Source: Thalassovita sp.
GTDB taxonomy: Bacteria > Pseudomonadota > Alphaproteobacteria > Rhodobacterales > Rhodobacteraceae
NCBI RefSeq assembly: GCF_963691685.1
Contig: NZ_OY829290.1
Location: 721,307-785,306 of the forward strand
Reading direction: 5' to 3'
Length of the DNA: 64,000 nucleotides
Shown: one piece after another, positions 1 through 64,000 of the stretch
Numbering within the stretch: position 1 is the stretch's first letter
Layout: every line of letters starts with the position of its first letter
Made by a program: the position numbers and the translations under genes
Notes under the pieces: model-generated
Told to the model about the DNA's origin: nothing
Databases searched by the model: none
Seen by the model: the letters and a program-made list of their open reading frames with translations, nothing else

Positions 1-312
1 GCACTTCTGGGTAGGCCTGCAGTTCCCAGTAAAGCGCCAGTAGCCTCTCACGCAGTTCAGGATCACCGCCAAGATCCGTGGCCTCTAACGCCCAATCCAG
101 CCCGTCCTGCGTGACCTGCCAGAAATCGGTGTAATCCCCCGTGACAGCCCGCAGCCAGCTGTATTGCAGCTGCTTCAAACGCCAATGTTCTGCCAGTTTG
201 GACCAGGATTGCGCCAATGCCTCGCGCCCCGGTTCGGCAGCGGCGCGGCGGGCGGCAGAGGCCACATCAAAAAGGGTGCCATAGGCATCAAAGATACAGG
301 TTGTGATGGCCA
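1..312 (-). CDS. HAD-superfamily hydrolase, type II haloacid dehalogenase-like (partial, runs off left edge)
   Basis: Reverse-strand ATG at 310-312 then MAITTCIFDAYGTLFDV..., which carries HAD motif I (DxYGTLxD). The frame is open to the window edge, and the ORF is absent from the track only because it is open-ended. Confidence 0.55.
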
Positions 313-530
313 TCGGCGCCTCCTCTTTTGCGGCGCAGGGTTGCATGGCCTTGCCGCGAAGGAAAGCACGCAATTGTACCAACATGACCGCGTAGATTGT
401 GCCAAATCAGGCTGAATTTGCATTCATGCGCCTGCACCGCTAGGGTGCCTGCCAGCCGAGGGCGCCCGACCGGAGTGGAAAGCGACGCGCCCTTCATGTA
501 ATCACACTCCCAGACAGTATTGGAACAGCT

Positions 531-959
531 ATGACCCAGGTCAAAACGGGTGACACCGTAGGCATTCACTATACCGGCACGCTGAAAGACGGTTCGGTTT
601 TCGACAGCTCCGAAGGGCGCGATCCGCTGACCTTTGAAGTGGGCAGCGGCCAGATCATCCCGGGCCTTGATAAGGCGCTGCCGGGCATGGCGGTTGGGGA
701 CAAGAAAACCGTCGAAGTGCCCGCGATGGAGGCCTATGGCCCGATCCAGCCCGGTGCCCGCCAAAGCCTGCCGCGCGCGGATTTCCCCGCCGACATCCCG
801 GCCGAAATTGGCCTGCAGCTGCAGATGCAGACCCCGGATGGCCAGGTTCTGCCAGTGACCATTGTTGATCTGACCGATGATGAGATCACCCTGGACGCCA
901 ACCACCCGCTGGCCGGCAAGGATCTGACCTTCGCGATTGAGCTGGTCTCGATCAGCTAA
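531..959 (+). CDS. FKBP-type peptidyl-prolyl cis-trans isomerase (SlyD/FkpB-like, with IF insert domain)
   Basis: 142 aa; FKBP fold motifs GDTVGIHYTGTLKDGSVFDSS and FEVGSGQIIPGLDKALPGM, with insert-in-flap segment. Confidence 0.85.
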   Translation: MTQVKTGDTVGIHYTGTLKDGSVFDSSEGRDPLTFEVGSGQIIPGLDKALPGMAVGDKKTVEVPAMEAYGPIQPGARQSLPRADFPADIPAEIGLQLQMQTPDGQVLPVTIVDLTDDEITLDANHPLAGKDLTFAIELVSIS

Positions 960-1017
960 GCGATTTTCTGAAGACAGAAGGGCGGGCTCACCGGCCCCGC
1001 CTTTTGCGTTTGGGCCA

Positions 1018-1986
1018 TCAGCCGTTGTTAATCCAAGCCTCGGCGTGGTCCATGATCTGTTTGCCGCTGTCGGTCATGTCGCCATGTTCATGGACGGTGC
1101 TGATCCCTTTAGCAAAATTTTCGCGGTCCTTTTCCGCCGCCAGCTGGGCCTCCGCGCGTTCTGCTTGCGTCAGCACGCCGCTTTGGGCGAGGGTTTCCAT
1201 CGCCAGTGCCATGCGCGCTGAAACGAGGGTTGCGTGATAGATGCCTTCCATCGGGCGGGGATCGATGCGGAGGGGGGATGTGTAAAGGTCGCTTTCGGGG
1301 TTTTTCACAAGAGGCTCGTCCCGCATCAGGCCAAACAGCAGGCTATGCCCAGCCTCATGTGCCAGCACCTCGGCGACGGCTAGCCGGTTTTTGTGGTGTT
1401 TGGGGTTCAGAAACAAAAGTCCCCAGAACTGAAAATGCGACGCGCCATCAAATTCGAATTTTGATCCCTTGGGGGCCTGTGCCAGCACAACTTGATGCAC
1501 GATGGCCCGGGTTTCGAGGTAAAGTGCCTCGAAGCCCTCACGCAGCAGGGCGAAGCCTTCGTTCAGCAACTGCGGAAAATCTGGTGCATCCTCATGCGGG
1601 AGGGGGGCAAATTCCGAACCTTCACCCAGGCGGTGGTTCAGCGATTGGTCCAAGGCGAGATTGTCGGTCGCGCCGCGATAGCGGACGATCAACTCGTCGC
1701 TGCGGGATGCTGCGTTCGAAAGACGTTGGGCCGTTTGAAGAGCGACTTCGCGATCGCCATCAATCAAAGCTTCGGTCAGGGTGTAATAGTCACCGAAAGT
1801 CTCCGCGGCCAGATGATCGCCAGCGTCTAAGCGGGCCAAAAGCGGTGACAGTGCATTGGATACGGCGGGCAAGGCGGCCTGACAGCGGTCCGCGATATGC
1901 CTGAGGCTTTGGGCCAAATCAGAGTGGCGGACGCGATCGAGATCTCGCGCCCGCTGGGCATCTGGCGCAAATGTGTAAGAAAACAT
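1018..1986 (-). CDS. HExxH-motif protein (LAHEAGHSLLFG); zincin-like peptidase or HExxH-type peptide-modifying enzyme, family uncertain
   Basis: 322-aa ORF with a single HEAGH motif about two-thirds of the way in; lower GC than flanking core genes; a small ORF lies immediately upstream on the same strand. Confidence 0.5.
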   Translation of the reverse strand: MFSYTFAPDAQRARDLDRVRHSDLAQSLRHIADRCQAALPAVSNALSPLLARLDAGDHLAAETFGDYYTLTEALIDGDREVALQTAQRLSNAASRSDELIVRYRGATDNLALDQSLNHRLGEGSEFAPLPHEDAPDFPQLLNEGFALLREGFEALYLETRAIVHQVVLAQAPKGSKFEFDGASHFQFWGLLFLNPKHHKNRLAVAEVLAHEAGHSLLFGLMRDEPLVKNPESDLYTSPLRIDPRPMEGIYHATLVSARMALAMETLAQSGVLTQAERAEAQLAAEKDRENFAKGISTVHEHGDMTDSGKQIMDHAEAWINNG

Positions 1987-2018
1987 TCGGTCGTCTTTTG
2001 CGTCTTAGGAGACCGGAC

Positions 2019-2204
2019 TCAGGATGCAGTCGCCAGTTTTATGCCTGGTTTCAGACCGATTTTGCTGCCCATTTTGGCACCCAGTGGACCCAGATCGGCG
2101 CTGGAAAACTGCTTGTGACCTTCGAATTCTGCCTGTTTTGCCACCACACGGTAGCCTAGCATATTGCCCAGATCGAGGTCGATTTTGGAGGTGGTGTCTT
2201 GCAT
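2019..2204 (-). CDS. small 61-aa Lys/Asp/Glu/Ser/Thr-rich protein; candidate RiPP precursor (hypothetical)
   Basis: Complete ORF in the 280-bp gap between the divergent HExxH and ATP-grasp genes, co-oriented with the HExxH gene; GC3 ~56%; weak SD (GGGG about 10 nt upstream). Confidence 0.3.
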   Translation of the reverse strand: MQDTTSKIDLDLGNMLGYRVVAKQAEFEGHKQFSSADLGPLGAKMGSKIGLKPGIKLATAS

Positions 2205-2266
2205 TGTGTCGGGCCCCGTTATTGATTTAAAAGCGACTTTTCAAAGGGATCGTAGGTCAGCTCGGT

Positions 2267-3244
2267 ATGCTATTCAACCCATCACGTGCTCAGCTATTTT
2301 TTGTGTGCGCGCATGACCATCGCTACACGGTTAAGCTGCCCGCGCAGCATTTGCAGCGCCAGAACGTCAGGTTCAAAACCATTCCGTATGAAGCGTTGTT
2401 TCGCGCGTCACGTTTGACCACAGCCAGCTACATTTTTTCAGACTTTGACCGGCTTTCCTCCACAGAACTGACAGCCGCCGCCGCAGTGTACCGCAAACTT
2501 GCCGCCGCAGGCGCCAAGGTGATCAATGACCCGGCCTTGGCGCTTAACCGTGATGACACCATTAGGCGGCTACATCAGTCGGGGTTGAGCGACTTTACTT
2601 GCTTCGGTCCGCGGTCTGGCGAAAAGCCCGAGAGGTTCCCTGTGTTCCTGCGCACGATCACCGGCCACCGGGGGGTGTTAAGCGATCTGCTGCACTCCGA
2701 GGAAGAGTGCGAGATCGCATTGAAACGCGCCATTTCTCAAGGGTATCCGCTGCATGATCTGGTGTTCATTGAATATGCGGCACAGCCTCATCCTGAAACC
2801 GGGTTTTTTCAGAAGCATTCGGCGTATTTTGTTGAGGACACCGTGGTGCCTTCAAACATCGTCAATGAACGCAACTGGGTGGCCAAGTTCGGTGAGGCAA
2901 ATTTAGCGACGCCAGAGCAATATGCGCAGGAACGGCGCCAAATGGATGACTACCCCCATGAGGCATGGGTGAGGGAGGTTTTTGCCTGCCTTGATGTTGG
3001 CTACGGACGCCTTGATTTCGGACTGGTTGACGGCAGGCCGCAAGCCTACGAGGTGAACACCAACCCAACGCTGGGACGCAGCGTGGATCATCCGAACCCT
3101 GACCGCGCGGTTGCGCTGCAGATCAGCCGTGACCGCATTTTGGAAGCGCTTGGCACTGTGGCCACCCGGCCGTCAGGCCGGCCGGTGTATGTTGGTGATG
3201 TGTTGACGCGGAAGGGGCCGCTGCGCCGTTTAAAGCGCCTGTGA
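2267..3244 (+). CDS. ATP-grasp family protein (ligase-like)
   Basis: 325 aa; C-terminal YEVNTNP resembles the ATP-grasp Mg-binding E-x-N motif (RimK LEVNSSPG, Ddl EVNTLPG); LVFIEY/FQKH central segment; GC ~50-52%. Confidence 0.5.
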   Translation: MLFNPSRAQLFFVCAHDHRYTVKLPAQHLQRQNVRFKTIPYEALFRASRLTTASYIFSDFDRLSSTELTAAAAVYRKLAAAGAKVINDPALALNRDDTIRRLHQSGLSDFTCFGPRSGEKPERFPVFLRTITGHRGVLSDLLHSEEECEIALKRAISQGYPLHDLVFIEYAAQPHPETGFFQKHSAYFVEDTVVPSNIVNERNWVAKFGEANLATPEQYAQERRQMDDYPHEAWVREVFACLDVGYGRLDFGLVDGRPQAYEVNTNPTLGRSVDHPNPDRAVALQISRDRILEALGTVATRPSGRPVYVGDVLTRKGPLRRLKRL

Positions 3245-3262
3245 CGGCCGGAATGTTATGGA

Positions 3263-3709
3263 TCAGGCCTTCCGGCGCAGTTTGATGACCACATCCACGG
3301 CGCTGATTTCGGCGCCTTCGGGTGGTTCGGGCAGTTGAATGATCTTCAGCTGCTCCGCCGGGGCATCGGTCAGCGCGCCGTCATCTTCCCAGAAGAAGTG
3401 GGGATGATCATGGGTGTTGGTGTCAAAATAGCTTTTTGAGCCATCTACCGTAACTTCCTGCATCAGACCCGCCTCACAGAAGGCGCGCAGGGTGTTGTAG
3501 ACGGTTGCCAGCGAGACGCTTTCGCCATTGTCGCGCACGGACGCAAACAGGCTTTCAGCGGTGACATGGCGATCCTGCCCGTCCCCGACCAGCAAAGTGG
3601 CGAGGGCGAGACGCTGCCTTGTAGGGCGGAGACCGGCGCCTGCCAGCCATTTGGAGCCCCTCTGGGTTGCCTCAGGCGATACTGTCATCGACTCGTGTCC
3701 TAGTTCCAA
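3263..3709 (-). CDS. irr: Fur-family transcriptional regulator, Irr-like (iron response regulator)
   Basis: Fur fold with HDHPH His cluster; divergent from fabA as seen for irr in alphaproteobacteria; true start may be the internal Met (MTVSPEAT). Confidence 0.6.
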   Translation of the reverse strand: MELGHESMTVSPEATQRGSKWLAGAGLRPTRQRLALATLLVGDGQDRHVTAESLFASVRDNGESVSLATVYNTLRAFCEAGLMQEVTVDGSKSYFDTNTHDHPHFFWEDDGALTDAPAEQLKIIQLPEPPEGAEISAVDVVIKLRRKA

Positions 3710-3951
3710 TATCCCTTTTTATAACGGTTCTAGGTCCGGATGTTCAAATGAAAACCATTTGCAACTGCGTTCCGCCATTTCCTGTGACCAGAATCCCGCT
3801 GCATTCCCTAGGGTGAGCTTTGCCTGATTTGTGGCACGCGCCGTGCCGCGCCGTTGCGGTGCGCCCAGACCCGCAAGGCTTGCGCCAGCGGCTTTTACGG
3901 TGCTAGAGGGGGCGGGAATGTAACAGAATTATCCCGGAGGGGGCGCCACGC

Positions 3952-4461
3952 ATGGCACAATATCCGAGCAGCTTTGACAAAGACGATCTTCTGAAATGCG
4001 CCCGAGGCGAGCTGTTTGGCCCCGGCAACGCCCAGCTGCCGGCCCCGCCGATGCTGATGATGGACCGTATCACCGAAATCTCGGAAGATGGCGGCGCCCA
4101 CGGCAAAGGCCACGTGCTGGCCGAATTCGACATCACCCCTGACCTGTGGTTCTTCGATTGCCACTTCCCGGGCAACCCGATCATGCCCGGCTGTCTGGGG
4201 CTGGACGGTCTGTGGCAGCTGACCGGCTTCAACCTTGGCTGGCGCGGCTGGCTGGGCCGTGGCTACGCGCTGGGCGTCGGTGAGGTGAAGCTGACCGGCA
4301 TGGTGCGCCCTGACCGTAAGATGCTGACCTACAAGATTGATTTCACCAAGGCGATCCAAACCCGCCGCCTGACCATGGGCGTTGCCGACGGTATCGTCGA
4401 AGCGGATGGTGAGGTGATTTATCAGGTGAAAGACATGAAAGTGGCCCTCAGCGAAAGCTGA
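3952..4461 (+). CDS. fabA: 3-hydroxydecanoyl-ACP dehydratase/isomerase FabA
   Basis: 169 aa; FabA hotdog motifs [20 protein letters not shown] and active-site His/Asp context. Confidence 0.9.
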
Positions 4462-4542
4462 TCGCAGAGGTTTCGTGATGCTTTACAGGCCGGCCCGCTG
4501 GGCCGGTCTGATCGTTTTAGGACCCCGCTGCAGGAGCGCCCC

Positions 4543-4791
4543 ATGACCCCGGAAGAAATCACCGCCTGCGTCAACGCCGCCTTTCCGCTGCCGTCGATCT
4601 TGTTTGTCATCGGGGCGCTGACCCTGGCCGCCTATCTGAAACGTAAATACCAGCTGACGCTTGCCCAAACCTTCAAGGCGATGGTTGGGGTTGAAAAGGT
4701 ACGCCACACCAAAGCCTCGGCCATTATCATGATGCTGACCTTGCTAGTGCCGCTTGGTCTTTGGCTGCTGCTGGGCCAGCGCTGCGGTTAG
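4543..4791 (+). CDS. small two-TM membrane protein (hypothetical)
   Basis: 82 aa, two hydrophobic helices, GGAG 8 nt upstream of ATG. Confidence 0.3.
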   Translation: MTPEEITACVNAAFPLPSILFVIGALTLAAYLKRKYQLTLAQTFKAMVGVEKVRHTKASAIIMMLTLLVPLGLWLLLGQRCG

Positions 4792-4935
4792 GCACCGTGT
4801 CACTATTGGCGCCATTAGCGCAGCCATTCCATGTTTTGTAACAGAGGTTTACAGCGGCATTCCGCTTGCCTTACCCTCTTAAACTAACGCCGAACGGATC
4901 GCGTCTGGCTGAGAAACGGCGGGGATGCGTGGCAG

Positions 4936-5715
4936 GTGCGAAAAATCTCTAGATGGGGACAGGTAGCGCGGCAGGTCGATTTGATCCGCTACATGTGGCG
5001 CACCAACGCGCCGCTCTGGGTGATCACGTTCTACCTGCGGCACAAGCTGTCAAACCAACTCTCCGGTGACAATCGGGTTTGGGCCAAAAAACGGGCCGCG
5101 TTTCGGGCGCAGGCCAAGTCTTTGGAGATCGATCAGGACTGGTTTTCGCGCAAACTGCCGATCTGGCTGCGGGCCTTCAAGGCGGTGGATCTGGACACTG
5201 AGGCACCGTTGAGCTGTCTGGAAATCGGCAGCTGGCAGGGGCTCTCAGCCCATTTCATGCTCACCACCCTGCCAAATGCGACGCTCACCTGCGTCGATAC
5301 ATGGGAAGGGGCGGATGAACATTTGGATAGACTTCGCGTCGACCAGCCCGCAATGCACCGGATTGAACAGAGCTTTGATCGCAACCTTGCCTCCTTCGCG
5401 GATCGGCTGACCAAGTTTCGCGGCACATCGCAGGCGTTTTTCAGTGGGGGAAATGCAGGACCCAAGTATGACCTGATCTATGTCGACGGCTCGCACCACG
5501 CGGAGGATGTGCTTTTGGATGCTATGGAGGCGTTTGATGTGCTCAAAAACGGCGGCTTGCTGATCTTTGATGATTATTTCTGGCGTTACTATCCCGACGC
5601 TTCTGACAACCCGGCAAGCGCGATCCATACCTTCCTGCGGCAGGAACAGCACCAGTTGGAGTTGATTTGCGTCGATCGGCAGGTCGTTGTGCGAAAACTT
5701 GAAAGTCTTGCGTGA
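4936..5715 (+). CDS. class I SAM-dependent methyltransferase (Methyltransf_24/O-MTase-like)
   Basis: GTG start; LEIGSWQG SAM-binding motif and DLIYVDGSH; inserted between fabA and fabB. Confidence 0.65.
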   Translation: MRKISRWGQVARQVDLIRYMWRTNAPLWVITFYLRHKLSNQLSGDNRVWAKKRAAFRAQAKSLEIDQDWFSRKLPIWLRAFKAVDLDTEAPLSCLEIGSWQGLSAHFMLTTLPNATLTCVDTWEGADEHLDRLRVDQPAMHRIEQSFDRNLASFADRLTKFRGTSQAFFSGGNAGPKYDLIYVDGSHHAEDVLLDAMEAFDVLKNGGLLIFDDYFWRYYPDASDNPASAIHTFLRQEQHQLELICVDRQVVVRKLESLA

Positions 5716-5836
5716 TCCGCGAGGGCAACGGAAACACCTGCCCCCTAAGCCACAGGTAAATGGGTTTCCCCAACCCACCTTGCACCTTCCCACCGCAATG
5801 CCCTACTAAGGCATAAGCTATGAAGGGAGTGCACGT

Positions 5837-7066
5837 ATGCGTCGTGTCGTCGTAACCGGCTTGGGCGTTGTTTCGTCCATCGGCAACAATGCAGAAGAGG
5901 TTCTGGCCTCGCTGAAGGCTGGCAAGTCCGGCATCACCGCCAATGAGGCCATGAAGGAACATGGGTTCCGCAGCCAGATTGCAGGCGACATCAAGTTGAA
6001 TGTCGCCGATCATGTCGACAAACGGACCCTGCGCTTCATGGGGCCCGGCGCGGCCTACGCCCATATTGCGATGCAACAGGCGATTGCTGATTCCGGTCTG
6101 GAAGAAAAAGAGATCATCAACCCGCGCACCGGTCTGGTGGCAGGGTCTGGTGGCCCGTCAACCTCGGCCATGTTGGCAGCGCATCAGACCGTGCTGAAGA
6201 CCGGCGCAACCAAACGGATCGGCCCGTTTGCGGTGCCCAAAACCATGTGCTCGACCGTGTCGGCAAACCTAGCGACGGCCTTCCAGATCAAAGGCATCAA
6301 CTACTCGATCACCTCGGCCTGTTCGACCTCACTGCACTGCATCGGCAACGCAGCCGAACAGATCATGATGGGCAAGCAGGATGTGATGTTTGCTGGCGGC
6401 GGTGAAGAGCTGGACTGGACCCTGAGCTGCCTGTTTGACGCGATGGGTGCGATGTCGTCGAAATACAACGACACGCCCGAGAAAGCCTCGCGCGCCTTTG
6501 ACGCAAACCGCGACGGGTTTGTGATCGGCGGCGGTGGCGGCATTGTGGTGCTGGAAGAGCTGGAACACGCCAAAGCGCGCGGTGCGAAGATCTACGCAGA
6601 AGTCACCGGCTACGGCGCCACCTCGGACGGTGCCGATATGGTGGCCCCCTCGGGCGAAGGCGGTGAGCGCGCGATGCGTGAGGCTCTGTCGACCTTGGCC
6701 GACGACCGCAAGGTCAGCTACATCAACGCACATGGCACCTCGACCCCGGTGGGCGATGTTGGTGAAGTGGAGGCGGTGCGCCGCGTCTTTGGCGAAGGCC
6801 AGACTCCGGTGATCTCTTCGACCAAATCGATGACTGGCCACAGCCAGGGCGCCACCGGTGCGCAGGAAGCCATCTACTGCCTGCTGGCGCTGGAACATGA
6901 TTTCATCATCCCGTCGATCAACGTCGAAACGCTGGATCCGGCGCTGAACCCGGCCGAGATTGCCACCGCGCTGGTCGAAAACGCGGGCCTAGATACGGTG
7001 ATGACCAACTCATTCGGGTTTGGTGGCACCAATGGGTCGATGCTGATGTCGAAATACCGCGACTAA
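5837..7066 (+). CDS. fabB: 3-oxoacyl-ACP synthase I FabB
   Basis: 409 aa KAS-I; active-site Cys in [10 protein letters not shown]; HGTSTPVGD and GHSQGATG motifs. Confidence 0.9.
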
Positions 7067-7091
7067 GCTTTGAAAACAGAGTTTTCAGATT

Positions 7092-7121
7092 GGGCGCCCT
7101 TCGGGGCGCTCTTTCTTTTTT
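7092..7121 (+). terminator. rho-independent terminator after fabB
   Basis: gggcgccc-ttcg-gggcgc hairpin followed by T-run. Confidence 0.6.
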
Positions 7122-7238
7122 CGGGCCTGCGGCCCGGTTCTTAAGTATTTTCAGAACATTGAAAGCGCCTTTCAACGATCCCTAAATACTCCCGCCGGAG
7201 GCGGCGCTGGCTTTCATCTGGATGCCACGCGCAGGGGG

Positions 7239-8159
7239 TCAGAACCATTGCCCCGGTTCCATCAGCCCAAGGTCCAGCAGCTGACGTGAATGCCATTCGA
7301 AGGGGGCCGAGTTGTGCCAGCGGAAACTGTCGATATCGAACTTGGAGCCCGGGTTGCGTTTCAGCGCCTTGGCGGTGCGGAACGAACAGATGGCCGCGGT
7401 CAGATTGTGGTGCCAGGGGCAGGCGTAGGTGTTGTATTCTTCGTCGTTGAAGGTGTGATCTTCACCAAGGCGCAGCTCTGGTTTGGCGCGGAAGAGGGAG
7501 ATCCGGTCGATCTTGCGCCGTTTGGCGGGGATGTGTTCCTCATAACGCCAGCGCAACCCGCCAAAGAAGTCCAGCTGGCGTTCTTTGGGGTGGTTGTGAT
7601 TGGCCGGATCGGGCCGTGCCAGCGCGTAATAGCCTGATTTGTCCAGATGCGCCGTGTCGAGGGAGACAGCATTGGGATGGCGTTGCAGGTTTTCAGCGTA
7701 GAGGTCGACCACATAGGTCAGCATGGAAAACCGCCGCTCTTCGGTGTGGAAGGCCAGCATTTCGCCAACGGTGCGGGTCTCACAGAACGGGTAGAACAGG
7801 TATTCCGCGTTGTAGCAGTAAAAGATCCACTGACCGATCGCGGCGTCGTTGATCTGATTGACGGCCTGCGGCACCGCGCCCTGCTGCAGGGTGTCAAAAC
7901 TGATCCGGTGGACGGTGGGTTCAACATCTTCGGCCAGAGCATATTCATCGGGCATGAAGACCAAAACGGTTGCAAAGCCCGTGTTCAGATGGTGGCGCAG
8001 GGTGGTGTCAATCTCGGCCTCATCTTCGGCAAAGACCAGCGCGATCGGCCCTTTGGCCAATGCGCCTTGGCTGGTTTTGAGAAACTCTGCCAAACTATTG
8101 TAGTGCATTGCTTGTGTCCTGCCTGCTTTGCGCCCAAACTCGGCCATATCGGGCTGCAT
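7239..8159 (-). CDS. conserved hypothetical protein
   Basis: 306-aa ORF with good GC3 bias; no motif I can assign. Confidence 0.45.
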
Positions 8160-8253
8160 TGCAAGTCACCCCCTTTGTGGTATAGGACGCCGCCTTGAAA
8201 CCAAGCCGCGCTGCATCAAGATAGAGCGCAACAGACCGGGCCAGGATAAGCGC

Positions 8254-9591
8254 ATGAGCGAAGCGAAAAATTGCGAGCCAAAGAAACTCTTCATCAAGAC
8301 CTACGGCTGTCAGATGAATGTCTATGACAGTGAGCGCATGGCAGAGGCGCTGGGTGGCAAGGGCTATATTGAGACCAAAAGCCCTGATGACGCGGATATG
8401 ATCCTGCTGAACACCTGTCACATCCGGGAAAAAGCGGCTGAGAAGGTTTATTCAGAACTGGGCCGTTTCAAGACGCTGAAAGCGGAAAAGCCGGACCTGA
8501 AAATCGGTGTTGCCGGCTGTGTCGCGCAGGCTGAGGGTGAAGAGATCATGCGCCGGCAGCCGCTGGTCGATCTGGTTGTGGGGCCGCAGGCCTACCACCG
8601 CCTGCCCGAGATGGAGGCCAAGACCCGCGCCGGTGAAAAGGCGCTGGATACGGATTTCCCCGAAGAAGACAAATTCGAGAAGCTGAAAAACCGCCCCAAG
8701 GCGCGCCGTGCCCCGGCGGCATTCCTGACCGTTCAGGAGGGCTGCGATAAGTTCTGCGCCTTCTGCGTGGTGCCCTACACCCGCGGTGCCGAAGTGAGCC
8801 GCCCGGTGGAACGTGTGCTGAATGAGGCGCGCGATCTGGTGGATCGTGGGGTGCGCGAAATCACCCTGCTGGGCCAGAATGTGAACGCCTACCACGGGCA
8901 GGGGCCGAAAGGCACCTGGTCGCTGGCCGAACTGATCTGGTCGCTGAATGAAATCGATGGACTGGAGCGGATCCGTTTCACCACATCGCATCCCAACGAT
9001 ATGGATGATGACCTGATCGCGGCCCATGGCGAGTGCAAAAAGCTGATGCCGTACCTGCATTTGCCGGTGCAGTCGGGCAGCGACAAGATCCTCAAGCGGA
9101 TGAACCGCAGCCACACCGCGGAAAGCTATCTACGGTTGATTGGACGGATCCGTGCAGCGCGTCCCGACATGCTGATCTCAGGTGATTTCATTGTTGGTTT
9201 CCCGGAAGAGGATGATCAGGACTTTGAAGACACCATGTCGCTGATCCGTGAAGTGAACTACGGCCAGGCCTTCAGCTTCAAATACTCGACCCGCCCTGGC
9301 ACCCCGGCAGCAGAACGTCCGCTGGTGGATGACGCTGTGGCGACGGAACGTCTGCACCGTTTGCAGGCCCTGATCACCGAACAGCAGCGCGCCATCCAGG
9401 ACAGCATGGTCGGGCGAGAAGTGTCGGTTCTGTTTGAAAAGGCGGGCCGGTTTGAAGGCCAGATGGTCGGCAAGTCTGAATATCTGCACGCGGTTCACGT
9501 GGCCAATGCAGGCATGCAGGTTGGCGAAATTGCCCGGGTGAAAATTGTCGAAAGCGGCAGCAATTCATTGGCCGGTGAGATCATCCGTTAA
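8254..9591 (+). CDS. miaB: tRNA-i6A37 methylthiotransferase MiaB
   Basis: Starts at internal ATG ([11 protein letters not shown]); TRAM and radical-SAM CxxxCxxC (CDKFCAFC) motifs; [11 protein letters not shown]0004 N-terminus. Confidence 0.9.
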
Positions 9592-9636
9592 GCCCCTGAT
9601 TGGCTTGGATTTACATCAGAGAATCTCTGACTTTTG

Positions 9637-9666
9637 AGGCCTGCCCCATCGGGGTGGGCCTTTTTC
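9637..9666 (+). terminator. rho-independent terminator after miaB
   Basis: ggcctgcccc-atc-ggggtgggcc hairpin plus TTTTT. Confidence 0.55.
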
Positions 9667-9906
9667 AGGTGGCGGTAAGGGGAAGTTTCACGCGATTTAC
9701 CCGCCGAATTGTCGCCCTGACCACTGCTATTAGTGTTCTTGATTGTCATTGTTTCCAAATCTTGTGCAATCAGCCAAGGTTTCTCCTTCCTTTAAGAGGG
9801 AGAAATGTTAAGCTTAACGAATAATTACTTTGTCGAAGCACCCTTTTCTGCTGAAACCTGGGGCGGCTTCGTGGGGACACGAAACATAAGGACAGGGCTG
9901 GCGAAA

Positions 9907-10473
9907 ATGATGACCAAAGCATTTCGTACTGCAATGGCTTGTGCTGTGGTGTCGGTTCTGGGCGTAACGTCGACAATGCAGTCGGCTATGGCGCAGCAAT
10001 CTACCACGGTGCGGAGCGAACGTTATATTCCAACCATTTGGATCGACCCGGACGGCTGTGAGCATTGGGTGATGGATGATGGCGCCGAAGGCTACATGAC
10101 ACCTCACCTGACCAAAGAGGGGCTGCCGGTCTGCCGTGATCTGAACCTCTGTGGCACCGTGAAAACTGACCAGCTGTTTGCAACCGACAGCTACCGGATC
10201 AATTCTGCTGGTCGTCAACGCTTGGCGGATTTCTTCAACTCGGCGTCGGCGCGGGCTTTTGTGATTGTTGGTCACACCGACAGCCGGGCCTCGGACAGCT
10301 ACAACATGAAGTTGAGCTATAACCGGGCCAACTCGGTGGCGAAAGTGGCCGCTGGTGTTGGGGCGCAGGTGATTGATGTGCGCGGCTACGGTGAGCGGAT
10401 GCCTGTGGCGTCAAACTCGACCGCGGCTGGCATGCAGAAAAACCGCCGCGTTGAAATCCTGTGTTTCCAGTAA
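9907..10473 (+). CDS. OmpA-family protein with N-terminal Cys-containing domain
   Basis: Signal peptide (MMTKAFRTAMACAVVSVLG); C-terminal OmpA-like peptidoglycan-binding domain (VGHTDSRASDSYNMKLSYNRANSV..NRRVEI). Confidence 0.75.
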   Translation: MMTKAFRTAMACAVVSVLGVTSTMQSAMAQQSTTVRSERYIPTIWIDPDGCEHWVMDDGAEGYMTPHLTKEGLPVCRDLNLCGTVKTDQLFATDSYRINSAGRQRLADFFNSASARAFVIVGHTDSRASDSYNMKLSYNRANSVAKVAAGVGAQVIDVRGYGERMPVASNSTAAGMQKNRRVEILCFQ

Positions 10474-10489
10474 CCGAGGGAGAGAGACT

Positions 10490-10804
10490 ATGACTTTGGT
10501 AAAAGCCACAATGGCCCTCGCAGTTGCTGGTCTGATGGCCGCCTGTACCACCGGTGGTCATGCCCCGGTGCAGGGGGATAAAACCCGCGACCGCGGCACC
10601 GACAAAAAGCACCTCAGCCAATTGGTGGCCGGCATTTGGGTTGACCCGAACGGCTGTGACCACTGGATTATCGATGATGGTGTGGAAGGCTACGCGGATG
10701 CGCGCCGTGACAAATACGGCAAGCCGGTCTGTTCCAACGTGGCACCGCCGGAAACGGCCACTGGCCCGTTCAAGGATGGCACCCGGATCTTCGACCCGCT
10801 GTAA
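10490..10804 (+). CDS. lipoprotein sharing the N-terminal domain of the upstream OmpA protein
   Basis: Strong SD (gagggagagag); lipobox LMAAC; IWVDPNGCDHWIIDDGVEGY..PVC matches IWIDPDGCEHWVMDDGAEGY..PVC in the OmpA protein. Confidence 0.6.
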   Translation: MTLVKATMALAVAGLMAACTTGGHAPVQGDKTRDRGTDKKHLSQLVAGIWVDPNGCDHWIIDDGVEGYADARRDKYGKPVCSNVAPPETATGPFKDGTRIFDPL

Positions 10805-10980
10805 AGCGCGCGACATTCCGAAAAGAACGCTAAGCCGCCGGTGCACAAACCGGCGGCTTTTCTGTGCCGGAACTGTCACAATTAGACACTACATCTTGCG
10901 GAGAGGGGGCGTGTTTGGCACCATTGGTCCTAGGCCCCCGACTCAAATTTTGGGATTTGACCTCAGCTAAGGAGATCTAT

Positions 10981-12006
<1,026 letters not shown>

Positions 12007-12112
12007 CCCGGTTGCGCCGCCTCCGGCGGGAGTATTTGAGGAACATTGAAAAGGGCGGCGGCCAGCGGGCTGTCGCCTTTTCTTGTGCGGGCAATCAGGA
12101 TATGGCGGGCCT

Positions 12113-12607
12113 ATGACTGTTGATGTGATCTTTGAAGATACACGCTGGGAGGCGGCCGGGCTTGCGCAACTGGCCGAGGTTGCCAGTGACGCGACCCTGC
12201 GCCATCTGGGATATGATCCAGAAGATTGGGAGCTTTGTGTGATGGGCTGTGATGATGCCCGGATTGCCGAGCTGAACGAAGAATTTCGCGATAAGGGCAA
12301 GGCAACCAATGTGCTGTCCTGGCCCTCAGAAGAACGGGGGGCTGCAGAAGATGGCGGCGCGCCGCTGGCCCCGGAAGGTCCCGACCCGGAACTTGGTGAT
12401 ATCGCCATTTCTTTTGAGACGTGCCAGCGTGAGGCCGAGGCCGCCGCGAAGCCGATGAGCGAACATTGCACCCATTTGTTGATCCATGCGACCCTGCATT
12501 TGCTGGGCTATGACCATATTCGTGACAAGGATGCCACGTTAATGGAGGCGATTGAGGTCGAAATACTTGGCAAAATGGGGTTTGCTGACCCATATAATGG
12601 GTCTTAG
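12113..12607 (+). CDS. ybeY: rRNA maturation endoribonuclease YbeY
   Basis: HxxxHxxGYDH zinc motif (HLLIHATLHLLGYDH). Confidence 0.85.
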   Translation: MTVDVIFEDTRWEAAGLAQLAEVASDATLRHLGYDPEDWELCVMGCDDARIAELNEEFRDKGKATNVLSWPSEERGAAEDGGAPLAPEGPDPELGDIAISFETCQREAEAAAKPMSEHCTHLLIHATLHLLGYDHIRDKDATLMEAIEVEILGKMGFADPYNGS

Positions 12608-12658
12608 CGGGGATCACCCCCGTGACAGATGAGTTCTGTTTGAATTTGGAAAGGTAAG

Positions 12659-13549
12659 ATGGGCGACGCACCTGAAGGCTCTTCTACGGCAGCGCACAGC
12701 GCGCAGCCAGAGAGCGACCCCCCGCAACCGGGGCTTTTGAAACGACTGTTCGGAGCCAAAGGCACGGCAGTGGCGCTGGAGGCTGAGGCCTCGGCAAATG
12801 GCCACGCCCACCCGCGCGGTGAACACCAGACATTGATGAACACTTTGGCGCGCTACCGCGTGCGTGAAGTGGCTATTCCCAAAGCGGATATTGTGGCGGT
12901 GCCGGAAAGCATCACCAAAGATGAACTGGTGCAGGTCTTCCGCGATACCGGATTTACTCGACTGCCTGTCTACAGCGGCACCTTGGACACCCCGCTGGGC
13001 ATGATCCACCTAAAGGACTTTGCCCTGCAGCACGGGTTTAACGGCGGCCAGAGCGAAGAGTTTTCGATGGCAGGCATGCTGCGTCCGCTGCTCTATGTGC
13101 CGCCGTCGATGTCGCTGGGGGTTTTGCTGCAGAAAATGCAGACGGAACGCCGGCATATGGCACTGGTGATCGATGAATATGGCGGTGTTGACGGGGTTTT
13201 GACCATCGAAGACCTGATCGAACAGGTTGTCGGTGAGATCGAAGATGAACATGACGCCGAAGAGGATCAGTTGTGGGTCGCTGAAAACCCCGGTCAGTAT
13301 CTGGCGCTGTCTAAAACCCCGCTGGACGAGTTTGAGGAGGAGATCGGCTTCTCCCTCACCGATAGTCCTGAGATCGACGAAGAAGAGATCGACACGCTGG
13401 GCGGTCTGGTCTTTGTTCTCTGTGGTCGGGTGCCGGTGCGTGGCGAAGTGGTGCAACACCCGGATGGTCATGAGATCATGGTGGTGGATGCCGATCCCCG
13501 CCGGATCAAGCGCCTGCGTGTGCGTCTGAAAACGGATGCAGGTGGGTAA
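12659..13549 (+). CDS. corC: HlyC/CorC-family transporter-associated protein (CBS pair plus CorC_HlyC)
   Basis: Two CBS domains and C-terminal CorC/HlyC transporter-associated domain; operon context. Confidence 0.8.
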   Translation: MGDAPEGSSTAAHSAQPESDPPQPGLLKRLFGAKGTAVALEAEASANGHAHPRGEHQTLMNTLARYRVREVAIPKADIVAVPESITKDELVQVFRDTGFTRLPVYSGTLDTPLGMIHLKDFALQHGFNGGQSEEFSMAGMLRPLLYVPPSMSLGVLLQKMQTERRHMALVIDEYGGVDGVLTIEDLIEQVVGEIEDEHDAEEDQLWVAENPGQYLALSKTPLDEFEEEIGFSLTDSPEIDEEEIDTLGGLVFVLCGRVPVRGEVVQHPDGHEIMVVDADPRRIKRLRVRLKTDAGG

Positions 13550-13552
13550 CGG

Positions 13553-15061
13553 GTGCTGGCCGCTGCGCTGACACGATATGGGGCGGCGCAGGGCCTGTAT
13601 GGCTTTGCGCTTTCGGTTCTGGCAGGCGGGATCACCGCGCTGGGGCAGGCGCCGCTGAATTTGTGGCCGCTGGCGTTGCTAGGGCTGGCGCTGGGGCTGT
13701 TGCGTATGCAGGCCGCAGGCGAAGCTAAAGCAGCGTTCTGGCGTGGCTGGGGTTTTGGTCTTGGGTATTTTGCGCTGGCCCTCAGCTGGATCGTTGAGCC
13801 GTTTCTTGTCGATATTGCCCGGCACGGCTGGATGGCGCCCTTTGCCTTGTTCTTTATGGCCGGGGGGCTGGCGCTGTTTTGGGGCGCCGCCGCTGCCGTG
13901 GCGCAGCGCTTGGGGGGAGCCCCGCTTGCCTTGATTGCGACCTTGGCTGCTGCTGAACTGATGCGCTCCTACCTCTTTACGGGGTTTCCGTGGGCGCTGA
14001 TCGGCCATCTGTGGATCCCGACACCCGTTGCGCAATGGGCCAGTCTGATTGGTCCACATGGTCTGACCCTATTGGCGCTGGCCGTTGCAACGGGGCTGGC
14101 GCACTCGGTGCGACATGTGACGGGGGCTATGGCAACGCTGTCAGCAATTGCGCTGTTTTGGCTGGGTGGGGCCTATCTGGCGGGTGAGCCCCAGGACCTA
14201 AAGGGCCGGCCGGTCGTGCGGTTGGTGCAGCCCAATGCGCCACAGCATCAGAAATGGGATCCGGCCCATATCCCGGTGTTCTTCCGCCGTCTGATTGAGG
14301 CAACCCGCGCCGCACCACGCCCGGATCTGGTGATCTGGCCCGAAACATCTGTCCCTGTGTCGCTGGATAGGTCCGAGGAAACGCTGCAGGTGATGGCGCA
14401 GGCGGCGGGCGAGGTGCCGGTTGTCTTTGGCATCCAACGTTGGGAGGGCCGGCAGATTTATAACTCAGCAGTCCTGATGGATGGTCTGGGCCAGGTCACA
14501 AATATCTACGACAAGGCGCATCTGGTGCCCTTTGGGGAATACGTGCCCTTTGGCGATCTGTTGGGCCGCCTGGGCATTCACGGCATGGCCGCGCGTGACG
14601 GGGATGGGTTTTCCGCCGGTCCGGGGGCGCAGTTGATGCCGTTGGGGCCCCTGGGGCGTGCCCTGCCGCTGATCTGTTATGAGGCAGTGTTCCCAAATGA
14701 TGTGAACGCGGCAGCAGAGCGCCCGGACCTTTTGATGCAGCTGACCAATGACGCCTGGTTTGGCCAGATCTCGGGTCCTTACCAACATTTGGCGCAGGCC
14801 CGCCTGCGCGCGATTGAGCAGGGGCTGCCGATGGTGCGCGCGGCAAATACCGGGGTTTCAGCGGTTATTGATGGCAAGGGCCGCGTGATTGCGCAGTTGG
14901 GGCTGGGGGAAACCGGTCATCTGGACCATGCTCTGCCGCCAGCATTGCCCGGCACACTTTATACCCGAACCGGTGATTATCTTGCCTTGGTTGCTATCAT
15001 GGGGCTGTTTCTTGCCGTTATCACACTCAGGCGCTTCCCAAAGCGGCGTTTTGCAGATTGA
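13553..15061 (+). CDS. lnt: apolipoprotein N-acyltransferase Lnt
   Basis: N-terminal polytopic membrane domain plus C-terminal nitrilase/CN-hydrolase domain (WPE..., LICYE, NDAWFG). Confidence 0.85.
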   Translation: MLAAALTRYGAAQGLYGFALSVLAGGITALGQAPLNLWPLALLGLALGLLRMQAAGEAKAAFWRGWGFGLGYFALALSWIVEPFLVDIARHGWMAPFALFFMAGGLALFWGAAAAVAQRLGGAPLALIATLAAAELMRSYLFTGFPWALIGHLWIPTPVAQWASLIGPHGLTLLALAVATGLAHSVRHVTGAMATLSAIALFWLGGAYLAGEPQDLKGRPVVRLVQPNAPQHQKWDPAHIPVFFRRLIEATRAAPRPDLVIWPETSVPVSLDRSEETLQVMAQAAGEVPVVFGIQRWEGRQIYNSAVLMDGLGQVTNIYDKAHLVPFGEYVPFGDLLGRLGIHGMAARDGDGFSAGPGAQLMPLGPLGRALPLICYEAVFPNDVNAAAERPDLLMQLTNDAWFGQISGPYQHLAQARLRAIEQGLPMVRAANTGVSAVIDGKGRVIAQLGLGETGHLDHALPPALPGTLYTRTGDYLALVAIMGLFLAVITLRRFPKRRFAD

Positions 15062-15091
15062 CCCGGGTGAACCCGAAGCGTAACCAGTACA

Positions 15092-15149
15092 CATCCCCCT
15101 GCCACAACGGCTTCCTGACGTGGCGGGCAGACCCTAATGGAGCATTTTC
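15092..15149 (+). ncRNA. SAM-SAH-type riboswitch in metK leader
   Basis: Leader contains CUGCCACAACGGCUUCCUGACGUGGCGGGCAG immediately upstream of the metK SD/ATG. This matches my recollection of the Rhodobacterales-specific SAM/SAH motif core (CAACGGCUUCCUGRCGUGGC). Confidence 0.55.
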
Positions 15150-16358
15150 ATGACAAGATCGAACTATATTTTCACCTCTGAATCGGTTTCGGAGGGGCAT
15201 CCTGACAAAGTATGTGACCGTATCTCGGACGCAGTTCTGGACGCCTTCCTGGCAGAGGAGCCCGAGGCGCGCGTTGCGGCTGAGACTTTTGCCACCACAA
15301 ACCGTGTTGTGATCGGTGGTGAAGTTGGTCTGTCCGACCAGGGCAAACTGACAGAATTTATGGGCAAGGTTGACCAAATCGCCCGTGATTGCATCAAAGA
15401 CATTGGCTATGAGCAGGACAAGTTCCACCACGAAACCGTGGAAGTGACCAACTTGCTGCACGAACAATCCGCCCATATTGCACAGGGCGTTGATGCCGCT
15501 GCCGACAAAGATGAAGGCGCGGGCGATCAGGGCATCATGTTTGGCTATGCTACAACAGAAACCCCTGAGCTGATGCCGGCCCCGATCCAATACAGCCACG
15601 CGATCCTGCGTCGTCTGGCCGAGGAGCGTAAATCCGGTGCTGAGCCGACGCTGCGCCCGGATGCCAAATCGCAAATCTCGGTCAAATACGAAAACGGCAA
15701 GCCCGTTGGCGTGACCTCGATCGTTCTGTCCACCCAGCACGCCGATGAAAGCCAGACCAGCGAAGACATCCGCGCGATTGTTGAGCCCTACATCCGCCAG
15801 ACCCTGCCCGAGGGCTGGATCCAGCCGGACACCGCATGGCACGTGAACCCGACCGGCACCTTTGTGATTGGTGGCCCCGATGGTGACGCTGGCCTGACTG
15901 GCCGTAAGATCATCGTGGACACCTACGGTGGCGCTGCGCCGCATGGTGGCGGTGCCTTCTCAGGCAAAGACCCGACCAAGGTGGACCGCTCGGCAGCCTA
16001 TGCGGCGCGCTATCTGGCCAAAAACGTTGTGGCGGCCGGCCTGGCTGAACGCTGCACCATCCAGCTGAGCTACGCCATCGGTGTATCGCACCCGCTGTCG
16101 ATCTACGCAGATCTGCACGGCACGGGTGAGGTGGATCCTGCTGAGATTGAGGCGGCGATCCCGAAGGTTATGGATCTGACCCCCCGCGGCATCCGCACCC
16201 ATCTGGGCCTGAACCGCCCGATCTATGCGCGCACCGCTGCTTATGGCCACTTTGGCCGCACACCGGAGGCCGACGGCGGCTTCTCCTGGGAGAATGTGGA
16301 TCTGGTCGAGCAGCTGAAAAAAGAGGTTGGCAAAACCGCCTTCGCGCCGGTTGGCTGA
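15150..16358 (+). CDS. metK: S-adenosylmethionine synthetase MetK
   Basis: [14 protein letters not shown]-terminus; GGGAFSGKD; full-length 402 aa. Confidence 0.9.
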
Positions 16359-16384
16359 TCCGTTCTTCGACATATGACACATTA

Positions 16385-16409
16385 AAAGGGGGCTTCGGCC
16401 CCCTTTTTC
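16385..16409 (+). terminator. rho-independent terminator after metK
   Basis: aaagggggc-ttcg-gccccctttttc. Confidence 0.65.
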
Positions 16410-16515
16410 TTTGCCCGGGCCTCAGAAATCACAGCCTCAGGGAAACTTTGCTTGGCATCACCTGTCCCAGCTTTCTAAGGTGTTTCCCAACAAGTATTTA
16501 TCGGAGTTTTATGAC

Positions 16516-17139
16516 ATGCGTGGTATTGGCGTCGCAGCGTTTTCCCTGCTGTTGGCAGGGCCAGTTCTGGCCGACAAGCTGACGGTTGAAGGCGATCAAT
16601 TGATTTACGACACCGATAAAGGTGGGTTGGCCTCAGGCAAGGAGATTGTGGCGACCGATCTGCCGGTGATGCGGCGTATGCTGAAAGAGAACGAAGGCAT
16701 CACCACGTTGCGCCTGAACTCCCCCGGCGGGATTGTCTGGGTGGGCGAAGAAATGGCGCGTATCGTCGAGGATTACGAGTTGGACACCGTGGCTGACGGC
16801 GAATGCAGCAGCACCTGTGTGCTGCTGTTCCTGGCAGGCCAGTCACGGCAGATGACACGTGGATCCAAGATCGGGTTCCATCAGACCAATTGGTCCGCCG
16901 GCTCGATTGAGGGTTATTACAACGACCGTCGTGAAGACAGCGGCTGGCAGACGCCTTTTGATTTTGCCTCATGGATGTATCAGGACACCCAAACCGAGGT
17001 TTATACCAACCTGACCACCTTGCTGAAACGTGGTGTTGATCCGGCCTTCGCGATCGAGACCATCGGGTCAAGCGATGCGGTTTGGTTCCCCTCTCGCAAG
17101 GAATTGGTCGCGGCCGGGGTGCTGCGCGACGCGCCTTAA
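16516..17139 (+). CDS. periplasmic ClpP/crotonase-fold protein (SPGG motif), hypothetical
   Basis: Signal peptide; LNSPGGIV reminiscent of the ClpP/SppA INSPGG motif. Confidence 0.5.
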   Translation: MRGIGVAAFSLLLAGPVLADKLTVEGDQLIYDTDKGGLASGKEIVATDLPVMRRMLKENEGITTLRLNSPGGIVWVGEEMARIVEDYELDTVADGECSSTCVLLFLAGQSRQMTRGSKIGFHQTNWSAGSIEGYYNDRREDSGWQTPFDFASWMYQDTQTEVYTNLTTLLKRGVDPAFAIETIGSSDAVWFPSRKELVAAGVLRDAP

Positions 17140-17220
17140 CCTTCACGCCTGACCTAACGGCAGGCTTTGGCCTCCGGAGGCTTCATGTAAACCTGCCGCT
17201 GCGAATAGGGAGGATTTGCA

Positions 17221-18081
17221 ATGTTGCTTGAGGTGGGGCTGCCGCTGTCGCTGGCGTTCATCATGTTTTCGCTGGGCTTCGGCCTGACCTTTGCAGATTT
17301 CGGCCGGGTTTTGACCATGCCGCGGGCGGTGCTGACCGGGGTGGTGCTGCAGGTCGCGGCCATTCCCGCGGTTGCCTATCTGTTGTTGCAGGTCATGTCA
17401 TTGCCGCCCGCCCTGGCCTTTGGGGTGATGATCCTGTCGTTCTGCCCGGGCGGCGTGACCTCAAACATCCTGACCAAACTGGGCGGCGGTTCCGTTGCGC
17501 TGTCGATCACCCTGACGGCCGTGGTGAGCCTGTTGTCCGTTTTGACCGTGCCTTTCCTTGTGGGCTGGGCTGGGAAGACCTTTCTGAAAGAAACCGCGCC
17601 TGAGATCGATGTGATGTCGATCGGGCTGGCGATGTTTGCCATCACTGCGGTGCCGGTTCTGCTGGGCCTGTTGGGGCGGCGGTTTTCCGGCGCCAAGGCA
17701 GATGCAGCCGAGCGGATGATTTCACGCGCGGCGATGGTTCTGTTTGTGCTGATCGTGGCTGCCGCGATTGCAACCAACTGGGCGCTGATCGTTGAAAACA
17801 TCACGGTTCTGGGGCCGGTCCTGATCGCGCTGAATGTGGTCTTGCTGATCCTTGGCGTGGCTGTGGCACGGCTACTGGGGCTGAGCGGTGCTGAGGGGAT
17901 CTGTATCTCGGTTGAGATGGGGGTGCAGAACGCCACGCTGGGCATCACGGTTGCAGGATTGGTGGCGCAGGTGGCGGGCATTCCCGAATACGCGCTGCCG
18001 TCTGCACTTTATGGGATCACCATGTATCTGGTGACCATTCCCGGGTTGTTTGTGCTGCGGGCGCTGTTTTCTAAAGGCTAA
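17221..18081 (+). CDS. bile acid:sodium symporter (BASS) family transporter
   Basis: 286-aa polytopic membrane protein with BASS-like repeat organisation. Confidence 0.7.
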   Translation: MLLEVGLPLSLAFIMFSLGFGLTFADFGRVLTMPRAVLTGVVLQVAAIPAVAYLLLQVMSLPPALAFGVMILSFCPGGVTSNILTKLGGGSVALSITLTAVVSLLSVLTVPFLVGWAGKTFLKETAPEIDVMSIGLAMFAITAVPVLLGLLGRRFSGAKADAAERMISRAAMVLFVLIVAAAIATNWALIVENITVLGPVLIALNVVLLILGVAVARLLGLSGAEGICISVEMGVQNATLGITVAGLVAQVAGIPEYALPSALYGITMYLVTIPGLFVLRALFSKG

Positions 18082-18193
18082 GCCTGCGCCTGGGCACGAT
18101 CAGAAGGCGCAATCGGGCAGGGGGACTTGACCCCTGCCGCGCTCTGCGGCAAAGGCTCGGGCCAATCAACCGCGCAAGAGACCGTTCGAGATC

Positions 18194-18916
18194 ATGGCAG
18201 ACCAACCCAGCGACAAGCACCCTTCGGGCGCCCCATGGCGCAACTTCTACGGCCGCTTCAAAGGCAAAGGCCTGCGCGACAGCCAGCAGAAGTATCTGGA
18301 TGAGGATCTGGCCGCCCTGTCGCCCGGCGCGGTGACCTGGGAAGAAAATCCCGACCGAAGCGAATTGGATCTGGGCGAAATGTTCCCGGGCAAAGACGTC
18401 TGGCTGGAGGTCGGCTTTGGCGGCGGCGAACATATGGTGCATCAGGCCGCCAGCAACCGCGACGTTGGGATCATTGGCTGTGAGCCTTACATCAACGGCG
18501 TGGCGATGTTGCTGGGCAAGATCCGCGATGCCGCGGTCGATAACGTCAAAGTGCACCCCGGTGATGCGCGGGACATGATGGATGTGCTGCCGGCGCAATC
18601 GATCAGCAAGGCCTTCCTGCTATATCCTGACCCCTGGCCAAAGAAACGCCACCACCGCCGCCGTTTTGTGACACAGGAACATCTGCAGCCGCTGGCCGAA
18701 GTGCTGAAACCCGGGGCGATCTTCCGTGTGGCGACCGACATTCCCGACTACGTGCGCCAAACCCTGCAAGAGGTGCCGAAGGCGGGTTTTGAATGGCTGG
18801 CCGAAGGTCCAACCGACTGGCGCCAGCCCTGGGATGATTGGATTTCCACCCGTTATGAGCAGAAAGCCCTGCGCGAAGGCCGCACGCCGCATTATCTGAC
18901 GTTCCGCCGCCTGTAA
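18194..18916 (+). CDS. trmB: tRNA (guanine46-N7)-methyltransferase TrmB
   Basis: LEVGFGGGEH SAM motif; LYPDPWPKKRHHRRRF signature. Confidence 0.85.
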   Translation: MADQPSDKHPSGAPWRNFYGRFKGKGLRDSQQKYLDEDLAALSPGAVTWEENPDRSELDLGEMFPGKDVWLEVGFGGGEHMVHQAASNRDVGIIGCEPYINGVAMLLGKIRDAAVDNVKVHPGDARDMMDVLPAQSISKAFLLYPDPWPKKRHHRRRFVTQEHLQPLAEVLKPGAIFRVATDIPDYVRQTLQEVPKAGFEWLAEGPTDWRQPWDDWISTRYEQKALREGRTPHYLTFRRL

Positions 18917-19048
18917 GCGTTGGGATTTTTGAGTATTTTGGAAACAGTGAAAGCCAGGGGCGGCGCTTCTGCCTTTTGTCGTTTCGGCTGATATGGACGG
19001 CCCTTAGGGTTTGCGCTATCAGGCTTTGGAAGCATGAGGAGAGCACAT

Positions 19049-20395
19049 ATGTCCGGCCACGGCACCCCGATCCCGATGTCATCGCATAAAAGCGGCCCGC
19101 TGCAGGGTGAGGCCCATGTGCCCGGCGACAAATCCATCAGCCACCGTTCGCTGATTTTTGGCGCAATGGCGGTGGGTGAGACGGTCATCACCGGTCTGCT
19201 GGAAGGCGAAGATGTGCTGGACACTGCCAAGGCGATGCAGGCCTTCGGCGCTGAGGTAACTCGTGATGAGACTGGCACCTGGCATGTGCATGGGGTGGGT
19301 GTTGGCGGCTTTGCTGAGCCAGACAATGTTATCGACTGCGGCAACTCGGGTACCGGCGTGCGTCTGATCATGGGCGCGATGGCAAGCTCGAACATCACGG
19401 CGACCTTTACCGGTGATGCCTCGCTAAACTCTCGTCCGATGGCGCGGGTGACCGATCCGATTGCGCTGTTTGGCGCCACCTCGGTTGGCCGGTCGGGTGG
19501 ACGCCTGCCGATGACCATTGTTGGCGCGGCGGATCCGGTGCCGGTGCGCTACACAACGCCGGTGCCTTCGGCGCAGGTGAAATCAGCTGTTTTGCTGGCA
19601 GGGTTGAACGCACCGGGCGAAACCGTTGTGATCGAGAAGGAAGCTACCCGCGACCATACCGAACGGATGCTGGCCGGTTTTGGCGCCGATATCACCTCGG
19701 TTGATACTGATGAGGGCCGGGTGATCACCCTGAAAGGCCGTCCTGAGTTGAAACCGCAAACCATTGTGGTGCCGCGTGATCCGTCCTCGGCCGCGTTTCC
19801 GGTCTGTGCGGCGCTGATCGTTGAAGGCTCTGATGTGCTGGTGCCGAACATCGGGCTGAACCCCACCCGCGCTGGTCTGTTTGAGACTCTGCGCGATATG
19901 GGGGCGGATCTGACCTATGAGAACCTGCGAGAAGAAGGGGGTGAACCTGTTGCCGATCTGCGCGCCAAGTTTTCCCCCAACCTGAAGGGCATCGAGGTGC
20001 CCCCCGCCCGTGCGGCCAGCATGATTGACGAATATCCGGTGCTGTCGGTTGTGGCCTCCTTCGCTGAAGGCGACACGGTGATGCGCGGTGTGAAAGAGCT
20101 GCGGGTGAAGGAATCCGACCGGATTGAGGCGATGGCCTCGGGCCTGCGTCTGAACGGTGTTGAGGTTGAAGACGGCGACGATTGGTGGATCGTCAAAGGC
20201 CGTGGTCACGGCAATGTGCCGGGCGGGGCGACCTGTGTCAGCCATCTGGACCACCGGATCGCGATGAGCTTCATGGTGATGGGCATGGCCACTGAGGCGC
20301 CTGTCAGCGTCGATGATGGCAGCCCGATCGCCACCTCCTTCCCAATCTTTGAAGGGCTGATGGGTGGCCTTGGCGCGGATCTGCGGCGCGATTGA
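19049..20395 (+). CDS. aroA: 3-phosphoshikimate 1-carboxyvinyltransferase (EPSP synthase) AroA
   Basis: Start at second ATG (SD ggagag); [10 protein letters not shown]; NSGT; full-length class II-like AroA. Confidence 0.9.
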
Positions 20396-20416
20396 CCTGT
20401 GACCGGATGGGGTGGC

Positions 20417-21037
20417 TCAGGCCACCTCTGCCCCTTTGGCTTGCAGGTCGGTGTAAACCTCTTCCAGCTTTTTCGGTTCGGTGGAGGCAATGCCATCCGC
20501 CAGTAGTGTGACGCCATAGCCCCGGCCCAACGCGGCCTGTGCGGTTTTGTTGACGCAGTAGATGCCATCAAGGCCCGCAATGGTCAGATGACCAACGCCC
20601 ATTTCATTCAGAACATGGGTCAATTCCCCGGTTTTGAACCCATCTTGGATGGGTTTCACCACCTCCCGGTCCGCCATGCCTGCAAACGGTGCGGCCAGCT
20701 CCAGGCCTGTGCCGCCGGCCAGTGCTTTACCACCCATGAACATTCGCGCCAGCACGCGGGTGCTGGGGATGGACCATTCCTGACGCAGTGCAATCACTGG
20801 ATGACCTGCGGCTTTGGCTTCGGCCACAGCTTGACCCACTGCGGCTTCAACGCGGGCGCGGGTGTCGGCGTGATAGAGTTTCTCTTCCCAGAAGCAGCTT
20901 TGTAGATCGACCAGCAGCAGGGCCCTGCCATCACGCGCGGGGATAGGTTCGCCTTTGGTGACTTGGCCGATCACGTTTGAGACGTAGTTCAGCCAGAAAC
21001 AGCCAATAGCGACGAGAGCGGGGAGGATCCAGATCAT
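20417..21037 (-). CDS. isochorismatase-family cysteine hydrolase with N-terminal TM anchor
   Basis: LLLVDLQSCF (Asp), catalytic Cys in GIYCVNKTAQAALGRGYGVTLLADG. Confidence 0.7.
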   Translation of the reverse strand: MIWILPALVAIGCFWLNYVSNVIGQVTKGEPIPARDGRALLLVDLQSCFWEEKLYHADTRARVEAAVGQAVAEAKAAGHPVIALRQEWSIPSTRVLARMFMGGKALAGGTGLELAAPFAGMADREVVKPIQDGFKTGELTHVLNEMGVGHLTIAGLDGIYCVNKTAQAALGRGYGVTLLADGIASTEPKKLEEVYTDLQAKGAEVA

Positions 21038-21477
21038 AGTGTGAGGCCTTGGTTATGGGATTGGAAACGGGTGATGAGGGTTTTGACAATGCGCAATGCC
21101 GTGGCCACCTCATCGGCGGGCAGGTCGCCGGCAAGCTCTGCCAGCAATGCATGTTCCTGCGCCATGACGTTTTCAATCAGCTCGCTGCCGTCGGGGGTCA
21201 GGGCAATCAGGTGGGATCGCGCGTGCCTTGGGTTGGCTTGTTTGCAGACAAACCCTGCCGCCAAAGCCTCATTCACCATAACCTGCACATATTGTCGTTG
21301 AATATGCAGCGCCTCTGCCAAGGTGGGCACGGTCAACGGGCCCTGCAACAGAACCTCCATCACGGCGCGGGTGCGCACAGTCAGGCCGGTGCCTTGCAGC
21401 CCATGCTCAACCGTGGTTTCGACCTGTTGCATCAGAGGGCGGGAAAGCCAGGTCAGATGATAGAGCGGATCTGTCAT
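21034..21477 (-). CDS. MarR-family transcriptional regulator
   Basis: 147 aa; winged-helix MarR signature; overlaps downstream isochorismatase gene by 4 bp (operon). Confidence 0.8.
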
Positions 21478-21585
21478 GACATCTATGGTGTCATAATGAC
21501 ATGTTGCATGTCAATTGGGTCTGGATTTCATCTTGAGGTGGGGCAGGGGGTGCAGTACCCCTGCGATCAGGAAGAGGAGCAGACA

Positions 21586-22191
21586 ATGGCGTTCACCATC
21601 GCAATCGACGGGCCTGCGGCGGCCGGCAAAGGCACGTTATCCAAGGCCGTTGCGGCGCATTTTGGTTATGCGCATTTGGACACGGGTCTGCTTTATCGTG
21701 CGGTAGGGGCCCGGACGTTGCAGGGCGCGGAACCGATCGCTGCAGCCCAGGCTTTGCAGGCCGAAGATCTGGCGGCAGACAATCTGCGCACCCCGGATGT
21801 GGCACAAGCCGCCAGCAAAGTTGCGGTGATCCCAGAGGTGCGGGCCGCTTTGGTGGCCTTTCAACAGGCGTTTGCGCGGCGCGACGGTGGCGCCGTTCTG
21901 GATGGGCGCGACATTGGAACGGTCATTTGCCCGGATGCGGAGGTGAAGCTGTTCGTCACCGCCAGCGCCGAGGTGCGCGCAACGCGCCGCCACAAGGAAC
22001 TGGCTGAAAAGGGCGGTACGCAGAGTTATGAGACGGTCCTGCAGGATGTGATCGAGCGTGACAAACGTGACAGCGAACGTGCAACAGCGCCCCTGAAGCC
22101 GGCTGAGGATGCTGTGCAGATCGATACCTCTGATCTGTCGATCGAGGCCGCTATTGCCGCCGCTATTGCAGCGATTGAGGCGCGCCGGTAA
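21586..22191 (+). CDS. cmk: cytidylate kinase Cmk
   Basis: Internal start [17 protein letters not shown] (P-loop); the track ORF 21049-22191 carries a spurious N-terminal extension. Confidence 0.9.
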
Positions 22192-22335
22192 ACCCCGCGC
22201 AGAACTGTAACGCAGCGAAACACCTCTCCGTCGGTATAGCGCATTGGGGGAACCCTTGTGCTGTGACGCGGAAAGCCTAGATAGCCAATTCCGAATGACT
22301 CCTCCCTGTTTGGGCTTTTGAAAGACGAGACTGAA

Positions 22336-22965
22336 ATGCTGAACGACAAGTTGAACTGGCGCTATGCCACCAAGAAGATGGACCCTTCGAAAGCCGTTTC
22401 TGATGAGAAGCTGGAAGCGATCCTGAAGGCGATCGAGCTAACCCCCACCTCAAGCGGTCTGCAGCCCTATGAGGTTCTGGTCGTGACCAATCCCGATGTG
22501 CGCGCCAAGATCAAAGAAGTGGCCTGGAACCAGGAACAGATCGTCGATGGGTCACACCTGTTGGTGTTCGCCGCCTGGGACAACTACACCGAAGCCCGCG
22601 TTGACAGTGTTACCGATCAGATGGCCGAAGAACGCGGTGGCCGCAGCGAAACGCTGGACGCTTATTATACCAACCTCAAAAACATGTACCTGCCGCGCGA
22701 CGCGGATGTGAATTTTGAACACGCCGCCCGCCAGGCCTATATTGCCTTGGGCTTTGCTCTGGCCGCTGCCGCGGTGGAAGAGGTCGACAGCACCCCGATG
22801 GAAGGGTTCGATCCTGCTGCCGTGGATGAAATCCTGGGCCTGAAAGAACGTGGCTTGCGTTCGGTGCTGCTGCTGCCGCTGGGCTATCGCGCTGAGGAAG
22901 GTGACTGGCTGGTCAATATGAAGAAGGTCCGACGCCCGCGCGACAAATTCATCACCACCATCTGA
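22336..22965 (+). CDS. nitroreductase-family protein
   Basis: NWRYATKKMD nitroreductase N-terminus; ~210 aa. Confidence 0.75.
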   Translation: MLNDKLNWRYATKKMDPSKAVSDEKLEAILKAIELTPTSSGLQPYEVLVVTNPDVRAKIKEVAWNQEQIVDGSHLLVFAAWDNYTEARVDSVTDQMAEERGGRSETLDAYYTNLKNMYLPRDADVNFEHAARQAYIALGFALAAAAVEEVDSTPMEGFDPAAVDEILGLKERGLRSVLLLPLGYRAEEGDWLVNMKKVRRPRDKFITTI

Positions 22966-23000
22966 TTGCGATCACATCGTGATCTAAGCGGGGCCTGTCA

Positions 23001-23432
23001 TCAGGTCCCGTTTTTTGTTTGCTGCATCCAGATATAGGTCGGGCCGATTGAGGTTTCGGTGCTGTACTTCTGGAAGGGGTCGCCCTGTTGAGTAAAGCCG
23101 TGGCGTTCATAAAACGCTATGGCGCCGCTCCGCGCATGCAGCCTGATGGGTTTGCCCATCCCATCCGCGCGGTACATAGCGGACCGCATCAGGGCAGTGC
23201 CGTGACCTTGGCCCTGATAGCGCGACAATGTCGCGAATTTGCGCAGCTGAATGAATGCGCCTTCGTCAAAAAGGCTTAATGCTGACACCAGCTGGTTGTT
23301 AACAAAACCACCCAGGTGCACCGCCTGATCATCGCCCTCGACGCGGCAAAACTCGGCTGGTTTGTCTGGCCAGAGGACCTGGTGGCGGATCCAAAGCGCC
23401 TCATCAGCGGAGATGTCGCGGATGTCTGTCAT
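23001..23432 (-). CDS. GNAT-family N-acetyltransferase
   Basis: RKFATLSRYQGQGHGTALMRSAM acetyl-CoA binding motif (Q/RxxGxG/A). Confidence 0.75.
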   Translation of the reverse strand: MTDIRDISADEALWIRHQVLWPDKPAEFCRVEGDDQAVHLGGFVNNQLVSALSLFDEGAFIQLRKFATLSRYQGQGHGTALMRSAMYRADGMGKPIRLHARSGAIAFYERHGFTQQGDPFQKYSTETSIGPTYIWMQQTKNGT

Positions 23433-23446
23433 CTGGCGATGGGCCT

Positions 23447-24298
23447 TTACGACTCTGCTTGGTCTTTGCCACCTTGCGCATCTGCCGCGGACGCACGGTC
23501 CGCCTTGTCCCAGATTTCAGCGACCCATTTGGCCGGGTAGAGGAACTGGCGCATCGATTTAATCGGCCGCTTGAAGCCAAGTGCCCGTTTGATGTGGGCC
23601 AGTGGCGGCAGGTGAGGTCGTGATGGCAGATATTGGCCTAGGGCCGCATCAGGCGGGTTCAAGGCGCCGGCAAAGATCACCACCCGGCAATTCTTTGGAA
23701 TCTTCGGTGGGGTGAAGAAGTTCAACGGGAAGCGCGGAATGCACTGAATGCGGAAATGCTGCACCCAATCCTTCGGCCAGAACTTCACCCCGTTGGGGGC
23801 GTTCTTAGTGACGAAGTGCTGCTCAAAGCGATATTTGTCCGCAACAGCCTGTGGATCTGCGGCAAACAGCGCTTGCAGCGGGGCCAGCGCGCCAACCGGC
23901 ATCCGGTAGATTGAGGTCTGGCCAAGGCGATGCAATGGTTTGGCCGCATTGAGGGCAACCACCACATCCTCTTCCGCGCCGTACTCAAAAAACGGATCCA
24001 GTGAACCGGTAATCACCACATCCAGATCGATAAACAGAAAAGGGCCATCCAGATCACCCAGTTCCGGTGCCCAGAGGCGCGACTTGGCCCATTGTCCCAG
24101 CGTGTTCTGGGGCATGAACCCCGGCATTTCAGGCAAGTCGAAGCAGTCAATCTCAGGCAGGAACCCGTCGCGATTGTCGGTGAAACAGACAAAGCGGAAC
24201 GGCGGCGTGATATTGGCTTTCACCATCTCGTACAGACGGTTCACGTAAGGGGCGCCGTATTTTGTACCCCAGTTAATGCAGACAACTTGCTTTTTCAT
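23447..24298 (-). CDS. conserved hypothetical protein, possible nucleotide-sugar transferase fold
   Basis: 283-aa ORF; CINWGTKYGAPYVNRLY N-terminus and DxD-like FIDLDVVI segment suggest a glycosyltransferase-like fold (weak). Confidence 0.45.
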   Translation of the reverse strand: MKKQVVCINWGTKYGAPYVNRLYEMVKANITPPFRFVCFTDNRDGFLPEIDCFDLPEMPGFMPQNTLGQWAKSRLWAPELGDLDGPFLFIDLDVVITGSLDPFFEYGAEEDVVVALNAAKPLHRLGQTSIYRMPVGALAPLQALFAADPQAVADKYRFEQHFVTKNAPNGVKFWPKDWVQHFRIQCIPRFPLNFFTPPKIPKNCRVVIFAGALNPPDAALGQYLPSRPHLPPLAHIKRALGFKRPIKSMRQFLYPAKWVAEIWDKADRASAADAQGGKDQAES

Positions 24299-24608
24299 GC
24301 GGTTTGGCTAGCAGCCAGTTTACGGTGCCGCAAGGGGGATCTCAGCCAACTGCCGCGCAGCAACGTCGATGGAGTCAATTTCCCTTGCTATATTGGCCAG
24401 AACGACCTATACGCGCGTCAGTCTTACGGCCGTCAAGAGTCGCGGACAGGGTGAGCAGGGTTTGTGGGTGACCTCAGACCCTTCTTCTTTTGTTTGTGTC
24501 CAATCTTGTTCCGGGCTTTTTCCAAGCGGCGGGGGACGAAATGAAACCAAGACCTGCGGAGACAACCGTTGGCCAGTTAAATCGACTTGTAAAGGATTGA
24601 TACGCCAG

Positions 24609-26288
24609 ATGGCTATGACCTCGATGGAAGAGTTTGAAGCACTCTTGAACGAAAGCTTCGAAATGGACACCCCGACTGAGGGTTCCGTTGTTAAAGGCAA
24701 GGTAATCGCAATTGAAGCGGGCCAGGCCATTATCGACGTTGGCTACAAGATGGAAGGCCGCGTTGAGCTGAAAGAATTCGCAAACCCCGGTGAAGCTCCT
24801 GAAATCGCTGTTGGCGACGAAGTAGAAGTTTACCTGCGCGCGGCTGAAAACGCCCGTGGCGAAGCCGTAATCTCGCGTGAGATGGCCCGCCGCGAAGAAG
24901 CATGGGATCGCCTGGAAAAAGCATACGCAGACGAGCAGCGCGTCGACGGCGCGATCTTCGGCCGCGTCAAAGGCGGCTTCACCGTCGATCTGGGCGGTGC
25001 TGTTGCATTCCTGCCCGGTTCGCAGGTTGACGTACGTCCCGTACGTGACGCTGGCCCGCTGATGGGTCTGAAGCAGCCGTTCCAGATCCTGAAAATGGAC
25101 CGTCGTCGTGGCAACATCGTTGTATCGCGTCGCGCCATTCTGGAAGAGTCGCGTGCCGAACAGCGTGCCGAGGTTATCGGTAAACTGGCCGAAGGCGACG
25201 CGGTTGAAGGTGTTGTTAAGAACATCACCGAATACGGTGCATTCGTTGACCTGGGCGGCGTAGACGGCCTGCTGCACGTCACCGACATGGCATGGCGCCG
25301 TGTGAACCACCCGTCCGAGATCCTGTCGATCGGTGAAACCGTTAAGGTTCAGGTCATCAAGATCAACAAAGACACCCACCGCATCAGCCTGGGCATGAAA
25401 CAGCTGCAGGAAGATCCGTGGGATCTGGTTGCTGCCAAGTACCCGCTGGAATCGGTACACAAAGGTCGCGTTACCAACATCACCGACTACGGTGCATTTG
25501 TTGAGCTGGAGCCCGGTGTTGAAGGTCTGGTTCACGTGTCCGAAATGTCCTGGACCAAAAAAAACGTACACCCCGGCAAGATCGTTTCGACCTCGCAGGA
25601 AGTGGACGTCATGGTTCTGGAAATCGACGCCGGCAAGCGCCGCGTGTCGCTGGGCCTCAAGCAGACCATGCGCAACCCGTGGGAAGTTTTCTCGGAAACT
25701 CACCCCGAGGGCACTCAGGTCGAAGGCGAAGTCAAGAACATCACCGAATTCGGTCTGTTCATCGGCCTGCCCGGCGAAATCGACGGCATGGTTCACCTCT
25801 CCGACCTGTCCTGGGACGAGCGTGGCGAAGACGCGATTCAGAACTACCGCAAAGGCGACATGGTTTCGGCCGTTGTCTCCGAAGTGGACGTCGAGAAAGA
25901 GCGTATCTCGCTGTCGATCAAAGCCCTGGGCGGCGACAAGTTCGCTGAAGCAACCGGCGGCGTGAAGCGCGGCTCGATCGTAACCGTTGAGGTTACCGCG
26001 ATCGAAGACGGTGGTATCGAAGTCGAATATGAAGGCATGAAGTCCTTCATCCGTCGTTCGGACCTGTCGCGTGATCGTGCTGAGCAGCGCCCTGAGCGTT
26101 TCTCGGTTGGTGACAAGGTTGACGTCCGCGTGACCAACGTTGACAGCAAGACCCGTCGTCTGGGCCTGTCGATCAAAGCACGTGAGATCGCCGAAGAGAA
26201 AGAAGCCGTAGAACAGTACGGTTCCTCGGACTCCGGCGCATCGCTGGGCGACATCCTCGGCGCAGCGCTGAAAGGCGGCGACGAGTAA
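24609..26288 (+). CDS. rpsA: 30S ribosomal protein S1
   Basis: Six S1 repeats; start at MAMTSMEEFEALL (the track ORF is extended upstream). Confidence 0.9.
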   Translation: MAMTSMEEFEALLNESFEMDTPTEGSVVKGKVIAIEAGQAIIDVGYKMEGRVELKEFANPGEAPEIAVGDEVEVYLRAAENARGEAVISREMARREEAWDRLEKAYADEQRVDGAIFGRVKGGFTVDLGGAVAFLPGSQVDVRPVRDAGPLMGLKQPFQILKMDRRRGNIVVSRRAILEESRAEQRAEVIGKLAEGDAVEGVVKNITEYGAFVDLGGVDGLLHVTDMAWRRVNHPSEILSIGETVKVQVIKINKDTHRISLGMKQLQEDPWDLVAAKYPLESVHKGRVTNITDYGAFVELEPGVEGLVHVSEMSWTKKNVHPGKIVSTSQEVDVMVLEIDAGKRRVSLGLKQTMRNPWEVFSETHPEGTQVEGEVKNITEFGLFIGLPGEIDGMVHLSDLSWDERGEDAIQNYRKGDMVSAVVSEVDVEKERISLSIKALGGDKFAEATGGVKRGSIVTVEVTAIEDGGIEVEYEGMKSFIRRSDLSRDRAEQRPERFSVGDKVDVRVTNVDSKTRRLGLSIKAREIAEEKEAVEQYGSSDSGASLGDILGAALKGGDE

Positions 26289-26323
26289 GATCTTTCGCCG
26301 CTTAGGCGAGATTAAATCCGGGA

Positions 26324-26357
26324 AACCCCGCGGTCTGGAAGGACCGCGGGGTTTTTC
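26324..26357 (+). terminator. rho-independent terminator after rpsA
   Basis: aaccccgcggtc-tggaa-ggaccgcggggtttttc. Confidence 0.7.
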
Positions 26358-26627
26358 TATCCACGGGCTTTGACAGAATCATCTGATAGGTGAGTGGAAA
26401 GCGATGCCGAATCAATGACTTCAACGAGGCCATGCCGCAGGCGCAATACAGCCTCGCGGTGACTTCCGGCCCCGGATGGTAGCCCAATTTCACCTGATGG
26501 TTGAGTAATTGTCGCGGAAACTTGCCATTTGCCGCAAAGGCAGGTTTCCGTAGCCCTTGTTTCTTTCTATAGTTCAACTAATTGCGCTGATATTGGCCAA
26601 AGCATTTTGCCGGGGGAGTATTTGCCG

Positions 26628-26909
26628 ATGATCCGATCGGAACTGATTCAGAAGATCGCTGACGAGAACCCACACTTGTTCCAACGTGATGTTGAGAAGA
26701 TCGTAAATACGATCTTTGATGAGATTACCGGCGCGATGTCGCGCGGTGACCGAGTTGAGCTGCGTGGTTTCGGCGCGTTTTCGGTAAAGAAGCGGGATGC
26801 TAGGGTTGGCCGCAACCCGCGCACCGGGGAATCGGTAGAAGTTGAAGAGAAGCACGTGCCTTTCTTCAAGACCGGCAAACTGCTGCGCGACCGACTGAAC
26901 GGAAAGTAA
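26628..26909 (+). CDS. ihfB: integration host factor beta subunit
   Basis: [17 protein letters not shown] ... [18 protein letters not shown]; 93 aa. Confidence 0.9.
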
Positions 26910-26916
26910 ATCGCTC

Positions 26917-27273
26917 ATGCGCTACATTCGCTATGTATTTCTCGGCTCTCTGGGGCTTCTTTTGGTGTCGGTGGCCTTTGCCAACCGCGATGCGGTGACG
27001 CTGTCGCTGCTGCCGGATGCCTTTGCCAATGTGATTGGCCTCAACTACACGATTGAGATGCCGCTCTTTTTGGTGATCCTTGGTGCGATCATCGCGGGTC
27101 TGCTGATCGGTTTTGTCTGGGAATGGCTGCGCGAATACAAACATCGGGCAGAAGCGGCACGCAAAGCACAGGAAGTGCAGGATCTGAGCCGCCAGCTGAA
27201 ACGTGAAAAGCGGCGCGCCGACACTGCGGAACAGAAGGACGAGGTGCTCGCCCTTCTGGATGAAGCGTCCTGA
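26917..27273 (+). CDS. LapA-domain (DUF1049) inner-membrane protein
   Basis: N-terminal TM plus coiled-coil; conserved position between ihfB and trpF. Confidence 0.6.
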
Positions 27274-27277
27274 TCCG

Positions 27278-27922
27278 ATGCCAGCTGACAGTAAGGTAAA
27301 GATCTGCGGTCTGCGGGATCCTGATCACGTCGAATTGGCGGGGTTTCTGGGCGCGGCCTACGTGGGCTTCGTGTTTTTCCCAAAATCGCCCCGCGCCGTC
27401 ACCGTGGCTGAGGCGCGTGAATTGGCTTGGGCTGCCCCTGTTGGGTTGGCCAAGGTGGCCCTGGTGGTCAACGCCGATGACACGCTGCTGGACCAGATCA
27501 ACGACAACGTCGCCATCGACATGTGGCAGTTGCACGGATCGGAAAGCCCCGAACGGGTGGCTGAGGTCAAGGCGCGCTACGGCCTGCCCGTCATGAAGGC
27601 GATCGGCATCGCGACGGAGGCAGATGTTGCCCAGATCGACAGCTATGCAAAGGTCGCTGACCAATTGCTGATTGATGCCAAAGCCCCGAAAGACGCTGTT
27701 TTGCCCGGTGGCAACGGCCTGTCCTTCGATTGGCAGTTGGTGAAGCGCAAATACTGGTCGCTGCCGTGGATGTTGGCCGGCGGGCTTAACCCTGAAAACG
27801 TCGGTCGGGCGCAAAACCTGACCGGGGCCCGTCAGGTTGATGTCAGCTCAGGTGTGGAAAGCGCCCCGGGCGTGAAAGATCCCGCTTTGATGGAGGCCTT
27901 TATCAAGGCCGCACTGGCATAG
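27278..27922 (+). CDS. trpF: phosphoribosylanthranilate isomerase TrpF
   Basis: [15 protein letters not shown]...; start at ATG 27278 just after the lapA stop. Confidence 0.85.
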
Positions 27923-27932
27923 GGGGCAGGTA

Positions 27933-28397
27933 ATGGGCGTTGTTTTCCGAGAAGCCAACCGTGATGAGGTTCCGGAAATCGTTGCTTTGCTGCGCGATGA
28001 CGTTTTGGGGCAGGGGCGCGAAGCGGCAACGCTGGATCCCTATTTCGCAGCCTTTGATCAGATGCAAGCTGAGGGCGGAAACCTGCTGTTTGTGGGCGTC
28101 GATGACAGCCGCGCCGAAGGCACGCGTGTGGTAGCAACCTATCAGCTGACGTTCATTTCGGGTCTGTCGTTGAAAGCGGCGCGGCGGGCGCAGATCGAAA
28201 GCGTGCGGGTGCACAGTGATCTGCGTGGCCAGGGCCTGGGCGAAGCGATGTTTGCGGACGCTGAGGACCGGGCGCGGGCGGCGGGCTGTGGCCTGCTGCA
28301 ACTGACCACAAATAAGGCGCGCAATGATGCGCAGCGCTTTTATGATCGACTTGGCTATGTTGACAGCCACGTCGGTTATAAAAAGACGCTGGATTGA
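27933..28397 (+). CDS. GNAT-family N-acetyltransferase
   Basis: RVHSDLRGQGLGEAMF motif. Confidence 0.75.
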   Translation: MGVVFREANRDEVPEIVALLRDDVLGQGREAATLDPYFAAFDQMQAEGGNLLFVGVDDSRAEGTRVVATYQLTFISGLSLKAARRAQIESVRVHSDLRGQGLGEAMFADAEDRARAAGCGLLQLTTNKARNDAQRFYDRLGYVDSHVGYKKTLD

Positions 28398-28649
28398 GCT
28401 TAGCGTTTCCATCAATCCCCTCTCGTTCAGATCTAAAACTGGTCCCAAAACACCCCGCAATTTCCCCAGAAACACCGATGAAACACCGATGGCTGCGGCG
28501 TCTTTGTCGCAGGGCTTGTCACGGCTTGGCTGTGCGTTATCTTCCCGATTTCAGCCCGCGGCCCTGATGCATGGAAAACAGGCTGGTAAAACCGTCCCCC
28601 GCGCCCTATGCACATGGGGATACAGACTTTCTGACCTGAGGAGCACCCG

Positions 28650-29903
28650 ATGGCCAACGACCTTTTCAACAGCTTTATGACCGGCCCCGACGACAAGGGC
28701 CGTTTCGGAGATTTCGGCGGACGTTTCGTGTCCGAGACGCTGATGCCGCTGATCCTTTCGCTGGAGGAGGAATACGAAAAGGCCAAGGACGATCCTGAGT
28801 TCTGGGATGAGATGAATTATCTCTGGCAGCACTATGTGGGCCGCCCCTCGCCGCTTTACTATGCTGAGGGCATGACGAAACGCCTTGGTGGCGCCAAGAT
28901 CTACCTGAAGCGGGATGAGCTGAACCACACTGGCGCGCACAAGGTGAACAACGTGTTGGGCCAGATCCTGCTGGCCCGCCGTATGGGCAAGACCCGGATC
29001 ATCGCCGAAACCGGCGCGGGGCAGCACGGTGTGGCAACCGCGACGGTTTGTGCCAAGTTTGGCCTGAAATGTGTGGTCTACATGGGCGCCCATGATGTGG
29101 CGCGTCAGAAACCCAACGTGTTCCGCATGAAACTGCTGGGGGCCGAGGTGATCGCCGTGGAATCCGGCCGTGGCACGCTGAAAGACGCGATGAACGATGC
29201 GCTGCGCGACTGGGTGACCAACGTGCATGATACCTTCTACTGCATCGGCACCGCCGCAGGGCCGCACCCCTATCCGGCGATGGTGCGCGATTTCCAGTCG
29301 ATCATCGGCAAAGAGGTGCGCTGGCAGCTGGCCGAGCAGGAAGGCGAAGGTCGACTGCCCGACACCGTGATTGCGGCCATTGGCGGCGGGTCCAACGCGA
29401 TTGGCCTGTTCCACCCGTTCCTGGATGACAAAGAGGTCAACATCATCGGTGTTGAGGCCGGTGGTAAAGGCGTCAACGACGATATGGAACATTGTGCCTC
29501 TCTGACCGGCGGCCGCCCCGGCGTGCTGCACGGCAACCGCACCTTCCTGTTGCAGGATGACGACGGCCAGATCCTGGACGGCTATTCGATCTCGGCCGGC
29601 CTCGACTACCCCGGCATCGGACCGGAACACAGCTGGCTGCATCAGATCGGCCGCGCCGAATATGTTTCGATCACCGATAAGGAAGCGCTGGAGGCGTTCC
29701 AGTTCTCTTGTGAGAGCGAAGGCATCATTCCTGCCCTTGAACCCTGTCATGCGCTTGCCCATGTGATGAAGATCGCGGGCGATCTGCCCAAGGACCATAT
29801 CATCGTGATGAACATGTGTGGCCGTGGCGATAAGGACATCTTCACCGTTGCGCGTCACCTTGGCGTTGACCTCTCGGGTCTTGAAGGGCGCGACAGCGAT
29901 TGA
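28650..29903 (+). CDS. trpB: tryptophan synthase beta chain TrpB
   Basis: [12 protein letters not shown]-lysine motif; GGGSNAIG; 417 aa. Confidence 0.9.
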
Positions 29904-29921
29904 TCTGAGAAAGGGGCCGAC

Positions 29922-30587
29922 ATGGCACAGGCTACGGGACAGACGCTGCGGATCGATATTGTATCGGACGTGATGTGCCCCTGGTGCTTTGTCGGCTACC
30001 ACCAACTGCGTTTGGCGCAGGAACAGACCGGAATCCCGATTGAGGTGTTCTGGCATCCCTTTGAGCTGAACCCCCAGATGGCGCCCGAGGGCGAAGAGCT
30101 GCGGGAACATTTGATGGGGAAATACGGCATCACCGTCGAGCAAAGCATCGAAGCCCGCGCCCGATTGGAGGCGATCGGGGACGAGTTGAACGCTCCGATC
30201 CGCTTTACCGACGGAAAACGGATCTACAACACCTTCGCCCTGCATCGACTGCTGCATTGGGCCGCCGAAAGCGGTCAAGCCGGGGCGCTGAAACTGACCC
30301 TGTTTGAGGCCTACTTTACCGACAGCAAAGAGATGAACGATCCGCAGGCGATGGCCGATGTCGCCGCCGCACTGGGGTTGGACCGTGCCCGCGCGTTGGA
30401 GATCCTGACCGGCGATGACTACGCCGAAGAGGTCCGTGCGAAGCAGCAATTCTGGACTTCCAAGGGGATTTCGGGCGTGCCAGCGATGGTCTTTGAGCGC
30501 CAGCATCTGGTGACCGGCGCACAGGGCGTTGAGAATTACGCCAACATCCTGACGCAACTTGCGGCCGCACAGGCCGGCGCCGCCTGA
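29922..30587 (+). CDS. DsbA-family oxidoreductase (HCCA-isomerase/FrnE-like)
   Basis: SDVMCPWCFVGY thioredoxin-fold CxxC; follows trpB by 18 bp. Confidence 0.75.
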   Translation: MAQATGQTLRIDIVSDVMCPWCFVGYHQLRLAQEQTGIPIEVFWHPFELNPQMAPEGEELREHLMGKYGITVEQSIEARARLEAIGDELNAPIRFTDGKRIYNTFALHRLLHWAAESGQAGALKLTLFEAYFTDSKEMNDPQAMADVAAALGLDRARALEILTGDDYAEEVRAKQQFWTSKGISGVPAMVFERQHLVTGAQGVENYANILTQLAAAQAGAA

Positions 30588-30884
30588 GAAAACAGCCGTT
30601 CAATTTCCGGACATTTCTGACAATCCCGGCAGTGACATTCAGTCGTGCCGGTATTGCATGACCCAGTGGCGCGACGCATTGTTGCGTGCGGATACAATTT
30701 AGTGTCCCGACGGCAACGCTGAATTTCACGATAAAAGTGTGTGATTGCAGCGAATCCACCTCTCGCCTTACTTCTGCACTCCGATGTCGGGGGCCATCAT
30801 CCAAACGGTGCGTGCTGTACACACGTCCGGTGCGGTCGGCGCTGCCGTTCCCGTATGCCTGGAGGTTGCCCCAACAGCGGGACC

Positions 30885-30956
30885 GCGTGATTAGCTCAAT
30901 GGTAGAGCAACAGATTTAGATTCTGTGAGTTGCAGGTTCGAATCCTGCATCGTGCA
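30885..30956 (+). tRNA. tRNA-like gene, class I, anticodon read as UAG (atypical; identity unresolved)
   Basis: Hand-folded: acceptor GCGTGAT/ATCGTGC (two G-U pairs), D-arm GCTC-AATGGTA-GAGC, anticodon arm ACAGA-TTTAGAT-TCTGT, 5-nt variable loop, T-arm GCAGG-TTCGAAT-CCTGC. A UAG (Leu) anticodon in a short-variable-arm body is unusual. Confidence 0.55.
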
Positions 30957-31030
30957 CAAAATGTAGCTCATTCGGGTAGAGCACTTGACGTTTAATCAAG
31001 GGGTAGTGGGTTCGACTCCCACCATTTGAA
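30957..31030 (+). tRNA. tRNA-Lys(UUU)-like, probably a pseudogene (G33, unpaired acceptor end)
   Basis: D-arm GCTC-ATTCGGGTA-GAGC, anticodon arm CTTGA-CGTTTAA-TCAAG (G at 33), T-arm GTGGG-TTCGACT-CCCAC. The 5' CAAAATG pairs with only 5 of the 7 nt in 3' CATTTGA. Confidence 0.4.
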
Positions 31031-31427
31031 AAGCTGTTAAGTCAGCGCCGGCCTTCAACGCCGGACCGTTCTTTACGGTTCACATATCAGGGTCCGGGAC
31101 CGTCCCAGCGGGGTAGTTTGACCGGTAGATTGGCTGGTGAGGTTTCACTGCCAATTGGCATCCCGGCCCGCTCTGGTCTTGGCCGGAGCAGGACATGACG
31201 GTTCCGCCGCTTTGTGGTCCGCTGATCAGAGGTTTCTCTGACAGGCGCGCCGCGATGCTGCGCCCCTCTCGGTTCTGCTTTCGCCATTGGCTTTGGCGCG
31301 GGGCGTGTTCCGGACCTATCGCCCATCTTGGGCATAACACCTGCGGGTCATGCTGACCCCAACCCAATTCCAACCAAAGGAGATCGCTTTGCGAAGACGA
31401 TAGGACAATACGAAAAGGAGTTTAGGT

Positions 31428-32573
31428 ATGAATATCGTTGAGAAAATATTGGACAAACTGGCCGGCTATGAGCGGGTCACACTGCAGGAAACCGAGCGGA
31501 TGCTTGTGCTGGACGAGGGGCGTTTTGCCGCCATCCTTGGCGCAGGCCGGCATCGGGTGAAGGTCAAAGACAGCCTGCGCGAAGTCCACACCATCGATCA
31601 GCTCCGTTTCGTATCGCCCTATGATCGGGCGCTGTTCCGACACCGTCCGGATCTGGCCGAGGCACATCTGCTGGAGGTGCGGACCGGGCCGGAAGAGCTG
31701 GTGCTGGTCACCCGCGACGGACGGCCCTTGGAGGTGCGGATGCTCGACAGCCGCGTTGTCTATTGGAAAGACGCTGGGGAATGGGCCTTTGAGACCTTTC
31801 AGCTGTCTGAGGGTCTGCAGGTGCCGGGCGCGCTGCTGTCGCGTTTGACCGCAGCCGGTGTGACGGCAGGGCTGACACAAGTCACCGTTGCGGAAGGTCA
31901 CGTTGGTTTGCTGTCCGTTGATGGCAAACCCTCAGGGCAGCTGCAGCCCGGTGTGCACGGTTTCTGGAAGGCCGGTCGTGCCTTGTCGCTGAAGCAGGTT
32001 GACCTGCGGATGCGGACCCATGAGGTCTTGGGCCAGGAAATCCTGACCAAAGACCGGGTGACCCTGCGGGTGAACCTGACGGCGCAGTTCCGGGTTGTGG
32101 ACGCCGAAGTGGCGGTCACCAAAGTGAAGGACTTCGAAGAAGCCCTGCACAAGGCGCTGCAACTGGCGTTCCGGAAAACGCTGGGTGCGCTGACGCTGGA
32201 CCGGCTCCTGGCCGAGAAGGTGACAGTGGACGCCGAGGCGGCTGAAAAGGTGCGGGCAGAGATGTCCGGACTGGGCCTTGAGGTCGGTGAGATCGCGCTG
32301 AAGGACGTGATCCTGCCGGGTGAGATGCGGGACATCCTGAACAAGGTTGTGACCGCTGAAAAAGAGGCTGAGGCCAACGTGATCCGGCGTCGCGAAGAAA
32401 CCAACGCCACCCGGGCGCTTCTGAACACGGCTAAAGTCATGGCTGAAAACCCGGTCATGCTGCGGCTGAAAGAATTGGAAGCGCTGGAAAAAGTGGCCGG
32501 TAAGGTTGAGCGCCTGACAGTGCACAACGGCACCAAAGGGCTGCTGAGCGACCTCGTGTCGTTGAAAGAGTGA
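31428..32573 (+). CDS. SPFH/band-7 (stomatin/flotillin-like) domain protein
   Basis: Central SPFH domain and C-terminal coiled coil (EKEAEANVIRRREETNA...). Confidence 0.75.
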   Translation: MNIVEKILDKLAGYERVTLQETERMLVLDEGRFAAILGAGRHRVKVKDSLREVHTIDQLRFVSPYDRALFRHRPDLAEAHLLEVRTGPEELVLVTRDGRPLEVRMLDSRVVYWKDAGEWAFETFQLSEGLQVPGALLSRLTAAGVTAGLTQVTVAEGHVGLLSVDGKPSGQLQPGVHGFWKAGRALSLKQVDLRMRTHEVLGQEILTKDRVTLRVNLTAQFRVVDAEVAVTKVKDFEEALHKALQLAFRKTLGALTLDRLLAEKVTVDAEAAEKVRAEMSGLGLEVGEIALKDVILPGEMRDILNKVVTAEKEAEANVIRRREETNATRALLNTAKVMAENPVMLRLKELEALEKVAGKVERLTVHNGTKGLLSDLVSLKE

Positions 32574-32676
32574 AGGAGCGGCCCGGGCCTGTCCCGGGCC
32601 GTTTTGGATGGGGCGCATTTTCCTAGCCGATGGCGACAGGGCGCGACATACTGATGTCACCGCTTCGAGGGAGATC

Positions 32677-33408
32677 ATGATGAAACAACTCACCGCCGCT
32701 CTTGCCCTTATGACCCTGCCGCTTTCTGCCGCTGCGCAGGATGAGGGCAGCGCCTTTGTTGAGGCCAATGTTCTGGGGATTTTCTACCACGAACTGGCCC
32801 ATGCGCTGATTGACATCGAAGGGGTGCCGATCTTCGGTCAGGAAGAGGATGCGGCGGATGTGTTTTCCATCCTCATGATCCACGCGCTTTACGAAGAAGA
32901 GGTCGCGCAGGAACTGGCCTACGACGCGGCCTGGGGGTTCATCGGCGAAGCTGAAATGCGCGGTGGCGGTCTGGAAGACATCCCGTGGTGGGACACGCAT
33001 GGCCCGGATGAACAACGTTTCTATAACACGGTCTGCATCTTCTATGGCGCCAATCCCGACGCCCGCGAAGATTTTGCAGCCGAGTTCGAACTGCCCGAGG
33101 AACGCGCTGCCTACTGCCCAATCGAATTTGAACAGGCCGAGGCCAGCTGGGGTGCGGTGCTGGATGAGTTGATTGAACGTGGTGCAGGCGCGACCCTGGT
33201 GTTTGAGGGTGAGGCTGACAGTTTCAGCGCCCGGATCATTGCCGATGAAGTGGCCGCTTTGAATGAGGAACTGTCCCTGTCAGCGCCCCTGCGGATTGTT
33301 GAGGAAAGCTGCGGCGAGGCCAATGCCTTCTACGATCCCGAACGGCGCGAAGTGATATTCTGCTCTGAGTTCGAAGATCACCTGATTGAAATGGAAGAAC
33401 AGCTCTAA
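32677..33408 (+). CDS. secreted DUF4344-like putative HExxH metallopeptidase
   Basis: Signal peptide MMKQLTAALALMTLPLSAAAQ; FYHELAHALID zinc-binding motif. Confidence 0.55.
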   Translation: MMKQLTAALALMTLPLSAAAQDEGSAFVEANVLGIFYHELAHALIDIEGVPIFGQEEDAADVFSILMIHALYEEEVAQELAYDAAWGFIGEAEMRGGGLEDIPWWDTHGPDEQRFYNTVCIFYGANPDAREDFAAEFELPEERAAYCPIEFEQAEASWGAVLDELIERGAGATLVFEGEADSFSARIIADEVAALNEELSLSAPLRIVEESCGEANAFYDPERREVIFCSEFEDHLIEMEEQL

Positions 33409-33456
33409 TCCTACGGCAGGGGGTACTGCTGTTTTAGAAGCCACTGAAACAAAACG

Positions 33457-33486
33457 CATAAACTCAGGTTTATGGGCATAAACCGG
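33457..33486 (+). promoter_or_regulatory. palindromic candidate operator CATAAAC-N4-GTTTATG plus extra half-site upstream of PepSY gene
   Basis: cataaactcaggtttatg, then ggcataaaccgg, 140-170 bp upstream of the 33625 start. Confidence 0.25.
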
Positions 33487-33624
33487 CGTTTGGTGGGCGC
33501 CGGTCTAATCCTGCGGTGAATGGCTATTGGGCCTCGTGACCGGCTGATCTGTCAGCAGGTAACGCATGAGGCGTGCCGAAAAGACCCAATTGCAGATCAC
33601 TATCGCAGATCAAGGAACCCCCAC

Positions 33625-34089
33625 ATGAAACGCATTTTGATTACCTCCACCGCCCTTGTTGTTGGTTTCGCCGTACAGGCGCAGGCGCAAGCCTCGGACT
33701 TTGTGCGCGCTGTCGTCGAGCACTTTGCCCGTGAAGGCTACGAAGAAGTGGAAGTCTATGCCGATGGCATGGAAGTCACCGTTGAGGCGGTGAAAGACGG
33801 CTACTTCATCGAAACTGTCTATGACGCAGAAACCGGTGATGTTCTCTCGCACGAAGTCGAAGAAGACGATGATGACGAGGAGGATGAAGAAGACGAGGAG
33901 GATGAAGAAGACGAGGAGGATGAAGAAGACGAGGAGAATGAAGAAGACGAGGAGAATGAAGAAGACGAGGAGGACGAAGAAGACGAGGAGGATGAAGAGG
34001 ACGAGGAAGACGATGACGACGAAGAAGACGACGATGAAGAAGATGATGACGACGACGATGAAGAAGATGACGAAGAAGGCGACGATTGA
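33625..34089 (+). CDS. secreted PepSY-like domain protein with ~75-residue poly-Asp/Glu C-terminal tail
   Basis: Signal peptide (MKRILITSTALVVGFAVQAQA), PepSY-like ~60-aa core (YEEVEVYADGMEVTVEAVKDGYFIETVYDAETGDVL), then an uninterrupted D/E tail. Confidence 0.6.
   Translation: MKRILITSTALVVGFAVQAQAQASDFVRAVVEHFAREGYEEVEVYADGMEVTVEAVKDGYFIETVYDAETGDVLSHEVEEDDDDEEDEEDEEDEEDEEDEEDEENEEDEENEEDEEDEEDEEDEEDEEDDDDEEDDDEEDDDDDDEEDDEEGDD
33861..34083 (+). repeat. imperfect 18-bp coding tandem repeats (gaagacgaggaggatgaa)n encoding the poly-D/E tail
   Basis: About 12 tandem 18-nt units visible by eye. Confidence 0.8.
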
Positions 34090-34283
34090 TCCAAACGCAC
34101 TGCGCCCGTTGCCTCTGGCGGTCTAAGTGCCGATGGTTTTGCCTTCCGGGATGAGGGAGTGGTAGAACCACTGGTATCTCAGACCCTAGGGGGAGGGTCC
34201 CACTCTCTCTGGCCGGTATCGAGTTCCCCACCCGATGCCGGCGCATCCATTCGCGCGCAACGGGGCCGAAGTGAGGAAAGAAC

Positions 34284-34781
34284 ATGACCCGCAGGACAAT
34301 TGTAGCCTTGGCGTTTGCCGTGCTTGCCATCCCGGTGCAGGCCGATCCTTTGGTGGATCGCGTCACTGACCAGCTGGCCCAGCAGGGATACACGCGCATC
34401 GTTATCTCGCGCACGTTTTTGGGGCGCGTTCGAATTGAGGCGACAGGCGGCAATGCCAGCCGCGAAATCATCCTGAACCCGCGCACCGGGGAAATCCTGC
34501 GCGACTATTGGGATGCCGAAGAGGCCGAGGCTGGAGCCGGGTTGATCAGGACGGGGCGCCCGGTTGCTGGGGATGAGACTGTAGAAGATGGGGAAGACCC
34601 CGAAGATGAAGAAGATGATGCCGAAGATGAAGAGGACGAAGAAGACGAGTCTTCTGATGATGAGGCAGATGACGAAGAAGATGATGAAGAAGACGATGAG
34701 GAGGATGACGAGGAAGAGGACGAAGAAGACGACGATGATGGCGACGACGACGACGATGATGATGAAGGCGAGGATGATTGA
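34284..34781 (+). CDS. second secreted PepSY-like protein with poly-Asp/Glu tail (paralog)
   Basis: Signal peptide MTRRTIVALAFAVLAIPVQA; PepSY-like core; DEEDDAEDEEDEEDESSDDEADDEEDDEEDD... tail. Confidence 0.6.
   Translation: MTRRTIVALAFAVLAIPVQADPLVDRVTDQLAQQGYTRIVISRTFLGRVRIEATGGNASREIILNPRTGEILRDYWDAEEAEAGAGLIRTGRPVAGDETVEDGEDPEDEEDDAEDEEDEEDESSDDEADDEEDDEEDDEEDDEEEDEEDDDDGDDDDDDDEGEDD
34588..34778 (+). repeat. GAA/GAC-rich coding tandem repeats (second acidic tail)
   Basis: gaagatgaagaagatgatgccgaagatgaagaggacgaagaagac... periodicity. Confidence 0.75.
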
Positions 34782-35341
34782 TGGCCGCCTTCCGCTCTCG
34801 GTCCAGATCTCGCACGGGGCCTGACGTGAAAACACCCTGGCCTCTTCTCATTCTGATCCTGCTGCAAAGCGTCTGCGCGGTTTTCTTTGTCTCAGACATT
34901 CTGGCCACGGTCATTGGCGTGCGCGCCGCCCCAATCAGCTGGCAAACACGTGAATTGCTGGAGGTCGGCGCGGCGCTGGGCCTTGTGATGGGGGTGGTGC
35001 TGGGCTGGATTGCCTATCGTCGCTCAATGCAGCGCACGGAAGCCGCCGAAGCCAGCCTGCGCCTGCTGCAAGGGGCGTTTCATGACCATCTGGAAAGCCG
35101 CTTTCGGGAATGGCAGCTGACCCCAGCCGAACGCGAGGTGGCGCTGTTTTCCCTGAAAGGGTTCAGCGTGGAAGAAATCGCAGGTCTACGCCAAACCTCG
35201 CCGGGTACGGTGAAGGCGCAAAGCAATGCGATCTACCGTAAGGCGGAGGTCAGTAGCCGGGCGCAGCTGCTTAGCCTGTTCATTGAGGACATGATGGACG
35301 GGTCGGTCGTAGCTGTGCCTGCAGATCAATCGCAGGCATAG
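34781..35341 (+). CDS. membrane-anchored LuxR-family (HTH LuxR-type) transcriptional regulator
   Basis: Two N-terminal TM helices, then LTPAEREVALFSLKGFSVEEIAGLRQTSPGTVKAQSNAIYRKAEVSSRAQL (LuxR/GerE HTH); start overlaps or abuts the PepSY2 stop. Confidence 0.65.
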   Translation: MAAFRSRSRSRTGPDVKTPWPLLILILLQSVCAVFFVSDILATVIGVRAAPISWQTRELLEVGAALGLVMGVVLGWIAYRRSMQRTEAAEASLRLLQGAFHDHLESRFREWQLTPAEREVALFSLKGFSVEEIAGLRQTSPGTVKAQSNAIYRKAEVSSRAQLLSLFIEDMMDGSVVAVPADQSQA

Positions 35342-35712
35342 GCCTCCAATACTTCCAAGGGTACAATTTCCAAGGCCTGCTGGTGGGTGGCCGCCAGATG
35401 GACCTTGGGGGCACAGTCCTCAGCATGCGCCTGCAGGAACCTGCTGGCGCAGAGGCACCATTGGTCACCGGGTTTCAGCCCCGGAAAGCCGTATTCCGGA
35501 ACAGGTGTGGACAGATCGTTGCCAAGGTATTTGGACAGCGCCAAAAACTCCGCTGTCATCACCGCACAGACAGTATGAGAACCGCGATCTTCCCGGCAGG
35601 TGTTGCAGGACCCATCGCGGAAGAACCCGGTTTTGGGATCCTGCGAACACGGCTTTAGCGCGGTGCCAAGCACATTGATGGCGGGCAGGGGCGTGACCAT
35701 GGATATCTCCAT
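35326..35712 (-). CDS. DUF2237-like conserved hypothetical protein
   Basis: Cys-rich ~120-aa protein (GSCNTCREDRGSHTVCAV...); family assignment from memory. Confidence 0.45.
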   Translation of the reverse strand: MEISMVTPLPAINVLGTALKPCSQDPKTGFFRDGSCNTCREDRGSHTVCAVMTAEFLALSKYLGNDLSTPVPEYGFPGLKPGDQWCLCASRFLQAHAEDCAPKVHLAATHQQALEIVPLEVLEAYACD

Positions 35713-35749
35713 CTACTGTGCCACGCGCCCGGTGATCGGGTGACTGAGA

Positions 35750-36922
35750 TCAGTTTTGCGCAGCTTCGGCGATTTTGCGGAACATGGCGATCATTTCGAC
35801 GTTCACGCCGTCTTCCCGGAACAGCCGGTCGGCGGAGTTAACAGCAATCACCACGTTCAGCGGTTTGTTGATATAGATATACTGACCATAAACACCGCGC
35901 GCATAAAACTCACCTTCGCGTGGGTCAACAGCACCCCACCAATGCAGACCATAAGCTTCCTCACCTGCCTCTGTTGGGGCGGTGAACTGGGCGGAACGTG
36001 TGATCCAGCCCTCTGGCAGGATGCGCTGGCCTTGCCACATGCCGTCCTGCAGGGCCATCTGACCGAAACGTGCATAGTCGCGGGTGCGCTGGTTCAACCC
36101 ACCCAGCACGAAGCTGACGCCGTCCCCATCGGTGATCATCAATGGGCTGGCCTCCAACCCCAAGGGGGCGATCAGCTTTTCCTGCATCAGATCGGGGATG
36201 TCGCGACCCGTGGCGCCGCGAATGGCCATGCCGATCACATGGGTGTCGATCGAGACGTAGTGCCAGGCCGCACCGGGGGTGCCGCGGGTGCGGTCCTGGC
36301 CGGCAGAAAAGGCATCCATGGACCCGCCCAGCGCCAGCACACGGCCCATTTTGTTGATGTCTGAGTTGAAGTCAAGATAGTCCTCATCAAACTCAATCCC
36401 GCTGGACATATGTAGCGCATCGATGATCCGCGCACCGTCATAGGCGGATCCTTCCAGGCTGGGCACATGTTGGGTCAGCTGATCCTCAAGGGTCAGCGCG
36501 CCTTCGGCCACCAAGATGCCCAGCAGGGCCGAAATATAGGATTTGGCAACCGACCAGCTGATGCGGCGATCTTCGGCCCCGGTGTCCAGATAATAGCTTT
36601 CGTGCCGCAGTTCCCCGTCTTTCAGAACCACAAGGGCGGTCAGGGCGCGGCTGCTGATCCAATCATCGCTGCCAGAGGGCAGGGTCATCTCAGTGCCAGC
36701 GGGCAGGGGCGACACGGGGCCGGTGCCGCGGTTGATCTCCTTGGTCCAGAACAGCTGATCCATGTGCGAGAAATTGTGGACGATCTTGTCTTCGGCAAAC
36801 AGGCTGTTCACCGCCAACAGACGGCTGATTTCGTCTTTCTTCCAAAAGGCGACAACGGCAATGGCCAGCACCAGAACCACCAGAACGCGCAGCAACACTC
36901 TCAACATCTGAACCCCTCCCAA
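35750..36922 (-). CDS. beta-lactamase-family serine hydrolase (class C/esterase-like)
   Basis: SxxK motif SVAKS, N-terminal TM anchor, ~390 aa. Confidence 0.75.
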   Translation of the reverse strand: MGGVQMLRVLLRVLVVLVLAIAVVAFWKKDEISRLLAVNSLFAEDKIVHNFSHMDQLFWTKEINRGTGPVSPLPAGTEMTLPSGSDDWISSRALTALVVLKDGELRHESYYLDTGAEDRRISWSVAKSYISALLGILVAEGALTLEDQLTQHVPSLEGSAYDGARIIDALHMSSGIEFDEDYLDFNSDINKMGRVLALGGSMDAFSAGQDRTRGTPGAAWHYVSIDTHVIGMAIRGATGRDIPDLMQEKLIAPLGLEASPLMITDGDGVSFVLGGLNQRTRDYARFGQMALQDGMWQGQRILPEGWITRSAQFTAPTEAGEEAYGLHWWGAVDPREGEFYARGVYGQYIYINKPLNVVIAVNSADRLFREDGVNVEMIAMFRKIAEAAQN

Positions 36923-36978
36923 AGGTTAGTGCCTTTACTCATCACGCGGATGGGGCAGGGGGCAAGGGTGCCGCAGGG

Positions 36979-38013
36979 TCAGTTGATCTGAAACCAACGC
37001 CCGTGGAAGTCCATGCGCCCCAGATCAATTTGAATGTCGCCGGGCCACAATCGCAGCCGCACCGGGGCGCCGGGGCCTGCTGGGCCGGCCGCGTCCATCT
37101 CAAATGTCAGATAGGCCAGCGGAGTTTCCGGCGTTGCGCGTGCGGCGGCCATGGTCAGCGCCTCTGCGCAGGCGGCTTTGCTGGGTTCGGGAAAATACTG
37201 CCAAGCAACCGTGTGGTAGACAAACTCAAGCGTGCCAGGGTTGGGCGTGGCGAGCCGCTCTGCCAGCCAATGGCCCGCATCCCCAGCGTCGACCATAGGG
37301 GTGGCAATCGAAAGCGCGGCGTTGGTGCGTTGCATCCGTTCAGGCTGATCGGCCCAAAGATAACTGCGCAGGCGCAACATGTCTGCTGGCTGGTCCGGTG
37401 ATAGCGGATTCAAATCGACGCCTCGCCGTTCTGCAACGTTGAAGGGCACGATATCGGCTGGTTGCCCCTGCCAGTCAGGGCGCAGCGTCATTACCGCATT
37501 TGGTGGGGTGTATGGTCCCTGTGGCAGATCCAGTGCAAACCGGTCAAACAGCAGGTTCAGTCCAGCTGAGGCGCCAAGTTCGCTGACCCTCAAGGGCAGT
37601 CCCGGGAACCGCCGGACCGCCTCTGAGGCCGCGAGGATCATCGCAGGGGCACGCCGCACCTCATTGGTTTGCGGCGCATTGTCCAACCAGTGCAACAGCT
37701 GGGCACTATGGGTTTCAAACGCATCTGCAATTGCAGACCACAGCGCTGCATCATCCTCACTTGCAGGGTAGAGCGCCGCCAGCTGAGGCGCGGCATCAGA
37801 CAGTACCAGCGCATGTAGCCCGCCCGTCAGACGCAGCCCCACAGCATCTGCGCGCAGGGTTGCCTCTGGCCAGGTCAACAGCCGGTCGGCCACTGCGGTG
37901 CCGGGGCTTAGACTGTCACGCACAACACGCAGCAGGCGCGCCGTAAACGGTGAACCGAGCGCCTCACAGGCCTCGGCTTGTTTGCTGAGGTGATCGGAAA
38001 GCGCGGCCGTCAC
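36979..38013 (-). CDS. conserved hypothetical protein (DUF2332-like)
   Basis: 344 aa; overlaps pth by 4 bp; family call from memory only. Confidence 0.45.
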
Positions 38014-38753
38014 TTGAATTTGTTCAACAAACGCTCCATCGCGGAGCGAGTGTCAGGCTGATCATCTTGCGCCGGGGCGGCCGGTTTGGCGGGTTTCGCG
38101 GTGGCCTGTTTGCCTTCCGCGGTCTTTGGCTTGTCACCTTTTGGACCATTGTTCGCGCCGTTTTTCTGGCCGCCCGAACTGCGCGGCGGGTTGACCCGCA
38201 GCGCCACGGCATTTTGAAACTTACCGTTATCGCCTCCGGCCAGATGGGCGGCACCATCAGAAATGCCGCGCATCAGGTCATCCAGCCAGCCCTGTTCGGC
38301 CTTGGCAAAATCCGCCAGCACATAGCCGGAAACCCGGTCCTTGTGACCCGGATGGCCGATGCCCAAGCGCACCCGGGTATATTCCGAGCTGATGTGTTGA
38401 TGAATGGACCGTAGCCCGTTGTGACCAGCATGGCCGCCGCCCTGTTTCACGCGGCATTTGCCCGGGGCAAGATCCAGCTCGTCGTGAAAGACCACCACAT
38501 CGTCTGAGGTCAGCTTGTAAAATCGCATCGCCTCGCCCACCGATTGGCCGGAAAGGTTCATGAAGGTTTCAGGCTTGAGCAGGATCACCCTTTCGCGGCC
38601 CAGCCGGCCTTCGCTGACCTGGCCCTGAAACTTGGACCGCCAGGGGGCAAAGCCATGGTCACGGGCAATCTCATCCAGCGCCATGAAGCCGATGTTGTGG
38701 CGGTTGCCCGCATATTTTGCACCCGGATTGCCCAGTCCCACAAACAGCTGCAT
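38010..38753 (-). CDS. pth: peptidyl-tRNA hydrolase Pth with Lys/Ala/Pro-rich C-terminal extension
   Basis: Start at internal Met ([23 protein letters not shown]); catalytic His in NRHNIGF; ~55-aa low-complexity tail. Confidence 0.85.
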
Positions 38754-38927
38754 CGTTGCATTCCCTCGATTAGATCTTGTCCACTGACTAAAGCGTCCCT
38801 GCGGCAAATTCAATCAGCGCAGAGCGATTGACCTTTTGCACCGATCCCGTGCAAGAAAAGAGCTGCCAGCCGAACGGGCGCGTTCATGCCAGCTATCCCG
38901 ATAATAAGAAACGTGAAAGGAAACGGC

Positions 38928-39251
38928 ATGTCCTACATTGCCATGAACCGCTTCAAGGTCGCCTTGGGCCAGGAAGAGGCATTTGAAGAGATCTGGCGCG
39001 CACGCGAAGGGCGCCTGAATGAAATGAAGGGCTACCAAGAGTTCCGCATGCTGAAAGGCGCCGCCACTGAGGACTATTGCCTCTATTCGTCTCACACCAT
39101 GTGGGCGACCGAAGAGGATTTCCTTGCCTGGACCAAATCGGAACAGTTCCGTGCAGCCCATGCCAATGCAGGCCGTTCAGCAACCAAAGACGTTCTGGTT
39201 GGCCCGCCGCAGTTTGAAGGTTTCAAAACCGTCCTGCACGAAAGCGCCTAA
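38928..39251 (+). CDS. antibiotic-biosynthesis-monooxygenase (ABM) family protein
   Basis: ~107-aa ferredoxin-like ABM fold (MSYIAMNRFKVALGQEEAFEE...). Confidence 0.6.
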   Translation: MSYIAMNRFKVALGQEEAFEEIWRAREGRLNEMKGYQEFRMLKGAATEDYCLYSSHTMWATEEDFLAWTKSEQFRAAHANAGRSATKDVLVGPPQFEGFKTVLHESA

Positions 39252-39261
39252 GCGCCCCCAA

Positions 39262-39303
39262 ACAAAAAAAAATGCGGACCCGAAGGTCCGCGTTTCGTTT
39301 TCG
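39262..39303. terminator. bidirectional rho-independent terminator between the ABM gene and rplY
   Basis: A-run, gcggacc-cgaa-ggtccgc hairpin, T-rich 3' flank. Confidence 0.65.
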
Positions 39304-39361
39304 TCAAAGCCGTTTGTCAGCACCTCAGCAATCAATACCGGGGTGCGACAGGGCGCAGAGA

Positions 39362-39991
39362 TTACTCTTCTGCTGCTGCAGCTTCTTCGCCGTCTTCGGC
39401 TTCGTTCTCTTCCGAACGCAGACCCGACGGAGCCGAGATGTTTGCAATCACGAAGTCACGATCGATGGTCGGCTTGGCGCCTTCCGGCAGGGTTACGTCG
39501 CTGATGTGCAGAACGTCACCGACGTTGGCTTCTGCCAGGTCGATGGTGATCGACTCAGGGATGTCACCGGCCAGAACTTCCAGCTCAACTTCGGGACGTA
39601 CAACGGTCAGTACGCCACCTTTTTTGATGCCGGGGCAGGTTTCCTGGTTTTCGAAGTTCACGTTGATGAACAGCGCGATGCGGGTGGTGCGGCGCAGACG
39701 CATGAAGTCAACGTGGGTCGGCAGGTCTTTGACCACGTCACGCTGAACGTCGCGGCAGATCACACGTACATCTTCCTGGCCTTCAACTTTCAGGTTGAAG
39801 AGGGTCGACTTGAAGCGGCCAGCTTTCAGGCGCTTCAGCAGGTCGTTGAAGGGAACGTTGATCGCCAGTGGCTCAGCTTCGCCACCGAATACAACACCAG
39901 GTACTTTGCCTTCACGGCGTGCTTGACGAGCGGCGCCCTTGCCTGTCCCCGTGCGGACCTCTGCGTGGAGGTCAGGAATAGTTCCAGCCAT
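39362..39991 (-). CDS. rplY: 50S ribosomal protein L25/general stress protein Ctc
   Basis: N-terminal L25 domain ([27 protein letters not shown]) and acidic C-terminus. Confidence 0.85.
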
Positions 39992-40122
39992 TTGGAATTC
40001 TCCATAAATTAGTTAGAATCACGGGCATCCTCCAAGGCTGTATGCCCGCATGAAGCCGCGCGTATAGACGAGTCCGGGGGATTTTGAAAGGGCTTATTTC
40101 CTTGGGCCCATTGGCCGGGGCC

Positions 40123-41784
40123 CTATGGGGCAGAATGCCAGAACTTCGCGGCCAGTTCCACATCCCTGCGCAGCCTGTCATTGACCCCCTCGATCCCGAA
40201 GGTTTCGATCAAAGTGGCCGGATCATGGAAGAGGGATTTGCCAATGCCAGCAGCCTGCGGCGCGCCGCTGTCCAGCCAGCCCAGCCAGTGTAGAAGCGTC
40301 GGAAAGACATCCGGCATGGCGGCTGGTTTATCGATCACCCGGGGCGCATCCGGCCCGTTCAGAAACATCACCATGTTTCGCCGCGGATGCTGATCCAGTT
40401 GCGGGGACAGGTTGTTGTGATGCGCCAGATGATCGCTGGCCACCACAATGCGGGTGCTGCGGTCCTTGGTCAGCTTGCGCAGCTCAGCGATGAAGGTTTC
40501 GGTCAGCTTGCTGGTACAGGCCACAGCATCGGTGAGGTCATCAGACACTTTGGGCTGGCCGTCTGCGACGCATTGGTCCGACATATGCGCCTTGGGGCCA
40601 TGGGTATCCATCGTCGACAGGATCAACGCATAGGGTTGATCGCTTTTTAACCGCGCCTCCACATGGGCAAGGGCAATCGCGTAGCCTTCACCGTCCCGCA
40701 GCGCCCAAGAGGTATCACCGGCCTCGCGCGCAGCAATCGCACCGGGCGTCATCGCATTGGCCTTGTCGACAATCTGGTCGAGTTGATGCGTCCGGTAGAA
40801 GTTGTCAAAACCATAATGCCCCCGATCGCTGCCGATGATTTCTGTCGTGGAGGCATAGGTTGAGTGGTATCCGCGCGCCTTAAGGATATCGGTGAGGCAA
40901 GTGACGCCAGCGCCAATTTGCTTCATATCCGCGGTGCGGTTGAGGGGGAGTGACCCCATCGGCAACAGCGGCACCCCGCATTGGGTGGCGGTCATGCCGG
41001 CCAAGCTCCAGCCGGTGCCGTCGATCTGTGCCACATCGGAAAAAGGCACGCCGCTTTCCGCAAGCCGTTCAATCGGGACATAGATCTCACCAAAGCTGTC
41101 TTTGATCCCGTAGGTGCGCTCCATCCCTTCAAGGTACAGGATGATGAGGTCCGGGTTTTCCCCTTCGATTGGGGCGATCAGCATGGGGTCCTGAAACGCG
41201 GTGATCAGGCTTTCGCCCCGGCCGTATTTTGCCTGAAACTGATTAAACAGCGCGTCGCGGACCAATGGGTTTCCGGCGATCAGGCTGACGCAGCACAGGC
41301 TCCACCAGAACGGGATGCGGCGCAGCCATTTGCGCAAACGGTAGAGGGTGATCAGGATCGCGGCCCAGTAAATCGTGACGGTCACGATATAGGGGGCGAA
41401 CTCCCGAAGCGGGGTGCCGCCAATGCCAAACGCCAGATGGAAAACAAAGGCGGCCGTGTCCAGTTCACCGAAAATCAACACCACCACTGTCAGCGGGAAA
41501 AGCAATAAGATCGCCGGCAATAGCGCGGCCAGCTTGATCAGGATGGCCTTCCGATCCCCCCGCGTTTCATTGACCGGGTTCGGCACCAGCAGGGACAGCG
41601 CCTGAATGACCAGCAGCCAAAGCGCAAAGGTGATGTCGCTGACGTGACCGTTCACAAACGCTCGCACGATCAAAAACAGGGCAAGGAACCCGGGCAGCAA
41701 TAGGGCGAGGACCCGCGCAAGCTCTTTAAGGGCGATCCGTGCGGTTCTGATGGGATTTGGCGGCTGTAGGTGTGTGGTGGTCAA
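40123..41784 (-). CDS. membrane-anchored sulfatase/LTA-synthase-family (alkaline-phosphatase superfamily) protein
   Basis: Five or six N-terminal TM helices, then a sulfatase-like domain (DHLAHHNNLS, MDTHGP). Confidence 0.65.
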   Translation of the reverse strand: MTTTHLQPPNPIRTARIALKELARVLALLLPGFLALFLIVRAFVNGHVSDITFALWLLVIQALSLLVPNPVNETRGDRKAILIKLAALLPAILLLFPLTVVVLIFGELDTAAFVFHLAFGIGGTPLREFAPYIVTVTIYWAAILITLYRLRKWLRRIPFWWSLCCVSLIAGNPLVRDALFNQFQAKYGRGESLITAFQDPMLIAPIEGENPDLIILYLEGMERTYGIKDSFGEIYVPIERLAESGVPFSDVAQIDGTGWSLAGMTATQCGVPLLPMGSLPLNRTADMKQIGAGVTCLTDILKARGYHSTYASTTEIIGSDRGHYGFDNFYRTHQLDQIVDKANAMTPGAIAAREAGDTSWALRDGEGYAIALAHVEARLKSDQPYALILSTMDTHGPKAHMSDQCVADGQPKVSDDLTDAVACTSKLTETFIAELRKLTKDRSTRIVVASDHLAHHNNLSPQLDQHPRRNMVMFLNGPDAPRVIDKPAAMPDVFPTLLHWLGWLDSGAPQAAGIGKSLFHDPATLIETFGIEGVNDRLRRDVELAAKFWHSAP

Positions 41785-41862
41785 TGTTTCAGTCGAAAGT
41801 TACGCGCTGTAAAACGGGTGCAGCAGGTTGGTCTGAGTTCACTACAGTCTGATGCGGCGCAA

Positions 41863-42531
41863 TCAGGTCTCAACCGGCGTGTGTAGATGCCCACCGGCCT
41901 GCATCACCCGGTCATAAAGGGCAAATTCCTCGGCCCGGGCTTGGCGCAGTTCTGCCTCCATCTCACCGCTCAAGGGTGCATCACGATGGGGCGAGACGTT
42001 TTTCTGCTGGGTCTCAAACGGCTTGCCGATGCGGTCCTGCAGGAAGGAGACCAGTTTTACCGGGCGCTCATAGGCAAACAGGTGATCGGTGCGCAATGCG
42101 CCGTCGTCGGAGGTCAGAAAGGTAAACTGACTGCCCAACTTGGCGCAAGCGTGCGGTTTGCGGGCAATGACCTCGGCTACAAACCCGTCAAAGCTCATCC
42201 CCTCGGGCACCGCATTGCCGCCGCGCACCTTGTCGCGGCTGCGGTATTTGTACCAGCTGCGGATCTGCTCAACGGGATCGCGCATCACGGCGACCCTTTC
42301 GGGACTGAGGTTGTAGGCCTCTTTCAGAAACGGTGCAAAATGGCGGTCATATTTGCGCAGGGGCATATGCTTTAGCGCCTGTTTGCCCGCCAGCGTGATG
42401 TCGGCCTTGCTCTTCAACGCCAGATGATAGGCGGTAGAGCCGGTTTTAGGCACCGCAAACAGGGCAATATTGGCGTCGACAAAAACCAGCATGAACAACC
42501 TCTTGCGCGCCGTCGGGCGCTTTCGGCTCAC
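41863..42531 (-). CDS. sulfotransferase-family protein
   Basis: PKTGSTA 5'-PSB (PAPS-binding) loop near N-terminus; ~220 aa. Confidence 0.55.
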   Translation of the reverse strand: MSRKRPTARKRLFMLVFVDANIALFAVPKTGSTAYHLALKSKADITLAGKQALKHMPLRKYDRHFAPFLKEAYNLSPERVAVMRDPVEQIRSWYKYRSRDKVRGGNAVPEGMSFDGFVAEVIARKPHACAKLGSQFTFLTSDDGALRTDHLFAYERPVKLVSFLQDRIGKPFETQQKNVSPHRDAPLSGEMEAELRQARAEEFALYDRVMQAGGHLHTPVET

Positions 42532-42594
42532 CCTGCACTGAAAAGGCCCGGAGTGTCAAAACCCCGGGCCCTGCTTTCTCGGTGATAGGCGCTG

Positions 42595-43758
42595 TTACTG
42601 CCAGCGCCCTTCAAAGTCATCGGGGATCAGCAGGATGTCCTTGTCCAGCTCATCCACCCGGCGGCGACCACACAGCGCCATGGAAACGTCCAGCTCTTTA
42701 TGGATCACCTCCAGCGCTTTGGTGACCCCCGCTTCGCCCATGGCGCCCAGACCATAGACAAAGGCGCGGCCGATATAGGTGCCTTTTGCGCCCATCGCCA
42801 ATGCCTTCAGTACGTCCTGACCCGACCGGATACCGCTGTCCAGATGGACCTCAACCTGATCGCCGACCGCGTCCAGAATGGAAGGCAGCGCCTTGATCGA
42901 ACTCATCGCGCCATCCAACTGACGGCCGCCGTGGTTTGAGACCACAATTGCATCGGCGCCAACCGAAAGGGCCATTTTGGCATCTTCCGCGTCCAGAATA
43001 CCCTTCAGGATCACCGGGCCGCCCCATTCCTCTTTAATCTTGGCGATTTTGCCCCAGTCCAGCGAAGGGTCAAACTGCTCCGCCGTCCAGGCGCCAAGGT
43101 TCGCGGTGTCGGTTACCCCGTCGACATGGCCGACGATATTGCCAAAGTTGCGCCGTTTCGCCCCCAGCATCTGCAGACCCCAAGACCATTTCGTCATCAG
43201 GTTGGCGATGGTCGAGGGGGTCAGTTTGGGCGGGGCAGACAGACCGTTTTTCAGATCTTTATGACGCTGCCCCAGGATCTGCAGGTCCAGCGTGATCACC
43301 AGGGCCGAGCATTTGGCGTCTTTGGCGCGTTGGATCAACCGGCTGACGAAGTCCTGATCCTTCATGGTGTAAAGCTGGAACCAGAACGGTTTGCTGGTCG
43401 CCTCGGCCACATCCTCGATCGAGTTGATCGACATGGTCGAAAGCGTAAAGGGCACGCCAAACTTCTCCGCCGCCCGCGCCGCTTTAATTTCACCATCGGC
43501 GCATTGCATGCCGGTCAGGCCAACCGGGGCCAGGGCAACCGGCATCGCCACGTCTTGGCCAATCATCCGGCTGGCGGTGGTGCGGCCGGTCATGTCTACG
43601 GCCACCCGCTGACGCAGATACAGCTGATCAAAGTCGGAACAGTTTTCACGGAAGGTCTGTTCGGTCCAGCTACCGCTTTCCGCATAGTCGTAAAACATCC
43701 GCGGCGCGCGGCGCTTATAGATCCGTTTGAGGTCTTCAATATTGGTAATCACGGGCAT
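42595..43758 (-). CDS. lldD: FMN-dependent alpha-hydroxy-acid (L-lactate) dehydrogenase
   Basis: Glycolate oxidase/LldD fold; SNHGGRQLD and GRAFVYGL motifs. Confidence 0.85.
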   Translation of the reverse strand: MPVITNIEDLKRIYKRRAPRMFYDYAESGSWTEQTFRENCSDFDQLYLRQRVAVDMTGRTTASRMIGQDVAMPVALAPVGLTGMQCADGEIKAARAAEKFGVPFTLSTMSINSIEDVAEATSKPFWFQLYTMKDQDFVSRLIQRAKDAKCSALVITLDLQILGQRHKDLKNGLSAPPKLTPSTIANLMTKWSWGLQMLGAKRRNFGNIVGHVDGVTDTANLGAWTAEQFDPSLDWGKIAKIKEEWGGPVILKGILDAEDAKMALSVGADAIVVSNHGGRQLDGAMSSIKALPSILDAVGDQVEVHLDSGIRSGQDVLKALAMGAKGTYIGRAFVYGLGAMGEAGVTKALEVIHKELDVSMALCGRRRVDELDKDILLIPDDFEGRWQ

Positions 43759-43937
43759 GGTGACTCACTTTCCCCTCAGTTTGGCCCTGTATTGGTGAAG
43801 TTTCCTTACCAATGAGGTGGGATTGGGGCAATCCCCTGAAGCAGAATGCGGACCAATTTCGTGGATTTTGCGCCGCTCGCGCCCATTTTCCTTTCAATGT
43901 TTCCCAAAATACTCCGGGGTTTGGGGCAGCGCCCCAA

Positions 43938-43972
43938 GAAAAAAGGCACGCCGTCATGGCGTGCCTTTCAAA
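43938..43972 (-). terminator. rho-independent terminator of trpA
   Basis: Minus strand reads ggcacgcc-atgac-ggcgtgcc followed by TTTTTT. Confidence 0.6.
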
Positions 43973-43990
43973 TCTGCATAAAAAATCTGG

Positions 43991-44782
43991 TTAGGCGCGA
44001 TGGGCCCCGTCTGCCAGTGAGGCGACGAAATTGGCCACATCCTCCACCGATTTGCCGGCGCCGATTTCCTTAACGATAGCGGAGCCAACAACGCAGCCAT
44101 CTGCGACCGAGGCGATGTTTTCTGCCGCCTCAGGCGTGTTGATGCCAAAGCCAACAATGACCGGCAGATCGGTTGCCGCCTTGATGCGGGCAACCTCAGG
44201 GCCGACGTTGCCAGCCTGCGCCTCAGCCGAACCGGTGATGCCGGTGACCGACACGTAATAGACAAAGCCGCTGGTGTTTTGCAGGACGGTCGGCAGGCGT
44301 TTGTCATCGGTTGTTGGGGTCGCCAGCCGGATGAAGTTCAGCCCAGCCGCCTGCGCGGGGATGCACAGCTCGTCGTCTTCTTCGGGCGGCAGGTCCACCA
44401 CGATCAGCCCGTCGATGCCGGCCGCTTTGGCGTCCTGCAGGAATTGATCCACGCCGCGATTATAAATCGGGTTGTAGTACCCCATCAGCACGATCGGCGT
44501 GGTGCTGTCCTCTTTGCGGAACTCGGCTGCCAGATCCAGGGTGCGTTGTAGGGTTTGACCTGCCTCCAATGCGCGCTGACCGGCCAGCTGTATGGTTTCA
44601 CCATCGGCCATCGGATCGGTGAAGGGCAGGCCCAGTTCAATGATATCAACACCCGCCTTGGGCAGCGCTTTGACGATCTCCAGCGAGGTGTCATAGTCGG
44701 GATCACCCGCCATGATATAGGAGACAAAAGCCTTTTTGCCTTCAGCTTTCAATTCGGCGAATTTGGCGTCAATGCGGGTCAT
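43991..44782 (-). CDS. trpA: tryptophan synthase alpha chain TrpA
   Basis: [27 protein letters not shown] motifs; 263 aa. Confidence 0.9.
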
Positions 44783-44934
44783 GCGGGCAGTCCTTCAAAA
44801 TCACGTCCTTTGCATGTGCCTGCTTTGTCGCCGAAAATCAATGCTGCTTGGCGCCTTCGCAGAACACGTGGCTTGCCACGCGGTCAGCAACTGCCTAGAA
44901 GCCCCTTGAAACAAGGATTGAGAAAGGGCCGGTC

Positions 44935-46032
44935 ATGGGCTTCAAGATGGGAATCGTGGGTCTGCCGAACGTGGGCAAATCGACCCTGTTCAACGCACTG
45001 ACGAAAACCGCTGCGGCGCAGGCGGCAAACTTCCCGTTTTGCACCATTGAGCCGAACGTGGGTGAGGTGAACGTGCCTGATCAGCGTCTGGACACATTGG
45101 CCGGAATCGCCAAATCCGCCAATATCATTCCTGCCCGTATGACCTTTGTGGACATTGCTGGTCTGGTGAAGGGGGCTTCGCAGGGCGAAGGTCTGGGCAA
45201 CCAGTTCCTGGCCAATATTCGCGAAGTGGACGCCATCGCCCACGTGCTGCGCTGCTTTGAAGATGGCGACGTGACCCATGTTGAAGGTCGCGTGGACCCG
45301 GTAACGGACGCTGACACCATTGAGACCGAGCTGATGCTGGCCGATCTGGAATCGATCGAGAAGCGTCGCGCTAACCTGGTGCGCAAGCTGAAGGGCAACG
45401 ATAAGGAAGCCCAGCAGCAGGACCGCCTGCTGGCCGAAGCACAGGCCATGCTGGAAGATGGCAAACCCGCCCGTCTGGTTGAGGTTGATGACGAAGACCT
45501 TAAGGCATGGAAAATGCTGCAGCTGCTGACCACCAAGCCGGTGCTCTATGTTTGCAACGTCGCCGAAGATGAATCCGCGACCGGCAATGAACACTCCGCG
45601 CGTGTTGCCGAAATGGCGGCTGCGCAGGGCAACAGCCACGTGATTATCTCCGCCAAGATCGAAGAAGAGATCAGCCAACTGGAAGCAGAAGAAGCTGAGA
45701 TGTTCCTTGGCGAAATGGGGCTGGAAGAGCCGGGTCTGGATCGCCTGATCCGCGCCGGTTACGGTCTGCTGCATCTGGAAACCTACTTCACCGTTGGTCC
45801 GAAAGAGGCGCGTGCCTGGACCATTAAGGTCGGCACCATGGCCCCGCAGGCCGCCGGTGTGATCCACGGCGATTTTGAACGCGGCTTCATCCGGGCGGAA
45901 ACCATCGCTTATGATGATTACGTTGCCAACAATGGGGAACAAGGTGCCAAAGAAGCGGGCAAAATGCGTGCTGAAGGTAAGGGGTACGAAGTGAAAGATG
46001 GCGACGTCATGCACTTCCTCTTTAACACCTGA
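44935..46032 (+). CDS. ychF: ribosome-binding ATPase YchF
   Basis: [19 protein letters not shown]-loop, TGS domain C-terminus. Confidence 0.9.
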
Positions 46033-46309
46033 GCTAAAACGCGGGGTGGGCTGACCACCCCGCTGACATCTTCCCACTCCCCAGAATTTGCCGGGATTCG
46101 CGTCTGCGTAGCCACCAATTCCTGTGGCAATGCCCGCAAACAGGCGGCAAAATCCAATTCGTCAGCGTAAATTGTGGGATTTTGGACATATTTTTCCGAT
46201 TCCCGTATTTCCGCTATAGGCGTTGCGGAGAATTTCATGCTACGGTTTAAGGGCTAGTTGGCTTGGGGATTCCCTGAGCCCTTCAATTCTTGACGTCTGG
46301 AGCAGCATT

Positions 46310-46504
46310 ATGAAAAAAGTTACCCTCGCTATCGCAGCGACCCTGGCCCTGGCTTCCGCAGTTCCTGCAACCGCAGGTGCCATCGACCCGTTCACCGCCC
46401 CCGTTGTTGACGCACCGGTTGTAACCACCGGCAGCGGCATCTCGCCCGCACTGATCCTCGGTGGTCTGATCCTGGTTGGGGTGGTCGCAGCTGGCGATTC
46501 CTGA
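46310..46504 (+). CDS. small exported protein with C-terminal hydrophobic segment (hypothetical)
   Basis: GGAG SD; signal peptide MKKVTLAIAATLALASAVPATA; C-terminal ALILGGLILVGVVAAGDS; followed by a strong terminator. Confidence 0.45.
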   Translation: MKKVTLAIAATLALASAVPATAGAIDPFTAPVVDAPVVTTGSGISPALILGGLILVGVVAAGDS

Positions 46505-46525
46505 TCTAACGATCACATGAATTCA

Positions 46526-46562
46526 AAAGGCCCGGTGCGCTGCGCCGGGCCTTTTCATTTTC
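46526..46562 (+). terminator. rho-independent terminator
   Basis: ggcccggtgcgc-tgcgccgggcc hairpin plus ttttcattttc. Confidence 0.7.
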
Positions 46563-46630
46563 TGACTGACCGTCTTAGCCGGTAAAAGTGGCTTGGTGGC
46601 GCTTACGGCCGGCCACCAAGCCGATGCCGA

Positions 46631-47314
46631 TTATCGACGGATCATCTGGAAAAGGACGCTACCCACCTGCGGATTGATCCACTGGCGTGATCCAAGGACC
46701 TGACCGTCACTGCTGATCAGATAGGTATTGGCAAACTCATACTGGTCATTTTTACATTGCTCGACCATCAACTGGGTGGTGGTTGAAATCAGGCCGCTGA
46801 CAAAGGGTTCACGTTTGCCCCGCAGCACCTCACAGTCAAATGTCAGTGAAAAACGCTCACCCGCCCCGTTCACGTAATACATACGTCGGTTGCTTTTGCC
46901 TTCGCGTTTGCTGCTGACCAGAGCGACGGAGCTTTCCAGTTCGGTTGCCATCAAGTCATTGCCGCCACCGCGGGTTGCGGTGATGATGCCACGCCGGAAG
47001 CTGAGTGATTGTCCATCATCACTAACATAGGTGCTATGTCCGCCATTCTGGGCAATCTTGCGCAGCAGGATTGTCACCTGCGTTTGTTCTTGTGACAGGA
47101 TCGCCAGCGGACCGGTCGTTTCTGTCAGGATCTTCTGCACGTCCACCTGCTGTGGTCCCGCGTCCTTGCCGCGCCCTAACAGGCGGCTGGCAAATCCTTC
47201 GTTGCTTTCACCGGTTGCAGATCCGGTTTCATAAAGTGTGCCACAGCCTGCCAGGCCAAGTGCGGCGCAGAAAACAAGGCTCAGTCCGCGTATCATCGCC
47301 ACACGCGCCCCCAT
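46631..47314 (-). CDS. yjbF: YjbF/GfcB-family exopolysaccharide lipoprotein
   Basis: Lipobox LAGC; ~210-aa size and composition consistent with YjbF; overlaps the upstream YjbH-like gene. Confidence 0.55.
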   Translation of the reverse strand: MGARVAMIRGLSLVFCAALGLAGCGTLYETGSATGESNEGFASRLLGRGKDAGPQQVDVQKILTETTGPLAILSQEQTQVTILLRKIAQNGGHSTYVSDDGQSLSFRRGIITATRGGGNDLMATELESSVALVSSKREGKSNRRMYYVNGAGERFSLTFDCEVLRGKREPFVSGLISTTTQLMVEQCKNDQYEFANTYLISSDGQVLGSRQWINPQVGSVLFQMIRR

Positions 47315-49497
47315 TCTTTGTTCAGTTCGGGTTGATGATAGTCGCGCACACGCTGGTACAAACGGTCCCGTACATTCACGCGCGCGCCGCCGTCCCGGGT
47401 CAGGGACTGCAGGGTCACCGTATTGTCCCGGCGACTTGGTTTGCCCAAGGCCCAGCTCATCGGGATCGTCAGGCGGATGCCTTTGTCAAAGGAGCCTTCG
47501 CCGTATTCCTCAGCGCTGACATCGGTGAAGGTCGCATAGGCACCGATGCGCCAGCCGTTGGCAAACTCGCGGTCCAGCGAGAAGGTTGCCCCGATATCGC
47601 CCGCCAGATAGCGCCCGGCGTCGACTTGACCGTGGAAGCCATTGCCAAAATCGTAATAGGCCGACAGATGGCCGGTAGTGGTTTCATATTCCCGCAGCCC
47701 GAACTTCTGATCGAAGTCGCGTTGCTTGACGTGATTGACCTCCGCGCCAAGCGCCAGGCGGCTGTCCACCGGTTTCCACAACACCTCGCCCGAGATGCCG
47801 GCGTACATGGTTTCAAGGTAACCCGCCGTGACCCGGCTGTAGAGGTCTTTGCCAGGGCGACCAAAATGGCTGAGGGTCAGATGCTCAATCGCGGTGTCAC
47901 CTTGCCGGCTGTATTCGGCATAATCGGTGCGCACCCGCGGCAGGTTGGAGGGGATTTCACGGGTCACACTGTCCAGATTGCCCGCCAGCTTATGAGTGAC
48001 GGAGCCTGACAATTCCAGTCCGGGTGTCACGAAATAGCTGCCGCTCAGGCGCAGACCGGTGTCGATCCGAATTGGGTTGTCAGGGTCAAAGACGCTGAAG
48101 GTCAGATAGGGCGCCAGGCTGAGGCTGCTGCGCGCCGGCAGTCCCGCCTCTTGCCCAAGGCCCAGACCTGCCGCATCGGTTACCGCAACCCGTTCCAGCA
48201 AAGCCTCGGCAGGGGCGTGTTCCAAAGCTTCCAGATCGCTGCGCTTAACGGTGATGTTCGCCAGCGGCATGCCTTTGGATGTCGGGATGATGTGGAACAC
48301 TTCGACCGAAGCAGGCAGTACCCGCGCCATGTGGCGCGCTGCGCGGCCAATGGCCTGCGGCTCTGCGCTGTAACGCGGGTTGCGGATCTGCAGCGTCGCT
48401 TCGCGCGGTGACAGGCTTAGGTTCTGATAGGCCAGCCCATCACCTTCCAGTGCGGCGCGAAGGGTGCGTTTGGTGCTGTTGATCTGGGTGTCATCTGTGC
48501 TCCAGCCCAAATCGTTCAGGCTGGCCCTTTGACGTGGGATGATCGGGGCAGGGGCTTTTTCAAGACCGGTCGGCGCATTGGCATAACGCGGGTTCGTCGA
48601 TAGGGTCAGCTGCGCGCCAATCGTATCGCCATAAAGCGAATAGACAGACAGCTGATTGCCGTTTTTGAACCGGTAATCGATCCCGAAGTTCAGCGAGGAT
48701 TTGCGGTCAAACAGCGCTGGTTCAGTATTGCCGTATTCGCTGATCGGGCTGATGCCGCGCTCGGGCTCATAAGCGTCCGAGGAATATTCGGCCGAAACCG
48801 CCAGCCGCTCAGTGACCTGATAGGAAATACCGCCAAACGGCGCCACATCACCGCGGAACCAGCGATCATAGGTGGGGATGCCACCTTCGCCCAGCAGCTC
48901 ACTCGGGCGGGTGCCGGTGCTGCCAATGGCGCCCTGGCTGCCCAGGCGGCCCCAGCCCAGGCCGGCGGTCACCCGCAGCTTGTCACCAATCCCTTTGGTG
49001 GCGACGATATACTCCCCGCCATAAAGCCCGGTGCCAATGAAATCCCGCAGACCAACCGCGATAGCCGGGCGCAGGTCGCCCTCTTCCACCAGCTGATAGC
49101 GCAGATCGAAGCTGCGATCGTAATAGGTGCTCAGATCGTAGTTGTCCGGCACATAGCCTTCCAGCGCCGAATAACGGAAACTGCCGGTCAGCCGTGGCAG
49201 GATCTGGAAACTAAGGCTCGCACGTGTGGTGCCGGCGAAATGCCCTACGGTGGTTGTCAGCTGCGCATCAGGTGACATGTCCGCGGTCGGCATATCGATC
49301 AGCCCCGGCATGCCATAAAGGTTATGCGAGGGGGCCAGAGGCGCGGTAAACGGATCCTCGGCGCCGGCCTGCAGCGGCCACAGGCAAACCGCCGCAACCC
49401 CCGACAGTAACGCAATTTTTCGCCTGCCATTTCCAACACCCGTAAGGCCGTGATGGCGATGCACAGAGGCAGGGCGGGGAGGCAAATGGCGAACCAT
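47293..49497 (-). CDS. yjbH: YjbH/GfcD-family outer-membrane beta-barrel protein
   Basis: ~735 aa from the internal Met with signal peptide; alternating beta-strand pattern rich in aromatic-terminated strands; the ORF in the track extends to 49632. Confidence 0.55.
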   Translation of the reverse strand: MVRHLPPRPASVHRHHGLTGVGNGRRKIALLSGVAAVCLWPLQAGAEDPFTAPLAPSHNLYGMPGLIDMPTADMSPDAQLTTTVGHFAGTTRASLSFQILPRLTGSFRYSALEGYVPDNYDLSTYYDRSFDLRYQLVEEGDLRPAIAVGLRDFIGTGLYGGEYIVATKGIGDKLRVTAGLGWGRLGSQGAIGSTGTRPSELLGEGGIPTYDRWFRGDVAPFGGISYQVTERLAVSAEYSSDAYEPERGISPISEYGNTEPALFDRKSSLNFGIDYRFKNGNQLSVYSLYGDTIGAQLTLSTNPRYANAPTGLEKAPAPIIPRQRASLNDLGWSTDDTQINSTKRTLRAALEGDGLAYQNLSLSPREATLQIRNPRYSAEPQAIGRAARHMARVLPASVEVFHIIPTSKGMPLANITVKRSDLEALEHAPAEALLERVAVTDAAGLGLGQEAGLPARSSLSLAPYLTFSVFDPDNPIRIDTGLRLSGSYFVTPGLELSGSVTHKLAGNLDSVTREIPSNLPRVRTDYAEYSRQGDTAIEHLTLSHFGRPGKDLYSRVTAGYLETMYAGISGEVLWKPVDSRLALGAEVNHVKQRDFDQKFGLREYETTTGHLSAYYDFGNGFHGQVDAGRYLAGDIGATFSLDREFANGWRIGAYATFTDVSAEEYGEGSFDKGIRLTIPMSWALGKPSRRDNTVTLQSLTRDGGARVNVRDRLYQRVRDYHQPELNKEWGRVWR

Positions 49498-49733
49498 GGT
49501 AGCGGCAATCCAAATTCTAAAAAGATCAGTCCCTTCCTGCCTATGGAAATTGCGCCATCCTGTCCATGTTTCATTGCACTGCGTCCGGCACTTGATGCCC
49601 GGCGTTGTCTCCCGCCCACAGTGGCAGGGCAATCATGCGCAATAGAGGGGCTGTTTCTGCCAATTGAAAGCTTTGTGAAGAATGTGCGATTTTCCTCTTG
49701 TCCCTGCCTGCAAGCCTAGATAAACTCGTCGAC

Positions 49734-49774
49734 GGAGACGTGGCCGAGTGGTCGAAGGCGCTCCCCTGCTAAGG
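49734..49774 (+). pseudogene. tRNA-Ser(GCU) 5' fragment (acceptor 5' strand, D-arm, anticodon stem-loop); 3' half absent
   Basis: GGAGACGTGGCCGAGTGGTCGAAGGCGCTCCCCTGCTAAGG matches a class-II Ser tRNA through anticodon loop CTGCTAA. It then diverges (TCAAATCACC...). No T-arm or 3' acceptor (CGTCTCC) was found within 3 kb. Confidence 0.6.
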
Positions 49775-50427
49775 TCAAATCACCTTGCACATAAACCCCT
49801 AAAAAACAACACAAACACCCCACAAGGCGGACCCCTTTGCACGGATGTTGCACGGGTTGCTCGGGCAGTGCGGCACGGTGTGAGTGAGATATTTGAATCA
49901 CGGTGAGGTAACGAAATCGCAAGAAATATCACGCCACTATAGAAATTAGGGCTTGGGTCGTTATCTCTAATAGGGTAGATGCCCGCCATCTTGTTAAAGA
50001 GACGTCATAGGCGTTGCAGCGCCGTTAAGACGGATGAGAACGACAATGGGTCACAACAGTTTCCCAGCGTCCAAACCGGAACCGGACATATTCGCGAACG
50101 CGAACCGGTTTCGGCCAACTACAAGTTTTACAAGCAGCCATCTTTGAACCTCCTTTTTCTTGAGTGAGTGGAAACAAGTCCACGCTCGAGAAGCCCTTCG
50201 TTGGTCTTCTCCTTAGAAGCCGAAGAAAGGTAGATAGAGGTGATGGCGGGCATCTGAACTTTAAACACCATATGGCGGCACGAGTGGTCAAGGCCTTTCG
50301 TGTTTTTCGCGTTTCGAAAGATGGTTGTTCAACTTAGGAAATGCGCGTATTTGGCGCATCGATGATTGGATTTTCCCCTTTAAACGGGAGAAGTTCCGTG
50401 CAACACTTCGCGGGTAGGGAGAACAAC

Positions 50428-50718
50428 ATGGATTTACCAAGCACAGTTCGTGATCAACTGGTAGCTTTGGTGTTGGAGGAAGTCCCGGCGGAGTTGATTG
50501 AAAACATCTCGGTAGAGGATGTAGCGATCGACCACGAAGCCGGAGAAATCCGCATTGAGCTATTAGTGAGTACAAAGGTTAAACCTAAAGATTTTGCAAA
50601 AGGCTATTTTGGGCTTTCATCAAATGTTCGGCGTTTAGTTGCCGAGCAAAAAGAAGACTGGCATTCTTATTTGCCAATATTGACACCAGCAATGAGTGGA
50701 AAAGCATTTGCCGGATGA
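50428..50718 (+). CDS. hypothetical protein (island cargo, gene A of a coupled pair)
   Basis: SD gggagaacaac-ATG; GC ~48%; 96 aa. Confidence 0.4.
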   Translation: MDLPSTVRDQLVALVLEEVPAELIENISVEDVAIDHEAGEIRIELLVSTKVKPKDFAKGYFGLSSNVRRLVAEQKEDWHSYLPILTPAMSGKAFAG

Positions 50719-51247
50719 GGCTATTGCCGAAGGATTAATAGAAACGGCACGGTCACTTGTGCATGCCGATAAGGCGGAGCATTCTCAAGCCGACGTCCGT
50801 TGCGCGATAAGTACGGCCTATTTTGCGATGTACCATGCGCTCGCCCGTATGTCGGCCAATGGATTGGTTGGATCAGACCGTACTACCAGAGCAAACAAGG
50901 CTTGGGTTGAGGTCTATCGCGGATTGGCTCACGGTGTCTGCAAAGATTCCTGTAAGAAAGCCGTTAAAATCGCCTTTCCTGAGGAGCTAAAGTTCTTCGC
51001 CTCAAACTTCGTGACTCTGCAAACGTGCAGAAAACGAGCTGACTATGATCCTGTCTGTAGGCCGTCCGTCGATGAAGCATCACAGCTTATTGAGGTTGCG
51101 GCACTATCCATAGAATTGCTTGGCGGCGTTGACGATGCAAGCAAGACCGCTTTTGCGACGTGGGTGTTGATCTCCAGCCCGGGAGCTAAGGCTGCCCGAA
51201 CTGTGGTTTCTGAGAACAACGGCAGATCACTGGGCTTAGGCGCCTGA
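50696..51247 (+). CDS. hypothetical alpha-helical protein (gene B, translationally coupled)
   Basis: GTG start overlapping the end of gene A by 23 nt; 183 aa; no recognised motif. Confidence 0.4.
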   Translation: MEKHLPDEAIAEGLIETARSLVHADKAEHSQADVRCAISTAYFAMYHALARMSANGLVGSDRTTRANKAWVEVYRGLAHGVCKDSCKKAVKIAFPEELKFFASNFVTLQTCRKRADYDPVCRPSVDEASQLIEVAALSIELLGGVDDASKTAFATWVLISSPGAKAARTVVSENNGRSLGLGA

Positions 51248-51645
51248 GCCGGAGAAACGTTGGCGGGCCAGTTGCACTTTAAACGGTTCTCGTCCTGCGC
51301 CATTTTTGCCCAATGGAGCGTTGACGGCTTGGCTCACACTTTGAACTGAAAGCTGAAGTGTGGTCGGCTCCATGTATCGATAGTTGTCAGGTGCCTCTAG
51401 AATTTCTTGCGCAACTGCATGATTCCTGTAGTATAAGCGGCGCTTGAAGATGCAGGATTTCATACTCCTGTAAATGATGCGACGCAGCGCTTCCGAGCTC
51501 AGCCATAGGGTTTAGTCGGATGCAATACGTTGTTCATTCTATAAGGAAGCTGTTGCCCTTGATTGGGATTCGCCCAATCGTTTTGACAGCCTACATAGGA
51601 TGGGCCCGTAGCTGGTTATAGACACCGCCAGCTACGGGCTACTCA

Positions 51646-51723
51646 CTATCCGATTAAGATCATCACAATGATAGTCAAAACCATCAGCGAAAGCGTGAGT
51701 AGCTTGAAGACACTGTCACTCAT
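51646..51723 (-). CDS. 25-aa hydrophobic peptide with consensus SD (type I toxin-like or leader peptide candidate)
   Basis: AGGAGGTGCAT-ATG; MSDSVFKLLTLSLMVLTIIVMILIG-stop; a 12-bp perfect hairpin lies 6 bp downstream at 51603-51640. Confidence 0.3.
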   Translation of the reverse strand: MSDSVFKLLTLSLMVLTIIVMILIG

Positions 51724-51788
51724 ATGCACCTCCTGTAAAATGTCGGTGCCCAAATGAGCAGCCTCATCTGAGTGGTCCATTTTGATTG

Positions 51789-52496
51789 TTAGTGCATGAT
51801 CGGCCTCTGATCCATCGGAATGATGGTTTCAGGAGCTGGTGGTTTGTAGCCCAATGCACTGTGGGGCCTTGTGTTGTAGTGTTTCCTCCACTCTTCGATC
51901 AGGATTTGCGCTTCGCGCAGGCTGTAGAATACCTCGCCGTTGAGAAGTTCATCCCGCATCCGCCCGTTGAAGCTTTCGCAATATCCGTTTTCCCAGGGTG
52001 ACCCTGGCTCGATGTAGGCGGTCTTCGCGCCGACGGCGGTGATCCAGTCCCGAACAGCCTGTGCAACGAACTCAGGGCCATTATCCGACCGGATGAATGC
52101 CGGAGCGCCGCGCAGGATGAACAGGTCTGTCAGAACATTGATCACATCTGTCGAGTTCAATTTGCGCTGCACCTTAATCGCCAAACATTCCCGGCTGTGC
52201 TCATCAATGATGTTCAGCGTCCTGAAGACTTTTCCATCATCTGTCCGGCAATGCACGAAGTCATAGCTCCAGACATGGTTCCGATACTCGGGCCTCAGCC
52301 GAACACATGATCCGTCATTCAGCCAGAGCCGCCCCTTCTTCGGTTGTTTTGCTGGAACCTTCAGCCCCTCTCGTCGCCATAGCCGTTCGACACGACCATC
52401 GCTCACGGACCAACCCGCCTCTCTGAGCAGAGCCGCGATCCGCCGATAGCCGTAGCGGCCAAACTGTCTGGCCAATTCGATCATGTCAGCAACCAA
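51789..52496 (-). CDS. IS3-family transposase OrfB (DDE integrase core)
   Basis: rve-domain motifs (YGYRRI, HSDNGPEF-like RSDNGPEF, NGxxES); N-terminal part continues upstream in another frame toward orfA. Confidence 0.75.
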
Positions 52497-52633
52497 ACGA
52501 TCCTCATCGGCGCGGCCTTTCGGGATATGCCTTTGTGTGGAGCGATGCTGCCCGAGAACCCGACAGGCCCTGCGTTGCGATACTTTGAACTGGCTTCGAA
52601 CGTGATCAATACATGCACGACGGCGAGCGGGGC

Positions 52634-52912
52634 TTAGTAATTTCCCTTTGCGGCTTCCTTCAGGATTAATTTGTCCAACGTAAGATCAGACACAGCTCTT
52701 CTGAGCCGTTCATTTTCCTTTTGAAGCCGCTTCAGCTCCTTCAATTGATCCACACCCATTCCGCCATACTTCTTACGCCAGCGGTAATAGGTTTGTTCAA
52801 CAACACCGATCTGTCTGATTGCATCCAGACGGGACATGCCTTGCCCCATCAACACCTCAACTTGCCGTAACTTCGAAACTATCTCTTCCGGCTTCGGTCG
52901 CTTGTTTGCCAT
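52634..52912 (-). CDS. IS3-family transposase OrfA (HTH/leucine-zipper)
   Basis: [19 protein letters not shown]...[22 protein letters not shown] typical IS3 OrfA. Confidence 0.75.
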
Positions 52913-52968
52913 GCGTGGTCCTCCGTTTCCTAAACATAGCGGCGGACCAGTTCACTGGGGCAGGCTCA

Positions 52969-55410
52969 ACTGACGACGACATTCTGTCCAGCGAAGAGCA
53001 GACCTTCACCCCGTTCTTCGGACTGGCGGATACCGTCAACGGTGTGAGCGGCAAATTTCCGGATCCGGCGCAGGTTTGGCAGCTCGAAAGCGCGCCGCCG
53101 CTTAACAATCCAGACTTTGAGGTCGAGGACGGTGGCCGCCGCCTGATGGTGGATGTTCAGTATGACCTGGTGCCCTATTCGGAGCAGGTGCAGCGCCTGA
53201 TGCAGGGCGGCCTGAATGAGGCCCGCCGCGCCCGCCGTCACACCTTTGTGCTGCCGCCGCGCTTCTGGGCGCTTGAGGCCGGCGACATCGTGTCCTTTAC
53301 CTCAGAGCGCAATGGCTATGTGGCGAAGCTGTTTCGGGTCGATGGCGTTTTGGATCAGTCCAACGCGGATGTGCTGGTGGATCTGACAGAAGTAGATCCC
53401 GCGGATTACGTCTTTGACACCAACACCGATTATACGCCCGTCACAGGCGGATCTGTGGTGGCTCCTGTGGTCCCGCCGCAGCCCATCGCGGGCTGGTCTG
53501 TTACTGCTGCCGCGTCAACTGATGCGCAGGGCGCGGGCCGTTTCCCGGCCATTGCCGTTGGCTGGGATGGCGACATGGACGATGTGATTGCGGTTGAGGT
53601 GCGTGCGCGGGTCAAGGCCACAGGGGCAATGATCTTTTCCGGCCGTTTTGAGGATGTGGCCGCAGCCGCCGGGTTGATTATTGCAGGTATCCTTCCGGCT
53701 GAGACCTATGAGGTGCAGGGCCGTTACGTGCCGGGCACCGCGCGGCAAACCGTCTGGTCGGATTGGCTGGAGGTCACCACGCTGGATCTGCGGATTACGC
53801 GGGATCAGCTGCAAGATGAAATTGGTGAGGCAATCGATGCCGCGGCTTATCATGCTGCTCAAGTCGGCAAGGAAATTGACGCCCTATTGTCTGGCTTCGC
53901 CGGGGGGACCTTAAAAGGGGCTCTGGATCGGCAGCGCAAAGGCTTGCAGGCTGGCATCGATGGCGTATCCGCTAAGCTGTCACAGGACTATTTGACTGCT
54001 GCCTCGATCAACAAGGCAATCAGCTCGGCAAAGAAGGATGTGGTTGCAACCTCTGAACAATTAGGTGGCGGTGTATTCGCCACCAGTTTCTTCGGGGATA
54101 TTTGGAGGCGCTGGTCGCTGGGCGGATCCAAACGGCCTGGCACGTTCTATCCAAGCGGTCACCTTTATGAGTTCACCACCACTAACATTCAGAACGCTGG
54201 CTTGCAGCTGCAGTCAACACAAGCTGGGTGGGTCGGTGCATCTGGTGTGGATCGCTATCGGCTAGAACTGGAATTTGAACTTGTGTCTGGTGCGACCAGC
54301 GGCGCGGGTGTGCTGTTCGATTGGCGCAACACCAAAAACCAGCTTTTCCGGGTGAGGATCCCTATCAGTGATTTTGTCTCCGATCCAATTCAGGCTGGTA
54401 AGCGCTATTTTGGTTCAGTTCTTGTTGAGCGGCCTGTGGGTTTTACTGGAGCCTTTGATCGTCACTCGGTCTATCTGATGGCAAACTATGGTGGGTTAGG
54501 CGCTCGGACTACAAAGTCGATAAGGTTTCACAAGTTCCAAGCCTATCCAGCCACGGTGACTGACGCGCGCGCCGCGCAGCATGCGGCGGCGATCAGCGAT
54601 CTACAGGGAAATGCTTCTGCGAGTGTGGTGTTTAAGGTTCTGGCCGGCGCCCAATCTGCAGAGTTAGGCCTCTTCGCGCAGGATGGAGATGCAGGGGCGG
54701 TCTCACTGTTCAGAGTGCGGGCGACAAACATTTTGTTGGATGGCAGCGTCACCTCGCAGCAGATCGATACCGTTGAATTTCGCAGCGCAGGTCTGGCGGT
54801 CTTTGGTGGGGCCGTTATGTCGGCAAATTTCGACGGCACAGTTGATGCCGCTGGCAACCTTCTGACGAGAGGCACGCAAGGTTTTGCGATCACGCAGAAG
54901 GGGGACGCTGTATTCACCAACCTGATCGCACGCGATGACATCCAGGTCGGGGCGGTTAGCGCGGGGGTCACTTATGCAAGTTCTGGGGCACAGACGTTAC
55001 CGATAAATGCAGAAGTGTTTCGCTACTCTCTGGGGGCATTCTTGCCCGGTGAGTTTTGGAACATTGCCTGCAAGACAACTTGGCGAGGCTTGGGAACGAG
55101 GCCGGAACAGGACAATGAGGGCGATTGGCACATCCGCAAGTATAAAACAGGGGTCAAACTTCAATGGCGGCAGCGCAACGGCGCGTCATGGACCGGTTGG
55201 GACACCATTCACACATTTTCTAAGACCGACAGTTCCAGATGGCGTACCGACGATGTGGTGGTAGCAAAACTGGGAGCCTTTGATGAGGTTGAAGTGCGTG
55301 CGGTTGTTTATGGTTATCTCGGTCCCCGCTTCCCCAGCGGTCGACCCAAAGGGAGCATCATCCCAAATGTGAAAGATGTGTCTCTGTATGCACGCGCAAT
55401 TGTGAGGTGA
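52969..55410 (+). pseudogene. GTA/phage host-specificity (tail) protein, 5'-truncated by the IS3 insertion
   Basis: An ~815-aa ORF continues from the IS boundary. It is Gly/Ala/Val-rich with beta-rich tail-fibre-like composition, and its size is consistent with the C-terminal two-thirds of an RcGTA g15-like protein. Confidence 0.5.
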
Positions 55411-55414
55411 TCTG

Positions 55415-55792
55415 ATGAAATTCGTGAAACTCGATCAAACAGGCATCTATGTAGTCGGCCACGGAGAGGCCACGGTTTTGCCCACCGGGGCAATAGCCAT
55501 CCCCGCAGAGATGGACGGTGCGGGCTTTCTCGGCTTCTACATGGTGGATGACGAGCTGAGGCAGCGCCCTGCATCGCCTGTGCCTGTCAAGCAGGCCGAA
55601 GGCTGGCAGATTGATGCGCCGGACGGGGCAGAGGTTGAAGTTTATGACCTGATCGGGGGCGAAGTTATGGCCCATGAGATGCTTGCGCCTGGTGCTGCCT
55701 ATGCCTTTTCGCTGGCAGACTCTGGATCATACAACGTCACCGTTTCAGCACCGCTTCCGGCCATGCCGTCTAACACAGTGATTGAGGTGTAG
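55415..55792 (+). CDS. phage hypothetical protein
   Basis: 4-bp spacing from the upstream tail gene; co-oriented. Confidence 0.45.
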   Translation: MKFVKLDQTGIYVVGHGEATVLPTGAIAIPAEMDGAGFLGFYMVDDELRQRPASPVPVKQAEGWQIDAPDGAEVEVYDLIGGEVMAHEMLAPGAAYAFSLADSGSYNVTVSAPLPAMPSNTVIEV

Positions 55793-55794
55793 AG

Positions 55795-56232
55795 ATGCAG
55801 GTTTTGACACGCAGCGCGGCCAGCAAGAGCGCGATCCTGAACAGCCAGAAACAGGCCGCGCAAGAGGCGCTGGCGGTGGCCGTTGGTGAAACCCGCGCGC
55901 GGTTCATCACCAGTATTCCGGGACAGGAGCTGACATACATCGAGAAGGAGCGCCAGGCGTTGGCGTTCCTGGTAGCCACGCCAGAGCCAGACCCCGCAGA
56001 CCCTGCGGATGCTGCAGCATTTGCCTTTGTCTTTCAGGAAGTCGGCATCACCGGACAGACGGCTCGTAAAGTGGCGCAGCTCATCGCCTTCAAGGCTGAA
56101 CAATGGCGCGATTTCGGCCCCCTGATTGAGCGCGAACGCCTGGCGGCGACTGCGGCCATCGATGGGGCGCAGGATCCAGACCAGATTGAGGCCGCTCTGG
56201 ATGGCTACACCAGGGCCGTCGCGGATCTCTAG
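55795..56232 (+). CDS. phage hypothetical protein
   Basis: 2-bp spacing from the upstream ORF; soluble alpha-helical protein. Confidence 0.45.
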   Translation: MQVLTRSAASKSAILNSQKQAAQEALAVAVGETRARFITSIPGQELTYIEKERQALAFLVATPEPDPADPADAAAFAFVFQEVGITGQTARKVAQLIAFKAEQWRDFGPLIERERLAATAAIDGAQDPDQIEAALDGYTRAVADL

Positions 56233-56297
56233 GTAAGCAAAACACAACTGAAACCAACCGCCGCCCACAGGGCGGCTTTTTCGTGTGAGAGGCAACG

Positions 56298-56990
56298 ATG
56301 AACAAAGCAGAACAACTGATCGCAAAGAGCGCACTGCCCGTGGGTGGTGGGGCAATTGCGTGGCCCTTTACGGTGGCGGAGGCAGCACATTATGCCACGC
56401 TGCTCAACCAGGTGATTATCCCATCAATCGGGGTGCTGATCGCGTTGGTGACGCTGCTGATCAAGCTGCGCGTTTGGTGGCGTGGGTCGCGGTTTGCGAA
56501 AGAGGAGAGCGGGCGGGTCAGAGCGCGCTGGTGGGTCGGTGGTTCTGTGGCAGCTGTGATTGCTCTGGGGCTACCCATGACGGCGAAATGGGAAGGGCTG
56601 GAAAATCAGGCTTACTGGGATGCGCATGGGCAGGTCTGGACGGTGTGCCTTGGTGAGACCGAAGGGGTGCAGCAGGGGGACAACTACTCCGATGCCGAAT
56701 GTCTCGGGATGTTCAAAGAACGCTGGGCTGAGTTCCACCGTGAAATGCTGGCTTGCGTGCCCGAAATGGCCGAGGCCCCCGCAGAGGTGCAGGCGGCAGT
56801 CACCAGCTGGTCCTACAACGTCGGGATCGGTGCGGCCTGCAAATCCACACTGGCCAAACACCTGCGGCGGAGTGAGTGGCGCGAGGCCTGCAACCAGCTA
56901 CCGCGCTGGCGCCGGGCAGGGGGGCAGGTGTTGCGCGGCCTGGTCAATCGGCGCGCTGATGAGCAGGCTCTGTGCCTGTCGGGGCTGTGA
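56298..56990 (+). CDS. SAR-type phage endolysin (GH24 lysozyme, P21 R-like)
   Basis: N-terminal weakly hydrophobic SAR helix (VIIPSIGVLIALVTLLIKL). Catalytic region EGLENQAYWD..GVWTVCLGET, YNVGIGAACKSTL and CNQLPRWRRAGGQVLRGLVNRR..E..LC aligns closely with phage 21 R lysozyme. Confidence 0.8.
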   Translation: MNKAEQLIAKSALPVGGGAIAWPFTVAEAAHYATLLNQVIIPSIGVLIALVTLLIKLRVWWRGSRFAKEESGRVRARWWVGGSVAAVIALGLPMTAKWEGLENQAYWDAHGQVWTVCLGETEGVQQGDNYSDAECLGMFKERWAEFHREMLACVPEMAEAPAEVQAAVTSWSYNVGIGAACKSTLAKHLRRSEWREACNQLPRWRRAGGQVLRGLVNRRADEQALCLSGL

Positions 56991-57304
56991 TGGGCCGCTA
57001 CGCCCTCGCTGCTGCCCTGGCCGTGGTTCTAGCGCTCTTTGCCGCCCTGTGGTGGCTGTCAGCGCGCAATGACGCACTGACGGCGGAAGTGGCCGCACTG
57101 CGCGTCTCTGTGGCCTCTGCGCAGCACGCGCTGGAACAGGCCGAGACTGCCGCCGCTGTTCACCGTGCATATCTCGCCCGCGCTGAGGCTGACGCAGAGC
57201 GCTGGCGGGCTGTCCAAAACGATCTGCAATCCATGGAGGGTCGCGATGCGCCTCTTTCCCCTCTGCTGCGCACTACTGCTCAGCGGCTGTTTGCGCGCCC
57301 CTGA
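56972..57304 (+). CDS. i-spanin (Rz-like)
   Basis: N-terminal TM plus coiled-coil; overlaps the endolysin stop. Confidence 0.5.
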   Translation: MPVGAVMGRYALAAALAVVLALFAALWWLSARNDALTAEVAALRVSVASAQHALEQAETAAAVHRAYLARAEADAERWRAVQNDLQSMEGRDAPLSPLLRTTAQRLFARP

Positions 57305-57476
57305 GGTGGTCGCCCCGCCACCACCGGTGCCCGCCGATCTGCTGCGCCCCTGCGAGGGCTACGGCGGCCCAGTGCCTCGGACGGAGGGGCAGTTTTCTGA
57401 CGCTTTGCTCGCCGAAGCGCGGGGGAGGATCTGCTCGAACGCGCGCCTTGAGGCAGTTCGGGAAATTCTAAACTGA
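57246..57476 (+). CDS. o-spanin (Rz1-like outer-membrane lipoprotein), overlapping Rz in a different frame
   Basis: MRLFPLCCALLLSGC lipobox, Pro-rich (APPPPVPADLLRPC), starts inside the Rz reading frame. Confidence 0.5.
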   Translation: MRLFPLCCALLLSGCLRAPEVVAPPPPVPADLLRPCEGYGGPVPRTEGQFSDALLAEARGRICSNARLEAVREILN

Positions 57477-57589
57477 TGTCAAGCTTTAATCAATTAAGCT
57501 CATGACAATGCCAGAAGCGCTTAAAAATAGGGGCTTCTGAATGCCCATCTAAAAGTCAAAAAACTAATTATCTGTTGATTCAATAAAAT

Positions 57590-58225
57590 TTGCACACTGA
57601 AAAATTGTATTTACACACTCCCGTCAAATTGTACCAACACTTCGCGTGTATTTCCGTGGTTGCAGCAACCGAGGAAGTACCCGTGAGAGTTAACAATCTA
57701 AAAGGCCACATTGGTAAAATCGAAATAGTGAACGGCGCAGGAGCCGGGAGTGACCACTATTCAGCGAGAAATTTCAGCGCTTCCAATGTCGCTTGCGTTG
57801 TTGCCGATGAAGCGTCATTCCACAACGTCAAATTCGGGTTTGAGGGGCTGGGTTTCGAAGTCGCTTGCTCTTCGTCGTTGGAGGCGATCTTCGAAACTGT
57901 TTCCGAGAGCCCAGAGGATTGGGCAATGATCGTGGTTCGCCTAGATCAGCCTTTGAACGAAGAGTGTTTGGAAAGTTTTGTCCGGCTTACACGTTTGATG
58001 GATGTTAGAATTCCGATCATCGTTATGCTCCAAAAGGATAAACCTTTGAAAAATTACGGGTGTGGCAGTCTTTATGCAGATTGCGTTGTCGGCGAACCTA
58101 AGTCAAAAAAGGAACTCTCAACTGCGATTGGAGTGGCTGTGAATGCTAATAGGCGTTGGGGCAGCAGCTTTGAGCATTTCAGGTCAGACACGGGAAATCG
58201 TATCCACAGACCAAGTCGAAGGTAA
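57590..58225 (+). CDS. REC-like (receiver) domain protein with N-terminal extension
   Basis: AT-rich; probable GTG start near 57683 (SD gaggaag); receiver-like core VVADE...IVVRLDQP...IPIIVM. Confidence 0.4.
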   Translation: MHTEKLYLHTPVKLYQHFACISVVAATEEVPVRVNNLKGHIGKIEIVNGAGAGSDHYSARNFSASNVACVVADEASFHNVKFGFEGLGFEVACSSSLEAIFETVSESPEDWAMIVVRLDQPLNEECLESFVRLTRLMDVRIPIIVMLQKDKPLKNYGCGSLYADCVVGEPKSKKELSTAIGVAVNANRRWGSSFEHFRSDTGNRIHRPSRR

Positions 58226-58295
58226 AAAAACGCTAGCCTAGATCGTCCCCACCACTCACGGAATTTTTTCGACAAGGTGTCAAGTGAAATATAAT

Positions 58296-58688
58296 TCAGG
58301 TGGTATCGTGGAGTATGGTGCTGCCTATTTTTTTCTTTAACTTTGATAGGCTTACCGGTTTGAGTAGTACCGTCAAGTCCGAGGTTTCTTCAATTTTTTT
58401 TCCATCCAGTTCAGCCAAACCGGTTATTAGGAACTTTCTCGTTGAACTAGATAGTAACTCCGATGCTTTCTTTAGAAACTCCACGCCATTAATGGTTGGC
58501 ATAGCCAGATCAACGATCACTAAGTCGTAATCGCTTGGGTTTTTCTCCAAATAATTTAGGCACTCGGTCGGATTGTTGAAAGCGCTCACTACCCCGCCGA
58601 TAATCGAAATTACTTCTGAAATTTCCTCAAGGACCTGTTCATCGTCATCCAAAACGAGCGCCGTAAATCTAGTCACAAATTTGGGCAA
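58296..58688 (-). CDS. single-domain response regulator (CheY-like receiver)
   Basis: LVLDDD acidic pocket, DLVIVDLAMP phospho-Asp, LLK conserved Lys. Confidence 0.7.
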   Translation of the reverse strand: MPKFVTRFTALVLDDDEQVLEEISEVISIIGGVVSAFNNPTECLNYLEKNPSDYDLVIVDLAMPTINGVEFLKKASELLSSSTRKFLITGLAELDGKKIEETSDLTVLLKPVSLSKLKKKIGSTILHDTT

Positions 58689-58698
58689 CTTGACCTCC

Positions 58699-61335
58699 TT
58701 AAGGATCGGAAAGAAACCGAAACTTGATCTCGAAGCAAGCGCCGTGGTTTACGCTTAGTGCTTTGATGGTACCATTTAATTCCTCGATGATCGACCTACT
58801 CATGTAAAGCCCTATACCGCTTCCACCTTTGTCTTTCTTTGTCGAAAAAAATGGTTCGAACACACGCTCAAGGTTTTGGTCAGGAATTCCAGGCCCAGTG
58901 TCATGTACGTGGATTTTCAAATCCTGGTCCCCAGAGGTAAAGGTGATACCAATCTGGCGATCGGATGAGGACTGCTCCTCCATCGCTTGCTTGGCGTTTA
59001 CAAGTAGATTCACCATCGCTTGCTCAAAAAGTATCGGACGGCCATCAATCTTATAAGCCTCGGAACCTGCGCACACGTTAACTTTTACATTCCCCAACCT
59101 CAACTGTTCACGAACCAAATCGAGCGCTGATTGAGTCTTCTCCACTGGATCGAAAACACTCGTCTCCTCATCACCAACTTTCAAGACGAAGTTTCGGATA
59201 CCCTGAATGAGCGCTCCAGCTCTCAAAGCCTGCGCTTCAATCCTCTCAGCCTTCGCAATGAGGTGCATTTGCGCAAGGTCACCAGATTTAGCTCTCTCTA
59301 CTAAGCCGCCAGCAGCCAGGGCTACCACGTTAAGGGGCTGATTGAGTTCATGTGCAAATGAACTAGCCATCTCACCTAGCGCAGCGAGACGCGAAGCGTG
59401 GATCAGCTTTGCCTGAGCCTCTTTCAAAGCACCCAAGTTTTGAGCAATGAAATAGGAAGTTGAACGATCCAACTCCATCTGACCTAAGCTGTTTGTGTAA
59501 GGGTCGAAGTCTACCGGCTCGGTACCAATCTTACTAACAATCAGGTGAACAGCCCTTCCATTTTTTGTTGCAACATCGTACAGTATTTTTGTGTCTAGTT
59601 GCTTGCCATATCCCGCCACTGCCTCTTGAGTTTCTTTTAGGAAGTTAGATATGGGCCGCCCCAAGACATCAATCTCCGTAAATCCCGTCAGTTCTTGTAG
59701 CGCAGGATTCCAAATTTTTATTCTTCCGTCAGCATCTGTAGCGAAAACAGGAGTTAAAGATTGAGTGAGGAAGAATCCGAAGTTTTTTTCCGCTCTCCAT
59801 TTTTCTTGCTTCTCATTGTCGACAGCTGCCGCAAACCGAGATAACCAAGAGGAAATGATGCGGTCTTCCGTGAAGTTTGCGTTAACGGAAACGAAGGAAG
59901 ACTGGCGTTTTTTCAAGTACTCTTCAGCAATAAGTGCAAACTTGTCCACCCATCTTCGAAACAGAAAATCAATTAGTTGACCACCTAGCGTTAGAAGCGC
60001 AGCGAGAAAAGCCAGCCTCTGTATCGCTTTGGAGGTGTCCTGCTGAACCCGGAGAATATTCGTATTTAAGGCGTGATCCAAAGTGATCGTTGATGGCAAA
60101 ACTGAATCAATTGAATATTGTGCCTGTATGGTTGCTCCCAACCAAGAACGCAACGTCGGGATAGAAGGGTTAGTATCTCGCACTACTGTTGCTGCTTTTT
60201 TGTTTTGTCTAGGAGCCGCAGATCCGAAGTTGTCTTGAACACAACTGATCGTGTTTGCTTCGAAGGCGTGTGAATGAATGAAGTTTTCGACCGTCTCTGT
60301 TGACCATGAGAACAGGTAAGACTCTGATTCCCGGTCAGAGAAATAGAATGACAAAAATTGCCCCTCGTGACACCCAATCAGGATTTCTGATTGTTTTTGG
60401 AGGGTGTCGGTGAAGAAAACCTCTAATTTCTGTAAATTTTTAGAGAAGATTGGATCACGAAGTACTGATATTAAGTCATTCATGTCACCGATGCTGGTGA
60501 TCTGGGCAGGAGGCAACAACATGCTTTTCTTAGAAATTTCTTTTACTGTCTCTTGCTGTTTTGCCCCTTCAGTCCCTGCGATTTTGGCTCCCCAATAACC
60601 AGTTTCTGAGAGCAGAAGCGAGACGATGTTTTGAGTTGAGCGGCGAACTTCGATTTCAGTTCGTGTTAGCTCAGCGTCTACTCCTCGTAAGAAATCTTCC
60701 TTCAATTCAAGAAATTCGGATACAAGCAAGGGTAAAAGGAAAGCTAATCCAAAAAAAGACTGTAGAAGCCCACTGTAGGAGTTTTCTTTGACTAAACTCT
60801 CGGGAGCAGAAAGCTTTGGATTAATAAAAAGAACAGTGGTCATTAAAAACGAGGCCACCATTGCGTTCAACATTCCGTTAAGTGCCTGCTTGAATGCGAC
60901 CAAAAGCACCGTAGCCCAAGGCAGTGCGAGAACTTGACTATACAATAAAATGGCAAGGGGGGCACCTAAGCCTAGCCAAAAAAGCATTACCACAAAGTTT
61001 AATCGTGTGACCGAGGTGAAGCGGCATAAGGTTAGAACAAAAACTGCTTCGGTAGAGAAAAGTATAGCGGCTAACCAATGCCCCCAAAGTTCGACCGTAT
61101 ACAACGAACCCAAAAATGCAGCAGATAACGCCCAAAAAGGCCCTGAAACAACCATAGAGAGCCAAACAAATATCGACCCAAAGAGAAAGTTGACGCCAAA
61201 AAACATGTCTACATTGAAGGCGTTACCCAGATAAGTAAGCAGGCAAAAACACGCCCCAAGAATATGTCGATCCTTAGTTCTAAAAGGAGAGTATTGCCGG
61301 TGAGCAAAGAGGACGTTTCTGACTGGATAAAGCAT
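58699..61335 (-). CDS. sensor histidine kinase: multi-TM N-terminal domain, PAS, HisKA, HATPase_c
   Basis: About 7 predicted TM helices; PAS (ATDADGRIKIWNPALQELTGF); H-box FAHELNQPL; G-boxes DTGPGIP and GGSGIGL; start chosen at Met-60 (SD aggaaa). Confidence 0.75.
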   Translation of the reverse strand: MLYPVRNVLFAHRQYSPFRTKDRHILGACFCLLTYLGNAFNVDMFFGVNFLFGSIFVWLSMVVSGPFWALSAAFLGSLYTVELWGHWLAAILFSTEAVFVLTLCRFTSVTRLNFVVMLFWLGLGAPLAILLYSQVLALPWATVLLVAFKQALNGMLNAMVASFLMTTVLFINPKLSAPESLVKENSYSGLLQSFFGLAFLLPLLVSEFLELKEDFLRGVDAELTRTEIEVRRSTQNIVSLLLSETGYWGAKIAGTEGAKQQETVKEISKKSMLLPPAQITSIGDMNDLISVLRDPIFSKNLQKLEVFFTDTLQKQSEILIGCHEGQFLSFYFSDRESESYLFSWSTETVENFIHSHAFEANTISCVQDNFGSAAPRQNKKAATVVRDTNPSIPTLRSWLGATIQAQYSIDSVLPSTITLDHALNTNILRVQQDTSKAIQRLAFLAALLTLGGQLIDFLFRRWVDKFALIAEEYLKKRQSSFVSVNANFTEDRIISSWLSRFAAAVDNEKQEKWRAEKNFGFFLTQSLTPVFATDADGRIKIWNPALQELTGFTEIDVLGRPISNFLKETQEAVAGYGKQLDTKILYDVATKNGRAVHLIVSKIGTEPVDFDPYTNSLGQMELDRSTSYFIAQNLGALKEAQAKLIHASRLAALGEMASSFAHELNQPLNVVALAAGGLVERAKSGDLAQMHLIAKAERIEAQALRAGALIQGIRNFVLKVGDEETSVFDPVEKTQSALDLVREQLRLGNVKVNVCAGSEAYKIDGRPILFEQAMVNLLVNAKQAMEEQSSSDRQIGITFTSGDQDLKIHVHDTGPGIPDQNLERVFEPFFSTKKDKGGSGIGLYMSRSIIEELNGTIKALSVNHGACFEIKFRFLSDP

Positions 61336-61577
61336 ATGCGTTTCCTGATCTGCGCCACTAGTGATAGCCGCGCCTGTCTTCAGTCTACCGCTAACTTGGC
61401 TGTTCGGTGCCGCAATGTGTCGTTCGCATAGTTTGCATAAAAAAAAGTATAGTGTCGGTGTAATTTCGTACATATTGTGTGCAAAGAGTAATTTCGGTGT
61501 GGAACGCTGCACAGTGGACGCTTACGACAGGTAGTGGCCATGAGCGGTCGTACTCGCCCACCCGAAAGAAACGCTGA

Positions 61578-62291
61578 ATGCAAAACGTTAACATTCTCAT
61601 CGTTGATGATGATCTTTCTCTTTCCGAAGAAGTTGCAGAAGCGCTTCGAGAACAAGGTTACGGGGTAACCTTTGCAGGAAGTCGTCATCATTTCGAGAAA
61701 CTGGTTAGTGACAAAAATTTTGATGTGTTCGTCGTTGACCTGCTGTTGCCAGATGGCCATGGGCATGAAATCATTAGAGAGATCCGTCGATCCTGTTCGG
61801 CCGGGATAGTTGTGCTATCCGGAAAGGTAGAGGAGGTAGATAAGGTTGTGTCCTTCGAACTTGGTGCAGATGACTACGTAGTGAAGCCGTTCGCTAGGTC
61901 TGAGTTCGTCGCACGCATCAAAAGTCTACTTCGCCGAATTGAAGGTAGAGTTTTCCAGGAAGAATCGAATGACGCGGTAAGGTCAGTAATCGAGTTTGGC
62001 GAATTGCGAACCGACACCAATGTTCGCAAGGTTTTCGACGCTGCAGGTCAAGAAATTCAGCTGACCAAGTTGGAATTTGACCTTTGGCTTGCTTTCCTCA
62101 AAGGGCGTGACCGCGTGCTAACTAGAGAACAGCTGATCCTTTCCATCAGAGGCAGGAGCTGGGCAGGATATGATAGGTCTATAGATGGGCTTGTAAGCCG
62201 ATTGCGTAAAAAACTCGCCATCGGGTCCGGGGGTGATGACTACTTCGAAACAATAAGAGGCGTGGGCTATATGCTTCGGAGCCATCGTTAG
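61578..62291 (+). CDS. OmpR/PhoB-family response regulator
   Basis: Receiver (ILIVDDD...VFVVDLLLPDGHG) plus winged-helix trans_reg_C (LTKLEFDLWLAFL...). Confidence 0.8.
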   Translation: MQNVNILIVDDDLSLSEEVAEALREQGYGVTFAGSRHHFEKLVSDKNFDVFVVDLLLPDGHGHEIIREIRRSCSAGIVVLSGKVEEVDKVVSFELGADDYVVKPFARSEFVARIKSLLRRIEGRVFQEESNDAVRSVIEFGELRTDTNVRKVFDAAGQEIQLTKLEFDLWLAFLKGRDRVLTREQLILSIRGRSWAGYDRSIDGLVSRLRKKLAIGSGGDDYFETIRGVGYMLRSHR

Positions 62292-62794
62292 ATCAATGTG
62301 CTCAATCACTGCTCATACCATTAGTTTTTTCCCTGTGTTCAATTGCACCATTATTGATTGAGATCAGCTGTTTAGGCAGTTTAGGTTTGTTTTGGAAGCG
62401 TCGACAATCTCTGGTAAGTTGTGTCGACCATGACCTTGGATTGGGGTTGATCATTTCCAAGCTCGACCATCTGGTAGGTATCACATCCATCGCTCTAGAA
62501 AACATCGGCCTAAGGAAGACAAACGCGACTATTCAGAACGATCTGGGACGCTGGAATGCCGTAATAGAGTTCTCTAATTAACATTGCGCCGCCGTTTTAG
62601 GTCGAGCCTCGTCCGGTCAGCCCCGGGCGGGGCCTTCAACCGCTCTAGGCAGAGGTAGAATCGGGAACAAATAGGGATTTCAAGAGGAACAGCTTGGCTA
62701 TCCGCGCCCTCCGTAGGCAGAGGTCTGAGGTGCGACCTGTATCCGTTGAATGTGTTATATGGTGCTTTGGTTGGTCCATGACGCTGACTTCAAC

Positions 62795-64000
62795 GTAAGC
62801 GGTGCGCCGATCACACGGTTTTAGCGTAGTTCCAAGGCAGCAGTTCATTGATGTGGGTTTGCTTGTGCCCGCCAGCAATGGCTGTGAGTACGCCGCACAG
62901 ATATGCGTGTGGCTCGATACCGTTGAGTTTGCAGGTCTCGATCAGTGACGCGATGGCGGCCCAGTTCTGTGCGCCAGCGTCGTGCCCGGCGAAGAGCGCG
63001 TTTTTGCGGTTTAGAGCAATGGGTCGGATGGTGCGTTCGACGGAGTTGTTGTCGAGTTCGATGCGACCATCGTCGAGGAACAGGATTAGCCCATCCCAGT
63101 ATTTTGCGATGTATTTCAGGGCCTCTCCAGTTGGGGATTTGGACGAGACACGGGCACGACCTTGGGCAAGCCAAAGCTCGAGGGTGTCGATGATAGGTTT
63201 TGAGCGCTCCTGCCGTGCAGCATTGCGTTGGTCTGCGGTTAGGCCACGCAGGTCTTTTTCGATGCGATAGAGCGCCTGAATGTGCGCCAAACCCTCCTGC
63301 GCGATCGGGGCAATGCTGGACTGGGTAACATCATGCAAGTTGCGGCGTGCATGGGCCCAACAATAGGCCAGCCTCACATCCTGTGCGGGCCGTTTGAGCA
63401 AGCGGTTGTAGCCAGCATAGCCATCCACCTGCAGGGTGCCGCTGAAGCCTTTCAAGATATTGTCTGCATGCTGGCCGGATCGCCCTGGCGCATAGGTGAA
63501 GGCCACACCGGGCGGATCATCACCGCCCCATGGGCGATCATCACGGGCCAGCGCCCAGAAGTATCCGGTTTTGGTCTTTTTCCGCCCTGGGGCCAGAACC
63601 GGTGCCGGTGTCTCGTCCATGAACAGCTTGGTTGAGCGCTTCAGATCGGCCATCAGCGCCTCATAGACCGGGGCCAACTCGAATGCCGATTTGCCCACCC
63701 AAGCGGCCAAGGTCGAGCGATCCAGATCGATGCCCTGGCGACTGTAGATTTGCGCCTGTCGATAAAGCGGCAGGTGGTCCGCGTATTTGGAGACCAGAAC
63801 ATGCGCCAAAGTGGCTTCGGTCGGCATGCCGCTTGCAATGATGTGTGGTGGTGCTGGGGCCTGAGTGATCCCGTCCTCGCAGGATCGGCAGGCGTATTTG
63901 GGGCGACGGGTGACGATAACGCGGAACTGTGCAGGGATGATGTCCAAACGTTCGCTCACATCCTCACCTATGACATGACGCGCGGTTCCGCAGGCGCAGG
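62795..64000 (-). mobile_element. IS66-family element, partial (right end plus tnpC; continues beyond window)
   Basis: Terminal GTAAGCGG... inverted-repeat-like end 16 bp past the transposase stop. Confidence 0.65.
62811..64000 (-). CDS. IS66-family transposase TnpC (N-terminus beyond window edge)
   Basis: ERLDIIPAQF..KYACRSC zinc-finger, LVSKYADHLPLYRQ, DETP, GYFWAL signature blocks of IS66 TnpC. Confidence 0.8.
   Translation of the reverse strand, partial: CACGTARHVIGEDVSERLDIIPAQFRVIVTRRPKYACRSCEDGITQAPAPPHIIASGMPTEATLAHVLVSKYADHLPLYRQAQIYSRQGIDLDRSTLAAWVGKSAFELAPVYEALMADLKRSTKLFMDETPAPVLAPGRKKTKTGYFWALARDDRPWGGDDPPGVAFTYAPGRSGQHADNILKGFSGTLQVDGYAGYNRLLKRPAQDVRLAYCWAHARRNLHDVTQSSIAPIAQEGLAHIQALYRIEKDLRGLTADQRNAARQERSKPIIDTLELWLAQGRARVSSKSPTGEALKYIAKYWDGLILFLDDGRIELDNNSVERTIRPIALNRKNALFAGHDAGAQNWAAIASLIETCKLNGIEPHAYLCGVLTAIAGGHKQTHINELLPWNYAKTV

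Follow-up and report, generated by a model that had tools for sequence, protein, structure and literature searches.

A conserved three-gene cassette in Thalassovita sp. combines a lysine-repeat peptide with an aKG-HExxH hydroxylase and an ATP-grasp ligase and probably defines an undescribed family of enzyme-modified peptides

In a 64,000-nucleotide window of the Thalassovita sp. genome (contig NZ_OY829290.1), we observed three adjacent genes, located between slyD on one side and irr and fabA on the other, that encode a HExxH protein, a small peptide and an ATP-grasp protein (Table 1). The 61-aa ORF lies 32 nt upstream of the 322-aa ORF and is co-oriented with it, and the ligase ORF is divergent. 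A sequence-only reading of this DNA had described the three ORFs with their HEAGH and YEVNTNP motifs, the sequence of the 61-aa peptide, the orientations and the flanking genes, and all of these were confirmed in the sequence. It had also placed a 280-bp intergenic region at the point of divergence; the divergence stands, but this region holds the 61-aa ORF, and the true non-coding spacer between the peptide and ligase genes is 62 bp, the same length as in locus L001. No convincing promoter consensus and no Rfam element was found in this spacer, and Rfam, promoter and terminator scans of positions 900-3900 were uninformative. PADLOC defence models did not match.

Table 1 Features of the three-gene cassette and its flanks, numbered from the first letter of the window
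Feature	Coordinates	Strand	Accession, label or basis
slyD, FKBP-type, flank	531-959		
Predicted aKG-HExxH-type peptide beta-hydroxylase, 322 aa	1018..1986	-	WP_321831227.1; HEAGH at residues 210-214
Putative precursor-peptide gene, 61 aa	2019..2204	-	WP_321831229.1; RefSeq label 'hypothetical protein'
Putative core, four phi-G-x-K repeats, L41-K56 (LGAK MGSK IGLK PGIK)	2037..2084	-	family repeat pattern
Putative leader recognition segment I8-V20, IDLDLGNMLGYRV	2145..2183	-	top-conserved block, 97-peptide family alignment
Divergent spacer, 62 bp, between peptide gene and ligase gene	2205..2266	.	direct sequence reading
ATP-grasp ligase, unnamed clade, 325 aa	2267..3244	+	WP_321831230.1; RefSeq label 'hypothetical protein'; YEVNTNP at residues 261-267
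irr, Fur-family, flank	3263-3709		fabA beyond irr

The sequence-only reading had put the trio at ~50-52% GC and took this to suggest acquisition as a unit. We measured 58.5% for the HExxH gene, 52.2% for the peptide gene and 57.1% for the ligase gene, against 57.4% for the whole window and 60-62% for slyD, irr and fabA; of the trio, only the peptide gene is low. Horizontal acquisition as read from GC was rejected, the composition giving no evidence of recent acquisition.

The 322-aa protein scored 102.1 bits against TIGR04267 (cut-off 40) over residues 142-314, and its AF2 model reached a pLDDT of 95.7. When this model was compared with the PDB using Foldseek, the best match was the ChlBH HExxH domain (8s5f, TM 0.72, E 1e-10), followed by SjiH, and nothing else was significant. 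Among 26 homologs the invariant residues are H210, E211, H214, S237-P-L-R240, D242, R244-P and H251. Comparison of the HExxH profile with the ChlH sequence showed that the HExxH motif and the motif SP(L/W)R.D.RP..G..HA are common to both. A Pfam search of all three proteins of the trio returned no match. Judged by family model and modelled fold, the 322-aa protein is an aKG-HExxH peptide beta-hydroxylase (TIGR04267 / IPR026337) and not a peptidase, with hydroxylation as its predicted activity. Of the two roles offered in the sequence-only reading, peptidase or modifying enzyme, the latter is the one that survives, since this Fe/aKG hydroxylase family is RiPP-associated and not a housekeeping peptidase family. 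Enzymes of the aKG-HExxH type were recognised only in 2024, and their reactions are not yet predictable from sequence (PMC13060819). Beta-hydroxylation of peptide residues is the reaction of the characterised relatives, and it extends to runs of consecutive Gln (PMC12636437, PMC13060819); the substrates known are His, Asp, Phe, Gln and Pro, and Lys is not reported (PMC13060819).

The HExxH search matched 224 species-level genomes. With a profile of the small ORF, a search of 22,107 six-frame segments (1.07 Mb) returned 98 matches, 94 of which lie directly upstream of a HExxH gene on the same strand, the other four being extra copies in the same clusters. A member of the peptide family directly precedes the HExxH gene in all 81 loci examined, which cover about seven phyla, and the occurrence of the trio is far beyond chance. 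The 97 peptides of the family share the leader consensus (I/V)xLDxxKLLG(F/Y)(R/K)(L/I) and a core of period-4 phi-G-x-K repeats, in which only Gly and Lys are conserved. Lysines are spaced by 4 in 288 cases, whereas any other spacing occurs at most 28 times, and Gly occupies K-2 in 72% of cases and K+2 in 67%. The number of GxK units per peptide ranges from 0 to 12 with a median of 4, and 10 loci carry tandem precursor copies (2-4 or more), with six in L031. The peptides are basic (median net charge +4 after the leader) and differ in their C-terminal residue (A, S, G, R, V, D and others); the tail beyond the last Lys is 0-23 residues long, and only 3/97 end in Glu. No Asp or Glu occurs in the last 20 residues of 39/97 cores, or anywhere after the leader in 6/97, and those loci retain the ligase. 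In the window peptide, the acidic residues E26, E28 and D37 precede the Lys repeats. Comparison of the 61-aa gene with its Thalassovita mediterranea orthologue showed 17 synonymous and 14 non-synonymous codon changes, with nucleotide differences distributed 13/6/23 over the three codon positions.

The ATP-grasp identity that had been proposed from the sequence for the 325-aa protein was borne out by a confidently predicted fold, and its Mg/ATP motifs are intact. These motifs are conserved and align with those of Ddl and LysX and, as far as sequence and model can tell, the ligase is catalytically intact. Its nearest structures are ArgX, LysX, RimK and GshB, ahead of those of graspetide cyclases, yet no corresponding family model was matched: searches against Pfam and NCBIfam returned no family, and TIGR00768 rimK_fam and TIGR02144 LysX gave no match at E<=1. 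The ligase profile reached the LysX sequence only at E 0.008, and identity to RimK/LysX is 13-17%. We rejected a housekeeping RimK/GshB/Ddl identity for this protein, because no family model matches, identity is <=17% and the gene is strictly tied to the peptide/HExxH pair. The ligase family counts 1,366 representatives at E<=1e-30, including a more distant clade without HExxH that sits among GT2 and transporter genes; the small ORFs beside two HExxH-less ligase homologs (L089, L085) show no features of the peptide family. Fusions of the ligase to TPR (peptide-binding) domains are common, and in L087 a GT2 is fused to it.

The ligase gene adjoins the peptide/HExxH pair in 72 of 80 loci, among which at least four gene orders occur, and pairwise identities of the HExxH protein and the ligase correlate with r = 0.88 (label shuffles reach at most 0.16). 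The proposal of a co-inherited, RiPP-type cassette of a precursor and two enzymes was thus borne out by co-occurrence: homologs of the three genes are found together in other genomes, the small ORF stands beside the enzymes in every locus examined, and it has a conserved core motif. In at least two loci with full 7-kb flanks (L021, L043), no ATP-grasp of either type lies nearby and the Lys repeats persist, which ties the repeats to the HExxH enzyme. In L040 and L027, the usual ligase is replaced by a cyanophycin-synthetase-like ATP-grasp, similar to the G domain of cyanophycin synthetase and to N-acetylglutaminylglutamine synthetase. The ~600-aa ORFs beside HExxH in L039 and L021 were considered as ligases and discarded, as they are an RlmJ-type methyltransferase and an RTX protein.

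Some cassettes include an exporter from one of three families (MOP inside the operon in 9 loci, MFS in L066, ABC in L077), and putative decorating genes comprise a sulfotransferase in L044 and GT2 genes adjacent in several loci. A Pfam survey of neighbour genes across loci revealed neither a fourth gene nor a protease or ABC exporter common to all of them; the synteny it showed is lineage-specific (in Burkholderiales, leuA, S11 peptidase and IclR). No conserved protease that would account for removal of the leader was found within the cassette or around it, and the window itself holds none. Clustering of the loci by longest ORF is crude and yields clusters of antisense 'shadow' ORFs in GC-rich genomes, so its output calls for caution. 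Marine Rhodobacterales and freshwater Burkholderiales are groups in which the cassette occurs commonly. Identities of the HExxH protein to that of the window are scattered across phyla, being 53% in Akkermansiaceae and 41-44% in some Rhodobacterales, which suggests that the cassette has spread laterally.

These data indicate that the trio is probably an undescribed family of enzyme-modified peptides and not a graspetide. In the literature searched we found no description of a peptide/HExxH/ATP-grasp system, in line with the earlier suggestion of an undescribed RiPP class; a homocitrulline RiPP was considered as a match and proved unrelated, with a carbamoyltransferase instead of an ATP-grasp. 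With moderate confidence, we propose a self-contained three-gene RiPP-type cassette in which the repeat lysines would be hydroxylated and an ATP-dependent ligation would follow. In the 61-aa precursor, the N-terminal part would hold the recognition (leader) segment and the C-terminal part the core with its four phi-G-x-K repeats. Successive hydroxylation of the repeat lysines is the most likely role of the Fe(II)/alpha-ketoglutarate HExxH dioxygenase, with the beta-carbon as target by analogy with characterised members. Because only Gly and Lys are conserved and Gly has no beta-carbon, Lys is the sole conserved residue that could be hydroxylated. The ligase most likely acts on the same core, where it would consume ATP to make an amide or ester bond with the lysine epsilon-amine or the new hydroxyl as nucleophile; as the repeat itself supplies no carboxylate, the partner would be either a free acid or the C-terminus of the peptide. 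The expected product is a polycationic, multiply decorated, exported peptide that may be glycosylated or sulfated further in some lineages. We infer lysine as the hydroxylated residue, as well as the partners joined by the ligase and the export of the peptide. A more specific form of this proposal is tentative and perhaps somewhat doubtful: a new RiPP class defined by iterative Lys beta-hydroxylation in phi-G-x-K repeats, in which a non-graspetide ATP-grasp would attach an external carboxylic or amino acid to the (hydroxy)lysines, without cyclisation, and lineage-specific O-glycosylation or sulfation would yield an exported, collagen-like 'hydroxylysine-decorated' polycationic peptide.

The structural neighbours of the ligase, led by ArgX, LysX, RimK and GshB, raise a different possibility for the second step, namely that the HExxH enzyme hydroxylates the lysines and the ATP-grasp activates the C-terminal carboxylate, adding one or more free amino acids as a tail or closing onto a lysine amine, with no external acid placed on lysine side chains. 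RimK, LysX/ArgX, GshB and CphA-type enzymes all activate a peptidyl carboxylate. Since such relatives act on the carboxylate of a peptide or protein and add a free amino acid to it, a C-terminal reaction is favoured over one at the lysine side chains. The kinship of the substitute ligase in L040/L027 with the cyanophycin synthetase G domain and N-acetylglutaminylglutamine synthetase points the same way, and two of the three Glu-terminated peptides belong to loci with this CphA-like ligase (hypergeometric P about 0.002, a post hoc value from tiny numbers). However, peptides of the main family differ widely in C-terminal residue and tail length, and this lack of conservation weakly disfavours a C-terminal reaction; the low identity and the lack of a rimK or LysX NCBIfam match likewise set the ligase apart from these enzymes. 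We consider C-terminal ligation possible, if unlikely. The sequence-only reading had instead followed graspetide logic, in which the ATP-grasp links core Lys/Ser/Thr to Asp/Glu side chains as lactams or lactones and the HExxH enzyme is a tailoring hydroxylase. Corallotide provides a precedent for repeated Lys cyclisation combined with 2OG-dependent hydroxylation, the Lys-Asp isopeptides forming first and hydroxylation following (PMC13097080), and the window peptide does offer E26, E28 and D37 upstream of its Lys repeats. Across the family, however, no acidic position is conserved, acid-free cores are still accompanied by the ligase, and only about 8% of G-x-K units have Asp at x. The ligase also matches none of the ATP-grasp Pfam and NCBIfam models used for finding graspetides, and a 21,584-member graspetide survey and its supplements make no mention of HEXXH or TIGR04267. 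A true graspetide is, in our view, improbable.

The resemblance to the LysW-dependent ligases ArgX and LysX also fits a peptide that serves as a scaffold or carrier (cf. LysW and pearlin scaffolds), whose lysine amines would be loaded with a small carboxylic acid by the ligase, the tethered group then being oxidised by the HExxH enzyme and the small molecule released later. Several identical loading sites per peptide and the lack of a protease or dedicated leader-processing gene would suit such a role, but the cassette has no conserved hydrolase or release enzyme, the embedded exporters fit a peptide product, and tandem arrays of diverged precursors, as in L031, are typical of RiPP products; we judge a carrier function very improbable. 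Least of all do we expect that the small ORF is a regulator or accessory factor while the enzymes act on another molecule, e.g. a glycan or an envelope component. Polysaccharide-type genes do recur (the MOP flippase in 9 loci, GT2, UDP-glucose dehydrogenase in L077), and the distant ligase clade without HExxH lies among GT2 and transporter genes. Against this, the substrates known for the HExxH family are all peptides (PMC12636437, PMC13060819), no other partner is as constant as the small peptide, its bipartite leader/repeat organisation and multi-copy arrays are hallmarks of a substrate, and TPR (peptide-binding) fusions of the ligase are common.

The cassette represents a large and phylogenetically wide subfamily of standalone aKG-HExxH members with a clearly defined putative cognate substrate and a partner enzyme, the ATP-grasp, that is new for the family. 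Hydroxylation and ligation of the repeat lysines, as we propose, could add lysine to the list of aKG-HExxH substrates and reveal a non-cyclising role for ATP-grasp enzymes in RiPP biosynthesis, and would give a function to an ATP-grasp family that has no Pfam or NCBIfam model. Given the frequency of the cassette in marine Rhodobacterales and freshwater Burkholderiales, its product may matter there.

Compared with known systems, the trio shares with RimK and LysX/ArgX-LysW the pairing of an ATP-grasp enzyme with a small protein or peptide substrate (about 55-60 aa) encoded nearby. LysW and S6, however, end in an acidic C-terminal Glu, whereas the trio peptide is basic with a variable C-terminus, and no lysine or arginine biosynthesis genes are found near the trio, unlike LysX/ArgX-LysW. 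PylC (Lys N-epsilon) and PGM1 (peptide N-termini), which acylate amines with a free acid, are lower structural matches to the ligase than RimK/LysX, and neither is paired with a leader-bearing repeat peptide or a hydroxylase. Graspetides (microviridin MdnB/C, plesiocin PsnB, chryseoviridin CdnC and corallotide) likewise have a conserved leader, an ATP-grasp ligase and Lys-containing core repeats, and corallotide combines repeats, Lys and a 2OG hydroxylase as the trio does (PMC13097080). The trio core, in contrast, lacks a conserved Asp/Glu donor in register with Thr/Ser/Lys acceptors; its ligase is not captured by the graspetide, Pfam or NCBIfam models of ATP-grasp enzymes and is structurally closer to RimK/LysX than to graspetide synthetases; and the corallotide hydroxylase is a cupin 2OG enzyme, of a different superfamily from the HExxH enzyme of the trio. 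As an analogy only, collagen lysyl hydroxylase and the hydroxylysine glycosyltransferases perform Fe/aKG-dependent Lys hydroxylation in Gly-rich short-period repeats followed by O-glycosylation. There the enzyme folds are unrelated, the period is 3 rather than 4 and the delta-carbon is modified instead of the expected beta-carbon; GT2 genes adjoin several trio loci and one is fused to the ligase in L087, glycosylation being putative and confined to a minority of loci. With the aKG-HExxH RiPP hydroxylases ChlBH, BpmH, PflC/PosC and PesO, the trio hydroxylase shares the family (TIGR04267), the fold seen in the ChlBH HExxH domain and a gene position beside a leader-bearing precursor. Precursors with the LDxxKLLGFRL leader and G-x-K repeats are unrelated to those of the known aKG-HExxH systems, whose partner enzymes are radical SAM, MNIO or Asn-synthetase-like and never ATP-grasp. 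Iterative modification of identical residues in a run, which we propose for the hydroxylase of the trio, is the mode of action of PflC; in the trio, Lys would be a new substrate beside His, Asp, Phe, Gln and Pro.

All three ORFs that the sequence-only reading had proposed as a trio were found exactly where it had placed them, between an FKBP-type slyD gene and a Fur-family irr gene that is followed by fabA. What it described as a 280-bp intergenic region includes the peptide gene, and the true divergent spacer is 62 bp. It had also put all three genes at 50-52% GC. We measured 58.5% for the HExxH gene, 52.2% for the peptide gene and 57.1% for the ligase gene against 57.4% for the whole window, so composition gives no sign of recent acquisition. 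RefSeq labels the 322-aa protein (WP_321831227.1) 'aKG-HExxH-type peptide beta-hydroxylase' and the other two 'hypothetical protein'. Beyond the trio, a methyltransferase gene forms an unusual break in the irr-fabA-fabB block.

Positions of features in the window and in homologous loci
Sequence	Positions	Strand	Feature
Window	1018-1986	-	322-aa HExxH protein; HEAGH at residues 210-214
Window	2019-2204	-	61-aa peptide; 32 nt upstream of the 322-aa ORF
Window	2267-3244	+	325-aa ligase; YEVNTNP at residues 261-267
Window	3952-4461		fabA
Window	4543-4791		Hydrophobic ORF, 82 aa
Window	4936-5715		259-aa class I SAM methyltransferase (PF13578, E 4e-19)
Window	5837-7066		fabB
L027 (Marivita)	7987-9816		~606-aa ATP-grasp adjoining HExxH gene, replacing 325-aa ligase
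L031 (Histidinibacterium lentulum)	3600-7000		Tandem array of six diverged short-core precursor genes, with two ligase paralogues, all upstream of a single HExxH gene
L040 (Sulfitobacter)	7940-9760		~606-aa ATP-grasp, as in L027
L044 (Gemmatimonadota)	8966-9943		Sulfotransferase gene immediately after ligase
L066 (Thioalkalivibrio)	6306-6485		Extra precursor copy between HExxH gene and ligase
L066 (Thioalkalivibrio)	7537-8991		MFS transporter immediately after ligase
L077 (Alcaligenaceae)	7001-14417		Two GT2 genes, ABC transporter and UDP-glucose dehydrogenase between HExxH gene and ligase
L085	7001-8107		~368-aa ligase-clade member between SDF symporter and MFS transporter, GT2 genes near; no HExxH or peptide
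L087	435-3859		GT2 fused to ligase C-terminus (683 aa)
L089	729-3415		Tandem array of three homologous ATP-grasp domains (277 aa + 618 aa); no HExxH or peptide

We fetched 80 genomic loci encoding relatives of the HExxH protein (224 species-level genomes matched in all) and built the peptide family with an iterative profile seeded with the 61-aa sequence. In nearly all loci a related small ORF precedes the HExxH gene, and at least one copy is present in 81 of 81 loci when the window is included. As a control, the profile was run against every six-frame segment from the 80 loci and the whole window, 22,107 in all; of its 98 matches, 94 were immediately 5' of an HExxH gene and co-oriented with it, and the remaining 4 were further copies in the same clusters. 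Ten loci have two to four copies in the 700 nt preceding the HExxH gene, and the L031 total is six, counting two more copies farther upstream. The second HExxH locus of the L031 genome (L021) has no ligase nearby. Between the window and T. mediterranea, the peptide gene differs by 17 synonymous and 14 non-synonymous codon changes, with third codon positions enriched (13/6/23 by position). The peptides (median length 56 aa) share an N-terminal block, (I/V)xLDxxKLLG(F/Y)(R/K)(L/I), and a C-terminal run of phi-G-x-K units, with a median of 4 units per peptide and a free x position. Lysines are spaced by 4 in 288 cases, every other spacing occurring at most 28 times, and Gly occupies K-2 in 72% of cases and K+2 in 67%. 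Four such repeats make up residues 41-56 of the window peptide: LGAK, MGSK, IGLK and PGIK.

A homolog of the 325-aa ligase adjoins in 72 of the 80 loci: divergently upstream as in the window (49 loci), directly downstream and co-oriented (12), downstream but separated by a MOP-family exporter gene (PF13440; 9) or convergent (2). It was not seen in 8 loci, 5 of which have a truncated flank. In one locus (L086), peptide, HExxH, MOP and ligase genes form one tight operon. Pairwise identities of the HExxH and ligase proteins correlate across loci with r = 0.88 (at most 0.16 with shuffled labels), and with r = 0.70 for pairs below 60% identity. The replacement ligase of the Sulfitobacter and Marivita loci is a relative of the cyanophycin synthetase G domain; similar chemistry seems to have been recruited there independently. 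Hosts include Alpha-, Beta- and Gammaproteobacteria, Verrucomicrobiota, Gemmatimonadota, Planctomycetota, Bacteroidota and one Synechococcus. HExxH identities are discordant with taxonomy (Akkermansiaceae 53% to the window versus 41-44% for some Rhodobacterales), which suggests that the cassette spread laterally as a unit. These results support a cassette of RiPP type, with the small peptide as the probable substrate of both enzymes. The precursor and two-enzyme part of the original proposal thus stands, whereas its graspetide logic does not.

The HExxH protein had no match in Pfam but scored 102 bits on TIGR04267 (cut-off 40). Its AlphaFold model (26 homologs; pLDDT 95.7) gave significant PDB fold matches only to the ChlBH HExxH domain (8s5f, TM up to 0.72, E 1e-10) and SjiH. 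ChlH was also recovered by the sequence profile, aligning at the HExxH motif and a downstream SP(L/W)R.D.RP..G..HA block, positions that are invariant in the family alignment. Score, fold and motifs together identify it as a member of the Fe/alpha-ketoglutarate HExxH dioxygenase family and not a peptidase; of the two roles first offered for it, peptidase or modifying enzyme, only the latter fits. In RiPP precursors, characterised enzymes of this family install beta-hydroxyls on His, Asp, Phe, Gln and Pro, and one of them cleaves the backbone oxidatively as well (PMC12636437, PMC13060819).

The 325-aa protein likewise had no Pfam match, and NCBIfam returned only a sub-threshold Ddl match. Its confident structure model (34 homologs; pLDDT 91.7) scored highest with ArgX (16.9), LysX/ArgX (16.8), RimK (16.6) and GshB (15.1), followed by the graspetide cyclases PsnB (14.5), CdnC (13.5), MdnC (12.6) and AMdnB (11.3), with at most 17% identity to each. 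In the alignment, invariant residues of the family map to classical functional positions: PVFLR (R129) to LysX VVLKP, HRG to GSWG, the EY hinge to EYV, W204 to the LysX Trp, and GRxDF...YE(I/V)NTNP to Ddl GRADF...LEVNTAPG, the acyl-phosphate/Mg site. Judged by its sequence, the ligase looks catalytically competent. At E<=1e-30 the family numbers 1,366 representatives clustered at 50% identity; more distant relatives, of ~365 aa and ~35% identity, are not encoded beside an HExxH gene, and members such as those of loci L085 and L089 suggest further roles beyond the cassette. TPR fusions are common among the homologs, and one such locus (L088) still has the HExxH gene and peptide.

Graspetide logic requires conserved acidic donors in the core, yet these are absent among the 97 cores. 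Asp and Glu are missing from the last 20 residues in 39 and from all post-leader sequence in 6, where the ligase is kept. No HExxH partner is named in the largest graspetide survey, whether in its text or in 112 supplementary files. Conservation in the repeat is limited to Gly and Lys, Gly lacks a beta-carbon, and the Lys repeats are retained where the ligase is absent; Lys is therefore most likely the hydroxylase target, which would be a new substrate for the aKG-HExxH family. The HExxH enzyme would hydroxylate the repeat Lys, and the newly installed hydroxyl could serve as a handle for glycosyltransferase or sulfotransferase additions. Accessory genes are consistent with such additions: GT2 glycosyltransferases adjoin several cassettes, and a sulfotransferase gene follows the ligase in L044. 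The locus with the GT2-ligase fusion (L087) otherwise has the window's divergent layout, with MIGxKP repeats and an HExxH protein scoring 90 bits on TIGR04267, and the gene content of L077 is another link between cassette and sugar chemistry. Three exporter families are represented, with MOP genes in 9 loci, an MFS gene in L066 and an ABC gene in L077. The neighbourhood survey of the loci found no universal fourth gene and no conserved protease; leuA, an S11 peptidase and IclR recur in Burkholderiales only as lineage synteny.

For the ligase, we slightly favour activation of an external acid, which would be joined to the amine of lysine or to the newly installed hydroxyl; ATP-grasp precedents that acylate an amine with an external acid are PylC and PGM1. 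Alternatively, the ligase may activate the peptide C-terminal carboxylate and add an amino acid or close a ring, like its nearest relatives. This has some support from its RimK/LysX/CphA-like affinities and from a post hoc association of C-terminal Glu with the CphA-like ligase (2 of 3 peptides in L040/L027 versus 3 of 97 overall; P ~0.002, tiny numbers), but peptide C-termini are unconserved.

Our literature search found no paper joining HExxH enzymes with an ATP-grasp partner, none with the leader motif and none on this HExxH subfamily, in line with the sequence-only suggestion that the trio may be an undescribed RiPP class. Among graspetides, corallotide likewise unites Lys, repeats and a 2OG hydroxylase (PMC13097080), with different enzymes and a different core logic. 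The pathway appears to be RiPP-type: its precursor family is new, its hydroxylase comes from a known family and is paired with a new partner, its ATP-grasp enzyme belongs to an unnamed clade, and its chemistry is a proposal.
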